Assembly (NCBI GenBank): GCA_963842525.1
Contig: CAWJGT010000006.1
Span: forward strand, 1-64,000
DNA: 64,000 nt
Direction: 5' to 3'
From: an uncultured Holophagales bacterium
GTDB lineage: Bacteria > Acidobacteriota > Thermoanaerobaculia > Multivoradales > UBA5704
The notes beneath the pieces were generated by a model. The model was not told where the DNA came from. It was given only the letters and a program-made list of their open reading frames with translations, and made no database searches. Positions 1 through 64,000 of the stretch are shown here, one piece after another. How positions within the stretch are numbered: position 1 is the stretch's first letter; the number at the start of each line of letters is the position of its first letter. The translations under genes were made by a program, and so were the position numbers.

Positions 1-396
<396 letters not shown>

Positions 397-416
397 CTCG
401 TCGTGGATGCGAGGTG

Positions 417-644
417 TCAGTGCTCTTCGTCGGCGCTGGCCTGGACGGCAGTCAGCCGATCTGTCTCATCCTGTATTTCCGCGGCGATCTTCTTGAGTTC
501 CGGCTCGAACTTGCGCCCGTGGTGGGCGCAGAAGAGCAGTTCACCGCCGCTGATCAGGACGACGCGCAGGTATGCCTGGGCGCCGCAACGGTCACAGCGG
601 TCAGCGGCGGTCAGCGGGCTCGCGGGGGTCAGAACAGTAGTCAC
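417..644 (-). CDS. Small conserved actinobacterial protein (DUF7455-type, CDRC...FCxHH)
   Basis: MTTVLTPASPLTAADRCDRCGAQAY...LLFCAHHGRK; this gene typically lies divergent from topo IV subunit B in Streptomyces. Confidence 0.8.
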   Translation of the reverse strand: MTTVLTPASPLTAADRCDRCGAQAYLRVVLISGGELLFCAHHGRKFEPELKKIAAEIQDETDRLTAVQASADEEH

Positions 645-1081
645 GTCGCCTCTTCTCTAGCTCGACGAGCTGTCGTACCAGGGTCAACATCCAACCAGGC
701 CGAAAACGTTCCCGCTCGTGGCATTTCCTCGAGAAATTCTTTCCGAGGTGGCTGTCTGTTGCCGGTTGGCGGCGAATGTGCCGTATTGCTTGTAGTGCTA
801 CGGTTTCGCGTTGCTTGTGTCGGGTCGGTCCTCCCGGCTGGCTTGCCGGTTGTTCATGAGGACGTGCCCGGAGCCTAAATGGTTCATGCCTCGAAGGGAA
901 CGTGATGTGTACTTCACCCTATCGAGGGATCGAACACGCATGCGAGGCTGGACTAGCATGAGATTCGCCCGAGGGTGGCGTTACAACGGCTCTACCAGGC
1001 CTCGGTACCCTCTGAGCGGCGACCGAAGCCGCGCCCTTACCCACCGGGGCCCCAAATGAAATTCAGCGAGGAGCGAACCGC

Positions 1082-3206
<2,125 letters not shown>

Positions 3207-3453
3207 ACGCTCGCGCAGCCGGCTGGGCCGAGTGCCAGCCCGACGGGACCGCGGGTGCTCCCGTCGGCTCGGGCCGGAGACCGGCCCTGCCTCGGTGAGC
3301 CGGCGTCGTGCAGGCGTCTCCACCCGTGGGTGGAGACTCCTAGGCTCCACCCATGATCCACCCTGGCTCCGATCCCTGACCTGCCGTTTCCGTAACGTCG
3401 AAGGCGTCGGGAGCGTCGCTGCCGAACTGTCCTTCTCGCACACGGAGGCTGCG

Positions 3454-3966
3454 ATGTCCGGGCTCGTCAACGTTTGGTGATCGTGGCGGTTGTCGTCGTG
3501 GTGGTGCGCCAGTTCCGCGCCCACCGGTCGCGACGGACCGGCGCTGGTGGCTGCTGCCGGTGATCCTGGCCGTCATGGCCCTGCGCGTGCCGGGCCTGCT
3601 CGACCCCGACCACGAGACGTGTCCCGGTGCTGCTCGGCGCGGAACTCGTGGTGGGGCTGGTCACCGGCGCGGGCTGGGCCTGGACCACCCGGATGTGGAG
3701 GGACCGGACGGCACCGTCTGGAGCCGGGGCACCAAGGCCAGCGTCTTCGTCTGGGCGGGCGGGATAGCGCTGCGGGTCGGCTCTGTTCGGGCTCGGCCCG
3801 CCCTCGGCGTCCACCAGGGCAGCGCCGCCCTGCTGCTCGCCCTCGCGGCGACGCTGCTGGTCCGCGGCGGGATCATGGCCTGGCGGGCCAGACATGCCCG
3901 CGAGCGGGCCGGCGCCGGCGTACGGTGCCGGCATGCCCGCAGCCCGCGCGGAAGGAGCGTGTGTGA
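3454..3966 (+). CDS. DUF1453/CcdC-like membrane protein, frameshifted
   Basis: GGAGG RBS then ATG at 3454; hydrophobic fragments across frames (WWLLPVILAVMALR, DGTVWSRGTKASVFVWAGGIALR). Confidence 0.6.
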
Positions 3967-5106
3967 CGGAGAACGCTGGACGAGCTGGCCTTCCCGGGAG
4001 GCCTCTGCCCAGGGCGCGCACAGCGGCCCCGGCGTCCTGCTCGCCCGGGCCGTGGCGCGCGTTGCTGCTCGGCCTTCTCTGTGGACGCCTTCGCCGACAG
4101 CGACTTCGCCGGCTGGGAGTCGCGGCGGCTGTTGCGGCGTCCTGCCGGCTGGGCTCGTGGGCTGGGCCTTCTTCCGCACCACCTGCGCGCATCGGCTGCG
4201 GCCGTCCCTGGCGCTGCTCGTGCTGCTGCGGCATCGCGGCCGTGGCGCTGGCCGCGGGCTGCCGGGTACCCGCCCTGGTGGTGTGGTGCGGCTGCGCCGT
4301 CATCGCCCTGGAGCGGCTGCCGCTCGCGGCGGCGTGCCCGCGACGCGGTGGCCCTGGCGCTCTACGCCGCCGTCAACGGCGACGGCTGGCTGACGACCGC
4401 TGGTCACCACGGGTGGCTGGCCTGGCCGGCTACGTGCTGCGGCTGGACGCGGAGGCCCGGGGCAGCGCCCAGCGGCTGCTCGCCCAGGAACGGGCCGCGC
4501 GGGAGGCGGAGGCGGAGTCGGCGGCGCTGGCGGAGCGGGCCAGGATCGCCCGCGAGATCCACGACGTGCTGGCCCACAGCCTCTCCGCCCAGCTCGTGCA
4601 CCTGGAGGCGGCCCGGCTGCTGATCGAGCGGGGACGCGGAGCCGGGACCAGGTGCTGGAGAGGGTGGTGGCGGCGCGTGGGATGGCGCGTGAGGGCCTCG
4701 CCGAGACCCGGCAGGCGCTCTCCGCGCTGCGTGGCGAGCTGACCCCGGTGGAGGACTTCCTGAGCGAGCTGGTGGCCGTGAGGCGGGCCGAGGTCTCCGT
4801 GGCGGGGGAGCGGAGGGCGCTGCCCGCCGAGGCGTCGCAGGCGGTGCGGAGGGTGGCTCAGGAGGCGCTGACGAACGTCCGGAAGCACGCGCCCGGGGCC
4901 AGGTCCGCGTCCGGCTGGAGTACAGCCGCACGCGGTGGCCCTGGAGGTAAGGGATTAGGGCGGCTCCGTCCGGGCGAGCTCGCTGTCAGTCCGGCTCCGG
5001 ATACGGTCTGCTGGGGATGCGGGAGCGTGCAGAACTGCTCGGCGGCACGCTGGAGGCAGGGCCGGACGAGGAGGGGTTCGTGGTGAGTCTGCGGGTGCCG
5101 GCATGA
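3963..5106 (+). CDS. Membrane sensor histidine kinase (HisKA_3/NarX-like), frameshifted
   Basis: ERARIAREIHDVLAHSLS H-box and VAQEALTNVRKHAPG N-box; its stop overlaps the regulator start. Confidence 0.85.
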
Positions 5107-5790
5107 CGGTGGAGGAGGGCGGAGCCGCGCGGGTGGTGGTCGCCGACGACCAGACGGTGGTGCGTGAGGGCATCGTGATGCTGCTGGGGCTGCTGCCGGG
5201 CATCGAGGTGGTCGGGGCGGCGGGGGACGGCGAGGAGGCGGTGCGCGCTGGTGGCCGAACGGCTCCGGACGTGGTGCTGATGGACCTGCGGATGCCCCGC
5301 TGCGACGGGGTGGAGGCCACGCGCCGGATCCGCACGGAGCATCCCGGTACGCAGGTGGTGGTGCTCACCACGTTCGCGGACGACGATTCGCTGTTCCCCG
5401 CGCTGCGGGCCGGGGCGCGGGGATATCTGACCAAGGACGCGGGCGGTGAGGAGATCGTGCGGGCCATCGAGGCGTGCTGTCCGGGGAGGCGGGGCTCTCG
5501 CCGAGGTGCAACGCGGGTTGCTGGAGCGGTGTCCGAGCCCAGAGCCGGCGCGTACCCGCGCGGCGCTTCCGTCGGAGCTGCCCGACGGGCTCACCGCGCG
5601 GGAGGCCGAGGTCCTGGTGCTGATCGCGGAGGACTGTCCAACGCGGAGATCGCCCGCACGCTGCACATCTCCCGGCCACGGTGAAGACGCACATCAACAA
5701 CCTCTTCGCCAAGACGGGCGCTCAAGGACCGGCGCAGGCCGTGCGTTACGCGTATCGGGCAGGGACTTGTGCAGCCACCCGGGACGTCCG
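5103..5790 (+). CDS. NarL/LuxR-family response regulator, frameshifted
   Basis: VVVADDQTVVREG, DVVLMDLRMP, GARGYLTKD; HTH LPDGLTAREAEVL...SNAEIAR...TVKTHINNLFAK across frames. The end is approximate. Confidence 0.88.
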
Positions 5791-5928
5791 TCACCTGAAA
5801 GGGTGAAGCACGGCGAAGAAGTGCCCGGGATCTTCCCGGTCTGTCCATCCTTGGGCACGCGGCCGAAGACGGCTCGTGGACAAGGAGAGTTGTCGGTGGA
5901 GAAGGAAGCAGGGCCGGGGGCCGCGACG

Positions 5929-6360
5929 ATGCGGCTCGACGACCCCTGGTACGACGCGTCGGCCTCCGGCTGGGGCGAGCCGGACGGTGCGGGGGCCGCT
6001 GTGCCCGATGTGCCGCCCGCGCACGGGAGCAGGAGGCCGGAGCGCGGCCGACATCTATCTGGAGGTGCAGCACAGCGCGGCCTTCCAGGAAGTGCGCAGC
6101 CGGTACCGGCGGTTCGTGGTCCCCGCCGCCGTCGCCTTCCTCGTCTGGTACCTGGCCTACGTGGTCACGGCCACCACCGCCCCGGGCCTGATGGCGCGGC
6201 CCGTCGCGGGGGCGGTCAACGTGGCGATGGTCGCGGGACTCGGGCAGTTCCTCACCACGTTCCTGCTCACCTGGGCGTACGCCCGGCACGCGCGGCTGCG
6301 CCGGGACCGGGCCGCGCTGGAACTGCGCTGGGACACACAGGAGCTGACCAAGCGGGGTGA
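5929..6360 (+). CDS. DUF485 small membrane protein (partner of ActP symporters)
   Basis: AADIYLEVQHSAAFQEVRSRYRRFVVP...GLGQFLTTFLLTWAYARHA; lies directly upstream of the symporter. Confidence 0.8.
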   Translation: MRLDDPWYDASASGWGEPDGAGAAVPDVPPAHGSRRPERGRHLSGGAAQRGLPGSAQPVPAVRGPRRRRLPRLVPGLRGHGHHRPGPDGAARRGGGQRGDGRGTRAVPHHVPAHLGVRPARAAAPGPGRAGTALGHTGADQAG

Positions 6361-6364
6361 GCCG

Positions 6365-7958
6365 GTGACCGGAACCACCAGACGCTGGCGCTGCTGCTGT
6401 TCAGCGTGTTCATCGCCGTGACGCTGGCGATCACCACCTGGGTGAGCCGCAACCGGCACGGGTCCGCGGAGGAGTTCTACGCCGGCGGACGGCTGTTCTC
6501 CCCCATGGAGAACGGATTCGCCATCGCCGGCGACTACATGTCGGCCGCCTCCTTCCTCGGCATCTCCGGGCTGATCGCGCTGTTCGGCTACGACGGCATG
6601 CTGTACTCGGTCGGGCTTCCTCGTCGCCTGGCTCGTCGTGCTGTTCCTCGTCGCCGAACTGGTGCGCAACTGCGGGCGGTTCACCCTCGCCGACGTGGTC
6701 GCCGCCCGGATGAGCGGAGCGGCCGGTGCGGATCGCGGCGGGCACCTCCTCGGTCACCGTGTCCGTGCTCTACCTGGTGGCGCAGATGGTGGGCGCGGGC
6801 AGCCTGGTCGCGCTGCTGCTCGGCGGCACGAGCGAGGCCGCGCGATCCTGGACGGTCATCGGCGTCGGCGCGCTGATGGTGATCTACGTGTCGCTCGGCG
6901 GGATGCGGGCCACCACCTGGATCCAGATCGTCAAGGCCGTCCTGCTGATGGGCGGGGCCGATCGCGCTGACCGTGCTCGTCCTGGTGCGCTTCCACGGCG
7001 ACTTCGACCAGCTGCTGCGTCACGGCCGCCGAGCGCAGCGGGCACGGGCGAGCGTTCCTCGCGCCGGGGCTCAAGTACGGCGGGGACTGGACCGCGCGGT
7101 TCGACTTCATCAGCCTGGGTCTCGCGCTGGTGCTGGGCACGGCGGGCCTGCCGCACATCCTGTCGCGCTTCTACACCGTGCCCACCGCGCGGGCCGCCCG
7201 GCGCTCGGTCGTCTGGTCGATCGGGCTCATCGGCGGCTTCTACCTGATGACGATCGTGCTCGGGTTCGGGGCGGCCGCGGTGGTGGGCTCCGACGCGGTG
7301 CGCGGGTCGAACGCGGCCGGGAACACGGCGGTTCCGCTGCTGGCGCTCGACCTGGGCGGCGGCGCCGGCTCCACCGGCGGCACGGTGCTGTTCGCGGTCG
7401 TCGCCGCCGTCGCCTTCGCCACGATCCTCGCGGTGGTCGCCGGGATCACGCTCGCCTCCTCGGCGTCCGTGGCCCACGACCTGTACGCGTCTCTGCGACG
7501 CCGGCATGCCAAGCCGCGCAGCGAGGTGGCGGTGGCGCGGGTCGCGGCGGCCGGGATCGGCGTCGTCGCGATCGCGCTGGGACTGCTGGCCCGCGACCTC
7601 AACGTGGCCTTCCTGGTCGGCCTCGCCTTCGCCGTGGCCGCCTCGGCGAACCTGCCGGTGCTGCTGTACTCGCTGTTCTGGCGGAACTTCACCACGCGCG
7701 GCGCGGTCTGGGCCGTGTACGGCGGGCTGATCCCCGCGTGGTGCTGGTGGTGCTGTCGCCGGTGGTGTCCGGCAGCCCCGCGTCGCTGTTCCCCGGCGTC
7801 GACTTCCAGTACTTCCCGCTGCAGAACCCGGGCATCGTCTCCATCCCGCTCGGCTTCCTGGCGGGCTGGCTGGGCACGGTCACCTCGGCGAGGCGCCGGA
7901 CGAGGCCAAGCACGCGGAGACCGAGGTGCGTTCGCTGACCGGCGCCGGCGCGGTGTGA
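6365..7958 (+). CDS. actP: Cation/acetate symporter (SSF, ActP-like), frameshifted
   Basis: [79 protein letters not shown]. Confidence 0.88.
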
Positions 7959-8037
7959 CGGACGGGCGGCCCAGGGGAGGTGCGGCGGCGCCGCCAGGCG
8001 CGGCTGCCCCGGAGTGGTCAGGTCAGGGCTCGCCGGC

Positions 8038-8725
8038 TCACGGCGTCACCCAGGCGTAGCGGTGCTCAGGGCGCCCGGTGTCGCCGTACTTGAGGGACAG
8101 CCGCAGCCGGCCCGCCTGTTCCAGGTGGCGCAGATAGCGCTGGGCGGTGGAGCGGCTCAGGCCCGTCCGGGCCGCCACCTCGTGGGCCGACAGCGGCTGC
8201 CGGCCGGTGCAGGACACCGCAGATCAGGTCGGTGGTCGGCTCCGAATGGCCGCTCGGCAGCCCGGGCGAGGACGGGGCGGGCGTCGTGCGCAGGGCGCCG
8301 AAGATCCGGTCGACCTGCTCCTGGCCCGCCGCGCCGCGGCCGCCCACCCGGTCGACGGTGCGGCGCAGGGCGGCGTACGAGTCGAGCCGCGTCGCAGCGC
8401 GGCGAACGTGAACGGCTTCACCAGGTAGTGCAGGGCGCCCAGGCGCATCGCCGCCTGCACGGTCGTCACGTCGCCGGCCGCCGTGATCATGATGACGTCG
8501 GTGCCCGTGCCCGTTCCCGCATCTGGTGGACGAGTTCGAGGCCGGTCCGGTCGGGCAGATAGTGGTCGAGCAGCACCAGGTCGACGGGCCCCGGTCCGCC
8601 GCGGCCAGCGCCTGGGCGGCGTTGTGCGCGCGGGCGGCCACCCGGAAGCCGGGAACCTTTCCCACGTACTTGGCGTTGATCTCGGCGACACGGAAGTCGT
8701 CGTCCACGACCAGGACGTCAATCAT
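8038..8725 (-). CDS. CitB/DcuR-family response regulator, frameshifted
   Basis: MIDVLVVDDDFRVAEINAKYV..., DVIMITAAGD, ALHYLVKPF, C-terminal TAQRYL...YGDTGRPEHRYAW. Confidence 0.85.
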
Positions 8726-8782
8726 CGGGCCTCTCCCCTGCCGGGCGAGCGTTGAGCCCGTGTTTCGGCCCCAGGTTGTAGC

Positions 8783-8839
8783 GCGAGCAAAACGAGCACA
8801 ACAGCCTTTTGCGAGCAGAAGAACGGCTTGCGCGCACAA
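8783..8839. promoter_or_regulatory. Direct repeats (GCGAGCAnAA-like x4) in a divergent promoter region
   Basis: gcgagcaaaa (8783), cgagcacaa (8793), gcgagcagaa (8811) and gcgcgcacaa (8830) lie between the regulator and the ABC genes. Confidence 0.45.
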
Positions 8840-8878
8840 GACTGATGCCGGGAGCGGCCACGGCTACCGTCCCGGGGC

Positions 8879-9560
8879 ATGAGCGCAGACACCGGCCCCG
8901 CCATCGAGCTGCGGGGCGCGAGCAAGATCTTCAGAACCCCTTCGGGGGATCCGCACACCGCCGTGAGCGGACTGGATCTGACCGTGGAGGCGGCGTGTTC
9001 GTGGCCGTCGTCGCCCCCCGGCTGCGGCAAGTCGACCACACTGACCCTCGTCAGCGGTCTCGAAGAACTTATGGAGTGCGAAGCCGTGGTGCCGGACGAA
9101 CCGCTCGACCTCCGGGAGGGCACGTGCGATTCGGTTGTCTTCGGCGCCCGTGTCTCAAGGAGTCCACGCCCGCGCCGCCAAGACGGCCTGTATGGTCTCC
9201 CGCGCGCGGGCCGCCCGCGGTAGCAGGGCCGTTGTCGCCGTCCCCCGCCTGCTGCCCCGGCCGCCGACGCACGGTCCCTGGGGACGAGCGGCCGCCCGGT
9301 GACGCTCCGTGAGGGCAGCCCGCGTTCGCCGAGGGCCGTATCTCCTGGTGGACGCCGTTGTAGACCAGCAGCCGAACTCCCTTCTCAGGGCGCGTACAGG
9401 CCCAAATGCCCCTCCTAGGTCCCCGTTCTGTTGAGCGCCTCCCCAGGAGGTGCATTTCGCAGACAGCCCTCTCCAGGACACCGGCTTTCCTTCGGCACCG
9501 GTCTCTGGGCGGAGCGGCCGGTTCCCCGTCACCGGTCTCTCCAGGGCACTCGTTTTCCCC
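8879..9560 (+). pseudogene. NitT/TauT-type ABC ATP-binding gene, degenerate after Walker A; permease not recognisable
   Basis: AIELRGASKIFRTPSG...GCGKSTTLTLVSGLEE, after which the reading decays; only about 0.7 kb separates it from the SBP gene. Confidence 0.6.
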
Positions 9561-9592
9561 GCACCGCCTTCTTCACAAGGACGTGAACGAAC

Positions 9593-9915
9593 ATGCCCAA
9601 GACCCTCAGACACGGGTCGCTGGCAGCCGCCGGCCTGCTTGTCCTCTCCTCGCTCACCGCCTGCGCCAATGACGTGGCCGGATCGGCCGCCGCCGACGAG
9701 GCGGGCGGCAAGGGGGAGAACGTCAAAATCATGGTCGGCGGCCTGGACAAGGTCATCTACCTGCCCGCGATGCTCACCCAACGGCTCCGCTACTTCGAGG
9801 ACGAGGGTCTCGACGTGGAGCTGCTGAGCGAGCACGCCGGTGTCGAGGCCGAGACGACCTCGTCTCCGGGCAGGTCCAAGGAGCCGTTGGCTTCTACGAC
9901 CACACCCTCGATCTG
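9593..9915 (+). pseudogene. ABC substrate-binding lipoprotein (NitT/TauT family), truncated at the junction
   Basis: Lipobox SSLTAC, KIMVGGLDKVIYLPAMLTQRL, GAVGFYDHTLDL ending at 9915; unrelated sequence follows. Confidence 0.75.
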
Positions 9916-9986
9916 GGGGCGCATGAAGGACGAAAACGACCTGCCGTCCCTTTTGTCCTTGGGGGCCGGGAGGCTATCCTTCCCCT

Positions 9987-11408
9987 ATGGACCGGTCGCC
10001 GAATCTCGCGTTGTCGCGCCGCCTGTTGATCGCTTCCGTGGTCTTCGGGCTGTTCGTGCTCTGCGACATCGCCCTGTTCGGCTGGCTGATCTTCCGCTCG
10101 CTGTCGCAACGGGAGGTCGAGCGCGTCCTGCTGGAGACCCGGGACGAGGCCGAGACGCTCGCGAAGCAGATCGCCGGCCGGGCCGAGCGGCAGGGCAAGG
10201 ACCTTTACACCGCGGTGTCGGTCGAGCGCGAGACCCGGACCTACATCGACTCGGTCCTGCGCCAGCGCGAGATCGTGAGCCAGGTCGAGATCCGCGACAA
10301 GAACGGCGTGCTCGTCTTCCGCAGCTCCAACGACGCCAGCGTCGAGGCGCTCGATTCCCCGCCGGGTGCGCCGCGGGTCGGCTCGCCGGAGCTGGCGCCG
10401 CAGGGCAACGTCCACAAGGAGACGACGGAGTGGGAGTCGCCGCCGTACGCAGTGCCCAATGTGGAAGTGCCCATCGGCAATCTCGGGTCGCTGAAGATCG
10501 GCATCAGCTCGCCGGAGCTGGCGCGGCGGATCGAGGTGTTGCGCGGCGAGCTGATCCAGCAGGCGACGTTCATCGGGATCGTCTCCGTGGCGCTGCTGCT
10601 CAGCGCCTACGCCGCCATCTGGCTCCTCCTGCGGCGGTCGCGCCAGTTGGAGCACCAGGCGGCCGAGGCCGAGCGGCTGGCCTACATCGGTACCCTCGCT
10701 TCGGGGCTGGCGCACGAGATCCGCAATCCCCTCAACTCCCTGAACCTCAACATGCAGATGCTCGAAGAGGAGATCCAGGAGCACGGTGCCTCGGTGCCGA
10801 CCGGCAAGCGCCTGCTGTCGATCACCCGCTCCGAGATCAGCCGGCTCGAACGCCTGGTGACCGACTTCCTCGCCTATGCCAAGCCGCGTCCCCTGGAGAT
10901 GGAAGAGGTGCCGGTGGTCTGGCTGCTGGAGCGGGTGCCGGAGGTGCTGGCCGGGGAGATCCAGAAGCGGCGCGCCCGGGTCGAGGTCGAGGACCAGAGC
11001 GGCGGCGCCCACGTGAAGGTGGACCGCGCCCAGATCAGCCAGCTCCTGCTCAACCTGGCACAGAACGCCTTGAACGCCAGCGAGGAGGCGGGCCGCACCC
11101 CGCTCCTGCGGCTGGTGGCCAGCCGCCAGGGCCCGTCGGCGCTCCTCACCGTGGAGGACAACGGCGCCGGCATCCCGCCGGAGGAGCAGCCGCGGATCTT
11201 CGACCTCTTCTATTCGACGCGCAAAGGAGGGACCGGTCTCGGGCTCGCCATCGTCGACCGGATCGCCCGCGCGCACGGCGGGCGCATCCTGGTCGAGAGC
11301 ACCCCCGGAGCCGGCACGGTGATGACCCTGGAGCTGCCTGCGGCGGCAGGCCCGGAGCGGCCGGTCCACGCACCCCTCGCGCCGGCCCTTTCCTCCGCCG
11401 AAAAATGA
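9987..11408 (+). CDS. Membrane sensor histidine kinase (HisKA + HATPase)
   Basis: Two TM helices; LASGLAHEIRNPLNSL, LLNLAQNA, VEDNGAGIP, FYSTRKGGTGLGL. Confidence 0.93.
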   Translation: MDRSPNLALSRRLLIASVVFGLFVLCDIALFGWLIFRSLSQREVERVLLETRDEAETLAKQIAGRAERQGKDLYTAVSVERETRTYIDSVLRQREIVSQVEIRDKNGVLVFRSSNDASVEALDSPPGAPRVGSPELAPQGNVHKETTEWESPPYAVPNVEVPIGNLGSLKIGISSPELARRIEVLRGELIQQATFIGIVSVALLLSAYAAIWLLLRRSRQLEHQAAEAERLAYIGTLASGLAHEIRNPLNSLNLNMQMLEEEIQEHGASVPTGKRLLSITRSEISRLERLVTDFLAYAKPRPLEMEEVPVVWLLERVPEVLAGEIQKRRARVEVEDQSGGAHVKVDRAQISQLLLNLAQNALNASEEAGRTPLLRLVASRQGPSALLTVEDNGAGIPPEEQPRIFDLFYSTRKGGTGLGLAIVDRIARAHGGRILVESTPGAGTVMTLELPAAAGPERPVHAPLAPALSSAEK

Positions 11409-11432
11409 AACGGCGGGCCCGGAGGCCCGCCG
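11402..11432 (-). terminator. Intrinsic terminator downstream of hsp20
   Basis: Stem CGGCGGGCC/GGCCCGCCG (11411-11432) followed on the minus strand by TTTCATTTT. Confidence 0.75.
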
Positions 11433-11462
11433 CGACAAACTGGACCTTGCAGTCCGCGGAGA

Positions 11463-11909
11463 TCAGGAGATGCTGATCTTGCGCGGCTTCGCCTGCTCGG
11501 CCTTCGGGATGGTGAGGGTGAGCAACCCGTTCTCGAACGAGGCCTCGACCTTGTCCGCGGTCACCAGGCTCGGCAGCGTGAAGGCCCGCGCGAAGGTGCC
11601 GTAGGTCCGCTCGATGCGGTGATAGCTGTCCTTGTTGACGTCCTTCTCGAGCTTCCGCTCGCCCGTCAGCCGCAGGACGCTGTTCTCCAGCGTGATGTTG
11701 ATGTCGTCCTTGGTCAGGCCGGGCAGCTCGGCGATCAGCCGGTAGGCGTCTGCGGTCTCCTGGATGTCGACCGGGGGCATCCAGGTCCGGTTGGAGACCT
11801 CCTCGCTGGGGAGCAGGTCCTGGTTGAAGAACGAATCCATCAGCCGGAAGAAGGGGTCGCGGTTCGGCCAGGTCGGGGCCTGGTTAAAGCGGATCAACGA
11901 GTTCAACAT
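11463..11909 (-). CDS. Hsp20/alpha-crystallin small heat-shock protein
   Basis: WMPPVDIQET, AELPGL, ERTYGTFARAFTLP, ASFENGLLTLTIPK; AAGGAGG RBS before ATG 11909. Confidence 0.95.
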   Translation of the reverse strand: MLNSLIRFNQAPTWPNRDPFFRLMDSFFNQDLLPSEEVSNRTWMPPVDIQETADAYRLIAELPGLTKDDINITLENSVLRLTGERKLEKDVNKDSYHRIERTYGTFARAFTLPSLVTADKVEASFENGLLTLTIPKAEQAKPRKISIS

Positions 11910-11970
11910 GATGTCCTCCTTTGGTTTTTTCATGACGAGATGGGCGGCGGCCCATCGATGTCGACGTAAC

Positions 11971-12136
11971 TATGATGAAACAACGCTCAGATCCATGTCA
12001 AGAGGGTAGGGCAAAGATCTTAGCGTCGTGATAGCAATTCTCTAGGTTTCCTGAAAATCTCATTCACTCATGCTCAACATTGGGAGGGGCGGCACTATTC
12101 CCGACCCGAGTTAGATCTGAGTCAACAGATATCAAG
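11971..12136 (-). promoter_or_regulatory. hsp20 promoter with three HAIR-like (HspR) operators
   Basis: TTGACA (12001-11996)-N18-CATCAT. Imperfect CTTGAGT-N7-ACTCAAG-like sites at 11971-11991, 12058-12078 and 12116-12136. Confidence 0.6.
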
Positions 12137-12202
12137 ATGCGGCAGGGACGCGCGACGGGCGTGGAACGGGAGAGGTGAAAGGAGCGGGGGAGAGGCGGGA
12201 GG

Positions 12203-12361
12203 TCAGGCCAGATCGTCGAGCTCGTCCGGCAGGGCGAACTGCTCGGGGTCCTCATTGCCGCAGCTCTGGCAGAGCACCTCGCTGATCTCGCCGTCCGCCC
12301 ATTCGAAGACGTAGCAGGGCGTCTCGCACTCCAGGCAGATGACGTAGTCCGGGCTTGCCAT
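12203..12361 (-). CDS. 52-aa zinc-ribbon-like protein (not in the ORF track)
   Basis: GGGAGG RBS; MASPDYVICLECETPCYVFEWADGEISEVLCQSCGNEDPEQFALPDELDDLA with two CxxC pairs. Confidence 0.8.
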   Translation of the reverse strand: MASPDYVICLECETPCYVFEWADGEISEVLCQSCGNEDPEQFALPDELDDLA

Positions 12362-12382
12362 GAGGTCCTCCCTGGAGGAAGT

Positions 12383-13264
12383 CTATATCGAGGACGGGGC
12401 GCCTGCGGGCACCTGGGCCGGGCGGCGGAGGGGGGTGGCGTTGCGCACCCGCAGGACGGCCGCGGCGAGCCGGCGCGGGCATTCCATGTGGACGGCGTGG
12501 CCGCAGCCCGGCAGGACCTCCAGGGTGGCGTTCGGCAGGGCGGCCAGCATCTGCCGGGCCGTCTCGAGCTGGAAGAGGCCGTCCTTCTCGCCCCAGATCA
12601 GCGCCGCCGGCATGCGCAATTGCCGGAGGTCCTCGTCGTCGAACGTGTCTTCCTCCGAGAGACTGTCCAGGACGCTGGTGACCGAGCGCGAGGTGTAGCC
12701 GCGGAGGAACGTGTTGCGCGAGCACTGCATATACCAGGGCACATGAACGAAGATGGCCGTGTAGAGGCGGTCGATGCCAGCGAGGTCGCGCACCCGCACC
12801 AGCGCTTCGATGGCCTCCCAGTCCTGATTGCGATAGCCGCCGGCGTCGATGAGGACGAGGCGGGAGACCAGGTCCGGCCGGCGCAGGGCGAGGCGGACGG
12901 CGAGCCAGCCGCCGAGGCTGAGCCCGGCGGCGGTGACCGGGCGGCCGGCGAATTCCTCTTCGAGCAATGCGGCGGTCACGTCCACTCCGTCGCGGATGCC
13001 GAGGCCGCCGTCCGGGACCCGCGAGCCGCCCAGCTCCGAAAGCTCCGGCACGATCAGCCGGCAGCGCCCGCGCAGGGCGAGCAGCACGGCGCCCCAGGTG
13101 GCCGCGACCGAGCCGAGGCCGTGGAGCAGCACCCAGGGCTCGCCACGGGCGGGGCCGAGCACCCAGTAGGCGACCGTGACCGGGCCGATCTGCAACCGGC
13201 GGCGCCTCGCTCCGGTGAAGAGGAGGACCAGGGTCGTGGCCAGGGTGACGAAATAGAGCGCCAT
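12383..13264 (-). CDS. Alpha/beta-fold hydrolase
   Basis: VLLHGLGS, nucleophile GLSLGG, IWGEKD, GCGHAVH. Confidence 0.88.
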   Translation of the reverse strand: MALYFVTLATTLVLLFTGARRRRLQIGPVTVAYWVLGPARGEPWVLLHGLGSVAATWGAVLLALRGRCRLIVPELSELGGSRVPDGGLGIRDGVDVTAALLEEEFAGRPVTAAGLSLGGWLAVRLALRRPDLVSRLVLIDAGGYRNQDWEAIEALVRVRDLAGIDRLYTAIFVHVPWYMQCSRNTFLRGYTSRSVTSVLDSLSEEDTFDDEDLRQLRMPAALIWGEKDGLFQLETARQMLAALPNATLEVLPGCGHAVHMECPRRLAAAVLRVRNATPLRRPAQVPAGAPSSI

Positions 13265-13342
13265 GGCTCAGGATACTCCAGGATGGCAGGGGAGAAACCC
13301 TGTCTGATCCGGGTTTGAGCAAAAGCCGGGCCAGGGTGTGAG

Positions 13343-13371
13343 TTGACCGGCCCGCGGGGCTATGGTAAGTT
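13343..13371 (+). promoter_or_regulatory. Sigma70-type promoter of the rplU operon
   Basis: TTGACC-N17-TAAGTT with a TGn extension. Confidence 0.55.
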
Positions 13372-13415
13372 CCGCCGTCCACGCGTCCCTCGCGACGACT
13401 CCAGGAGTGTCTCTC

Positions 13416-13751
13416 ATGTACGCAGTGATCGAAAGTGGTGGCAAGCAATACCGCGTCGCGCCCGGCGACGTGATCGACGTGGAGCTGCTCTCCGGGGCCG
13501 GCAACGGTGAGGGCCAGAGCCAGGAGGTCCGGTTCGACCGGGTCCTGCTCGTCTCCGGCGACAGCGGCCTCGAGGTCGGCAGCCCGTTGGTCGAGGGCGC
13601 GCTGGTCAAGGCCTCCTTCATGAACGCCGTGCGCGGTCCGAAGATCCGGGTCTTCAAGAGCAAGAAGCGCAAGGGATACCGGCGGACTGCGGGTCACCGG
13701 CAGAACCTGCACCGCATCCGTATCGACGGGATCGAGCTGCCGTCCCGGTAG
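13416..13751 (+). CDS. rplU: 50S ribosomal protein L21
   Basis: [14 protein letters not shown]...[13 protein letters not shown]. Confidence 0.97.
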
Positions 13752-13797
13752 GGAGCGCGCCGAGCACGTCTGTCTTCCAGGGAAGGGAGCAAAGACC

Positions 13798-14073
13798 ATG
13801 GCACATAAAAAGGGACAGGGCTCCAGCCGCAACGGCCGCGACTCGAACGCGCAGCATCTGGGTGTCAAGGCCTTCGGAGGCCAGACCGTCCCGGGCGGCT
13901 CGATCATCGTGCGGCAGCGCGGCACCCGTTTCAATCCCGGCCTGAACGTCGGCCGTGGCAAGGACGATACCCTCTTCGCCAAGATGACCGGCATCGTGAA
14001 GTTCCAGGACAAGGGCCGCCGCGGGAAGTTCGTGCACATCCTGCCGCCCGAGCCCACCGAATCCGCCGGGTGA
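13798..14073 (+). CDS. rpmA: 50S ribosomal protein L27
   Basis: [24 protein letters not shown]...[10 protein letters not shown]. Confidence 0.98.
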
Positions 14074-14131
14074 CCGCCACCCCGCCGGCTCCTGGGTCAC
14101 CTCCGGAGCCGGCACCGGTTCTCTTCCGACC

Positions 14132-15157
14132 TTGATCTTCCTCGACGAAGCCACCATTCACGTCCGCGGCGGGCGCGGCGGGAACGGCTGTGTGGCCTTC
14201 CGCCGCGAGAAGTTCGTCCCGCGCGGCGGCCCCTCGGGCGGCGACGGCGGCGACGGCGGAACGGTCTGGCTGGTCGGCGAGGCCAGCCGCAACACGCTCT
14301 ACCATCTCCGGTTCGCCTCGCTCTACGGAGCCGAGCGCGGCCGTCACGGCGAGGGCTCGAACAAGGCCGGCCGGAGCGGCGACGACCTGGAGGTGCCGGT
14401 GCCGCTCGGCACGGTGGTCTATGAGCAGGAGACCGGCGAGATGCTCGGCGAGGTCCTGGAGGACGCCCAGCGCCTGCTCGTCGCCGGCGGCGGGCGTGGC
14501 GGGTGGGGCAATGCCCGCTTCGCCACGGCGACCCGCCAGGCGCCACGGCATGCGTATCCGGGCCGCGAGGGAGAGGAGCGGCGCCTCCGGCTGGAGCTCA
14601 AGCTCCTGGCCGACGTCGGCGTCGTCGGCCTGCCGAACGCCGGCAAGTCGACCCTGATCAGCGTCGTCTCGGCGGCGCGGCCGAAGATCGCCGACTACCC
14701 CTTCACCACCCTGGTGCCGCAGCTCGGCGTCGTCGCCGAGGGGCCGTTCGAGGAGCCCTTCGTGATCGCCGACCTGCCGGGACTGATCGCCGGCGCGGCG
14801 CAGGGGGCGGGCCTCGGCGTCCAGTTCCTCCGTCACGTCGAGCGCTGCCGCGTGCTGGTGCACCTGGTCGACCTCTCGGGAGCGGAAGGAGGGGAGGGAA
14901 GCGCGGTGACTGCAGGGAGCGACCTGGCCACGGTCGAGCGGGAGATGGAGGCGTTCAACCCGGACCTGATGCGCCGGCCGCGCCTGCTCGTGGGGAGCAA
15001 GCTCGATGCCGCGGTGCCGGAACGGCGGGAGGAGTTGCGGCGGGAAGCCGCCGAGCGCGGCCTGCCCTATCTGGAGATCAGCGCCGTCACCGGCGAAGGA
15101 GTCCGTGAGCTGATCGCCGCGATGGCGCGCCGGCTGGAGAAAGGCCCCCTCGCATGA
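14132..15157 (+). CDS. obgE: GTPase ObgE/CgtA
   Basis: FRREKFVPRGGPSGGDGG, GLPNAGKST, DYPFTT, DLPG, FLRHVER. Confidence 0.97.
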   Translation: MIFLDEATIHVRGGRGGNGCVAFRREKFVPRGGPSGGDGGDGGTVWLVGEASRNTLYHLRFASLYGAERGRHGEGSNKAGRSGDDLEVPVPLGTVVYEQETGEMLGEVLEDAQRLLVAGGGRGGWGNARFATATRQAPRHAYPGREGEERRLRLELKLLADVGVVGLPNAGKSTLISVVSAARPKIADYPFTTLVPQLGVVAEGPFEEPFVIADLPGLIAGAAQGAGLGVQFLRHVERCRVLVHLVDLSGAEGGEGSAVTAGSDLATVEREMEAFNPDLMRRPRLLVGSKLDAAVPERREELRREAAERGLPYLEISAVTGEGVRELIAAMARRLEKGPLA

Positions 15158-15756
15158 AGCTGGGCCTCTTCGGTGGCAGCTTCGATCCGATCCACCGCGG
15201 GCATATCGACCCGGTGCGGGAGGCGCGGCGGACCCTGGGGCTCGACCGGGTCCTCTATCTGCCGACGGCCCGGCCGCCGCACAAGCCCGGGCGGATCCTC
15301 ACGCCGGCCCACGCCCGCTATACCATGGTGGAGATGGCCCTGCTCGACGAGGAGGGGCTCTATGCCTCGACCCACGAGCTGACCCCGGACCGGCCGGCGT
15401 ACACGGTGGAGACCCTGGAGCACTTCCGGCGGACGCTTCCGGAGGCGGACCTCCACCTGCTGATCGGCAGCGATTCCTACGCCGACCTGCACCTCTGGGT
15501 CCGCTGGCGGGAGATCCCCGAGCTGGCGCGCCTGGTGGTGCTGGCGCGGCCCGGCTGGGAGCTGGAGGAGGGCTCCCTGCCGGAAGAGCTGGCGGCCCTG
15601 GCGCGGAGCGATCGCGTGATCCTCCTGCGGCAGCCGCCGGTCGACGTCTCCTCGACCCGTTTGCGGGAGCTGTTCGCGCGTGGCGAGCGGCCTCCCACGG
15701 GATGGGTCCCCGAGCTGGTGGTACGATACGTGCAAAAATACGACCTCTACAGATGA
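15154..15756 (+). CDS. nadD: Nicotinate-nucleotide adenylyltransferase
   Basis: GGSFDPIHRGH, PPHK, YTVETL, IGSDS, VSSTRLR. Confidence 0.95.
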   Translation: MKLGLFGGSFDPIHRGHIDPVREARRTLGLDRVLYLPTARPPHKPGRILTPAHARYTMVEMALLDEEGLYASTHELTPDRPAYTVETLEHFRRTLPEADLHLLIGSDSYADLHLWVRWREIPELARLVVLARPGWELEEGSLPEELAALARSDRVILLRQPPVDVSSTRLRELFARGERPPTGWVPELVVRYVQKYDLYR

Positions 15757-16133
15757 GAGCCGAACCAAAACCCACACCGATTCTGGATACGGTCAGCAGA
15801 GTTCGCGAGGCGGTCACCGCCGTCGACGACCGCAAGGCGGTCGACCTGAAGGTGCTGCACCTCGAGAAGGTCAGCGACTTCACCGACTACTTCCTGATCT
15901 GCAGCGGCACGAGCGAGCGCCATGTGCAGGCGATCGCCGACGCGGTGCAGGAGAGGCTGCGCGAGGAGCGCGTGCGTCCGCTGCACGTCGAGGGCTTCAA
16001 CCGCGCCCAGTGGGTGCTCCTCGACTACGGCGACTTCGTGGTCCACGTCTTCCAGGAAGAGCCGCGGCGCTTCTACTCCCTGGAGCGCCTCTGGGGAGAC
16101 GCCCCTGACGTGACGACCGAAGTCCGCTCGTGA
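15753..16133 (+). CDS. rsfS: Ribosome silencing factor
   Basis: DYFLICSGTSERHVQAIAD, WVLLDYGDFVVHVF, FYSLERLWGDA. Confidence 0.96.
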   Translation: MRAEPKPTPILDTVSRVREAVTAVDDRKAVDLKVLHLEKVSDFTDYFLICSGTSERHVQAIADAVQERLREERVRPLHVEGFNRAQWVLLDYGDFVVHVFQEEPRRFYSLERLWGDAPDVTTEVRS

Positions 16134-17041
16134 CGGCGCTCTCCCTCGCCAGGCTGGCGCACGACTTCCCCGCCCTGGCGGAGAGCCTGCGGGGGGCGGA
16201 GCGCGCCGCGGCAACCGATGCGCCGGTGCTGATCGTGGGCGAGCCGGGGAGTGGCCGGTCGGCCCTCGCCCGGGCCTTCCACGCCGCCAGCCGCCGCGCC
16301 GGCGGTCCGCTGGTGGAGGTCGACCCGGGCGCGGTCCCCAGTACCCTGTTCGAGAGCGAGCTCTTCGGCTACCGGGCTGGCGCGTTCACCGGCGCCGACC
16401 GGTCCGGCGAAGGACGGGTGGCCCGCGCCGAAGGTGGAACGCTGCTCCTCGACCACGTCGAGGAGCTGCCGATCGCGGCCCAGCCCAAGCTCCTGCGGCT
16501 GGTGGCGGAGCGGCGTTATGCCCCGCTGGGCGGCGCCGAGGTCGAGGCGGACGTGCGCTTCCTGGCCATCGCCGGCGAGGACCTCCCGCGCCGCGTGGCG
16601 CGCGAGACCTTCCGGCCGGACCTCTACTACCGTTTGGAAGTCCTGGCGTTCCGGGTGCCGCCGCTGCGCGAGCGCCGCCGGGACCTGCCGGCGGTCCTCG
16701 ACCATCTCCTCTCCGACCTCGGCGAGCGCTTCGGGCGGCCGGGCCTGGAGCTCGCCCCCGGCGCCCACGCCTGGATCCTGGAGCATCCCTGGCCGGGCAA
16801 CCTGCGGCAGGTGCGCAACGTCCTCGAGCGCAGCCTGATCCTCTCCGGCGAGGGCCCGCTCGATCCGCTGCCGCCCGAGGGCACCATGGAGGCGCGTCCC
16901 CGTCCCCTCCTGGAGGTCGAGAAGGAGCTGATCCGCAACGCCCTCGCCTACACCCGAGGCCACCAGGGCCGCGCCGCCGAGCTGCTCGGCATCAGCCGCA
17001 AGGCGCTGTGGGAAAAACGGAAGCGGTATGGGATCCCCTGA
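16130..17041 (+). CDS. Sigma54-interacting AAA+ regulator with Fis HTH and no input domain; Walker motifs deviant
   Basis: ESELFG, GAFTGA, FRPDLYYRL, WPGNLRQV, C-terminal HTH AAELLGISRKALWEK. Confidence 0.85.
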   Translation: MTALSLARLAHDFPALAESLRGAERAAATDAPVLIVGEPGSGRSALARAFHAASRRAGGPLVEVDPGAVPSTLFESELFGYRAGAFTGADRSGEGRVARAEGGTLLLDHVEELPIAAQPKLLRLVAERRYAPLGGAEVEADVRFLAIAGEDLPRRVARETFRPDLYYRLEVLAFRVPPLRERRRDLPAVLDHLLSDLGERFGRPGLELAPGAHAWILEHPWPGNLRQVRNVLERSLILSGEGPLDPLPPEGTMEARPRPLLEVEKELIRNALAYTRGHQGRAAELLGISRKALWEKRKRYGIP

Positions 17042-17042
17042 G

Positions 17043-17099
17043 CCCTCACCCCCCGGCCCCCTCTCCCATCCGCACTCCTTTCCCCCGGGAGAGGGGGAG
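17043..17099 (+). repeat. REP-like palindromic element, copy 1
   Basis: CCCTCACCCCCCGGCCCCCTCTCCC...GGGAGAGGGGGAG; related copies at 46295, 51366, 51453 and 57998. Confidence 0.85.
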
Positions 17100-17103
17100 A
17101 AAT

Positions 17104-17505
17104 TCAGGCGACCGCACCCCAATCGAGGACCTGGAGAATCGGAACGGCAGGCGGATCGCCGTCGGGCGCGTCGAGCCAGAGCTGCCAGGCACGAACAGCT
17201 TCCAGCAGGCCCGCGATGTCCAAGCCCCAGGCGGCCGGAGCATAGGGCTCCAGGCGGCTCCGTGCTTTGGAGAAGGTACGGATGGGGCCGTTCGTGCGAT
17301 GAAGGTCGTGGAATTGATGGAGGGCGGCGGCGACTTGAATGAGCCCCTGAAAGAGCTCGCGCGGCTCAGGCATATTGGAGCGCCAGATGTCCTCCCATAC
17401 CTCGTGCGCCGCGTAGTGCTCGCCGCGGTTGAAAAGGTCGATCCCTTGGTGGAAGAGACGCCGCCGCTCGTCGACGGACAGGACGGGGTGGAGCTCCCGG
17501 CTCAC
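17104..17505 (-). CDS. DUF309 family protein
   Basis: GIDLFNRGEHYAAHEVWEDIW...LFQGLIQVAAALH. Confidence 0.88.
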   Translation of the reverse strand: MSRELHPVLSVDERRRLFHQGIDLFNRGEHYAAHEVWEDIWRSNMPEPRELFQGLIQVAAALHQFHDLHRTNGPIRTFSKARSRLEPYAPAAWGLDIAGLLEAVRAWQLWLDAPDGDPPAVPILQVLDWGAVA

Positions 17506-18596
17506 TAGAACCCGTATTCGCTCTTGCGTCCCTGCTGCCCTTCCGGATCGCTGAGCGTCTCGAGCAGTTCGAGAGGGATGCTCAGGCCGGGCTGGACGCG
17601 CTTGCAGAGGCCGCGCAGGCGGCGGAGCTCCACTTCGGGCAGGGAACTGAAGGCCTCGACGACCTCGGGATCGAGCTGCAGGCTGGCGACGCGCTGCAGC
17701 TCGGCGACGGCCTGCTGGTGGCTGCGCGCCCGGCGGTAGGGCCGGTCCGAGGTGATGGCGTCGTAGGCGTCGACCACGGCGAAGATGCGGGCGCCGAGGG
17801 GGATCTCCTCCTCGGACAGGCCGCGCGGATAGCCGTGGCCGTCCCAGCGCTCGTGGTGGCTGTAGACGATGTCGAGCGCGGCCGGCTGCAGGAAGCGGAC
17901 CTCGGCGAGCATGTCGTAGCCCCAGCCGGGGTGCTGCTTCATGATCATCCACTCCTCCTCGGTGAGCGGGCCGACCTTGCGCAGGATCTGGTCGGGCACC
18001 ACCATCTTGCCCACGTCGTGGAGGAGCGCGCCCCATTCGATCGCCTTGAGGATGTCCCCCCGGCAGCCCATGGACCGGGCCAGGGCGACTGCGTAGAGGG
18101 CGACCCGGAACGAGTGGCCGGTGGTCTCGTGGTCGCGGGCGTCGGCCGCCGTGACCACGGCGCCCACGGCCTCGACATAGGAGCGCTCGCGGGCGAGCCG
18201 CGACTCCTCCAGCGAGACGACCAGCGAACGGAAGGTCTCTTCGATGAGCTTGACCTCGCCGCCGCCGCCCGCGCTCGGGAAGTCGCTCAGGATCTCGCCG
18301 GTGGCAGCCATGCACGACATCGTATGGGCCAGCTTCTTGAGCGGGAGGGTGATCCGTCGCACGACCAGCCAGGCGGCCACCGCGGCCAGGGCTCCGGCCG
18401 AGAGGGCGATGACCAGGATCCAGCCGATCTGGCGGGTGAGCGGATCGTCGCCCGCGGCCGTGACCAGCCGCCCGACGAGGAGCAGCGCGATCAGCGAAAC
18501 GCCGGCCGCGATCGTGGTGGTATAGAGGAAGACCTTGGCGCGCAGATTCAATTCGGAGTGCTCCAGATGCTTCGATGCCTGCGCCGACGTCTTCAC
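17505..18596 (-). CDS. Membrane HAMP + HD-GYP phosphodiesterase
   Basis: Two TM helices and a HAMP; D...T.GHSFRV, LLHDVGK, HHERWDGHGYPRGL, DAYDAITSDRPYR. Confidence 0.92.
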   Translation of the reverse strand: MKTSAQASKHLEHSELNLRAKVFLYTTTIAAGVSLIALLLVGRLVTAAGDDPLTRQIGWILVIALSAGALAAVAAWLVVRRITLPLKKLAHTMSCMAATGEILSDFPSAGGGGEVKLIEETFRSLVVSLEESRLARERSYVEAVGAVVTAADARDHETTGHSFRVALYAVALARSMGCRGDILKAIEWGALLHDVGKMVVPDQILRKVGPLTEEEWMIMKQHPGWGYDMLAEVRFLQPAALDIVYSHHERWDGHGYPRGLSEEEIPLGARIFAVVDAYDAITSDRPYRRARSHQQAVAELQRVASLQLDPEVVEAFSSLPEVELRRLRGLCKRVQPGLSIPLELLETLSDPEGQQGRKSEYGF

Positions 18597-18823
18597 GGGT
18601 TGGTGAAATCGCTCTAGCGCTTCTGCGAAAGTGGATGGAGTATACGTCAAACCTCGACGGTTCGGGAGACCCGAACGGGAGCGCCGGCGGAGAGGTGAAC
18701 GAAAGCTGTGAGGACGCATCTATCCTTACTGGTGCTCCTCAGGCCCGAAGGCGATCCTTTGTTGTGCGGGTCTCCTGGTAGCATGGGCTTCCCATGAGGC
18801 ATTTTGCTTTTCATCATGCGCAG

Positions 18824-20271
18824 ATGCGGGGTTTCGCCATCCTCGCCGTCGTCCTCGCTCTGGGGTCCGGGGCCGGGGAGGCTGCTCCCTTGGCCCACGA
18901 GATCGCCGCGGGCCTGGCGCGGCTGGGACCGCGGCCGGAGGGTCCGGCTGGAGCACAGGAGCGGGCCGTCGCGCTGCTGCGGCGCGCGATGGAGCGAGCG
19001 GGCCTCAGGGAAATCCGGGCCGTCCCCGTCCGCACGCGGCCGTCGGTGATCAACATCGAAGGGGTGCTGCCCGGCCGGGAAGGTCCGCAGGGCCAGGAGA
19101 TCGTGCTTTCGGCGCACTACGACACGGTGCCGAAGAGCCCGGGCGCGGGCGACGACGCCTCCGGGTGCGGCGTGGTGCTGGCCGCGGTGGCCGATCTCGC
19201 CCGCACGCCGTTGCGCCACAGCGTGCGCGTGGTGCTCTTCGACGGCGAGGAGCTGGGGCTTCTGGGGAGCCGCGGCTGGGTCGAAGCGCTTCCTCCAGCC
19301 CGGCGCGAGCGCATCCTGGCCAACCTGACCATCGAGATGGTGGGCTGGGCGGGGAGCGCCGGGCCGACGATCCACACCTTTCCGGTACGGCGCGGTGTTG
19401 AGCGGGGTGAGCGGGGTGAGCGGGGCCGGCGGACGGTGGCGCCGGGCTGGCTGGTGCATGCGCTCCTGCAGAGCGGCCGGCAGATCGGCTGGGAGTGGTC
19501 CATGACCGACGCCCGGGCTCCGTTCCTCTGGCAACTGATGTTGCGCTCGGTCCGGCTCCCGCTCGGCGCCGACAGCGACAGCTTCCTGGCGCAGGGGATC
19601 CCCGCGGTGGCCCTCTCGGACACTTCGCTCCTGTCGTTCGATCCCGCCTACCACCGGCCGACCGACGTGGCGGCGCGCCTCGACGCACCCGTCTGGAAGC
19701 GTGGACCCGCGCCGTGGCCGCCGCCGTCCGCCGGCTGGATGTGCTGGCCGGCCGGCCCCTGCCGGAGGACCAGTACCTGGTTCTCTTCGGCCGCGTCTGG
19801 CTCCGGCGCGACCTGCTGTGGATCGGCTTCGTGGTCTGGGTGGCCCTGGTCTTCGCGGGACGGCGGCCCGGCCGCTGGCGTGGCGCCACGAGCGAAGAGA
19901 AGGTCCGGCAGCAGCGGACCTACATCCCCGGCTACATCTTCCGGGTGCTCCTGTTGCTGGCACTGTTCCTGGCGCCCGTCTTTTCGGTGCTCCTCCTCCC
20001 GGCCGCGCTCATCGCCCTGCTGCCGGAGCGCTGGCGCCGGCCGCGCTGGCTCTGGATCCTGGTCGGGCTCCTCCCTCTCCTGATCTATCTGGGAGCTTTG
20101 GGAGGCGCTTTTGCCGTGGGCCTCGCGTACTGGAAGGCGGGCTACCTGGCAGGCTGGTGGACGGCGGTGCTGCTCCTCGCCACCTTTGCGGCCTGGACGG
20201 TGGCGATGGGCCGGCGGAGCCAGCCGGCCGTCGCGGAGCCCGCTCCCATCCCCTCCCCGCCGGTGGCCTGA
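18824..20271 (+). CDS. M28-family metallopeptidase with a C-terminal multi-TM domain (frameshift near 19,690)
   Basis: Signal peptide; LSAHYDT, GAGDDASG, FDGEELGLLGS, YH. The membrane tail continues in ORF 19495-20271. Confidence 0.82.
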
Positions 20272-20277
20272 AAGGTA

Positions 20278-20479
20278 TCAGCGCTGGTAGGCGGAGTCGT
20301 GGTCGGGATGTAAGGAGAGGAGCCGGAGAAAATCTCCGTCGCGGTAGGCGATCGCGCGGACCTTCCGGCTCAGCCGAATCGAGCAGGCCTTGGCTCCCGT
20401 CGGAGTCCGGATATGGTAAGGCTTCCTGGAGCTCGGCGCTGTTGAGGTCCAACCGGATCGGGCTACTCCGACCGGCCAC
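20278..20479 (-). pseudogene. RelE-like toxin remnant with an internal deletion or frameshift
   Basis: N-terminus MAGRSSPIRLDLNSAELQEAL; C-terminus in another frame SIRLSRKVRAIAYRDGDFLRLLSLHPDHDSAYQR*. Only about 200 nt in total. Confidence 0.6.
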
Positions 20480-20767
20480 CCGAGCGCTTTCTACCGGACC
20501 GGCGGTCACGCTCGGCGAGGAGCTCGTCGAGGTCAGTTTCAGCGGGTGGGTTGGCTGCCGCCCAGGCGAGCCCGCGCTCGATCGCTGAACGATGGGGTTC
20601 CTGGAGGGTCCAGAGCTGGCTTTCCGGAATCGCAGCGACCGGCGTGAGCAGAATGCTGCCGTCCTCCCGCCGCTCCAGACGGAGCGTCTTTCCAGCGTAG
20701 GTCTTGCCCAGCGATACCTCTCCGCTCTTGCCGACGGTCTTGATCTCTGTTGCGGTCTGGGGCTCAT
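20463..20767 (-). CDS. AbrB-like antitoxin (1-nt slip in a C-run just after the ATG)
   Basis: QTATEIKTVGKSGEVSLGKTYAGKTLRLERREDGSILLTPVAAIPESQLW...AWAAANPPAETDLDELL; it overlaps the toxin start, and TACAAT lies upstream. Confidence 0.65.
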
Positions 20768-20817
20768 AACCACACCTTCGTGGAGATTGTAGCGCACGCC
20801 CGTGCTTCCCAGGCGCC

Positions 20818-21978
20818 CTATCCCCCCGCCAGCTCCTTGAGCACTCCGATCGCGTGCTCCAGCTCCGCCTCGGTGTTGTAGAAGTGCGGGGAGAGGCGGA
20901 TGCCGGCGCGGGGACGGTAGTCGCACATGATCTCGCGGGCGATCAGCTCCTTGCAGAGGCGCTCAGCGTTTTCGTGCCAGACCGAGACGGTGCCGCCCCG
21001 ATGTTTGGGATCCCGCGGGGTGCGCACCTCGAAGCCGGCTTTTTCGGCCAGGTCGATCAGATACTGGGTGAGGGCCAGGGAACGCTCGCGGATCTTCCGG
21101 ATGCCGATGCCGGAGACGATCCGATAGCCGGGCCGGCAGGAGAAGAGGGCCGGGATATTCGGCGTGCCGGTCAGGAACCGCCAGTTGGGCTCCTTCCGGT
21201 AGCGGATCGCGCCGGGACGGAAGGCGAAGGGCTCCTCGTCCGCCTGCCAGCCGACGAAGGACGGCTCGAGGGTTTCCGCGATCTCCGGGTTGACCCAGAG
21301 GTAGCCGGCGCCCGGGCCGCCGCAGAGCCATTTGACCGAGCCTCCCACGGCGCCGTGGACTCCCCAGGCCTCCAACTCGATCGGCACCGCGCCGGTCGAC
21401 TGGTAGACGTCGAGGAGCATCAGGGCTCCAACCTCGCGGCAGCGGCGGGCGATCGCCTGCGCGTCCTGCACATAGGCGCTGCGGAAGAGGGTGTGGGAGA
21501 CCGGCACCAGCCGGGTCCGCTCGTCGATCGCCGCAAGCAGCCGCTCGGTCGGGACGCCGATCCCGTCGTCTGACGGGACGACCACGACCTCGGCCCCCTT
21601 CCGCCGCTCCCCGTCCAGCAGGTAGGTGACGTTCGGGAAGTTCAGCTCCTCATAGACGATGCGGTTCCTCTCCGGCGGATAGTCGATGCAGGAGAGGAAG
21701 ATGGCCGCCGCGACCGAGACGTTCTGGTGCATGGAGACGGCTCCTGGCCGCACGCCCAGGAGGGGCGCCAGGAGGTCGCCGGTCGTGGCGGCCATCTCCC
21801 ACCACCCCTCGTGCCAGGCGCGCACGCCGCGCTCCTCCCACTGGTGGGCGAACGTGGACAGCTCGTCGTGCACCTGCCGCGGCATGGCGCCCAGGGAGTT
21901 GTTGATCAGATAGGTCGTATGCTCCAGGATCGGGAACTCGGAGCGCAGCGCTAGCAGGTCGTCGTGCGGGGCGGCCAT
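20818..21978 (-). CDS. Kynureninase-like class V PLP-dependent enzyme
   Basis: YLINNSLGAMP, LDVYQSTG, GGSVKWLCGGPG (PLP lysine), IRLSPHFYNT. Confidence 0.85.
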   Translation of the reverse strand: MAAPHDDLLALRSEFPILEHTTYLINNSLGAMPRQVHDELSTFAHQWEERGVRAWHEGWWEMAATTGDLLAPLLGVRPGAVSMHQNVSVAAAIFLSCIDYPPERNRIVYEELNFPNVTYLLDGERRKGAEVVVVPSDDGIGVPTERLLAAIDERTRLVPVSHTLFRSAYVQDAQAIARRCREVGALMLLDVYQSTGAVPIELEAWGVHGAVGGSVKWLCGGPGAGYLWVNPEIAETLEPSFVGWQADEEPFAFRPGAIRYRKEPNWRFLTGTPNIPALFSCRPGYRIVSGIGIRKIRERSLALTQYLIDLAEKAGFEVRTPRDPKHRGGTVSVWHENAERLCKELIAREIMCDYRPRAGIRLSPHFYNTEAELEHAIGVLKELAGG

Positions 21979-22004
21979 TCATCGTCCTCCGGAAGGAAAG
22001 GTGC

Positions 22005-22781
22005 TCAGCGGCCCGTCCACTGCGCCGGGCGCTTTTCGAGGAAGGCCTTGACCCCCTCCTCCTTGTCGGAGCTGGAGAAGCAGAGGCAGAAGAGGTCGCG
22101 CTCGTAGGCGATCCCCTCCTCGATCGCCAGCCGCTGGCTGGCCCGCAGCGCTTCCTTGGCGACCGTCAGGGTGAGCGGGCTCTTGCTGGCGATCTTGCCG
22201 GCCAGCTCCAGGGTCTTCGCCCGCAGCTCCTCGTGCGGCACGATCAGGTCGACGAGGCCGATCTCCTTGGCCTCGGCGGCCGGGATCATGTCGCCGGAGA
22301 GGATCAGCCGCATCGCCTGGCCGAGCCCGACGAGCCGCGGGAGGCGTTGCGTGCCGCCGCCGCCCGGGATGAGGCCGAGGTTGATCTCCGGCTGGCCGAA
22401 GCGCGCCTTGTCGGAGGCGATCCGGATGTCGCACGACATGGACAGCTCGCAGCCTCCGCCCAGGCAGAAGCCGTTGATCATGGCGATCACGGGCTTGGGG
22501 AACGAGCCCATGATGTCGAAGATCCGCGGGCTGCGCATGGCGTGCCGCTGGTCGAACGGGGTGCGGCCGGCGAACTCGCCGATGTCGGCCCCGGCGATGA
22601 ACGACTTCTCGCCCGCGCCGGTGATGACGACGACGCCCACGCCGTCGTCGGTCTCGATCTGCCCCAGGGCCTCCAGCATGTCGATGCGGACCTGGTCATT
22701 CAGGGCATTCAGCTTGTCGGGCCGGTTCACGGTCAGGATGGCGACGCGGCCTTCGCGTTCCACCAGGATGGTCTCGGGCAT
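22005..22781 (-). CDS. Enoyl-CoA hydratase/crotonase
   Basis: NRPDKLNAL, FIAGADIGE, GGGCEL, GQPEINLGLIPGGGGTQRLPR. Confidence 0.95.
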   Translation of the reverse strand: MPETILVEREGRVAILTVNRPDKLNALNDQVRIDMLEALGQIETDDGVGVVVITGAGEKSFIAGADIGEFAGRTPFDQRHAMRSPRIFDIMGSFPKPVIAMINGFCLGGGCELSMSCDIRIASDKARFGQPEINLGLIPGGGGTQRLPRLVGLGQAMRLILSGDMIPAAEAKEIGLVDLIVPHEELRAKTLELAGKIASKSPLTLTVAKEALRASQRLAIEEGIAYERDLFCLCFSSSDKEEGVKAFLEKRPAQWTGR

Positions 22782-23034
22782 GGGTGTCTCTCCTCCCCCG
22801 GAAGTTCGTTGGCCGGACGATCCTATCGTCCCCATGGCCGGATGGACAGAGGGCCGGCCGGCCGAGGTCCAGGCGGAACGCTCCGTGGAGCGGGGCGACC
22901 CGACCGTGGTCCAGGCCACCTGGGCCACGGGGTGGGGAGAGGCCCGGCGCTGCCCATCTCGCCTCTCGTGTGTCTGTTACACTTTTTAGTTGGGTCTTCC
23001 CCTTAATTAAGACGCCTTGACCAGGAGATCTCTC

Positions 23035-25932
23035 ATGAGCGCAACCCACGCCGTCGTGGAAGCCGACGAGAAGAGGGCTGGCGAGGTTCTGAGCAGCAGC
23101 GGCACGCCGGCCGCGGACGAGATGCTGGAGCTGGCGAAGCGGCTCGCACGGTTCAAGCGCATCGGCCTGGCGCGGCGCATCTTGAAGCGCACCCGGGAGG
23201 ATCTGAAGAGGGACGAGTACCCCGGGATCTACCTGGAGATTCACCAGAAGAGCGCCCTCTACACCTACAAAGACCCCGACCTTCCTCTGGAATGGCGCCT
23301 CGATCACGCTTTCGAAATCCTCCGCCAGGTGGAAGACCTCTCCAGGACGGAGAGTCAGGAATCGCTCGGCCTGGCGGGTGCGATCTACAAGCGCAAGTGG
23401 GAGGTGGACGGGTTGCGGCAGAATCTCGAACGCGCGCTTTTCTTCTACATGCGCGGCTACGCGCTGGGCATCCGGGGGCAGCACGCCGAGGCCGGGCGCG
23501 CGAACGTGATCGGGTACCTCCGCGAGAACCCGGGCTGCACGCTGTGGGCGGACGACGACCGCGGCTACTGCGGGATCAATGCCGCCTTTGTGCTCGACCT
23601 GCTCGCACAGGAGGAGGAAGGAGAGGCGCGACGGGCGGGGCTCGTCTCGATCGCCGCTGAAGGGAGGCGCGCGAGTGCGCGGCTGATCCGCGCGGAGATC
23701 CTCCGGTCGGTCCCACCCCTGTTGGAGAAACCGGAGAATGCGTGGCTGGCCAACCAGTGGTGGTTCTATGCCACCCTCGGTGAAGCCTGTTTCGGACTTG
23801 GGGAGCACGACCCGGCGCAGTACGACAAGGCTTTCGAATGGCTGGTGGAGAAGCCTGCCTCCGCCGGGCTGGAAATCCCCGAATGGGAATATGAGTCCAC
23901 GGCGCGGCAGCTCGCGCGATTGGCGCGGCTCCAATGCGATCCGGCGATCACCGAAGAGCAATTCGAGCAGACCGCAGCCGGCAAGGCGCTGGCAGAGTTT
24001 TTGGAAAACGATGATAAGGCCGTGCGGAGCACCTTCCGCGGCAAGTTCGGGTTGGGCCTGTCCGGCGGGGGCTTCCGCGCTTCTCTCTTCCACATCGGCG
24101 TGCTCGCGCGTCTCGCCGAGCTCGACGTGCTCCGCCACATCGAGGTTCTCTCGTGCGTCTCCGGGGGCTCGATCATCGGGGCGCACTATTACCTGGAGCT
24201 GCGCAAGCTGCTCGAAACGAAGACGGACGACGAGATCGAGCAAAAGGATTACATCAAGATTGTCCAAGACATCGAGCGCGACTTCCTCGCGGGGGTGCAA
24301 CGCAACATCCGTACGCGCGTCCTGGCCGAATGGACAACCAACCTGAAAATGATCCTTTCGGCCGGCTACACACGCACGCTGCGCGTCGGTGAGCTCTACG
24401 AGCGCGAGCTCTTCTCGAAGGTCAAGGACGGCGCGGACGGCGAGGGGCCGGTCCAAGGGCCCAAGTGGGTGCCGGACTGGCTGGCGCGGCTCCTGGGCTG
24501 GAAGCGCGAGCAACGCCTGCTCAACGAGCTTTTCATCAACCCGAAGCTCGCCGGCGGGAGCAGACAGAAAGACTTCAACCCACGGAGCCATAACTGGCGG
24601 CGCAAGAACAAGGCGCCGATCCTCGTCCTCAACGCGACCTCGCTCAATACGGGCCACACCTGGCAGTTCACCTCCTCGTTTATGGGCGAGCCGCCTGTCC
24701 CGATCAACCGGGACATCGACTGCAACTACCGTTTGCGGCGCATGTATTACAAGGATGCGCCCGAAAAATATCGGAGCTTCCGGCTCGGCTATGCGGTCGC
24801 CGCTTCGTCCTGCGTGCCCGGGCTGTTCGAGCCGCTCGTCCTCGACGGCCTCTACCCGGACGGCGACGGCAAGCTCAAGGAGGAGCACCTCATCAGCGTG
24901 CGGCTCGTGGATGGCGGTGCGTGCGACAACCAGGGCGTCGGCAGCCTGCTCGAACAGGATTGCACAGTGATGCTTGTCAGCGACGCCAGCGGGCAGATGG
25001 ATGCGGTGAACAGCCCGGGCGGCGGGCCGGTCGGAGTCCTTTTGCGGACGAGTAGTGTCAGCCAGGCGCGCGTCCGCGAGGCGCAGTACACGGACATCTC
25101 CGCGCGCCGCCGCTCCTCGCTCCTTCGCGGGCTGATGTTCATCCATCTCCGGCAGGACCTGCAGGGCGAAAACGTGGCTTGGAAGGACTGCCCGTCCAGC
25201 CTGAAAGAATCGGACTTCGAGAGCCGGCAGGGCAAGAGCGATGCGACGAGCTTCGGCGTTAGCGCGGATGTGCAGCGGAAGCTCTCGGCGCTGCGCACCG
25301 ATCTCGACTCCTTCAGCGACGCTGAGGCGTACGCACTGATGGCGAGCGCCTACCGCATGACCGAGCAGCAGCTCAACAAGCGGAGCGTCGAGGGCTTTCC
25401 GCCGCCCGCGAAGACGGAAGAATGGCGTTTCCTCAAGGTCGAAGGTGCCATGAAGCCCCGCTCCAACGACCAGGAGCGGAAACATCTCGAACGGCTGCTC
25501 GACGTGGGGAGCAGCCTCGCCTTCAAGATCTGGAAGCTGTCACGGCTGCTCATTGTTCTGAAGTGGGTGCTCGTCCTGGCCGCGCTCGCCGGCATCGCTT
25601 GGCTCTTCTATCGCCAGTGGGACAAGAACATCTTCGACCTCATCTCGGAAGCCGTCCCCCGGCTGACCTTCAAGAACATCGCACTGTTCATCGCGACGAC
25701 GCTCGGGTTCGCCCTCCTCGCCGCCCTCCTCAACGCCCTCATCGGCAAGAAACAGGGAAAGAACGTCCTGCGCCTCATCCGCTGGCGCGACACACTGAAG
25801 AACATCGCCGCCGGCGTCGGCATGAGCACCGTCGGCTTCCTCGCCGCGCGTCTTCACCTGCACGTGTTCGACCGGCTCTTCCTCGCCAACGGAAGGCTCG
25901 AGAGGTTCCCGTCCGAGCCGGCGATGAAGTGA
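23035..25932 (+). CDS. TPR-sensor (DUF4071/MAP3K TRAF-binding-like) + patatin phospholipase + C-terminal TM helices
   Basis: ESLGLAGAIYKRKW, YCGINAA, WWFYATLGEA, WEYESTARQL; patatin motifs LSGGGFRA, SCVSGGS, VDGG. Confidence 0.85.
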   Translation: MSATHAVVEADEKRAGEVLSSSGTPAADEMLELAKRLARFKRIGLARRILKRTREDLKRDEYPGIYLEIHQKSALYTYKDPDLPLEWRLDHAFEILRQVEDLSRTESQESLGLAGAIYKRKWEVDGLRQNLERALFFYMRGYALGIRGQHAEAGRANVIGYLRENPGCTLWADDDRGYCGINAAFVLDLLAQEEEGEARRAGLVSIAAEGRRASARLIRAEILRSVPPLLEKPENAWLANQWWFYATLGEACFGLGEHDPAQYDKAFEWLVEKPASAGLEIPEWEYESTARQLARLARLQCDPAITEEQFEQTAAGKALAEFLENDDKAVRSTFRGKFGLGLSGGGFRASLFHIGVLARLAELDVLRHIEVLSCVSGGSIIGAHYYLELRKLLETKTDDEIEQKDYIKIVQDIERDFLAGVQRNIRTRVLAEWTTNLKMILSAGYTRTLRVGELYERELFSKVKDGADGEGPVQGPKWVPDWLARLLGWKREQRLLNELFINPKLAGGSRQKDFNPRSHNWRRKNKAPILVLNATSLNTGHTWQFTSSFMGEPPVPINRDIDCNYRLRRMYYKDAPEKYRSFRLGYAVAASSCVPGLFEPLVLDGLYPDGDGKLKEEHLISVRLVDGGACDNQGVGSLLEQDCTVMLVSDASGQMDAVNSPGGGPVGVLLRTSSVSQARVREAQYTDISARRRSSLLRGLMFIHLRQDLQGENVAWKDCPSSLKESDFESRQGKSDATSFGVSADVQRKLSALRTDLDSFSDAEAYALMASAYRMTEQQLNKRSVEGFPPPAKTEEWRFLKVEGAMKPRSNDQERKHLERLLDVGSSLAFKIWKLSRLLIVLKWVLVLAALAGIAWLFYRQWDKNIFDLISEAVPRLTFKNIALFIATTLGFALLAALLNALIGKKQGKNVLRLIRWRDTLKNIAAGVGMSTVGFLAARLHLHVFDRLFLANGRLERFPSEPAMK

Positions 25933-25943
25933 AGGGGCAGTAG

Positions 25944-28586
25944 CTATCCTTTCTGCCGGGTGAGGATCTCCAGGTAGGCGAGGCGGGCCCGCAGGGCTTC
26001 CGCCACCGTCCTCTCGTGCAGAGCCAGCAGGTGGGCGTCGGCGGGATCGGCCGAGAGGTGAGCTTCGACGTCGCCGGTCAGGGAAATGCGGGTGCGGGCC
26101 TTCAGCCGGCCGCTGGCGGGATCGGCGGGGTCGGCGGCGGCATAGGTGGACACCGTGAGGGTCGTGAGGTCGTGCCTGTCGCCTTCGACCCGAAGGGCCG
26201 GCGACGGCGGGTCGGCCTTCGGCACGGCGGCGAAGCCGGGAAGGTCGATGGGCGCGAAGTGGATGCGCTGGAGGGGCGCAGGGACAGGCGGCAGCAGCTT
26301 TTCCCAATAGATCGGGCGGATAAAGGCCGGCCCCTTGCTCGCGCCGAGGCCCAGGGCATGGCGCCACTCCTGCTCCACATAGGCGGACCGGCTGGCCGGG
26401 GTGGACCAGAAGAGCTGAAAGACGTCGGCGCGCTCGATCATCCCGAGCAGCTCGTCCGACCAGCTCTGCCCGCTCTTGAGGGTCATCACGTCCCGCAGGT
26501 AGTCCATTCCCAGAGCGTTGTACGCCTTCTCCATGGCCTCCACCAGCGCCGTGTCGTCGTGGGAGTAGGAGGCGAAGATGGCCTGGTAGAGGCGCGCCGA
26601 CTGGACGGCTGGTTTCTGCTGCTCCTCCAGGTCGCCTGGCCGCGGAACCACCACCGGCAGGCGGAGGTCGGCGATGAGGAGCGGCCCCACGTAGCAGGCA
26701 ATGGAGCCTTCGATCACATGCCCAGCGCGCTCGCCAGTGGCAGTCATGGAGAAGTCAGCCCGCTGCCAGGCTCCAGACCAGGTGATGCGGGCCTGGGGCG
26801 GATCGAAGAGCAACCCCTCTCCCTGGGGCACGACGAGGATCTCTGTGCCGGGCGCGATGGCCGTGGTGGCCGCGGCCTTCGCCTGGCGGTAGCCCGCGGC
26901 CTCCTTGCCCAGGACCTGCCCCGCGTCGGCAGCCACCGCGTCCCGGGCCGAGAGCAGATGGGCATAGACCAGGAGCTTCGCGGTCTCCCCAACCGGCAGC
27001 GCGCTGGGGTGCCAGGCGCTGAAATTGACCTCGTCCGCAGGGGCTGACAGGGCAACCTCCGAGGGGACGCCGAAGGGTACCCAAGGGGCTGGGCCGGCGG
27101 GTGGCTTCTCCTGCCGCCCTGTGATCACGGGCGGCTCCAACGCCCTCACTGTCTCCCCGGGGGCGGCGACGGGCAGCCGCACCGCGGGATCGCCCAGGAT
27201 CGCGTAGCCGCGCGCGTCGTTGTTGGCGGTCCACAGGCCGGCCAGCTCATAGGGATCGACCTCGACGCCGAATCCGATCTCCTCGAGCTGATCGGCGAGC
27301 ACGGTGGAGAGCTCGGCGTAGCGCTCGTTGAGGTACTCCATGGCCGAGCCCACGGGATGGCCGTCGAGGAGGCGCGTCAGCGCGCTCTCGAAGACCGTCG
27401 TCTGGGCGCCCGCGCCATGCCAGTGGAAGGAATAGCCCCAGGCCCGTTCCACATGGCCGATCACGGCCAGGGCGCCGCCGCGGGGATGGCCGAGCAGCCT
27501 TGTGGGCAGCGCTGCCAGGAAGGCCTCGGGAGCGATGGCGGCGCGGTCCTTGAACGCCTGCTGGGCGAAGTCGTCGAGCCGCGGCGTGCCGGCGCCGAAG
27601 CAGGCGAAATGGAAGGTCATGAGGCCCGCGAGGGAGGCGCCGGCCGCCAGATCGTCGCCGGCGAAATAGAAGTCCTGCGGGATCGGCCCCCGCCAACCCT
27701 CCGGCCCCGGCCAGTCGCCGCACAGCAGCGCGCCCTGGTGCGGCCGTTGCCGCGGATCGCCGAGGGGGAACTCCATGCCGTGGCTGGCGGTGAAAAGCAG
27801 GGCCGGCGTGTCCCCGCCGCCCAGCAGGCGGGCGAGGTTGGCCTTGGTGGCCTCGTTCTGGACCAAGGCGCTCAGCTCCCAGTCCGGCCGTGCCGCGCCC
27901 AGGGCTGCGAGAAGAGGCGCCACCAGGTCTCGCGTGCTCAGCCGGGTGGCGGCGTCGCCGGGGTTCTCGACGCCGAAGAAGCTCATCCGCCGCGGCAGAG
28001 CGATCTTGCCCGTCTCCGCGGCCACCACGCTCGCGGCGTACCGGGCATAGTCCTCGACGCGGTCGAAGTGAAGACGGCCCACGGCGTACTGGACGTCGAG
28101 CTGCGATTGGAAGCGGTAGGGGATCGCTTCCGGGCTGCCCACGATCAGCAGGTAGTAGGGCACCTTCGCCGGATCGGCCGGCCCCGGGCCGACGCCGTGG
28201 CGGGCGAGGAATTTCGACTTGGCCTCGCCGGGCCGGTAGCCGCCGGCCTTTTCATACGCCCTGAACAGGTCGCCGGCCTGCTCCCGGCGCAGATCGAGCA
28301 GCGGCGCGAGCGCCTCGCGGACCGCCGGATCGGCGTCGTGGGCGAAGATCACCCCCCAGCCGGCCTGGTCGAGCCGCTTGGGGTCGACCCCCTCCTTGAC
28401 GCCGTAATGCCGGCTGTCCTTTTGCTGCTGGCGAAAGCGCAGCTCGGCAAGGTTTTCGGGTTTCTCCTCGCCGCGGAGGAAGCTGGACAGCTCCTCCCCG
28501 GTCATCGGCGGCAGGCCGTAGTCGCCGGTGGCGCCGTTGACGCCGTTGAAGGTGAGGAGGTGGCCGGCGGGGTTGGGGGTGGTCAT
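25944..28586 (-). CDS. Caspase/gingipain (C25)-like protease fused to a C-terminal TIR domain
   Basis: VPYYLLIVGSP, AVGRLHF, His in FTASHG, Cys in FACFGAG, ILGDPAVRL; TIR IFASYSHDD...ADVFQLFWS...SAYVEQEW. Confidence 0.82.
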   Translation of the reverse strand: MTTPNPAGHLLTFNGVNGATGDYGLPPMTGEELSSFLRGEEKPENLAELRFRQQQKDSRHYGVKEGVDPKRLDQAGWGVIFAHDADPAVREALAPLLDLRREQAGDLFRAYEKAGGYRPGEAKSKFLARHGVGPGPADPAKVPYYLLIVGSPEAIPYRFQSQLDVQYAVGRLHFDRVEDYARYAASVVAAETGKIALPRRMSFFGVENPGDAATRLSTRDLVAPLLAALGAARPDWELSALVQNEATKANLARLLGGGDTPALLFTASHGMEFPLGDPRQRPHQGALLCGDWPGPEGWRGPIPQDFYFAGDDLAAGASLAGLMTFHFACFGAGTPRLDDFAQQAFKDRAAIAPEAFLAALPTRLLGHPRGGALAVIGHVERAWGYSFHWHGAGAQTTVFESALTRLLDGHPVGSAMEYLNERYAELSTVLADQLEEIGFGVEVDPYELAGLWTANNDARGYAILGDPAVRLPVAAPGETVRALEPPVITGRQEKPPAGPAPWVPFGVPSEVALSAPADEVNFSAWHPSALPVGETAKLLVYAHLLSARDAVAADAGQVLGKEAAGYRQAKAAATTAIAPGTEILVVPQGEGLLFDPPQARITWSGAWQRADFSMTATGERAGHVIEGSIACYVGPLLIADLRLPVVVPRPGDLEEQQKPAVQSARLYQAIFASYSHDDTALVEAMEKAYNALGMDYLRDVMTLKSGQSWSDELLGMIERADVFQLFWSTPASRSAYVEQEWRHALGLGASKGPAFIRPIYWEKLLPPVPAPLQRIHFAPIDLPGFAAVPKADPPSPALRVEGDRHDLTTLTVSTYAAADPADPASGRLKARTRISLTGDVEAHLSADPADAHLLALHERTVAEALRARLAYLEILTRQKG

Positions 28587-29060
28587 GGGAGGTCCGTCCC
28601 GATGGGAAACTCCGGTGATTCCGGCTGTCTTCCGGCAACGCTGAGGAGCACGGTGACGTCGCCGGTCTGGTCTTCGTCGGTTTGGATGCGGACCGTATAG
28701 GCACCGGTGCTCCCGAGCGGATGCCCCTGGATCAGCGCATTGCCGTTGTTGCCGCCATCGTCGTTCGAACGCCTCCTCCTGCCCGGAAGGATCGAGGAGG
28801 CGGACGTTCGGATCGAGGCCCGGTGTCGTGCCGGTGACGCTCACGTCGATGACCTTTCCAGCTTCTCCGTCGAAGACGTAGTCGGCCGGCTTACCCCACA
28901 GGCTGACCGGGAGGGCGGTGCCGGGCTCCAGCCGGCCGCCCAACTGAGGCGAGGGCCCTTCGTATTCCGAACCTGATTCCTCCTTTTTGCATCCGCAGAT
29001 CACAACCAGGACGAGAAGCAAAGCCGGGAGCATCGATGGTCGGGAACGAAGCCTGGGCAT
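28583..29060 (-). CDS. Small lipoprotein with a PPC-like beta domain (1-nt insertion near 28,768 fuses it to the next ORF in the track)
   Basis: Lipobox VICGC; DPNVRLLDPSG...F(N)DDGG...GAYTVRI; the corrected stop overlaps the ATG at 28586. Confidence 0.65.
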
Positions 29061-29063
29061 CTG

Positions 29064-32000
29064 CTATCTCTTTTCTCTGGCGCAGGATGCGGGCCTGGGC
29101 TCGAAGTGGACCCAGGTTGCGCACTCCTCTTCGTTCAGCTCGCCGCGGCCCGCGAGGCTCCGGGCCGCGGCATCCCAATCGAGGTCCAGGAGAAGAACGG
29201 TGCGGTCGCTCGAAGCGGCGGCGAGGGTGCTTCCATCGCGGCTCACGGTCAGGCCGTTGATGCGGCTGCCATGCTGCACGCGGCCGATCTCCTGGCGGGT
29301 CTCCGGATCCCAGAAGATCAACAGCCCGCCGTCGTCCGCCGAGACCAAGTCGTCGCGGGCGAAAGCGACCGCCGAAACCGGCTTCTGGTGACCGGCCAGA
29401 CAGCCGAGGAATTCCCCGGAGGGCATCTTCCACAGGTACACGCAGCGGAGGACGCCCGCCCAGCTTCCGGCGGCGACGAAACGTCCATCGGGGCTCTCGG
29501 CAACCGCTGCCAGGATCTCGCCACCATAGGATGGGATTGGTACCAGATTGGCTTTGCTTTTGCCGGTCGCCACGTCCCATTCGATCACTTTTCCCGTCGC
29601 GTCGCTCGCCAGCAGAGTCCCGGTGGAGCGGACGAGAAGGCTCCAGATATTGTCCTCATGGGTGGCCAGCGGTTGGCTGCCCGGCGGCTTCTGATCGAGC
29701 CTCCACCGCACGAGGTCCTCGCCCTCGGCCGCGAAGAGGGATTTGCCGTCCGGGCTGAAAGCGACTGCGTTGACCGGTTTCGAGGCGCTCCATTGCGCGG
29801 CCTCCACCGGCTTGCCACTCTTCCCGTCGATCCGCCAGAGGTGCAGGGTCCCGGTTTCCTTGTCACGGCTGCCGGCGGCGATCCATTGGCCGTCCGGGCT
29901 GAAGGCCACGGCCCGGCTCGAGCCGGGGCTTCCCGGCAGCACGGCTCCTTCGCCGGTACCGGGATCCCAGAGCCGGACGCTTCCGTTTTCGACAGCCGCA
30001 GCAGGCTCGGGCTCGACAGCCGCGGCGGGCTCGGGCTCGGCAGCCTCAGCGGGCTCGGGCTCGGCAGCCGCGGCCTCGGTAACCTCAACCGTCATGGCGG
30101 GCTCGGTAAGGGCCAGATCCTCGGCTTCCGAAAGGCCTCCGCCGGGGTTCCAGCCTTCTGCCGAGACGAGCGAACGGCCCTTTGGGGCGAACGCAACAGC
30201 CCACACTTCATTGCCGTGCCCCTGGAGCAGGTGGCCGAGCCGCTGCCGGTTGTCCGGTTTCCAGAGGATCAGCTTGCCGTCACTTCCGGCGGATGCGAGG
30301 ACGTCTCCTGCCTCGTTGAAAGCGATGCCCGGCACGGCTGCATCGTGGCCGAGGAGGGGTTTCGGTTTTTCCATCTCCCGTTGCAGCAGGACATCTCCGG
30401 CATGCGACAGCAGGAGCTCGAGATCCTCCCGATGGCTCTCCAGGTCTGACAGATCGGTCCCTGACGCGATCAGGTCGTCCAGGAGGGCCGGCAGAAACTC
30501 TTCCGCCTCCAGGTCCAGCAGAGCGATCCCTTTCTCGCCGGCTCCGGCCAGGACCGCGCCATCGGGCCGGAAGGCGAGGCTCCGGACCGGCATCTTCGCG
30601 TCCAGTTCCCTGTGCCGCAAGGTGGCCGGGTCCCAGAGCGAGATGGCGCTTCCCTTCGCCGCGGCCGCGAGCCGCCGGCCGGCAGGATCGAATGCGAGGG
30701 CCTTGAGATCGGAGACCTTCTCCGCGAGCGGTTGCCGCACCGGAGTCAGGGAGAGGCCGGTGAAATTCCACAGCTCGACGGCGCCCTCCCACTCGGAGCC
30801 CAAGGCCAGGCGGGCGCAATCCGGGGTCATGGCGATTCGTGCGACGCGCGGCCCCTTCTGCAACACCTGCGGCTTCTCGGTGCCGTGGAGCCGCCAGAGG
30901 CTCACCTCGTCCTTGGTGTTCCAGGCGAGCCGGCTCTCCCCGCCCCGGCGGCAGAAGGCCAGGCTCCGGACGACGGTGCCGGGCTGCGGCGTTGCATACC
31001 GGCGCGGCGGGCTCACGCTCACGTCCCAAAGGCCGAGGAGGCCGGCGTTGGCCGCCGTCTTTCCGCCGGCGGCGAGCCACCGGCCATCGGGGCTGAACGC
31101 GAGGGTCCGCACCTCGAAGGCTCCGGCCAGGCGCAAGGGGGACCCCGGGAGCTGCCTGCCGGTGGCGAGGTCCCAGAGCTCGACGGACTCGGACTCTCCG
31201 GCCACGGCGAGGACCGGGCCGCCGGGCCGGAACGCGACCCGCCGCCCGCTGCTCCCGGCGGCTGGCAGGAAGCGCCACAGGCGGGGGTTTTGCTGGACGG
31301 CGGCGAGCAGGCTCCTGCGCGCTTCGATCGTGGGAGCGAGCCGGCCCGCTTCCAGGGCGAGCACGGTCGCCACGCCGAGCTGGCTGTCCAGAAGCTGAGA
31401 GGAGCGGAGGGCCAGCTCGCGGGAGGCCGTGCGGCGCTGCTCTCGTCGCATGGCGGTGTAGGCAGACCATGCCCAGAGGAGCGCCACGAGCGCAACCAGG
31501 GAGGTGCCGAGGGCCAGCCATCGCCGCCGCACGTACCGGCGCTCCTGGTCGGCCAGCTCCTGCACCTTCCGGGACTCGGCGAAGAAGCGCCGCTCCAGCT
31601 CGGTGACCCGCGCGGCGTTCTCCTCCTCCCAGCGCGAAGCCTCGGCCAGCATGGAGCCCGACAGCAGGAGCCCGGCCGGCCGGCCCTGGAGCTTCCCAGA
31701 GAACGGCCTGCCGTTGCGCCGGGACGAGGTGCTCCTTGCGCCAGACGGCATTGTCGCGTTGGACCGGCTCGATCAGGCGGTCGTGGGCCAGCTCGTACCA
31801 GGTTTTCCCTGCCCGATTCTCCGCGCGCACCAGGTGCGTGGCGCGGAGCTGCTCGATCCATTTGTCGGCCAGCCCGCCGCTCGTTCCGGCCTCCCGGAGC
31901 ACCTGGCCGCGAACGCTTCCGGCAGTGATCAGCTTCTCGCCGAACCAGTCGCGGATCGCCCGCTCGGCCAGGGGGTCTCCCGCGGCGATCCGCGCCACCG

Positions 32001-32922
32001 AATCCTTGTAGTAGGCCGCCAGGGCAGCGGTCACGTCGGCGAAGCGCTCCAGATCCTCGGGATCGACCGAGAGGTCGCCCTCCGGCATGGCATCCCACAG
32101 CCGCCGGCAGACCACCTGGAGCTGCACCGGCTCGACATGCTGGCCGATCACGGGCACGAACGAGCCGTCGTCCTGCTGCACCTTGACCGTCGCCAGGTCG
32201 GTCACCAGCTTGTCGACCGCCGGGAACTCGCGGCCTGCGTCGCGCGCCGGCAGGACGATCGCCTCGCGGGCCGCGTTGAGGCTCAGCAGGTCGATCCGGA
32301 AACGGTTCTTGAGATGCGTGGGCACCTGCCGGGCGTAGGGGTCGAGAGGAGCCAGATAGTCCTCGCGCAGCGCGAAGAGGGCCCACACCCGCGGGTTGCG
32401 CAGCAGCTCGCCCAACTGATCGAAAAACTCATGCTTGGCCGCGACCCCCAGCGGATCGACGGTCAGGACCTCCTCGAATTGATCAAAGAGAAGGATTACG
32501 TTCGGCGGCGCCGACCGCCGCCGCGGACGCTTTTCGAAGTAGCCTGCCAGGGTCTGGCCGGCGAGCACCTCCACCGGCCGGCGCAGGCTCTCGGGGACCT
32601 TTTCCTCGAACCCCCGGATCGCGCTCAGCGCGTAGCGGTTCCTTGCGGCGTCGATCGCCGAAGCCAGCTCCGTGTTGACGCGGGTGGGGCCCCAGACATC
32701 GAACGAGCGGGCGAGCAGCGGCAGCAGGCCTGCCTGCACCAGCGAGCTCTTGCCCGCCCCGGACGGCGAATGGAGCAGCATGATGCGCTCGGCATTGAGG
32801 CGGAGATGCAGCTCGCCGACCTCGCGCTCACGGCCATAGAGCCGATCGCCCGGCTCGAACGGCTGCGGGCCGACGAAGGGATTTGGGCCGGCCTTCCCCT
32901 CACCCAACCGTGACCCAGTCAT
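29064..32922 (-). CDS. STAND-class (nSTAND1-like) NTPase + TM helix + WD40 propellers, copy B (frameshift near 31,690)
   Basis: NPFVGPQPF..LYGRE, Walker A SPSGAGKSS, Walker B LFDQFEEV, LREDY, YELAHDRLI; multiple VAFSPDG/GH...WD repeats. Confidence 0.88.
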
Positions 32923-35032
32923 CCTCTTCAGCCTCCTTGGCGGCGCTCGACGCGTCCGCGGCGGTCGCCGCGAGCTGGTCCCGCAGCTCCTTCAGGAAGT
33001 CGGCGGCGGTGCCCCAGTAGATATCGATCTGCGGCGCGCCGAGGCCGGCGCCGAGGTATTCGTCAAGGTATTCACGGGCACGCTCGACGTCGGCCAGGCT
33101 ATGGGCCTCGGGGTCGACCTGCACCCCGACGTGAGCGAAGTCGTTGAGCTTGATCCTGCCTTGGAGGGACATGATCAAACGGAAGAGGACGCGGAACGAC
33201 AGATCGTCGAGCGTGAAGCCCAGGAAGAGCAGCGAGCTTGCGACCAGGGTGCCGCTCACCGCAAAGGGCATGAGCTTGTACTCGGCGGCCGTGATCAAAT
33301 AGTCGAGGTAATCGTCCTCGGTCAGGACCAGCGAATCTTCTTTCCCCTTGCTGAAGACGCCGAAGGGGTAGTACACGATCGGTTTTTCCCACTGCGGCTC
33401 GCCCTCGTAGGGCGGCTCGGTGGCGTGGCTGTCCCGGGTCCAGCGCCACTTGCAATAGAGCGGTTTCGGCTCGCGGCCGGCGGCGAGGAGGGACAGGTGC
33501 AGAACGCGATCGGCGCTGGCGGTGACGTAGACCTTCGCCCGGAGGCCGGCCAGAATGCGAAACGGGTCGTCCTCCCCGGCCTCATCCTGCGTGCGTTTGA
33601 GGGCCGCTTCGAAAAGCTTGGGCTCGTTCGCCAGGTCGGGGTAGCGCCGCCGGATCTCGGCCCTGAGCTGCTCGGCGACGGCGTCGCGGGCATACTTGGG
33701 CTTCCCGGTGACGGCGAGGTACTGGGCGACCTTGGCGAGGTCCGAGCGGTGGTGGGGCTCGAGAGGAAAGCCGTGCGCCGCGGCAAGCCGCTCGGCCCGC
33801 TCGCGCGCGGTGCCGTAGAGATGCTCCCCGATGTCGGGGCCGAGGATCGGTACGCAGCAACCCTGACGGACATTGCTGGTAATGGAATGCCATCTTTTGA
33901 GCTGGGCTTCTTCGCCCGCTTCGCCTGCTTCGCCCGCGAAGCCCGGCTGGTACCACAGGCGCCCGCTCTTCAGCCGCAGGGTGAGCGCCGGCATCCAGGC
34001 GTCGGGCCGGTCGCGCACGGTGCCGCGGGCCACGGCGAGGGCGCGATCGATCCGGCCGTCCTTGCTCAGCTCGGAGAAGAAGACCGGGATCAGTTTCTCC
34101 ACGGTCTCCATGCTGATCTGGCCCTGCATGGCGATCACCGCGGTCACGCCGGCCTCGGCCAGCAGCGGCGCCAGCGCGGCCTGGGTGGCGCCGTCCGCCG
34201 TGCCGCCGCTCTCGCAGGACGCGAGGACTGCGAGCCGCGGCGGCTGCGGCAGCTCGCCGATGCGCTCGGCCAGCGCGGCGCCTGCGACGTGGGCGGCCTT
34301 CCCGGTCTCGTCCTGGAGGTAGAGCCAGGGGATCTGGCCGCGGATCTGGTCGCGGATGAGCGCGCCGTGGCAGACCAGATAGAGGACGTCGGTCCCCTCG
34401 CGCAACCGGGCAATCAGCCGCTCCAGGGTCAGCGGCTCCTCGCGGCCGAGGACGGCGGGCCGGATGCTGCCGAGCCCTTTCTCGGCGCGGTCGATCTCGC
34501 CGTCGAGGTCCACCTCCGCGAGCTTGTACGCGGCGAGGTCGGACGGCGCGGCGACGGCGACGAGGGCCTGGAGGTCCGCCTTGCGGCGGAGCTTGACCGG
34601 GCGCCAGTCCTGGCTGACCAGGAAGCGGGAGAAGAGCGTCTTTTCCGACGTGGCGAGCGGCGCCCGGGTGTCGGGGTCGCGGAGCAGCTCCCAGCGCAGG
34701 CCATTGAGCTCGGGAACGGACGGCCCGACCAGGAGCCGCAGACGCAGGAACCGCTCGCTCGCCGCGACCGCCGCTTTGACCCGGCCGTAGAGGCCGCGCA
34801 CCCGTTCGTCGGCGAAGATCTGTGCGGCAAGGGCCTCGCCATAGGCCCGGGGATCCTGGTGCAGGGTCAACAGCTCTTCGAGGTCGAGGGCCGCCGGCCC
34901 TCTTTCCGGAGGCACTTCGGCCTCGCTCGCCGGGTCGTTGAAGCGCAGCTCGACCTGGAAGGCCTCGGCCGCCAGCCGGGAGAGGCCGATCTCGAGCTCG
35001 GGGTAGAGGGTGGGGGAGGGGTTGGCTTTCAT
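32900..35032 (-). CDS. CHAT (caspase HetF) protease + SIR2-like domain, copy B
   Basis: LRWELLRDP, His in YLVCHG, Cys in VLASCESG, AVIAMQG; SIR2_2-like PILGP, LVLTEDDY, LLFLGF. Confidence 0.85.
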   Translation of the reverse strand: MKANPSPTLYPELEIGLSRLAAEAFQVELRFNDPASEAEVPPERGPAALDLEELLTLHQDPRAYGEALAAQIFADERVRGLYGRVKAAVAASERFLRLRLLVGPSVPELNGLRWELLRDPDTRAPLATSEKTLFSRFLVSQDWRPVKLRRKADLQALVAVAAPSDLAAYKLAEVDLDGEIDRAEKGLGSIRPAVLGREEPLTLERLIARLREGTDVLYLVCHGALIRDQIRGQIPWLYLQDETGKAAHVAGAALAERIGELPQPPRLAVLASCESGGTADGATQAALAPLLAEAGVTAVIAMQGQISMETVEKLIPVFFSELSKDGRIDRALAVARGTVRDRPDAWMPALTLRLKSGRLWYQPGFAGEAGEAGEEAQLKRWHSITSNVRQGCCVPILGPDIGEHLYGTARERAERLAAAHGFPLEPHHRSDLAKVAQYLAVTGKPKYARDAVAEQLRAEIRRRYPDLANEPKLFEAALKRTQDEAGEDDPFRILAGLRAKVYVTASADRVLHLSLLAAGREPKPLYCKWRWTRDSHATEPPYEGEPQWEKPIVYYPFGVFSKGKEDSLVLTEDDYLDYLITAAEYKLMPFAVSGTLVASSLLFLGFTLDDLSFRVLFRLIMSLQGRIKLNDFAHVGVQVDPEAHSLADVERAREYLDEYLGAGLGAPQIDIYWGTAADFLKELRDQLAATAADASSAAKEAEEDDWVTVG

Positions 35033-35080
35033 GGTCGCGCCGGTGCCACGACGGCATTCTGTTGATTCTTTGAGGCTTGC

Positions 35081-35497
35081 CTACTTCCAGTAAGGCTTTA
35101 CACCCAGTGGCGACAGCTTTTTCTGGAGAGGCCGGTCGAATGTGGCAACGGCGTCATAATGTCCACCGATCGCCACGGCCGCGAAGATCGCATCCCCAAA
35201 GGAGGAGATGTGGTCCGGCCAGTGCTCGAGCACCAGGCTCCAGGAGGCCTTCTCTCCAGGGATCACACCGGGCATGGCGAGCAGTTTCCCCAAAGCGCCG
35301 GCCACGTCCGAAGGAGGAAAATTGTAGAGGTTGCAGAGGACGGAGACCATCTCCGAAATGGAGACGGTGTGCAGGACGAGGAGGTGTTCCTGGCCGGCCG
35401 CGGCTGCGAAGAGAGCGGTAGCCCTCTCCTGCTGCTCCTGGTTCCTGTCGGTCAGGAAAGAGACCAGGACGTTCGTGTCGACCAGGATCTCTTTCAA
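35081..35497 (-). CDS. PIN-domain (VapC-like) toxin
   Basis: [23 protein letters not shown]. Confidence 0.88.
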
Positions 35498-35730
35498 GCG
35501 CCTTCCGTCCCCATCCGCTCTCTGGCTCTACGGACATCTTCCACCGGGTCCCCCGGGCCCACCTTGAAGCTTCCTCGAAGGTCGAGGAATGCCCGGCTGG
35601 AGGCCGTCACCCGGATATGGTCTCCCGCCAGATCCCACTGGAGCATGTCGCTCGGCCCGACCCCGAGCCTCTCCCGGACCTCCTTGGGAACCGTTGTCTG
35701 GTACTTCACAGTGATTGTGGACTTTGGCAC
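35494..35730 (-). CDS. AbrB/MazE-family antitoxin
   Basis: [27 protein letters not shown]; AAGGAG RBS; 4-nt overlap with the PIN gene. Confidence 0.88.
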
Positions 35731-35736
35731 GACGGT

Positions 35737-35778
35737 CTCCTTACCTTTAGTGTAGGTTTGGTAAGGAGGCCGGGTCAA
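35737..35778 (-). promoter_or_regulatory. TA promoter with an autoregulatory palindrome
   Basis: TTGACC-N18-TACACT, overlapped by the inverted repeat CTCCTTACC-N14-GGTAAGGAG (35737-35768). Confidence 0.7.
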
Positions 35779-35791
35779 GCTACTCGGCCGA

Positions 35792-38700
35792 CTACCGCGC
35801 CTCCCGGCACTCCCGGTAGGCGCGCCAGGCTTCCACATAGCTCTCGGGCCGGCTCTCCGGCGCCTCGCCCAACCGCGCGAAAAAGACCGGCACGCAGTCC
35901 TTGCAGACTTGGAACTGGTGCTCCGCGGCTTCCTTGGTCTCGCCGAGAGCTTCGATCCGTACCGCGGGATCCAGGCAGAGCTCGTTGCGGGCGCGCAGGC
36001 GGCCGAGAAGGTAGCTGGTGTAGTCGCTGGGATTGGCCCACAGCCGCACGGTGTCCGCCGCGGCGACCAGGATGCGCGAGCCGTCCGGGCTGAAGGAGGC
36101 AGCCGTGACCCTGTTTCCTTGTCCTTGCAGTGTCCTCAAGGGCTCTCCCGTCTCCGCGTTCCAGAGCTGTGCGTTGTCCTCGGAAGCCGTGCCGACCCAG
36201 GTGCCGTTCGGGCTGAAGGCGGCGGCGGTGACCTCCGCTCCGTGCCCCTCCAAGGTGACGAGAAGCTGTCCCGTCTTGGTGTCCCAGATCCGGGCCGTCT
36301 GATCGGCGGACGCCGTCACGAGCCGGGTGCCGTCCGGGCTGAACGAGACGCTGCCGACGCTCCCGCCGTGCCCCGTCAGGGGTGCAATCAACTCGAGAGT
36401 CTTGGCGTTCCAGATGCGCGCCGTGCGGTCGGCGGACGCCGTCGCGATCCGCCTGCCGTCCCGGCTGAACGCCACAGCCGTAACTTCTTGGGTGTCCGGG
36501 AGGTCCGCGATCGGTTTTTGCGAGCTGACGTCCCAGATCCTCGCCGGCTGGTTGCGGGAGGCGGTCACGACCCGGGAGCCATCCGGGCTGAAAACGGCGT
36601 CCAGGATCTCGCCATCAGCGAACCGGGCGACCTCGGCGCCCGAGGCGGCGTCGCGGATCTGCGCCGTCGTCTCCTTTCCCTCCCTGCATACAGCCAGCAG
36701 GGAGCGGCCGTCGGGGCTGAAGGAGATGCCGGAGATCCTGTTGCACGGCCATACCCGCGAGCGAATGGCCTGCAAGGCGGTATCCCGGATGGTGCTCGTG
36801 GTCGTGCTGTTCCCGCCGATGCCCGTCACGGAGGCGGTCACGATGCGGGACCCGTCCCTGTTGAAGGAGGCGCCGGTGATCCGGCTCTCGGCGGCCTGCC
36901 GCACGGCGAGCTCCTCTCCCAGCAGGGCCTCCTCCCCGAGGGTCCATAGGCGGGCCGTGCCGTCCGCAGAAGCTGTCACGATGCGCGAGCCGTCGGGACT
37001 GAACGATGCGGAACGGACCGCGGCCGTATGGCCTCCGAGAATGGCGATCTCCGTTCCCTTGTCGACGTCCCAGACGCGCGCCGTCTCATCGTCCGAAGCC
37101 GTCACCACAAAGCGGCCGTTCGGACTGAAGGACGCGGACCGGAGGCCGGCTCCGTGACGCAGCGGCTCGCCCAAGGGCTGCCCGGTCGCCACGTCCCACA
37201 CTCGTGCGGCGCCGTCCCGGGAAGCCGTCACCACGCGCTGGCCGTCCGGACTGAACGCGGCGAACCGGACGGCCTCTCGATGGAGCAACGGCTCGCCAAT
37301 CTGCTCGCCAGTCGCCAAGTCCCACAGCCGCGCCGTGCGGTCGAAAGAGGCAGTCACGATCCACCGGCCGTCCAGGCTGAACGACGCGGACACAACGCCC
37401 CTTTCATGGCCTACCAGCTTGACCAACGGATTGCCCGCCGCATCCCACAGCCGCGCGGTCCTGTCGGTGGAAGCCGTCACGATCCGCGAGCCGTCCGGAC
37501 TGAACGAAGCGAAACTGACCCTGTCGGCATGGGAAAGCGGCTCGCCCAGCGGTTGGCCCGTCGCCGCATCCCACAGCCGCGCCGACTTGTCAGACGCCGT
37601 CACCAACCGCCGGCCGTCCGGGCTGAACGACGCGGAGCTCACGGCCTCGGCGTGAAGCAGTGGCTTGCCCAACGGCTGACCCGTCGCAGCATCCCACACG
37701 CGCGCCGTGCGATCGGCGGACGCCGTCACCACCCGCCGGCCATCCGGGCTGAACGATGCGGCAACCACCCTGCCTTCATGCTTCAGAATGGCGGAAGTTT
37801 GCGATTCGCGCTTTCCGGCCAGAACGGCCAGAGCCCTGCGAAGCGCGTCGACTGTCGTTGCAGCTTGTTCCGTTCCGCGTACCTCTAGTAGGACGAGACC
37901 GGCTTGCAAGGGTTGCGTTGCGAGCAGCCTGGCGCCGGCGCCCTCGCAGACCAGATTGTGCACCCGGCGCGCCGCCTGCTGCGCCTTCCACCATTGCAGC
38001 GCTGCGAAGCCGCCGACGAGGAGAGCGGCGGCGGCGAGGACCATCGCGGCGATCCCGAGCTTGCGGATGCGCCGCGCCTGGAGCGCTTGCTGCCGGGCCG
38101 CGGCGACCGCACCGGCCGAGGCATCGAGGTACCGGCGCTCCTCGGCCGTGCAGCTCCGCCGCATGTGCGGCGGCCCAGGCCTCGGCCTCCGCCAGCTCGT
38201 TCGCCGCCAGGAGCAGCCCGGAAGGCCTGCTCTCGCTCTCCCACAGTGCGGCCCGCCTCTGGACAGCGTTCAGATGCTTCTCGCGCCAGGCGGCATTGTC
38301 CTCCCGCACCGGCTTGATGAGCCGGTCGTGGGCCAGCTCGTACCAGGTGGCGCCGGCGCGATTCTCGGCCCGCACCAGATGGGAGGCCTGCAACTTTTCG
38401 ATGAGGTCGTTGGCCAGGCCCTCGCTCTCCCGGGCGCCCTTGAGCACCTGGGCGCGGATGCCGCCCGGAGTGATCAGCCGCTCGCCGGCCCAGTCGCGGA
38501 TCTCCCGCTCGCGGCCGAGGTCGCCGCCGCCGATCCGCGCCACGGCATCGGCGTAGTAGTCGGCCAGGGCCCGGTCGACGTTGCCGAAACGCTCGAGATC
38601 TTCCTCCTCGATCGAGAGGTCGCCCTCCGGCATGGCATCCCAGAGGCGATGGCAAACCACCTGGAGCTGCACCGGCTCCACGTGGTTGCCGGTCTGTTCC

Positions 38701-39488
38701 GCGAAGGAGCCGTCCGGTTGCTGCACCTTCGTCGTCGCCAGGTCGTGCACCAGCTTGCCGGCGGCGGGGAACTCCCGGCCCTTGTCCCGCGCCGGGTTGA
38801 CGATCGCCTCCCGCGCCGCGGCGAGCCCCAGCAGGTCGATGCGGAAGCGGTTCTTGAGATGGGTCGGCACCCGGTCGGCGTACGGATCGAGGGGCGCCAG
38901 GTAGTCCTCGCGCAGCAGGAAGAGCGCCCAGAGAAGTGGATTGTGCAGCAGCTCGCCGAGCTGGTTGAAAAACTCCTTCTTGGCCGCCACGGCCAAGGGA
39001 TCGACGGTGAGCACCTCTTCGAACTGATCGAAGATCAGGACGGCGCCCGGCGGCGAGCCGGGCTTCTTCGGCCGCCGGGTGGCGTACTCGGCGAGAGTGA
39101 GGCCGGCGAGCTCCGCCGCCGGACGGCGCAGCCTCTGCGGAATCCCCTCCTCGAAACCGAGGATCGCGCTGTGCACGTAGCGGTTGACCCTCACCTCCCC
39201 CGGCTCCTGGTTCACCCGGGTGGGCCGCCAGACGTCGAACGTTTCGCGCAGACGCGGGATGAGGCCGGCCTGGACCAGCGAGCTCTTGCCGGCGCCGGAC
39301 GGCGAATGGAGGAGGACGATGCGCTCGGCGCTCAGCAGGAAATAGAGCGCGGCGATCTCCTCGTCGCGCCCCCACAACCGTTCGCCGAGCTCGATCGGGC
39401 GCGGCCCGACATAGGGATTCCGCGTCGCGGACGCCATCTTCGCCCAGGTCTCGTCCAGGGCGTTGCGCACTGCCTCAGAACCAGCCAC
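35792..39488 (-). CDS. STAND-class (nSTAND1-like) NTPase + TM helix + WD40 propellers, copy A (frameshift near 38,150)
   Basis: NPYVGPRP..LWGRD, SPSGAGKSS, IFDQFEEV, YELAHDRLI; about 14 ASFSPDG..VTAS.D.TAR.WD repeats. Confidence 0.9.
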
Positions 39489-41607
39489 CGCTCATCACCG
39501 CCGTTTTGGAGACCTCTTCCTCATCCTCTGCGGCCGTCTTCACGAGCTGCGATTTCAGCTCTTTCAGAAAATCGGCCGCGCTTCCCCAGTAGATGTCGAT
39601 CCGCGGCTCGCCGCGCCCGCGCCCGGCGCTGCGGTCGGCGCCAAAGTAGCTCTGCAGATACTTCCGTGCCCGCTCGACATCGGCCTTGCTGTGCACCTCG
39701 GGGTCGACCTGGACGCCGACGTGGGAGAACTGCTTGAGGTTGGCGCAACCCTCGAGGGTCATGATCAGCCGGAAGAGGACGCGAAACGTCCAGCCGTCGA
39801 GGGGAAAACCGAGGAACAGCAGCGAGCTTTCGGTGAGGGAGCCGCGCACCACGGTGGGCACCAGCTTGTAGGCTGCTGTGGCGATCAGGTAGTCGAAGAA
39901 GTCGTCCTCGGTCAAGACCAGGGAGTCCGGCTGGCCGAAGACGCCGAAGACTTGATAGACGATCGGCTTCTCGGCGCTCGGCTTGCCCTCGAAACGCGGC
40001 TCGCGGGGGTGGTTCTCCTCCGTCGGCCGCCAGTTGCTGGCGAGCAGGGTCGGCTGCCGGCCGGCCGCCTGCAGGGACTTGTAGAGCAGCGTCTCGGCGC
40101 TGGCATTGATGTAGATCCTGCCCGGCAGCTCGGCGAGGATGTGATAGGGGCAGGTCTCATCGCTGCGCTGGCCGGCGGTGTCTGCGACGATGGCATCGAG
40201 GATCTCGGGCAGCCGGCGGCCTCTGAGGGTATCGTCCAGGAGGCTGTTGCGCTTCAGGATCTGCGCACGGAGGTGCTTGAGCACGGCGGCCTGGGCGTAC
40301 TCCCGGTCCTGGTCGATGCTCAGGTACTGCGTCACTTTGGCCAGGTCGGTGCTCGCTTCGTCGTCCAGGGGGAACTTCTCGGCATCGGCCAGACGGCCGG
40401 CGAGCTCCCGGGTGGTGCCGATGAGGGTCTCCCCGAAGTCCGGACCGAGGATGGGGATGAACTTGCCTTTCCGCACCCGGCGGCAGATCGACTTCCACTT
40501 GGCGAAGTCGCCGGTTCCGGAGAAGCCCGGCTCGTACCAGATGCGTCCGCTCTTGAGCCGCAGATAGAGAGCCGGCATCCAGGCGTCGGGGCGCTCGCGC
40601 ACCGTCCCTCGCGCCACGGCCAGGGCACGGTCGATCTGGCCGTCCTTCTCCAGCTCGGAGAAGAAGACGGGAATGGCCGTCTTCACCGTCTCCATGCTGA
40701 TCCGGCCCTGCATCGCCACGACTGCCGGCACTCCCGCCTCGGCCAGGTGCGGAGCGAGCGCCGCCTGGGTGGAGCCGTCCGCCGTGCCGCCGCTCTCGCA
40801 GGAGGCGAGGACCACCAGCCGCGGCGGCGCCAGCAGCTCGCGGATCCGCTCGGCCAGTGCGGATCCCTCGACCCGGGCGACGTTGCCTTCGTCGTCCTGA
40901 AGGAACAGGTAGGGGGCCTGGCCGCGCGCCAGAGCGCCATGGCAGACCAGGTAGAGGATGTCGATGGCTCCCCCCTCGGCGCGCAACCGGGCCGCGAGGC
41001 GCTCGAGGGTCAACGGCTCGTCGCGGCCCAGCACGGTGCTGCGGATGTCCCCGAGGCCCTCCTGCGCGCGGGCGATCTCGCCGTCGCGGTCGACGGGAGC
41101 CAATTGATAGCGGGCGAGGTCGGGCGGCGCCGCGACCGCGATCACAGCCCGGAGGTCGGATTTCGGCCGCAGCTTCACCGGTCGCCAGTCCTGGCTGACC
41201 ATGAAGCGGGAGAAGAGGATCTTTTGCGACGTCCCCAGCGGAGCCTTCGTCTCCGGATCGGTGAGCAGCTCCCAGCGTACCGCGTTGAGCTCGGGGGCGG
41301 TGGGCCCCACCAGCAGCCGCAGGCGCAAGAGGTGGTTGCTCGCCTCCACCGCCGTCCTGGCCCGGCAATAGAGGAGGCGAACCTCCTCGGCGGCGAAGAC
41401 CTGCGCGGCGAGCGCCTCGCCATAGGCCCGCGCGTCCTGTTGCAGCGCCAGAAGCTCCGCGAGGTCCAAGGCGGCCAGCCCGCTCACCGGCGGAACCTCG
41501 GCCTCGCTCGCGGGATGGGTGAAGCGCAGATCCACCTGGTAGGCGTCGGCGGTCAGCCGGCGGAAGCCGACTTCGAGCTCGGCATACAGGTTGATGGCCG
41601 TGCTCAT
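39475..41607 (-). CDS. CHAT protease + SIR2-like domain, copy A
   Basis: VRWELLTDP, YLVCHG, VLASCESG, PILGPD, LVLTEDDF, LLFLGF; paralog of 32900-35032. Confidence 0.85.
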   Translation of the reverse strand: MSTAINLYAELEVGFRRLTADAYQVDLRFTHPASEAEVPPVSGLAALDLAELLALQQDARAYGEALAAQVFAAEEVRLLYCRARTAVEASNHLLRLRLLVGPTAPELNAVRWELLTDPETKAPLGTSQKILFSRFMVSQDWRPVKLRPKSDLRAVIAVAAPPDLARYQLAPVDRDGEIARAQEGLGDIRSTVLGRDEPLTLERLAARLRAEGGAIDILYLVCHGALARGQAPYLFLQDDEGNVARVEGSALAERIRELLAPPRLVVLASCESGGTADGSTQAALAPHLAEAGVPAVVAMQGRISMETVKTAIPVFFSELEKDGQIDRALAVARGTVRERPDAWMPALYLRLKSGRIWYEPGFSGTGDFAKWKSICRRVRKGKFIPILGPDFGETLIGTTRELAGRLADAEKFPLDDEASTDLAKVTQYLSIDQDREYAQAAVLKHLRAQILKRNSLLDDTLRGRRLPEILDAIVADTAGQRSDETCPYHILAELPGRIYINASAETLLYKSLQAAGRQPTLLASNWRPTEENHPREPRFEGKPSAEKPIVYQVFGVFGQPDSLVLTEDDFFDYLIATAAYKLVPTVVRGSLTESSLLFLGFPLDGWTFRVLFRLIMTLEGCANLKQFSHVGVQVDPEVHSKADVERARKYLQSYFGADRSAGRGRGEPRIDIYWGSAADFLKELKSQLVKTAAEDEEEVSKTAVMSGGWF

Positions 41608-41687
41608 GGATCAGATCCCGTCCGTCGCACATTCGAAGGAAAGCACAGAGGCCTCCTGCTTCCTGCTCCTTGTTTATGATCTCTGCA

Positions 41688-41696
41688 ATTATACCA
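41688..41696 (-). promoter_or_regulatory. Extended -10 promoter for the CHAT/STAND cluster
   Basis: The minus strand reads TGGTATAAT, about 80 nt upstream of ATG 41607. Confidence 0.6.
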
Positions 41697-41894
41697 TGCC
41701 ACTGGTTCCTTCGCCGCGACGGGCCGTGATTTGACAGGGAACGCCGGGCTAGGGGCCGTTCCGGCGGAGCTTGCTGCGTCTCCGGGCAAGCTTGGGTCGT
41801 GAGCCCCCCGTCTGGGGGAGCGTTCCCCCAAGTCAGACGCGCGCTCCCCCAGTCGGTTGACCGCCCGGCGGGTGCGGAGAGGGGGCCAGGGGGC

Positions 41895-42305
41895 TCAGTC
41901 GTCTTCGAATTCGTCCAACTCGTCTGCCCCCGGTCCTTCCAGCAGACGGTCCATCTCGCGGCGGTCCTTCTTGGTGGGGCGGCCGGTTCCGGGGTCGCGG
42001 AGCATGGGCGGCCGGCGGAGCAGCCGCGCGTAGGGGTCCGGCGGCGGCTTGGGTGGGCTCTGATCCTCGTAGAGCGCCGCGGCCTCGGCCTTGGGGACGG
42101 GGCGGTCCTGCAGCTCCTGGACGATGAGAATCCGCTGCCAGTCCCCCTGCTTCAGCTCGATCCGGTCTCCCAGGACGAGGTGGCGGTGCGGCTTGGCGGG
42201 CTGGCCGTTGACCAGGACCCGCCCGAGGTCGCAGGCGTGCGTCGCCTTCGTGCGCGCCTTGAACATCCGCGCGACCTGGAGCCATTTGTCGAGCCGGACG
42301 GACAT
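41895..42305 (-). CDS. hslR: S4-domain ribosome-associated heat-shock protein Hsp15
   Basis: VRLDKWLQVARMFKART.A, VNGQPAKP, GRPTKKDRR. Confidence 0.9.
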   Translation of the reverse strand: MSVRLDKWLQVARMFKARTKATHACDLGRVLVNGQPAKPHRHLVLGDRIELKQGDWQRILIVQELQDRPVPKAEAAALYEDQSPPKPPPDPYARLLRRPPMLRDPGTGRPTKKDRREMDRLLEGPGADELDEFEDD

Positions 42306-42513
42306 GCGGCAAGTCTAGCGCAGGGCGCGCTTGGTCCTCGTGGAGATTCGCAATGGTCCCGGGGCGTGCAGCCTCCCTGCCCCAGATCCTTCGCTACACT
42401 CAGGATGATACGACAGGATACGACAGGTCTGGTGTCCAGGGACAGACCTTGTCAGCTCGCTAGAAGGCCGCATTGGAGAGCCGAAATTGAGACACTTATT
42501 TCGTGACGAGCCC

Positions 42514-43968
42514 TTACCATGTCATCGCCATCTTGTTTTCCTTATTCCATGTGGCTTCGGCCTGCTCGAGCGACACCCGTGCCGACGGTTGGTAGAGGGC
42601 AAACAGCTTGCGCAGGTCCAGCGGGTCGATGACCAACTCCCTCTGCAGCCAGTGCTCCAAGGAATCGCCGCGACTGTCACACCTCACCTGGATTGAGCTC
42701 CCGTTCCAGGAGAGGAAGATCGACCCGAACTGCACGGCCAGCTCGTAGATCAGCTTTCCTACCGGTAAACTCATGGGAAGATGCTTCTCGTCGTAGCGGA
42801 TCTGGGGTGGCACGAGGTCGGCTCCCGAGGTGATCGACCTTCTCCCGTTGGCCGGCGGGACATAGAGCGAGTGCAGCCCCTCCGCCTGGCCGAGAGCGCT
42901 GTTCGACTTATCCCCGGTGAGGAAGAACGCGCCCTTGTGGAAGCTGAGCTGGCGCAGGAAGCCCTTGAACTGCTCGCGGATGAGCGTGTCGCCGAACGAA
43001 CCCTTCGGCGAGAAGCGGACGCTGGGAACCGCTCGTTTGACGTCGTCGCGCAGCCCTCGCAACTCGACCCGGGTGTCGAGGACCGGATCGGTCTCGCCGG
43101 TGATCAGCAGGCTGACCCCACGAAGGTCTTTGGCGAGATCGAGCTCGAGAATCTCCTGGAGGGCCCTGTATCCCATCCTTCCGATGTCGCTCAGCTCTCC
43201 TTTTTCGCCGCGGCTGTTGGCCGCCTGCTCGAGCTCGTGCATGACCGTGCTAGGCACGACGAGGAGGATCCAGTTGGGCGATGCGTTGGAACGGCAGGTG
43301 AAGTTCAGGGAGTCCAGAATCTGCTGCGTGACCACGCAGCCATAGAGGATGTTCGTGTCCAGCCCCAAGACGACGTCGTCGTACTGGCCGAGCCTGCCCG
43401 CGAGCTCGCGCCAGCGCTCCGAAAACAGAAAGCCCGTCCGGTAGAGGGCTTCGGTCACCAGGTCGCGCGGACGCTTCTTCTGCTCTTCCGGAGATGTCCC
43501 TCCGGAAACACCGTCGAGGTCCTCGCCTCCACGACAGTTGAATCCGCCCGGCGCGGGGGTGATCCGGAGCAGACTTCTCCCCTGGGAGGTGCCGACCACG
43601 ATCTGGCCCTGGGTCGCCAGCAGGTGGTCGAGGAGGAGCTGGTAGACCGGAAAGCTCACGAACTGGCCGTCGCCGGCCGGCAAGGATTGCGGATCGGCGG
43701 CATCGCTGGCGGAGCCGCCGGGGCGCAGGTGGAAGGAGGAGCAGGTGAAGACGGACTCACCAGAGCAGAGCGGCCCGATGTCCGCATCCGCCAGAGTAGT
43801 TCCGAAACCTGCGCTGAGAATGCGGTAGACCTCAGCGGCTTTCGAGATGCAGTCGCCGACCGAGACCAAGTCCAACTCCTCAGCTCCCCGGTTGAAGAGC
43901 GACAGACAGCTCAGCACGTACTCCATCGTCCGCTTGGCACCGACCGTCACTGCGGGTGTTTGATCCAT
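42514..43968 (-). CDS. Alba-like N-terminal domain + PIN ribonuclease domain + unknown C-terminal domain
   Basis: The N-terminus VTVGAKRTMEYVLSCLSLFNRGAEELDLVSVGDCISKAAEV matches the archaeal Alba pattern; PIN acidic motifs LGLDTNILY, VPSTVMHELE, GDTLI, FLTGDK. Confidence 0.75.
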   Translation of the reverse strand: MDQTPAVTVGAKRTMEYVLSCLSLFNRGAEELDLVSVGDCISKAAEVYRILSAGFGTTLADADIGPLCSGESVFTCSSFHLRPGGSASDAADPQSLPAGDGQFVSFPVYQLLLDHLLATQGQIVVGTSQGRSLLRITPAPGGFNCRGGEDLDGVSGGTSPEEQKKRPRDLVTEALYRTGFLFSERWRELAGRLGQYDDVVLGLDTNILYGCVVTQQILDSLNFTCRSNASPNWILLVVPSTVMHELEQAANSRGEKGELSDIGRMGYRALQEILELDLAKDLRGVSLLITGETDPVLDTRVELRGLRDDVKRAVPSVRFSPKGSFGDTLIREQFKGFLRQLSFHKGAFFLTGDKSNSALGQAEGLHSLYVPPANGRRSITSGADLVPPQIRYDEKHLPMSLPVGKLIYELAVQFGSIFLSWNGSSIQVRCDSRGDSLEHWLQRELVIDPLDLRKLFALYQPSARVSLEQAEATWNKENKMAMTW

Positions 43969-43986
43969 GGCTTTCTCCGGCCGTGC

Positions 43987-45250
43987 CTAGTACGCCTGGA
44001 GCATCTCGGCCTGAGGCTCCGTAACGGGGACCCCGGCGGAGGGGAGATCGCGGAAGGAGAGCCTCCGATTGACTGAATCGACATCCACGACCTCGACGGT
44101 CAGGGGGTCTCCCACCCGTAGATCCTGGCTGAACAAACGATCGCGAAGCAAAGGAGTCATCCTGGTGTTGTGCAGCATCCCGGTCACTTGCCGATCCTCA
44201 TGGTTGATTTTGACCAGAGCAAAGCCCTTTTCTGGGACCGCCTTGTCGACACGCCCCTCGAGCATTTGCCCCCTACGGAACGGCCAAGCGGGGTCGCCTT
44301 TCGCCTGGTCCCTGGGAATCTCGATGAATTGAAGTTTCACCTCACGTTTCGCCTGGTTGATTTCGACGACCCGTGCTTTGATCTCAATCCCGGCCATTAC
44401 GTCTCGCGAGAGCTGCCCCTGCGGGATGAACCCGTGGATTCCGTAATTCATGTTTACCCAGGCGCCGGTCCCCTCACGGACGTTGACCACAACACTCCTG
44501 AACACCTCGTTGGTCGGGAACTCCTTCTCCAGCTTGGGCCAAGGGTTTTCTCCAAAAGTCAGAGAGTACTTCTGCTGGCCGTTGGAATCGACGACGAAGG
44601 CGCCTTTGAGCTTCCTTGCCGGTCTGCAGGACTCTGGTCAGATCCCTGGGGTTACGAGTCCAGGAGAAGTCCTCGACGCTCAGAAAGCCCTTGCGGCCGT
44701 CCCGTGCCTCGACCGTGGCGAACTCCGGCATCACCGACAAAACCCTGGCGGGGATCTCTTCGATCCCTGCCCCGATGAGTGGCATGAGCATCGCCTCGGC
44801 AGGGGGCTCTTTGCGAGCAGCATCGAGATTTTTTTGCAGATCGCGGGTCAACTGCAAGAGGCCCCTGCCCTCCTTGTATTGAATCTGGACGAACTGGCCA
44901 AGGTCGACCGGGACATCGTCCGGGTACATCGTGAGGATGAGAATTCGTTTGCCAATCACGTGGGCCAAGCCGACCTCATAGAGAACGTTGGGGCTCCGAC
45001 TCGTGAGGTCCGCGATGATCACTTCCGCTTCCTGAATGCCTTTCCACAATCGCTCGAGAAGAGTGCTGGCGCCGTATATTTCGTCTGCGCGGAGGGGGAC
45101 CATGCCAACTTCTCTGACCGTCTCCTCGATGACGTCTTTATAGTGCTCATCCCAGTCGAATTTCTGACCATCGCGTAACTCTTGTACGCCGTACGGCATG
45201 ATGACGAAACAGTTTCCCTTCTGCGGCCAACAATTTCTCGCAAATGGCAT
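43987..45250 (-). CDS. NDT/TIR-like Rossmannoid domain + three S1 (OB-fold) RNA-binding domains (1-nt insertion near 44,614)
   Basis: CFVIMPYG...RADE...IIADLTSRSPNVLYEVGLAH...VPVDL; S1 repeats (ARVLSVMPEFATVE..KGFL; ENPW..VVVNVREGTGAWV..GFIP; GRVDKAVPEKGFALV..GMLH). Removing one base gives GKKLKGAFVVDSN and joins the two ORFs. Confidence 0.78.
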
Positions 45251-45261
45251 GAGCGTTTCCT

Positions 45262-45520
45262 CACCTTAAATGGCACGTGCCGACGCACCTGCCGGCACGT
45301 GCCCTGGTTGAGCAGCTCGGAGGCGCGGAAGCCGCGGTGCGAGGCTCGGTGCAAGTCCAGAGAGCTGCCTCCGAAGGTAATGTCAAAAAGTCCAAGGGTC
45401 CGAAGAAGTAATTATTCCAATATGTAGGTCCTGCGTGATGCTCTGAATAGAACCCGAAATCCGAAGGTGTCCGATATGCGTGAATTTGTGGTGCTTCGGT
45501 CGGAGGCAGCTCTCTGGGCT
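45262..45520 (-). ncRNA. Candidate structured leader or ncRNA
   Basis: Perfect 18-bp inverted repeat (45357-45374 / 45500-45517) enclosing 125 nt with about 10 TTYGGAC-like motifs; an 11-bp hairpin (45272-45303) sits just before the RBS. Confidence 0.45.
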
Positions 45521-45655
45521 CGTCAGTTCTCCTTTCGGCGATCTCTATCGGCCGCATCAGGCGACCTGTTCTAATAGACACAGGTGCGCTCGGCTTTGTT
45601 GAGAAGAAGACGAGGAGAATGCAGCGGGAAGCAGGCTCCGGGCCACTGGAAATGG

Positions 45656-47051
45656 CTACCGGTTCGGGACGGAGGCGCCCAATCGCAGGGCACGGACCAC
45701 GAACGACGCCCGCTCCAGCGCCCGCGCGATCGCGCCCGGCCCGGGCGGCCGTTCGAACGAGTGGCGCATAGTCGCCGAGGCGCTGCGGCCAGGGATCGGG
45801 AGGAGGTGGAGGGATCAGGCCGCCGACCGCGGCGAAGAAGAGGAGCCAGCCCGCGAGAGCCGCGGCCACGCAAGGCACGGTGCGCAGGGCGGGCCGCCGG
45901 GCCGGGTGGAGCCAAGCCGCGAAACCCAGGGCGAGGGGGGGCAGGGCGTCTATCAGGAACCGCTGGCCGTAGCCGCCCCGGTTCGGCCACTCCGACCACC
46001 AGCCGTGGAGCACGGCGACCGCGAGGAACCAGACCAGGGCGACGAAGCCCCACCCAAGTGACCGGCGGGAGATCTCGCGAGAGGCCAGGAGGATCAGCCC
46101 CGCCGCGGCGAAGAGAAGAGCCGGATGGAAGAGGAAGAGGCCGTGGACCGGCGCGAAGAGCACGTTCCACGGCGACGCCGCGGTCACCACCCACCGGCCG
46201 CCATAGGGCGGAGCGAGCCAGCTCCCGAAACAGGCCCGCCACCAGAACGGCAGGGCCAGCAGCGGGAGGACGAAGCCGGCGAGGACCAGGAGGACCTCAC
46301 CCCCGGCCCCTCTCCCATCTCCCTTCCGCCCCCCGCCGGGAGAGGGGAGAAAAACGACCGCTGCCAATGCCGGCGGCAGCAGGGCGACCGCGCTGTAGCG
46401 CACCAGGACCGCGACTCCGATCACCATGCCTGCGACGAAGGCGAGCCGGCGGCTCCCGGTCTCCCGCTGCCGGACCAGGAGGAGCAGCAGGAGGCCAGCC
46501 AGCGCGAACGTCGGCGCGTGGGTCATCCCCACCAGCGCATAGAAGAGGAGCGGTCCGCCGAAGAAGGTGAGGGAGACTGCCGCCGCCGCGGTCCGCTCCG
46601 GGACGCCGAGCCGGAGCAGGGCCAGGGCGGTCCAGGTGAGCCCCAGGAGAGTGGCCAGGTTGCGCGCGAGGACGATCAGGGCGGCGCTCAGGAAGACCTC
46701 GCGCGGGACCCGCCCCGCCGGCGGCAGCTCGGCGCCGCCCGCGAGGAGCCCGTCCGGCAGCAGGCGGTCGAGCGTCCGGCCGGCAAGGAACGGCAGGGCG
46801 TCCAGCAGCGGGCCTCCGGGCGGGTACTGCGAGACGAGGTGCCCGTCGCGGCCACCGACCAGCCCGTTCACCACGCCGCGGTGGTCGTCCTCCAGCCAGA
46901 GGTCGCCGTCGTCGAGCACCGACCCGAGGACGGCGAAGCCCGCCCAGCCGTCGCCGCCCAGGCCGCGGTCGAAAACCAGCATGTGGAGCGCCGCGGCCAG
47001 GAGGGCGGCGGCGATCCAGCCGGAACGGAAGAGGTCGCGCAAGGTCGGCAT
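45656..47051 (-). CDS. Polytopic membrane protein, GT-C glycosyltransferase-like (frameshift near 45,750)
   Basis: Luminal loop GGDG..GDLWLEDD..SQYPPG, many TM helices, YGQRFLIDALP; the corrected C-terminus is ERASFVVRALRLGASVPNR*. Confidence 0.6.
46295..46349 (+). repeat. REP-like element inside a coding sequence
   Basis: CCTCACCCCCGGCCCCTCTCCC...GGGAGAGGGGAG, read in frame as LPSPGGGRKGDGRGAGGE. Confidence 0.8.
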
Positions 47052-47091
47052 CAGGCCCCTGATAGAATCATAGAGAGGATCGACCACCCCC

Positions 47092-47454
47092 ATGCGCATT
47101 CCACCCGAGGAGTTCGAGGCCCTCGTCGAAAAGGCCCTGGAGGACCTGCCGGACGATTTCGCCGACCTGCTCGACAACGTGGTGGTGATGATCGAAGACG
47201 AGCCCGACCCCGAGGATCTCGAGTCCATGGGCCTCTCCCCGGACGAAGAGATCTTCGGCCTCTACCACGGCTGGAACCGCCTGCACCGCGACTCCCTGTA
47301 CAGCGGCGCACTGCCGGACCGGGTCCTCATCTACCGCGGGCCGATCCTCCGCCACTGCCAGAACCGCCGCGAGGTCATCCGCGAGGTCCGCGACACGGTC
47401 GTCCACGAGCTCGGTCACTACTTCGGCATGGAAGAAGAGGACATGCCGTATTGA
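47092..47454 (+). CDS. Zincin-like minimal metallopeptidase
   Basis: FGLYHG, LPDRVLIYRGPI, TVVHELGHYFGM. Confidence 0.9.
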   Translation: MRIPPEEFEALVEKALEDLPDDFADLLDNVVVMIEDEPDPEDLESMGLSPDEEIFGLYHGWNRLHRDSLYSGALPDRVLIYRGPILRHCQNRREVIREVRDTVVHELGHYFGMEEEDMPY

Positions 47455-47468
47455 ATTGATCCCGGGCC

Positions 47469-48945
47469 TCACTCCTCCGCCCGCCCGAACAGCAGCTCGA
47501 CCAGCGGCCGGTCTTCCTGGCGGCAGAAGACGTAGACATGGTCTCCCGGCAGGAGCACCGTCTCGCCGCGCGGTGCGATCAGCTCGGTGCCGCGCACCAT
47601 GAGCAGGATCGAGGCGCGGTCCGGGAAGGGGATGTCCGCCACCGAAACGCCGCAGACCGGCAGCGCCGGGCCCACGTAGTACGACAGGATCTGGCCGTCG
47701 AGTGTCTGGGTCGAGCTGATCTCCAGCACGGCCGGCGAGGGGGGCGAGCCCTGGGTGCCCAGCCCCAGGCGGCGGGCGGCCCAGGCCACGGTGCCGCCGG
47801 GCAGGAAAGCGCCCACCACGACGACACAGAAGACGATGTCGAAGAGGGTCTCGGAGCCTTGCACGCCGGCGAGCACCGGGAACATCGCGAGGATGATCGG
47901 CACCGCGCCGCGCAGCCCGACCCAGCCGATGAAGAGGGTCTCCCGCAGTGGAAAGCGGAAAGGCAGCAGGCAGAGCAGCGCCAGGAGAGGCCGGGCCACG
48001 AAGCTGAGCAGCAGGGCGATGGCCATGCCGATCCCCGCCACCCCGAGGATGCGCAGAGGGAAGGACAGCAGCCCGAGGACCAGGAACATCGCCACCTGGC
48101 AGAACCAGGCGACCGCGTCATGGAAGCGGCGCACGCCGGTCTGGTACGGGAAGCTCGCCGTTGCCCAGCACGATGCCGGCGATGTAGACCGCGAGGAAGC
48201 CGCTGCCGTCGAGCACCGTGGGCAACCCGAAGGTGACCAGGGCGAGGGCAAGGGTGAAGACCGGATAGAGTCCGCCTGCCGGCAGCCGGCTCCAGCGCAG
48301 CAGGAAACGGCCGGCAAAGCCGAGCGCCACGCCGGCGGCGCCGCCGACGAGGAGCTGGAAGGGGACGTGCAGAAGGACCGCGGCGTCGGGGCTCCGCTCC
48401 CCGGTCGCGATCTGGGTCAGCGCCAGGGTGAGGATCACCGCCATGGGGTCGTTGAGCCCCGACTCGAGCTCCAGCGTGGCGCCGACGCGCTCGCGGAGCT
48501 GCAGGCCGCTCGCCCGCAGCACCGAGAAGACCGCGGCCGCGTCGGTCGATGAGACGATGGCGCCGAGCAGGAACGCCAGGCTCCAGGGCAGGCCGAGGAG
48601 ATGGGCGCCCACGGCGACCAGGGCGGCGATGCCCGCCACACCGGCGGTGGCCAGGGTGGCAGCAGGCCAGACGAAGCGCCGGAACGTGGCCAGCGGCGTG
48701 TTGAGGCCGCCGTCGAAGAGGATCAGGGCGAGGGCGATCGTGCCGAGACGGAAGCTGAGGCGGTAGTCCTCGAAGGGGACGATCCCCACCCCCTCCGAGC
48801 CGGCCAGCATGCCCACGGCGATGAACAGCAGGAAGACCGGTACCCCGAACCGCGCCGAGGTCCGGCTGAACAGCACGCTGACCGCCAGCAGCAGCCCGAC
48901 CAGGAGCAGAAGCAGGGCGGTGGTGTGGAGGTCGGGCTGGGTCAC
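47469..48945 (-). CDS. K+/H+ antiporter (CvrA/NhaP2) with TrkA-C (frameshift near 48,150)
   Basis: GMLAGSEG, ILFDGGL, SSTDAAAVF, LELESGLNDPMAV, GWVGLRGAVPIILA. Confidence 0.9.
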
Positions 48946-49059
48946 GAGGTGTGGAGCATAGCAACCAACCTCACCTCCCGGACCCGACGTTCCAGCGACC
49001 AGGACCGCGAGCCCCCGTCGGCTCCTGCGATGCCGTGGCCTCTGAGCTGGCCGCCCCCC

Positions 49060-49310
49060 GTCGCGGACCGCGGTCCCGGTCATCCGCCTTGGAAAACGCG
49101 GCCCCGTTTTCCGGTCCGTGTCGCAGGGACCGCGAAACCTGCTGCGCGGACCGTGCGTCCGGTCATCCGACGGGTGGTCCCAGTCACACGGACCGCGAAA
49201 CCGGACGCCTCGTGCCGGGTCCAGTCACTGGACCCAAGGTCCGCCTGACGCGTTGCGTGGTCCCAGTGACCGGGACCACAGGTCCAGAGCCCGGTTCAGC
49301 GGTCCGGGCT
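49060..49310. repeat. Degenerate short-period intergenic repeats (GGTCC/GGACC-rich)
   Basis: Recurring GGTCCCAGTCAC / GGTCCAGTCAC / GGTCCCAGTGAC and GGACCGCGAAACC units. Confidence 0.55.
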
Positions 49311-49336
49311 CCACCCGAAGACCGGCCAGGGATAGG

Positions 49337-50983
49337 ATGGAGCAGTCCATGACCCGCTCTCGCCGCCGGCTCCTCCTTCTGATCGCGGCCCTGCCGCTCC
49401 TGATCGGCCTGTCGGCGGCCCTCTACATGGTTGGCATGGCGGCCCTGGAAGGGCAGACGCGGAGCTTCTGGCAGAGCGTCGTATGGGCGGCCGAGACCCT
49501 GACCACGACTGGCTACGGCGCCGACAGCCGCTGGCTCCACCCTCTCATGGTGATCTACGTGTCGCTGGTCCAATTCGTCGGCGTCTTCCTCGTCTTCCTG
49601 ATCATCCCGATCTACCTGATCCCATTCCTGGAGGAGCGCTTCGAGACCCGGCTGCCGCAGGACGTCCCGAAGGACCTCGCAGAGCATGCTGTCCTCTGGC
49701 GCTACGGCCCGGCGATCGAGACCCTCCTGGCCGAGCTGGCGGCGGCGCGCGTGCCCACCCTGGTGCTGGAGCCGGACGAGCCCACGGCGCGACGGCTTTT
49801 CGACCGCGGCCAGAAGATCCTCCACCGCGGGCTGAACGACGGCGCGCTCCAGGCTGCACGGCTCGAACGGGCGCGGGCCCTGATCGCCAACGGCACGGAC
49901 GACGAGAACGCCGCGCTGATCCTCACCGCCCGCCAGCTCGGCTACACGGGGCCGATCCTGGCCCTGGTCGAGGACCCCTACCACCGGCGCCCGATGATGC
50001 TGGCCGGAGCCACGGCGACCTTCACGCCGCGTCACATCCTGGGCGCGGCCCTCGCCGCCCGCGCCTCCCACCGCATCAGCCCGCGAGTGGCCGGCATCCA
50101 GCAGCTCGGCCGCAACCTGGAGGTCGCCGAGGTCCAGGTCCGCTCACAGAGCCCGCTGGCGGGCAAGACCCTGGAGGAGGCGGACATTGGCGCGAGGACA
50201 GGGGCGACCGTGGTCGGCCAGTGGATCGGCGGCGAGCTGGACGTGTTGGCCGGGGCCGGCGTCCGCCTGGACCCCGGAGGGACGCTGGTAGTGGTGGGGA
50301 GCCCCGAGAGCATCGACCGCCTGCGAGAGCTGGCAGAAGGGGCGGCTTCGGCCCGCCGCCACGGTCATTTCGTGGTCGGCGGCGGCGGCGAGGTCGGCCG
50401 CAAGGTGGCCGAGCTGCTGCGGGCCGTGGGCGAGGAGGTCAAGCTGATCGATCGCCGGCCCGGCCCGGACGTGGACCTGGTGGGCGACGTCCTCGACCTC
50501 CCGGTGCTGGAGGAGGCCGGGATCCGCGACGCCCAGGCGGTCCTCCTGGCCCTCGACACGGACAGCGCGACCCTGTTCGCCACTGTGATCCTCCGCGACC
50601 TGGCGCCGGAGGTGCCGGTGATCGCCCGGGTCAACGAGGCGGAGAACGTCGAGCGCATCCACCGCGCCGGCGCCTACTTCGCCCTGTCGATCAGCCAGGT
50701 CTCGGGCCAGATGCTGGCCAAGAAGCTCCTGGGACAGGACGCGATCGCGCTCGACCCGCAGCTCAAGATCCTGCGGGTCAGCCCGGACGGCCTGCAGGGG
50801 CACCACCCAAGCGATCTCGCGATCCGTGAGAAGACGGGGTGCTCGGTCGTGGCGGTGGAGAGGGGTGACCGCGTCCTGGTCGAATTCGGTTCCGACTTCC
50901 GCTTCGAGCCCCAGGACGCGGTCTACATCTGCGGCAGCTCGCCGGCGGTGCGGCGCTTCGGCGAGGTCTTCGGGCGGGGGTGA
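49337..50983 (+). CDS. K+ channel protein with two RCK (TrkA-N/TrkA-C) modules
   Basis: Pore motif ETLTTTGYG; GGGEVG Rossmann motif; SPLAGKTL and VVAVERG TrkA-C motifs. Confidence 0.88.
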   Translation: MEQSMTRSRRRLLLLIAALPLLIGLSAALYMVGMAALEGQTRSFWQSVVWAAETLTTTGYGADSRWLHPLMVIYVSLVQFVGVFLVFLIIPIYLIPFLEERFETRLPQDVPKDLAEHAVLWRYGPAIETLLAELAAARVPTLVLEPDEPTARRLFDRGQKILHRGLNDGALQAARLERARALIANGTDDENAALILTARQLGYTGPILALVEDPYHRRPMMLAGATATFTPRHILGAALAARASHRISPRVAGIQQLGRNLEVAEVQVRSQSPLAGKTLEEADIGARTGATVVGQWIGGELDVLAGAGVRLDPGGTLVVVGSPESIDRLRELAEGAASARRHGHFVVGGGGEVGRKVAELLRAVGEEVKLIDRRPGPDVDLVGDVLDLPVLEEAGIRDAQAVLLALDTDSATLFATVILRDLAPEVPVIARVNEAENVERIHRAGAYFALSISQVSGQMLAKKLLGQDAIALDPQLKILRVSPDGLQGHHPSDLAIREKTGCSVVAVERGDRVLVEFGSDFRFEPQDAVYICGSSPAVRRFGEVFGRG

Positions 50984-50995
50984 TCCCCCCGGCGA

Positions 50996-51304
50996 TCAAC
51001 CGGGCTCGCGCAGCTTTTCGATCTTGCGGTCGCGGCCCTCTTCGATGCGACGGCGCTCGCGGACGTACTCCTCTTCGTCTTCCTTCCGCTTGGCCGGGTC
51101 GTGGACCGCGCGCAACCGGTCCCTGTGGAGGATCTCGAGCTCGGCGAGCTTGGCCTCGGCCTGGCGCCGAGCCTCCCCGATCTCCTGGAGGGCCTCCTCG
51201 CCCAGCGCCTCCTCGCGCGGCTTGCTGATCCCCTGCTGCTCCATCCGTTCGAGCGCCAGCTCGTAGGCGGACTTCATCCCGGACGCCTTGTCTTTGTCAG
51301 CCAT
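50996..51304 (-). CDS. Small charged helical hypothetical protein
   Basis: MADKDKASGMKSAYELALERM...EAKLAELEI; clean ORF with typical codon usage. Confidence 0.7.
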   Translation of the reverse strand: MADKDKASGMKSAYELALERMEQQGISKPREEALGEEALQEIGEARRQAEAKLAELEILHRDRLRAVHDPAKRKEDEEEYVRERRRIEEGRDRKIEKLREPG

Positions 51305-51365
51305 GGGGTAAGCATACCCCTCCCCGACCCTCCCCCGCGCGTGGAAATTCCTGCGCGAGCCCTGG

Positions 51366-51508
51366 CCCCTCACCCCCGGCCCCTCTCCCATCCGCACTCC
51401 CTTCCCCCGGGAGAGGGGAGAAATGCATGATCAGGAAGATCCTGAGTGGGGGCTCCCCTCTCCCGGGCGGGTGTGAGTGCGGGTGGGAGAGGGGCCGGGG
51501 GTGAGGGG
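51366..51508. repeat. Inverted pair of REP-like elements
   Basis: Copy at 51366-51420 and reverse-complement copy at 51453-51508. Confidence 0.85.
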
Positions 51509-51750
51509 CCAAGGCGACGCCCCAGCAGAGTTTTCCAAACACCCTCTAAGTGGTCGGAGGTGACGCCATCGCGGGGACCCGCCGGGGAGGGGGCTTCTGG
51601 CGCGCCGATCACGCCAGATTGGCACGTTTCCTCCTGTAGACCCCTGAGCTTCCGGGCGCCTTCCCTCGGCACCGGATTTGCTCCAGGCCGCTCCGGTGAG
51701 TATCCTCACCACGCTTCGCATTCCAGCAAGACGAGAAGAGGAGACCTTCG

Positions 51751-52774
51751 ATGATCGAAGCGCAGAGCCTGACCCGCCGCTATGGCGACTTCACCGCCGT
51801 CCAGGATGTCTCGTTCTCGGTCGGTGAAAGGGAGATCGTCGGCATGCTGGGGCCGAACGGGGCGGGCAAGACCACCACGATCCGCATGATCACCGGCTTC
51901 CTGCCGCCGACCGGCGGGCGGGTCACCGTCGCCGGCAAGGATCTGTTCGAGGCGCCGCAGGAGGCCCGCCGGCAGCTCGGATACCTGCCGGAGAACGTGG
52001 CCCTCTACAACGAGATGCGCGTCGAGGAGTACCTGGCCTACCGCGCCCGCCTGGAAGGCATGCCGCGCGCCGACGCCCGCGGCGCCATCGGCGAGGCGAT
52101 CGAGCGCTGCCTCCTGACCGACGTGCGCAGCCAGATCATCGGCACCCTGTCCAAGGGTTATCGCCAGCGCGTCGGCCTCGCCACCGCGATCCTCCACCGG
52201 CCCAGCGTTCTGGTGCTCGACGAGCCCACCGTCGGCCTCGATCCGAAGCAGATCATCGCCATCCGCGAGCTGATCCGCGATCTGGGCCGCGAGCGGACGC
52301 TGTTGCTGTCGACCCACATCCTCCCGGAGGTCGAGCTGCTCTGCAACCGCGTGATGATCATCGACCGCGGGCGGATCGTGGCCGAGGGCACGCCAGAAAG
52401 CCTGCGCGAGAGCTGGATGGGCAATCCCACCCTGCGGATCTGCTTCAAGGGAGATCCGGAAGGCGTTGCCGAGACGCTCACGCAGCTCCCCGGCGTCACG
52501 GGCGGGCGGCCCGGAACAGGAGAAGGGGCCTGGGTGATCGAGCACGCGCCGGGAGCCGACCCCCGTGAGGAGATCTTCCACGAGGCGGTCGCGCCGCGGC
52601 TGGGTGCTCCTCGAGATGGTCCGCGAGCGGGCGACCATGGAAGACGTCTTCGTCCGCCTGACCACGCACGATATGGCGGCTGCCGAAGGCGCCGCGGAAC
52701 CCCAGGAGCTGCCGGAGCCGTCAGCGGACACACCGCCGGAGCCGCCGGCTGAAGAAGAGGAGGTGGTGTCGTGA
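51751..52774 (+). CDS. ABC transporter ATP-binding protein (GldA-like; frameshift near 52,595)
   Basis: GPNGAGKTT, LSKGYRQRVG, LDEPTVGLDP, STHIL. Confidence 0.92.
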
Positions 52775-53502
52775 AAGCCGTCTGGGCGACGTTCCTGCGC
52801 GAGCTGCGGGCCTATTTCTTCTCGCCGCTCGCCTATGTGGTCCTGTTCTTCTTCCTGGTGGTCAACGGCGTCATCTTCGCCAACCTGATCGGCGCCCTGG
52901 CCGATCCGCGGGCGCCCGCCGAGCCGGCGCTCGGCTTCTTCTTCCGCAGCACGTGGCTGATGCTGATCCTCCTCGGGCCGGTGCTCACCATGCGCCTGGT
53001 CAGCGAGGAGCTGCGCAGCGGCTCGATCGAGGTGCTGATGACCGCCCCGGTGACCGAGGGCCAGGTGATCGCCGGCAAGTACCTGGCGGCGCTCACCTTC
53101 TTCGCCTTCCTCTGGCTGCCGACCGCCGCCTATGCCCTGCTGATCTCCCGCCACAGCGACGTGGACTGGGGCCCGATCGCCGCCGGCTATCTCGGCATCC
53201 TCGGCATCGGCGCGCTGTTCCTGGCTGCCGGCATCTTCGCCTCGGCCATGACACGCAGCCAGCTGGTGGCCGCCATGGTGACCGTGGCCCTCCTCTTCCT
53301 CCTTTTCCTGCTCGGCATGTTCGAGGAGCTGGTCACCCACGAGAACATCAAGCAGCTCCTGGGCTACATCAATCTCTGGAACCACATCGACGAATTCGCC
53401 CGCGGGATCGTCGACACCCGACGGCTGGTCTACTACCTGTCGGGAAGCCTGTTCTTCCTGTTCCTGGCGAGCCGGGCGCTCGCAGACAAGAAGTGGAGAT
53501 AG
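52771..53502 (+). CDS. ABC-2 permease (GldF-like)
   Basis: RELRAYFFSPLAYV, TMRLVSEELRSGSIEVLMTAPV, FARGIVD. Confidence 0.9.
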   Translation: MKAVWATFLRELRAYFFSPLAYVVLFFFLVVNGVIFANLIGALADPRAPAEPALGFFFRSTWLMLILLGPVLTMRLVSEELRSGSIEVLMTAPVTEGQVIAGKYLAALTFFAFLWLPTAAYALLISRHSDVDWGPIAAGYLGILGIGALFLAAGIFASAMTRSQLVAAMVTVALLFLLFLLGMFEELVTHENIKQLLGYINLWNHIDEFARGIVDTRRLVYYLSGSLFFLFLASRALADKKWR

Positions 53503-53507
53503 ACCCG

Positions 53508-54978
53508 ATGGCGAACACGAACATGAGCCGTCAGCTCGTCAAGACCGGTACGCTCTCGGCGGGCGTCCTGCTGGTCGCCGCCCTGCTCCTCATCGTCAAC
53601 TATTTCGGCTGGAAGTACCACAAGCGGTTCGACTGGACCGAGGACAGCATCTATACCCTGTCGGAGAAGAGCGAAAACGTCCTCAAGGACCTGAAGCGCG
53701 ACGTGGAGTTCGTGGTCTTCCTGCCGCCCGGCAGCAGACATGTACGAGCCGGTCCGCGAGCTCCTCTCGCACTACGACGCGGCCTCGCAGCGGGTCTCGG
53801 TGCGCTACTACGACCCCGAGCGCAACCCTGTCGAGGCCCAGCAGCTCCTGCAGAAGTACAACGTCGCGAACCCGGGCGTCGTGGTGGTGAGCGGCAGACG
53901 ACAAGCGGGTGATCGACAGCAACGACCTCGCCGAGATGGACTTTTCGGGCATGCAGATGGGGCAGGCGCCGCAGATGACCGGCTTCAAGGGGGAGCAGCT
54001 CTTCACCGGCGCCATCCTCCAGCTCTCGGAGGGGCGCAAGCCCAAGGTCCTGTTCACCACCGGCCATGGCGAGCGCTCGCTCGACGACCAGCGACATCCA
54101 TGGCCTGGCGGGCATCCAGGAGATCCTCGGGCGCGACAACTTCGAGCTGGAGGAGTGGGCCCCGCTCGGCAAGCCGGCCGTCCCGGACGGCACCGACCTG
54201 CTGGTGATCGCCGGCCCGACCGGCGGGTTCCTGCAGCCGGAGCTCGACGCCTTCGCCGCCTACCTGAACAACGGCGGACGCATGCTGGTGATGCTCGACC
54301 CCACCCTCGGGCAGACCGCGGGCGCGGGGCTGATCGCCCACCGGCCTCGAGCCCTGGCTGGCCAGCTGCGGCGTCAAGGTGGGCAACGACATCGTCGTCG
54401 ACCCGCCCAACGCCCTGCCGATCTTCAGCGCCGCAGACGTCTTCTTCTCGAAGCCAGTACGGCGACCATCCGATCACCAAGCCGCTGGCGCAGGTCGACG
54501 TGCCGGTGCTGCTCAACCTGGCCCGCTCGGTCGCAGCAGGGGAAGCCGGGGAAGGGCTCCAGGTCGCGGAGCTGCTCAAGACCTCCGGCCGAGGGTTGGG
54601 GCGAGACCAACCTCGCGCAGCTCGAGACGGTGGAGCGCGACGCCGCCGACGTGGCCGGTCCGGTCCCCATGGGCGTGGCCGTCGAGCGCGACGGCGCCGG
54701 CAAGCAAGATGCGCCTGGTCGTCTATCGGCGACTCCGACTTCGCCACCAACCAGCTCGTCCAGGCGCAACCCGGCCAACGCCGTGCTGCTCGCGAACTCC
54801 CTCAACTGGCTGGTCGAGCGCGAGGCGCTGCTCGACCATCCCGCCCAAGAAGACGGAGCAGGTGCGGCTCAACCTGACGGGTGGACAGCTCCGCACGCTC
54901 TACCTGCTGACCCTGCTGGTGCTGCCGGGCCTGGCCGTCGTGGCTGGCACCATGGTCTACGTCCGTCGCCGGAGGTGA
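53508..54978 (+). CDS. GldG-like ABC auxiliary protein, multiply frameshifted
   Basis: RFDWTEDSIYTLS, LFTTGHGE, LVIAGP, GDSDF, NSLNWL, C-terminal TM then RRRR. Confidence 0.82.
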
Positions 54979-54985
54979 TCCGTCC

Positions 54986-56461
54986 ATGAAACCGCGCACG
55001 CTTCTCATCCTGCTGGCCCTCGTCGCCGGGCTTGGCGCTTTCATCTGGTTCTACGAGCGCGAGCTGCCGTCGAGCGAGGAGCGGGCCGAAAATGCCAAGA
55101 AGGTGCTGCAGATCGAGAAGGATGATGTGCAGAAGGTGACGATCAAGGCTCCCTCGGGGGAAGTGGTCCTGGAGCGGGTGGTAGAGGCAAAGGACGGCAA
55201 GGACGAAAAGGACCAAGAGGACGAGACGGAGGAGACGGACGAGGCGGAGGAGGCGAGCGAGGAGCTTGGCGAGCCCGCGGCCGAGTGGCGGATCGTCCAG
55301 CCCTTGCAGGCGCATGCCGACGCCTTCGCGGTCGACGGCCTGCTCGACTCCCTGGTGTCGCTGGAGAAGAGCCGCACTCTCGAGGACGTGGACCCCAAGG
55401 CCACGGGACTCGACACGCCGCGCGCCACGGTCCGCCTCGACACCAAGGAGGGAGAGAAGACCCTGCAGCTCGGCGCCGCGGTCCCCACGGGCGGCCAGCT
55501 CATCGCGGCGCTCGCGGGGAGAAAGGACGCCTACGTGGTCAGCGACGCGGTCTTCTCCCAACTCGACCGCGACCCGGGCTCCTGGCGCGACAAGCAGCTC
55601 TTCCGGGCGGGCCGTGACGCCATCGCGCGGATCTCACTCGTGTCTGGCGGCCAGCGGATCGTGCTGGCGCAGGAGAAGGACCGTTTCCGGATCGAGGCGC
55701 CGTTCCGCGACCGCGCCGACCGCGACCGGATCGACGACCTCTACGCCGACCTCTCGGGGCTGGTCGTGGAGAGCTTCGTGGACGCTCCGCGCCCGCCGGC
55801 CGAGCTCGGGCTCGCGCCGCCGCAGGCGGTCGTCGAAGTGTCGTTCCGCAAGGGGGCGCCGGTGCGCATCGAGCTGGGAGGCCCTGTCGACGGCGCCGCG
55901 CCGGAGCCGCCCATGGATCCCGCAGCGCCGCCGCAGGCCGGGCTCGTCTACGGGCGCATCGGCTCCCAGGTCTTCGAGGCCCGCACCCCGCTCGCCGAGG
56001 CCGCGGCCCGGCCTCCCGCGGAGTGGCGCGCCCTGGGCGTGGCCGCTTTCGAGGTCCACGAGGTCGACGCGGCGACCGTGAAGGACGGCAAGGGCGAGCT
56101 CCGCCTGACCCGGGCCGGCACCGACTGGAAGCGCGGGGACGAGACGATCTCCTACGTCTCGGTCAGCGATCTGCTGTTCGCGGTGACCGATGCCAAGGCC
56201 GACCGGCTGCTGACTCCGCAGGAGGCGGCTGGCCTGGGAGCTTCCCTGGCCCGGCCGGTGGTCACGATCGACCTCGACGCCAAGGACGCCGGCAAGGAGA
56301 CTCTCATGCTCTACCCGCCGGTCGCCGCCGGCACCCCCGCCCGCGTCAGCGGACGCGACGTGGTGCTCCTCCTCCCGGGCGGCAAGCTCAAGGAGGTCCA
56401 GGACCGGATCGCGGACGTGCGCAAGGCGCTGACGCTCAAGGAAGAAGACCAGAAACCGTAG
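54986..56461 (+). CDS. DUF4340 domain protein
   Basis: N-terminal TM; repeated W.I..P....AD, GLD.P and WRDK motifs; usual position after GldG. Confidence 0.8.
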   Translation: MKPRTLLILLALVAGLGAFIWFYERELPSSEERAENAKKVLQIEKDDVQKVTIKAPSGEVVLERVVEAKDGKDEKDQEDETEETDEAEEASEELGEPAAEWRIVQPLQAHADAFAVDGLLDSLVSLEKSRTLEDVDPKATGLDTPRATVRLDTKEGEKTLQLGAAVPTGGQLIAALAGRKDAYVVSDAVFSQLDRDPGSWRDKQLFRAGRDAIARISLVSGGQRIVLAQEKDRFRIEAPFRDRADRDRIDDLYADLSGLVVESFVDAPRPPAELGLAPPQAVVEVSFRKGAPVRIELGGPVDGAAPEPPMDPAAPPQAGLVYGRIGSQVFEARTPLAEAAARPPAEWRALGVAAFEVHEVDAATVKDGKGELRLTRAGTDWKRGDETISYVSVSDLLFAVTDAKADRLLTPQEAAGLGASLARPVVTIDLDAKDAGKETLMLYPPVAAGTPARVSGRDVVLLLPGGKLKEVQDRIADVRKALTLKEEDQKP

Positions 56462-56572
56462 CCCTTGCCCCGGGTTGACACCCTGGGCTACCGAATGTCG
56501 CCCTCCGGGCTCGGGAGAGCCGAGGGGCGAGCGGGCGCGGCCCGGACGGCCAAGTTAACGCCTATGCCCCCT

Positions 56573-56779
56573 GGACACTTGCGAGGCCCCGCGGGAAATG
56601 TCCACGGCCCTGCGGTGAGCCTTGCCGGTCCCGCGGGACCACTGCGAGTCACCGCAGGCAACGTCCATGGTCCCGTGGTGAAACCTGCCGGTCCCGCGGA
56701 CCACTGCGAGTCACCGCAGGGAACGTCCATGGTCCCGTGGTGAAACCTGCCGGTCTCGCGGGACCACTGCGAGTCACCG
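56573..56779 (+). repeat. 63-bp tandem repeat (about 3.3 copies)
   Basis: Unit GGACCACTGCGAGTCACCGCAGGCAACGTCCATGGTCCCGTGGTGAAACCTGCCGGTCCCGCG starting at 56573 (divergent), 56636, 56698 and 56761. Confidence 0.85.
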
Positions 56780-56858
56780 GACCTGCTGTGGCCTGTGGAA
56801 GGATGGCGCCGCAGCGGAGACGCCCCACGGGGCGTCTACCGGCAGGAAGGAGAGATTG

Positions 56859-57422
56859 TTACGTGCCCTCCACTGCGGGCTGTCCTCCGAAAGAAGGCGG
56901 ATCGCTCGCCGGGAACCTCCAGTGCGCCTTGATGTAGTTCCTGAGGACCGTTGTGGCGCCGAGGTCAACGGTACCCCGTTGGACCTCCTCCTCCAGACTG
57001 CGCCACACCTTCCGCATCTGGTCGCGTGCGGGCTCGCCGCTGCCTTCCTCATCCTCCATCAGGGAGAGCTCCCTGACTGGCGCGGCGGCAAACCGCGATG
57101 GCGTCGGATGTCTGGCCCCGGCGGAGATAGAAACCGAACAGGTAGACCAAGTCCAGGTAGAAGTCCTTTATCAGCCCGTGTTCCAGATCGCCGGCAATCA
57201 CCCCTTGAAAGAGGATTTCTGCCTTTTTCGGCCGCCCCAGGTGCTCCAGAATGCGGGCCGCGGAAAACCGTCCTCTGAGTTGGATGTAGGGTTCGCGGAG
57301 TTGTTCGTACAACCCCTCAGGGCATTGAACCTGATAAGTGCCTCTTGGGGCGCACCTATTCCTATGAGGCAATCAATCTTCGTAGTCTGTGCGAACCATA
57401 CAAGCCCTGTCCCCAAGGACAA
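56859..57422 (-). pseudogene. Fragmented C-terminal part of a TPR-like helical protein
   Basis: Three overlapping short ORFs read as one helical protein (ARILEHLGRPKKAEILF, YLDLVYLFGFYLRRG, LRNYIKAHWRFP); no N-terminus. Confidence 0.4.
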
Positions 57423-57463
57423 GCCATTGCTTTGCCCGGACGAGCCCGGAAAGGGAGGTTCCT

Positions 57464-58000
57464 ATGGAATTTTTCGAAGCCCCGATCCTGGAAACCGAGC
57501 GCCTGCGGTTGAGGCCGCTCCGCAAGAGCGACATCGACGACTATGCCGCGCTGAACGCAGACCCTGAAGTGATGCGCTATGTCGGAGGGCCGTGGGACCG
57601 GGGCCGGGCCTGGCGGCACCTCGCCTTCCTGATGGGACATTGGCAGCTCGGCGGAGCCGGAATGTGGGCGGTCGAGCTCCGGGCGAACGGCGCGTTCGTG
57701 TGGGTGGTTGGTTTCGCGGAGCCGGAGGGCTGGCCGGGCTGCGAGGCAGCCTGGAAGCTGGCCCGGCGCTGGTGGGGCCACGGCTATGCCACCGAGGCCG
57801 CACGAGCGGCCCTGGGTTACGCCTTCTCCATCTGGAAGAAGGACCGCATTGTCAGCCTCATCGAGCCGGGCAACCTCGCCTCCATCCGGGTTGCCGAGCA
57901 TGGGAGAGGCTCTGCAAGGCCGCAACGGCATCCTGGGCCGCGAGCACCTCGTCTATGGGCTGGACCGGGAAACCTACGCGGCGCAGATGGCACCGTTCCC
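57464..58000 (+). CDS. RimJ/RimL-type GNAT acetyltransferase (frameshift near 57,900)
   Basis: ILETERLRLRP, DPEVMRY, WWGHGYATEAARA, GNLASIRVAE. Confidence 0.88.
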
Positions 58001-58053
58001 CCCTCTCCCGGCCGGTGGGAGGCCGATGGGAGAGGAGGGCCAGGGGGGTGAGG
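57998..58053 (-). repeat. REP-like element
   Basis: CCCCCTCTCCC...GGGAGAGG...GGGGGGTGAGG between the convergent GNAT and permease ends. Confidence 0.7.
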
Positions 58054-58055
58054 CT

Positions 58056-59630
58056 CTACAGGTGCTCGTCGCGCCCGCGCTCGTCCTCCGAACGCTGGGC
58101 CATCGAGCCGCGGGGTGAGATACCCTGCTTGGCGATCTCCAGACCCGTGTAGGTGGCCATGACGCTGTGCTTGCGCCCGTAGAGGAAGTAGATCACGAAG
58201 CCGATCGCCAGCCAGGCGAAGAGCCGCCACCAGTTGTCCGCCGGCAGCGAGAACATCAGCATCAGGCAGCAGAGGATGCCGAGGACGGGGATCACCGGGA
58301 CCCAGGGGCAGCGGAACGGGCGCTCGGCGTCGGGGTATTTCTTGCGCATGATGAGGACCGCGGCGCACACGATGACGAAGGCGAACAGGGTGCCGATGTT
58401 CGTCAGGTGGAGGAGGAAGCCGAGCGGCAGGAAGCCGGTCATGATGCAGACGAAGACCCCGATCAGGATCGTCGACCGCCAGGGCGTGCGGAACTTCGGG
58501 TGGACGTCGCCGAAGAACCCCTTGGGCACCAGGCCGTCGCGCGCCATCGCCAGGAACACCCGGGGTCCGGAGAGCATCATCACCAGGAGCACCGAGGTGA
58601 TGCCGGCCACACCGGCAATTGCGATGATCACCTCGGCGATGTCGAGCCCCTGTTGCTTGAACGCGTCGCTGACCCCCGCCGCGGTGTCGATCTGGTTGTA
58701 CTTGACCATGCCGGTGAGCACGGCGACCACGGCGATATAGAGGACCGTGCAGATGAGCAGCGAGGCGATGATGCCGATCGGCACGTCGCGTTGCGGGTTC
58801 TTCGCCTCCTCGGCGTGGGTGGAGACCGAGTCGAAGCCGATGTAGGCGAAGAAGATGATCGCCGCGCCGGCCAGCATGCCCAACGGCGTGCCGCTCGGGT
58901 CGGTCTGGCCGGCGATGTGATTGCCGAAGAAGTTGAGCCCCGTCCAGCCGTACGGCGCGAACGGTTGCCAGTTCTCCGCGTTGATGTAGAACGCGCCGAC
59001 GCCGATCACGAACAGCACGGCGGCCAATTTGACCCCGACCATCGTGGCGTTGAAGCTGGCGCTCTCGGAGATCCCCTTGACGAGGACGGCGGTGACGATG
59101 ACGACGACGATGATGGCCGGCAGGTTGATGAACGAGCCGGTGGAGACGAAATCGCCGGTCGCCGTGTCGTACCGGATGGGCGCGTCCCGCAGGGCCACCG
59201 GCAGGGTGAGCCCGGCCTTCGTCATGACGCTCTGGAAGTACCCGGACCAGCCGTTGGCGACGGTCGCGCTCCCTACGGCGTACTCCAGGACCAGGTCCCA
59301 GCCGATGATCCAGGCGAACAGCTCGCCCATCGTGGCGTACGCATAGGTGTAGGCCGAGCCGGCGACGGGCACCATCGAGGCGAACTCCGCATAGCAGAGC
59401 GCCGCGAAGATGCAGGTGATGCCGGCGACGACGTAGGAGAGCATCAGCGCCGGACCGGCGATGTTGTGGGCCGCCTCGCCGGTCGCCACGAAGATGCCCG
59501 CGCCGATGATCGCGCCGACGCCCAGCGCCGAGAGCTGGACCGGCCCGAGCACGCGCTTCAGCCGGTTCTCGCTCTTCATCTCCTCCAGGAGGAGCTCGAG
59601 CGGTTTTCTCGCGAAGAGACGATTTGCCAT
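58056..59630 (-). CDS. APC-family amino acid permease (CAT/YfnA-like)
   Basis: GAIIGAGIFV, CYAEFAS, FFAYIGFD, EEAKNPQRDVP, AMARDG. Confidence 0.95.
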   Translation of the reverse strand: MANRLFARKPLELLLEEMKSENRLKRVLGPVQLSALGVGAIIGAGIFVATGEAAHNIAGPALMLSYVVAGITCIFAALCYAEFASMVPVAGSAYTYAYATMGELFAWIIGWDLVLEYAVGSATVANGWSGYFQSVMTKAGLTLPVALRDAPIRYDTATGDFVSTGSFINLPAIIVVVIVTAVLVKGISESASFNATMVGVKLAAVLFVIGVGAFYINAENWQPFAPYGWTGLNFFGNHIAGQTDPSGTPLGMLAGAAIIFFAYIGFDSVSTHAEEAKNPQRDVPIGIIASLLICTVLYIAVVAVLTGMVKYNQIDTAAGVSDAFKQQGLDIAEVIIAIAGVAGITSVLLVMMLSGPRVFLAMARDGLVPKGFFGDVHPKFRTPWRSTILIGVFVCIMTGFLPLGFLLHLTNIGTLFAFVIVCAAVLIMRKKYPDAERPFRCPWVPVIPVLGILCCLMLMFSLPADNWWRLFAWLAIGFVIYFLYGRKHSVMATYTGLEIAKQGISPRGSMAQRSEDERGRDEHL

Positions 59631-59652
59631 GAAATTAGATCCTCCTCAGGGC

Positions 59653-61209
59653 TCAAGTAGGCGCGTCCCCCCCGGGGGAGGGGACCGCTGTCCCGGCTCG
59701 CCGCCAGAGGAAATAGACAGGAATGCCGGTCAGCACGATGAGCAGGCCCGGCCAGGTGGTGGATGTCCGATAGAACAGCAGCACGATCAGGATGGTCAGT
59801 GCGGCCAGCATGTAGAGCACCGGCACGACCGGGTACCCGAAAGCGCGGTAGGGGCGCTCCGCGTCCGGCCGTTTGCGCCGCAGCACGAAGATGCCGGCGA
59901 TCGTCAGCACGTAGAAGATCAGCACCGAGAAGACCACGTAGTCGAGCAGGTTGCCGTACAGGTTGCCGTACTGGGCCTGGCCCGTCGCCGGGTCGAGGAG
60001 CGTTGCGCCGTCCTCGCCGCGCAGACGCGTGCGGGGCAGCACCAGGAGCGCGGCCCAGGCGCACTGGAGGATCAGCCCCATGGCCGGCACGCGCCGCTCG
60101 TTGAGCTGGCCCGTCGAGCGGAAGAACAGGCCGTCCCGCGCCATGGCGTAATAGACGCGGGCGCCGGCGAGGATCAGGCCGTTGTTGCAGCCGAAGGTGG
60201 AGATCAGGATGGCCACCGCCATGATCGACGCCCCCGCCGGGCCGAAGATGACCTGCAGGGCGGCCGTCCCCACCCGGTCGTCGGGCGCCGTCTGGATCGC
60301 CTCCAGGGGCAGGACGCAGAGGTAGGCCACGTTGGCCAGAACGTAGAGCAGGATCACCAGGCCGGTGCCCAGGGCCAGCGATCGCGGGATGTTGCGCCGC
60401 GGGTCCTTGACCTCGCCGGCCGTGAAGGTGATGTTGTTCCACGCGTCCGAGGAGAAGAGCGAGCCCACCTGGGCGACGCAGAAGGCAACGAAGAGGCCGA
60501 AGGCGCCGGCCGTGGCCGCGACGGTCGGCGTGCTGGGAGGTGTCCAGAATCCCTCCCCGAAGTTGGCCGCGATCGCCTCGGCGTTCCTTCCCACCAGGAT
60601 GCCGAGCAGGATCAGGACGAACAGCGACAGGGTCTTCGCCGAGGTGAAGGTGTTCTGGATCAGCTTGCCGAGCCGGATGCCCCGGGTGTTCAGGAAGGTC
60701 AGGAAGATCAGGAGCAGGATCCCGACGAGCTGTTGGGTCGAGAGGCTGACGGCGTAGCTGTCCGACAGGTCGATGGGAGCGACGATCCATTTGGTGGGCG
60801 AGATCCAGGGGACGAGCACACCGAGGAAGCGGGCGAAAGCGACTCCGACAGCGGCGATCGTGCCGGTCTGGATCACCAGGAACAGGGTCCAGCCGTAGAG
60901 GAAGCCCCAGAGCGGCGAGTAGGCCTCCCGCAGATAGACATACTGCCCGCCGGCCTTCGGCATCATGGCGGCCAGCTCGCCGTAGGAGAGGGCGCCGGCG
61001 ATCGTCAGCAGGCCGGTCACCACCCAGACCATGAGCAGCCAGCCGCCCGAGCCCACCAGGCGGGCGATGTCGGCGGAGACGATGAAGATGCCGGACCCGA
61101 TCATCGAGCCCGCCACGATCATGGTCGAGTCGAGGAGCCCCAGCTCGCGGACGAATCCGGTCGCCGGCTCGTTGCTAGAACTCGTTCTCGCTACAACGCT
61201 TTCCGCCAT
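59653..61209 (-). CDS. APC-family amino acid permease (LAT/SteT-like)
   Basis: GSMIGSGIF, YGELAAMMPKAGGQY, AGEVKDP, RPYRAFGYP. Confidence 0.93.
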   Translation of the reverse strand: MAESVVARTSSSNEPATGFVRELGLLDSTMIVAGSMIGSGIFIVSADIARLVGSGGWLLMVWVVTGLLTIAGALSYGELAAMMPKAGGQYVYLREAYSPLWGFLYGWTLFLVIQTGTIAAVGVAFARFLGVLVPWISPTKWIVAPIDLSDSYAVSLSTQQLVGILLLIFLTFLNTRGIRLGKLIQNTFTSAKTLSLFVLILLGILVGRNAEAIAANFGEGFWTPPSTPTVAATAGAFGLFVAFCVAQVGSLFSSDAWNNITFTAGEVKDPRRNIPRSLALGTGLVILLYVLANVAYLCVLPLEAIQTAPDDRVGTAALQVIFGPAGASIMAVAILISTFGCNNGLILAGARVYYAMARDGLFFRSTGQLNERRVPAMGLILQCAWAALLVLPRTRLRGEDGATLLDPATGQAQYGNLYGNLLDYVVFSVLIFYVLTIAGIFVLRRKRPDAERPYRAFGYPVVPVLYMLAALTILIVLLFYRTSTTWPGLLIVLTGIPVYFLWRRAGTAVPSPGGDAPT

Positions 61210-61257
61210 GGCGTCTCCCAAAAAGATGCACAATCCTACAGGGGGAGCAGGGCCGTG

Positions 61258-63085
61258 TCACGTGCGCGTGGCGGGCGGACCCGGAACCCGCAGCCCGAGC
61301 TGGGCTCCCGAGACGCAGGTGTCGGTCAGCGGGCGCGGCGGGCTGATCCAGTTGCCCTGGGCGTAGTCCACCCCGAGGCCGCGCAGGTGCTCGACCACGG
61401 CGAGGCTCGGGACCCCCTCGGCCACGGTGTGCACCCCCATGACGTGCCCCACCTGGTTGATCGACTCCACCATGGCCCGGTCGAGCGGGTCGGTGACGAT
61501 GTCCCGCACGAACTTGCCGTCGATCTTCAGATAGCTCACCGGCAGGTCGCGCAGGTAGCCGTAGGAGGACATGCCGGAGCCGAAGTCGTCGAGCGCGAAG
61601 TTGACCCCCTGCGCGGAGAGGCGGGCGATCAGCTTCTGGGCCTGGGCCAGGTTCTCGATCGCCGCCGTCTCGGTGATCTCGAAGCAGAGCTTCTGCGGCG
61701 GCAGGCCCGAGCGGGCGATCTCCTCCTCCAGGAATTCGAGGAAGCCCTCGTCCCCCACCGAGGCGGCGGACAGGTTGATCGAGCAGCTCGAGAGCAGGTC
61801 GAGGAATGGGAGCGGCTGTGCCAGCAGGGTCCGGATCGACTCCCGGATCACCCAGCGGTCGATGCTGCGCATGAGGCCGTAGCGCTCGGCGGCGCGCAGG
61901 AAGTCGTTCGGCAGGTGGATGCGGCCGTCCGCCTCGATCAGGCGGAGAAGGACCTCGAAATAGAGCCCGCGGGAGGCCCGCGCCGAGAGCGGCTGGATGC
62001 TCTGCGAGAAGAGGCAGAAGCGGTCCTCTTCCAGGGTCTCCTGGATGCGCAATACCCAGTCCATCTCCCCCTGCCGGCGGATGAAGGCGGCATCGTCCTC
62101 CTGGTAGACCTGGATCTGGTTGCGCCCCTTCTCCTTGGCCACGTAGCAGGCGTGGTCGGCGGCCGAGAGGACCTGGGCGACGGACCGGAGGTCGGCGGTG
62201 ATGGGCACCAGGCCGATGCTGGCCCCGATCTGGAAGGTCCGCTCCCGCCAGGTGAAGCGGTACGCCTGCAGGGCGCGGTGGAAGGCGGTCACCCGCTCCT
62301 GCGCCTCCTCCAGGGTGCAGCGCGGCATCAGCACGGCGAACTCGTCGCCCCCCAGGCGGGCCACCAGGTCGGTGTCTCTCATGCTGTCCTGGAGGATGGA
62401 GGTGACCCGGCAGAGCATCTCGTCGCCGGCGAGGTGGCCGCAGGTGTCGTTGACCAGCTTGAACTGGTCGAGGTCCATGTAGCACAGGGCATGCGTGGAG
62501 CTGCTGCGTTCGACTCTCTTCGAGGGCGCGCTGCAGATGGCCGTCGAAGGCCTGGCGGTTGAACAGCCCGGTCAGCTCGTCGTGGGTGGCCTGGTGGGCG
62601 AGCTGGAGCGCCATCAGCCGCTTGTCGCTCACGTCCTGGAAGACGAGGACCGTGCCGACGATCCGCCCGTCGCGATGGCGGATGGGGGCGCAGGTGCTCT
62701 CGATGGCGTAGCGCCGGCCGTCGCGGCGCTCGAGGGTGATGCGTTCGGTCAGGCGGATGCTGCGCCCGTCCTCCAGGCAGCGGCGCACCAGGGCCGCGGC
62801 ATCCTGTCCGCCGGGGCTCTCGTCGATCAGGTGGAAGACCTCGGTCAGCGGGCGTCCCAGGGTCTCGGAGCGCTCCCAGCCGGTGAGGTTCTCGGCCGCC
62901 GCGTTCAGATACTTGATCCGGCCCGCGTCGTCGGTCGCCAGCACGCCGTCGCCGATCGAGGCCAGGGTGACCTGGGCGAGCTCCTTCTCCGAGAACAGCT
63001 CGGTCATCTTCTCCTCGTAGGCCCGGGTGGTCTGCGCCAGCAGGTTGCGCAGGATCGCGTTGTCGAGCTCGAGCGGGCTCTTCAC
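61258..63085 (-). CDS. PAS-GGDEF-EAL protein (frameshift near 62,500)
   Basis: SIGDGV PAS, HDELTGL, DLDQFK, RLGGDEF, FEVLLRL, FEITET, LDDFGSG, AEGV. Confidence 0.93.
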
Positions 63086-64000
63086 GCGGCGGCCTCGGAG
63101 AGCAGGACGAGGATGGCGGTCTGGTTGTAGAAGGCGAGGCTGCCGCCAGGGGTGGGGCCGATCTCGCCGAAGGTGAAGAAACCGGAGAGGGCGACGCCGC
63201 CCAGGGCGCGGTGGATGGCGGCCGCCTCGCTGCCGGCCATCTCGTCCAGCACCTGCTCGCGGCCGACGCAGGAGTAGAGGATCGCCGCCTCGGGCTCCTG
63301 CCCGGCGCGGAGCTGGGAGGCGGTCTCGACCAGGGAGAGGTCGTTGCCCATGCCGAGCCGGACCTGATCTCCTTCAGCCACGCTCCCCCAATAGGAGACG
63401 GCGCCCGGCGGATCGTCGAAGGCCAGCATGCTGCGGTAGAGGCCCTGCCGCTCGGCTGCCGGCCCCTCCACGATGAGGGGGAAGCGCCAAGCGGTGTCGG
63501 GCATGGGAGCGAGCTCGCCGCCGATGGTGAAGAAGCGCCGGTACCAGTCCGTCGCCGGCTCGTCGTCGATCTCGTAGAGGACGTTCCCGGCGGCGCGGGT
63601 GACGGTGTAGATGGGGCTCGCCGGGCTCCACCCGCGTACGACCTCGACGCGCATCGAGATGCCATGCAGGAGGACGGCGACGCAGGCGGCCGGCAGGAGG
63701 CGGTCCTGGACGAAGACGCGCGCTCCGGACTTGACCGGGGGGATCTCCTGCGAGGCGAGGCCGCCGGCGACCAGCGGGGCCGCCTCACCCCGCAGGGCCT
63801 CGCGCAGCGCGCCCAGGAAGCGCTCGGTCGGGAAGCGCAGGCCGTCGGCGATCAGCAGAACGCCGTCGGCCCCGGCGAGCCGCCCGGCCAGGGCTTCGAC
63901 GGCCGCCTGGGACGGGGGCTCCTCCTGGGTACCGGGGACGACCTCGACCTCGACGCGGTGGCCAGGGTCCGCGAGCCAGAAGAGCTGCAGGCTCCCCGCG
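63082..64000 (-). CDS. FIST/NosP-like sensor, 5' end outside the window
   Basis: LIADG, LVAGGLA, GWSP...VTRA.GNVLYEID, YSCVGR, GFFTFGEI, FYNQT; overlaps the GGDEF-EAL start. Confidence 0.88.
   Translation of the reverse strand, partial: AGSLQLFWLADPGHRVEVEVVPGTQEEPPSQAAVEALAGRLAGADGVLLIADGLRFPTERFLGALREALRGEAAPLVAGGLASQEIPPVKSGARVFVQDRLLPAACVAVLLHGISMRVEVVRGWSPASPIYTVTRAAGNVLYEIDDEPATDWYRRFFTIGGELAPMPDTAWRFPLIVEGPAAERQGLYRSMLAFDDPPGAVSYWGSVAEGDQVRLGMGNDLSLVETASQLRAGQEPEAAILYSCVGREQVLDEMAGSEAAAIHRALGGVALSGFFTFGEIGPTPGGSLAFYNQTAILVLLSEAAA

Follow-up and report, generated by a model that had tools for sequence, protein, structure and literature searches.

A conserved long-stem leader element associated with a two-gene TIR-like-S1/Alba-PIN cassette in uncultured Thermoanaerobaculia

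The locus analyzed here raises the question of what a long inverted repeat does directly in front of two genes that encode RNA-binding effector proteins. It lies within a stretch of 64,000 nt from an uncultured Holophagales bacterium, which is called the window in the following; all coordinates are window coordinates, whereby the sense strand of the element is the minus strand. The element opens a low-GC island of about 42.3–45.6 kb (GC 0.52–0.69) that holds two same-strand genes. These form a rare cassette with the order conserved block, leader of about 350 nt, gene for an NDT/TIR-like protein with three S1 domains, and Alba-PIN gene.

The first gene (43987–45250, minus strand) was assigned from profile and domain matches an NDT/DNPH1-like (TIR-like) N-domain followed by three S1 domains. 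Its N-domain matches the TIR effector model of PADLOC (1e-6), and the family profile of the gene matches DNPH1/Rcl N-glycosidases, which have the nucleoside 2-deoxyribosyltransferase fold (2e-6), in this region. The three S1 domains are closest to ribosomal protein S1 (1e-39). The second gene (42514–43968, minus strand) encodes, according to its domain matches, a 484-aa protein with an Alba and a PIN domain, whereby the Alba domain matches solved Alba proteins (1e-10). The S1, N-domain, and Alba assignments were supported by PDB profile searches. The acidic PIN residues D204, E245, E247, D327, and D353 are invariant (four to five of them over 27 aligned relatives; 79 Alba-PIN relatives were found in total). 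S1 domains suit single strands and Alba domains duplex or structured nucleic acid, and PIN domains cut. The first gene is split into two frames by one extra base compared to locus L017, which the DNA alignment places within about 44612–44640, and its two profile matches (44612–45250 and 44020–44622) lie in different frames. Homologues elsewhere are intact single proteins of 402–450 aa, and at L010 and L017 the first gene is likewise unbroken. Thus, with its first gene frameshifted in this genome, the present copy of the cassette may be decaying.

Upstream of the cassette there is a gene for a GT39-like membrane protein, the open frame of which runs on through the leader. Downstream, an S4-domain gene is followed by a CHAT-SIR2 gene about 900 nt beyond the cassette, and at the homologous locus L011 the cassette is followed by a caspase-like gene. 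The cassette is without a protein antitoxin or sensor gene, and no recombinase or transposase was found among the ORFs whose domains were checked. The two-gene cassette is probably a conflict or defense module, since its domains (NDT/TIR-like, S1, Alba, and PIN) as well as its neighbors point to anti-phage conflict.

In the sense direction, the leader starts with a conserved block, CTCAACAAA-N12/13-GTGTCTATTAG (45571–45603, minus strand), which is the start of the similarity among the four cassettes described below. This block is a candidate promoter; a sigma-70 consensus scan of the region recognized no promoter. An integron attC reading of the block was dropped, as its RYYYAAC motif fits only in L011 and no complementary R′ site could be seen by eye. 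A small hairpin follows between block and long stem (45536–45555, minus strand), which occurs in the MFE folds and is weakly conserved with three consensus pairs. The perfect 18-bp closing stem that the initial annotation had described was confirmed: CCAGAGAGCTGCCTCCGA (45517→45500) and TCGGAGGCAGCTCTCTGG (45374→45357) are exact reverse complements on the minus strand. The stem can be lengthened to 24 bp, with the 5′ arm at 45500–45523 (including GCCUCCGA) and the 3′ arm at 45351–45374 (including UCGGAGGC), both on the minus strand and with their perfect cores at 45500–45517 and 45357–45374. An inverted-repeat search returned arms of 21 nt at 45354–45374 and 45500–45520 with 95% complementarity and a spacing of 125 nt, and the long stem is the third longest among nine inverted repeats (at least 16 nt, within 400 nt) of the whole 64-kb window. 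The interior of 125 nt (45375–45499, minus strand) is indeed the AT-richer loop it had been taken for, with a GC content of 0.45 compared to 0.70–0.78 in the flanking host DNA and about 70% in the genome. It is G-poor (18% G) and contains local TYGGA/TTNGAC motifs.

The post-stem segment (45304–45350, minus strand) comprises a hairpin, a conserved YUCGCACC (45336–45343), and a third copy of the core, GCCUCCGA (45317–45324); its conserved words are kept in the alignment of the window with L017 and L010. It is followed by a GC hairpin with perfect 11-bp arms and no U-tract (45272–45303, minus strand), which lies directly 5′ of the RBS and start codon of the first gene (45248–45267, minus strand; RBS AAGGTGAGG at 45259–45267, ATG at 45248–45250). 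Thus, the two GC hairpins that had been noticed downstream of the 3′ arm and ahead of the RBS are present in the fold as well as in the inverted-repeat search, this 11-bp hairpin being one of them. L017 and L010 have a hairpin of different sequence at the same site. An intrinsic-terminator scan gave no terminator-like site between stem and RBS, which would favor co-transcription of the leader with the first gene.

The 316-nt leader has an MFE of −121.6 kcal/mol compared to −98.0 ± 4.9 kcal/mol for shuffled sequences (z = −4.85); none of 100 dinucleotide shuffles folds as well, and the MFE structure of the window leader includes the long stem. The interior of the window copy is no more structured than its shuffles (z = −0.36), and with z values of −0.36 to +1.59 there is no support for a selection for an unstructured interior either. 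The third core copy lies 42 nt beyond the 3′ arm and is complementary to the 3′ arm (45367–45374) over 8 nt with 100%. It is found in the window and in L017, and the L010 version reads CCUCCGAG. When the 5′ arm is removed, a helix between the 3′ arm and the third copy is predicted in three of the four loci. The accessibility of the RBS with and without the 5′ arm showed no consistent predicted change across the loci, and the idea of a switch was rejected for this inconsistency.

For the first protein, 48 relatives were found in the protein collection at E ≤ 0.001, including roughly 35 closer, full-length metagenomic homologues, and long-match loci were obtained from scans of the genome collection (eight loci) and of the metagenome collection (seven loci). 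Searches with tblastn placed an Alba-PIN gene beside the TIR-S1 gene in 4 of 13 loci. In three of these (L010, L011, and L017) it is located downstream of the TIR-S1 gene, in the fourth (L093) upstream. With the window included, the TIR-S1 gene is thus followed by the Alba-PIN gene in four cassettes, those of the window, L017 (= L003), L010, and L011. All of them come from Thermoanaerobaculia MAGs and represent three genomes, whereby L010 and L011 share one genome and L017 is the same place as L003, in genome G003 of the window's genus; the four are all the cassettes of this order among the loci compared. The leader is present in all four. A non-coding leader with its closing stem before the RBS, as proposed in the initial annotation, is kept there in position and orientation, and the expectation that homologous loci might lack the stem did not come true in any of these cassettes. 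The similarity among them spans from CTCAACAAA to the stop codon of the Alba-PIN gene, and both the upstream and the downstream flanks are unrelated at all four loci, which represent four different contexts. The presence of the leader in four of four cassettes, the shared boundaries, and the unrelated flanks indicate that the leader travels with both genes as one unit, and that the cassette is small and horizontally moving.

Outside this gene pair the element was not encountered. The more distant TIR-S1 homologues adjoin NACHT-pentapeptide NTPases (L012, L015, and L092) or a ThsB-type TIR gene (L013), and at TIR-S1 genes with other partners the leader is absent according to both locus comparison and covariance model. 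The only other Alba-PIN carrier among 401 genomes of the phylum is G681, where the gene stands alone; its upstream region contains no leader and folds no better than shuffles (z = 0.00). Hence, neither protein family needs the element by itself. L093, which has the reversed gene order, shows a TTGACA-17-TATACT promoter and an 11–12-bp long-range stem around an A-rich stretch of about 165 nt. It was not counted as a supporting case, as its fold gives z = −0.27 and the k-mers it has in common with the window family are trivial.

In order to describe how the leader has changed between the four loci, pairwise identities were compared. They amount to 75–96% in the arms, 22–48% in the interior, 15–51% in the post-stem part, and 53–82% in the upstream block, and the N-terminal approximately 213 residues of the first protein are 57–81% identical over the same loci. 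RNAalifold on the four-way alignment kept a single helix of 24 pairs and left the interior pairless, without any conserved fold or consensus pairs there. The MFE folds of all four leaders contain the long stem, whereby the helix varies from 22 to 25 bp and the interior from 124 to 132 nt in length. Within the helix, 92 of 96 cells are paired, and sliding the partner by 1–3 columns lowers the pairing to 30–48%. Thirteen of the 24 pairs never vary, six vary on one side only, giving seven G-U cells, and two have changed on both sides (A-U to U-A and G-C to U-A); the remaining four unpaired cells are A-C or C-A. The observed covariation was reached by 20 of 500 column shuffles. With four sequences from one class and 13 of 24 pairs invariant, the covariation is therefore suggestive and no proof. 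As A-C would read as G-U on the other strand, the count of seven G-U against four A-C cells gives a weak indication of the strand. The arms are better conserved than the interior, the post-stem part, and the protein, which argues that they are held at the level of their sequence as well as by pairing. These comparisons establish the structure and its conservation. They provide good evidence that the inverted repeat is under selection, and fair evidence, mainly from its position and orientation between block and RBS with no terminator, that it may act as RNA.

It had also been considered that the region is coding, given that a 98-codon ORF spans it. This ORF forms the end of a longer open frame of 655 codons (45261–47228), and in the window one sense frame is indeed open across the whole leader. 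The frame is open in one of the four loci only; L017, L010, and L011 each have two to three stops in it. Agreement between the peptides is limited to the stretches in which the arms are conserved as DNA, and the indels are not multiples of three. The comparison of codon and structure conservation suggested in the initial annotation thus sets stops and frame-breaking indels against a helix with 92 of 96 paired cells; it establishes the non-coding nature of the leader and leaves translation with a nearly negligible probability.

The searches for further copies were equally restrictive. Within the 9.95-Mb genome the 191-nt core matches nothing but itself, and in the genomes of L010/L011 and L017 (G782 and G783) the pattern occurs only at the cassette loci. 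The two-arm pattern with up to two mismatches was found in 2 of 401 genomes of the class, the window genome (G000) and G209. The latter match is one GC-rich site with two mismatches, and since the reversed-pattern control matched six times in five genomes, it is at chance level. The covariance model R1 of the core, which was trained on the four cassette loci, matches only these four training loci in 1.07 Mb of homologous-locus DNA, 1 of 151 genomes of the order (only G000), and 1 of 41 genomes around G782 (only G782). In viral contigs a 16-nt arm pattern gave two matches, neither with the second arm, which were attributed to chance, and no Alba-PIN was detected; plasmids contained neither Alba-PIN nor leader. 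The association of the element with the cassette is thereby established as exclusive among the collections searched, and the concern that it might be a dispersed MITE was not borne out, with a single copy in the genome and copies only at cassette loci in relatives. A cmscan of 42000–47500 against Rfam 15 with E up to 10 returned nine weak matches, all far below their gathering scores and none over 45262–45520. ARAGORN reported no tRNA or tmRNA, and a full-text literature search, at the level of search results, gave nothing relevant to the leader motif. If real, the leader would be a structured RNA motif without a described family and of limited spread.

The claim of about ten UUYGGAC-like motifs in the loop stood only in part. 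In the window, strict TYGGA occurs five times in the loop compared to 0.5 times in dinucleotide shuffles, and 0 of 1000 shuffles reach five; in L017, TTGAC occurs four times versus 0.9 expected. Neither enrichment is seen in L010 and L011. Several of the listed items (TTCAGAG, GCAGGAC, and TTTGAC) can be accommodated only by a very loose pattern picked after looking, and because the patterns were picked in this way, the P values are optimistic. The sole recurring interior stretch is CTTKGAC..TGACA next to the 3′ arm. The roughly ten motifs are thus a feature of the window copy and not of the family. A CsrB-like sponge, which had been suggested from the GGA motifs, shares with CsrB/RsmZ the occurrence of several GGA in the window copy (6 versus a shuffle mean of 3.4, P = 0.03). 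Unlike in those systems, CsrA was not found: PF02599 has no match in G000, which is 96% complete, with positive controls in three named genomes. In addition, GGA is unenriched at the other loci (L017, 1 versus 1.1; L010, 5 versus 3.6; L011, 4 versus 2.6), and the suggestion was given up.

With a probability of about one half, the element forms the central part of a 5′ leader RNA of about 350 nt, structured and non-coding, that would be recognized or processed by RNase III or by the RNA-binding proteins of the cassette. As in cis-acting leaders in general, it lies between the presumed promoter and the RBS, its structure is conserved, and it is non-coding. With regard to transcription start, processing, protein binding, and direction of regulation, we infer that the leader most likely acts in cis on its own mRNA. 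The long duplex would then be the place at which a double-strand-specific factor, be it host RNase III or the Alba-PIN protein of the cassette, recognizes or processes the RNA, and the single-stranded interior would serve as a landing platform for the S1 domains. By feedback or gating, duplex and interior together could restrict how much or when two potentially toxic enzymes are expressed. Cleavage or displacement of the 5′ arm would leave the 3′ arm free to re-pair with the third copy, and this re-pairing would define the processed 5′ end. The features that any such model needs to explain are the sequence-conserved duplex of about two turns, the G-poor, freely evolving interior of constant length, and the third core copy.

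RNase III processes long-range stems in the pnp and rnc leaders and in rRNA precursors. The present element resembles these in that a near-perfect duplex of about two turns is formed from distant segments of a 5′ leader and in that the gene behind it encodes an RNA-binding S1 enzyme. It differs from them in having no sequence relation, and cleavage is a proposal here. To our knowledge, the 125-nt interior and the third core copy have no counterpart in RNase III-processed leader stems. Given a duplex of 22–25 bp and an RNase III gene in the window genome, cleavage by RNase III is possible. If real, the leader would represent an undescribed structured RNA motif tied one-to-one to an uncharacterized gene pair. 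Only a few defense systems are known to use dedicated non-coding RNAs, namely CRISPR, retrons, type III toxin-antitoxin systems, and some reverse-transcriptase systems, and a further mechanism would join this field if a leader were recognized by the RNA-binding domains of its own system. It would also give a handle for testing what the TIR-like-S1 and Alba-PIN proteins do. The element is of value in that it connects an RNA to two RNA-binding effector proteins in a way that can be tested, on a comparative base that is thin with four loci from uncultured Thermoanaerobaculia.

Other readings of the same data have to be weighed against the cis-acting leader. It might be that the leader RNA is a trans-acting third component, that is, an RNA antitoxin, guard, or scaffold, whose interior binds S1 and whose helix binds Alba. 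Until infection removes or alters it, such an RNA would keep the NDT/TIR-like enzyme as well as the PIN nuclease from acting, or would assemble them into one RNP; in its mode of action it would be comparable to type III antitoxins or Y RNAs, but it would belong to neither family. A cassette without protein antitoxin or sensor, whose distant TIR-S1 homologues adjoin NACHT NTPases, would fit this idea, since an RNA subunit would explain a gene pair that, unlike its NACHT-associated relatives, comes without a sensor or antitoxin gene. The RNA-binding modules in both proteins suit a duplex plus single-stranded RNA, the arm sequence is kept beyond the need of pairing, the element occurs strictly together with this gene pair (four of four), and the interior contains little G and folds no better than its shuffles. 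However, neither a terminator nor another sign of a separate RNA was seen, tandem repeats are missing, and the interior motifs are unconserved, so that we consider a trans-acting role rather doubtful. A more specific version, which we hold to be unlikely, is that the leader is the RNA subunit of a new defense module, in which a conserved duplex centered on CCUCC:GGAGG plus a pyrimidine-rich single strand would act as a translation-initiation decoy or as a Y-RNA-like scaffold. CCUCC:GGAGG are the letters of the anti-Shine-Dalgarno:Shine-Dalgarno pairing; the NDT/TIR-like enzyme would bind this RNA through its ribosomal-S1-like domains and the PIN nuclease through its Alba domain, and neither enzyme would become active before a phage causes the RNA to be lost, cleaved, or competed for. 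If true, this would be a repeat-free and protein-antitoxin-free RNA guard.

It is quite improbable that the inverted repeat acts at the level of DNA, as a MITE-like relic, as a recombination or cruciform site in cassette mobility, or as two operator half-sites. Such elements typically look like a long inverted repeat with AT-rich DNA inside, the cassette has moved into different contexts, the covariation of the arms would be equally expected for a dimeric DNA-binding protein, and the wobble asymmetry of seven to four is weak. These points stand against the facts that each cassette has a single copy and the three carrier genomes have none elsewhere, that the pattern search of 400 other class genomes gave only the chance-level G209 match, and that the model search of 150 plus 40 other genomes gave none. 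The arms do not mark the ends of the cassette but are located about 80 nt within it, and their flanks (…GACGAG/CCAGAG… and …CTCTGG/ACTTGC…) contain no direct repeat and thus no target-site duplication. As the arms are far better kept than the interior while the proteins are 57–81% identical, they do not behave like a decaying relic, and the domain-checked ORFs include no recombinase or transposase. A small-molecule riboswitch or an RNA thermometer that controls the operon would agree with the location in the 5′ UTR and with the alternative pairing available for the 3′ arm. We regard it as very improbable, for the would-be ligand pocket, the interior, is the least conserved part (22–48%) and has no conserved fold, Rfam gave no match, and a GC-rich helix of 22–25 bp would not melt in the physiological temperature range.

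Among the known RNA families, the likenesses drawn in the initial annotation did not hold beyond layout. Type III toxin-antitoxin RNAs (ToxI, CptI, and TenpI) are similar in that a non-coding RNA directly precedes a co-oriented gene for an RNA-acting enzyme, within a defense-like module with no protein antitoxin. The repeat unit of type III antitoxins is about 34–45 nt. The leader is without such tandem repeats of about 34–45 nt, TRF finding only a 10-nt period inside the GC hairpin, and there is no terminator between RNA and gene; the proteins are of the NDT/TIR-like-S1 and Alba-PIN and not of the ToxN/AbiQ/CptN type. Thus, the antitoxin-repeat interpretation, for which repeats of about 30–45 nt, a terminator, and a ToxN-type toxin were looked for, was abandoned. 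The retron msr-msd RNA is similar in layout only, with inverted arms around a variable region beside defense-type effectors. Retron a1/a2 arms are far shorter than the 18–24-bp arms found here. No reverse transcriptase is encoded in the window: its genome contains 18 RVT_1 matches, the nearest of them at about 149.9 kb on the contig (C6:149873), and the Pfam domains of the flanking ORFs are GT39-like, NDT/TIR-S1, Alba-PIN, S4, and CHAT-SIR2. With Y RNA/YrlA, the scaffolds of Ro-PNPase complexes, the leader has in common a long closing stem and a pyrimidine-rich, weakly structured loop that could tether an S1 protein. It differs from these by the absence of an Rfam Y RNA match, of a tRNA-like module, and of Ro/Rsr among the cassette genes checked, and it sits in an mRNA leader and not in a separate gene.

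Further variants of the element were found in the environment. Three soil DNA runs contain 8–11% of the words, and Logan contigs yielded the partial variants X1, X2, and X3. X3 is about 95% identical over 45305–45575 and shows no change in either arm, whereby one of the window's interior motifs is altered (45391). The similarity of X1 and X2 to the window stops inside the interior. In both of them the outer C.A and G.U positions of the window read C-G and G-C, which results in a perfect 24-bp helix.

Downstream of the cassette, at a distance of about 900 nt, the minus strand carries a gene encoding a CHAT protease and SIR2-like protein of 710 aa (window 39475-41607), which is matched by the PADLOC models ThsA STALD and SAVED_CHAT. 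The presence of this gene suggests a defence island. Distant TIR-like-S1 homologues are adjoined by NACHT and pentapeptide-repeat NTPases in three loci (L012, L015, and L092) and by a ThsB-type TIR protein in one (L013). The arrangement fits an effector or sensor module that is reused across several conflict systems.

In the metagenome locus L093 the gene order of the cassette is reversed, with Alba-PIN first and TIR-S1 second. Within L093 1000-1350 there is a canonical promoter (TTGACA-17-TATACT) as well as an A-rich leader of about 330 nt, which is closed by an 11-12-bp GGGAGGGG/CCCCUCC stem. This leader is alike in layout to that of the cassette, but the two sequences are unrelated, and its fold energy is nothing unusual. 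In some Alba-PIN relatives (P0087, P0090, and P0091; 580-619 aa) a cold-shock domain is fused, whereby an OB-fold single-strand binder is located within the same protein and not in a partner.

The NDT/TIR-like and 3xS1 gene of the window is broken on the minus strand into a pair of frames that overlap, 44474-45250 and 43987-44505, owing to one extra base within about 44612-44640 compared to L017, a cassette locus with an intact first gene from the same genus. Its homologues are unsplit and encode one protein of 402-450 aa each. Either true pseudogenization or a mistake in the assembly could account for the split. Upstream, a GT39/LA_3751-like membrane-protein frame (45261-47228, minus strand) meets its first stop only at 45261 and extends 114 codons inside the inserted cassette, the boundary of which is at 45603. 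The cassette insertion may have displaced the stop codon of this gene.

The window's own genome contains 18 RVT_1 matches (contigs C3, C9, C23, C6 at 149.9 kb, and others), none of which is located within the window. Several have identical scores, and they look like multi-copy elements, e.g., group II introns. The longest inverted repeat of the window (51359-51515) has 53-nt arms that are 87% complementary and 51 nt apart, and is very GC-rich and polypyrimidine-rich.
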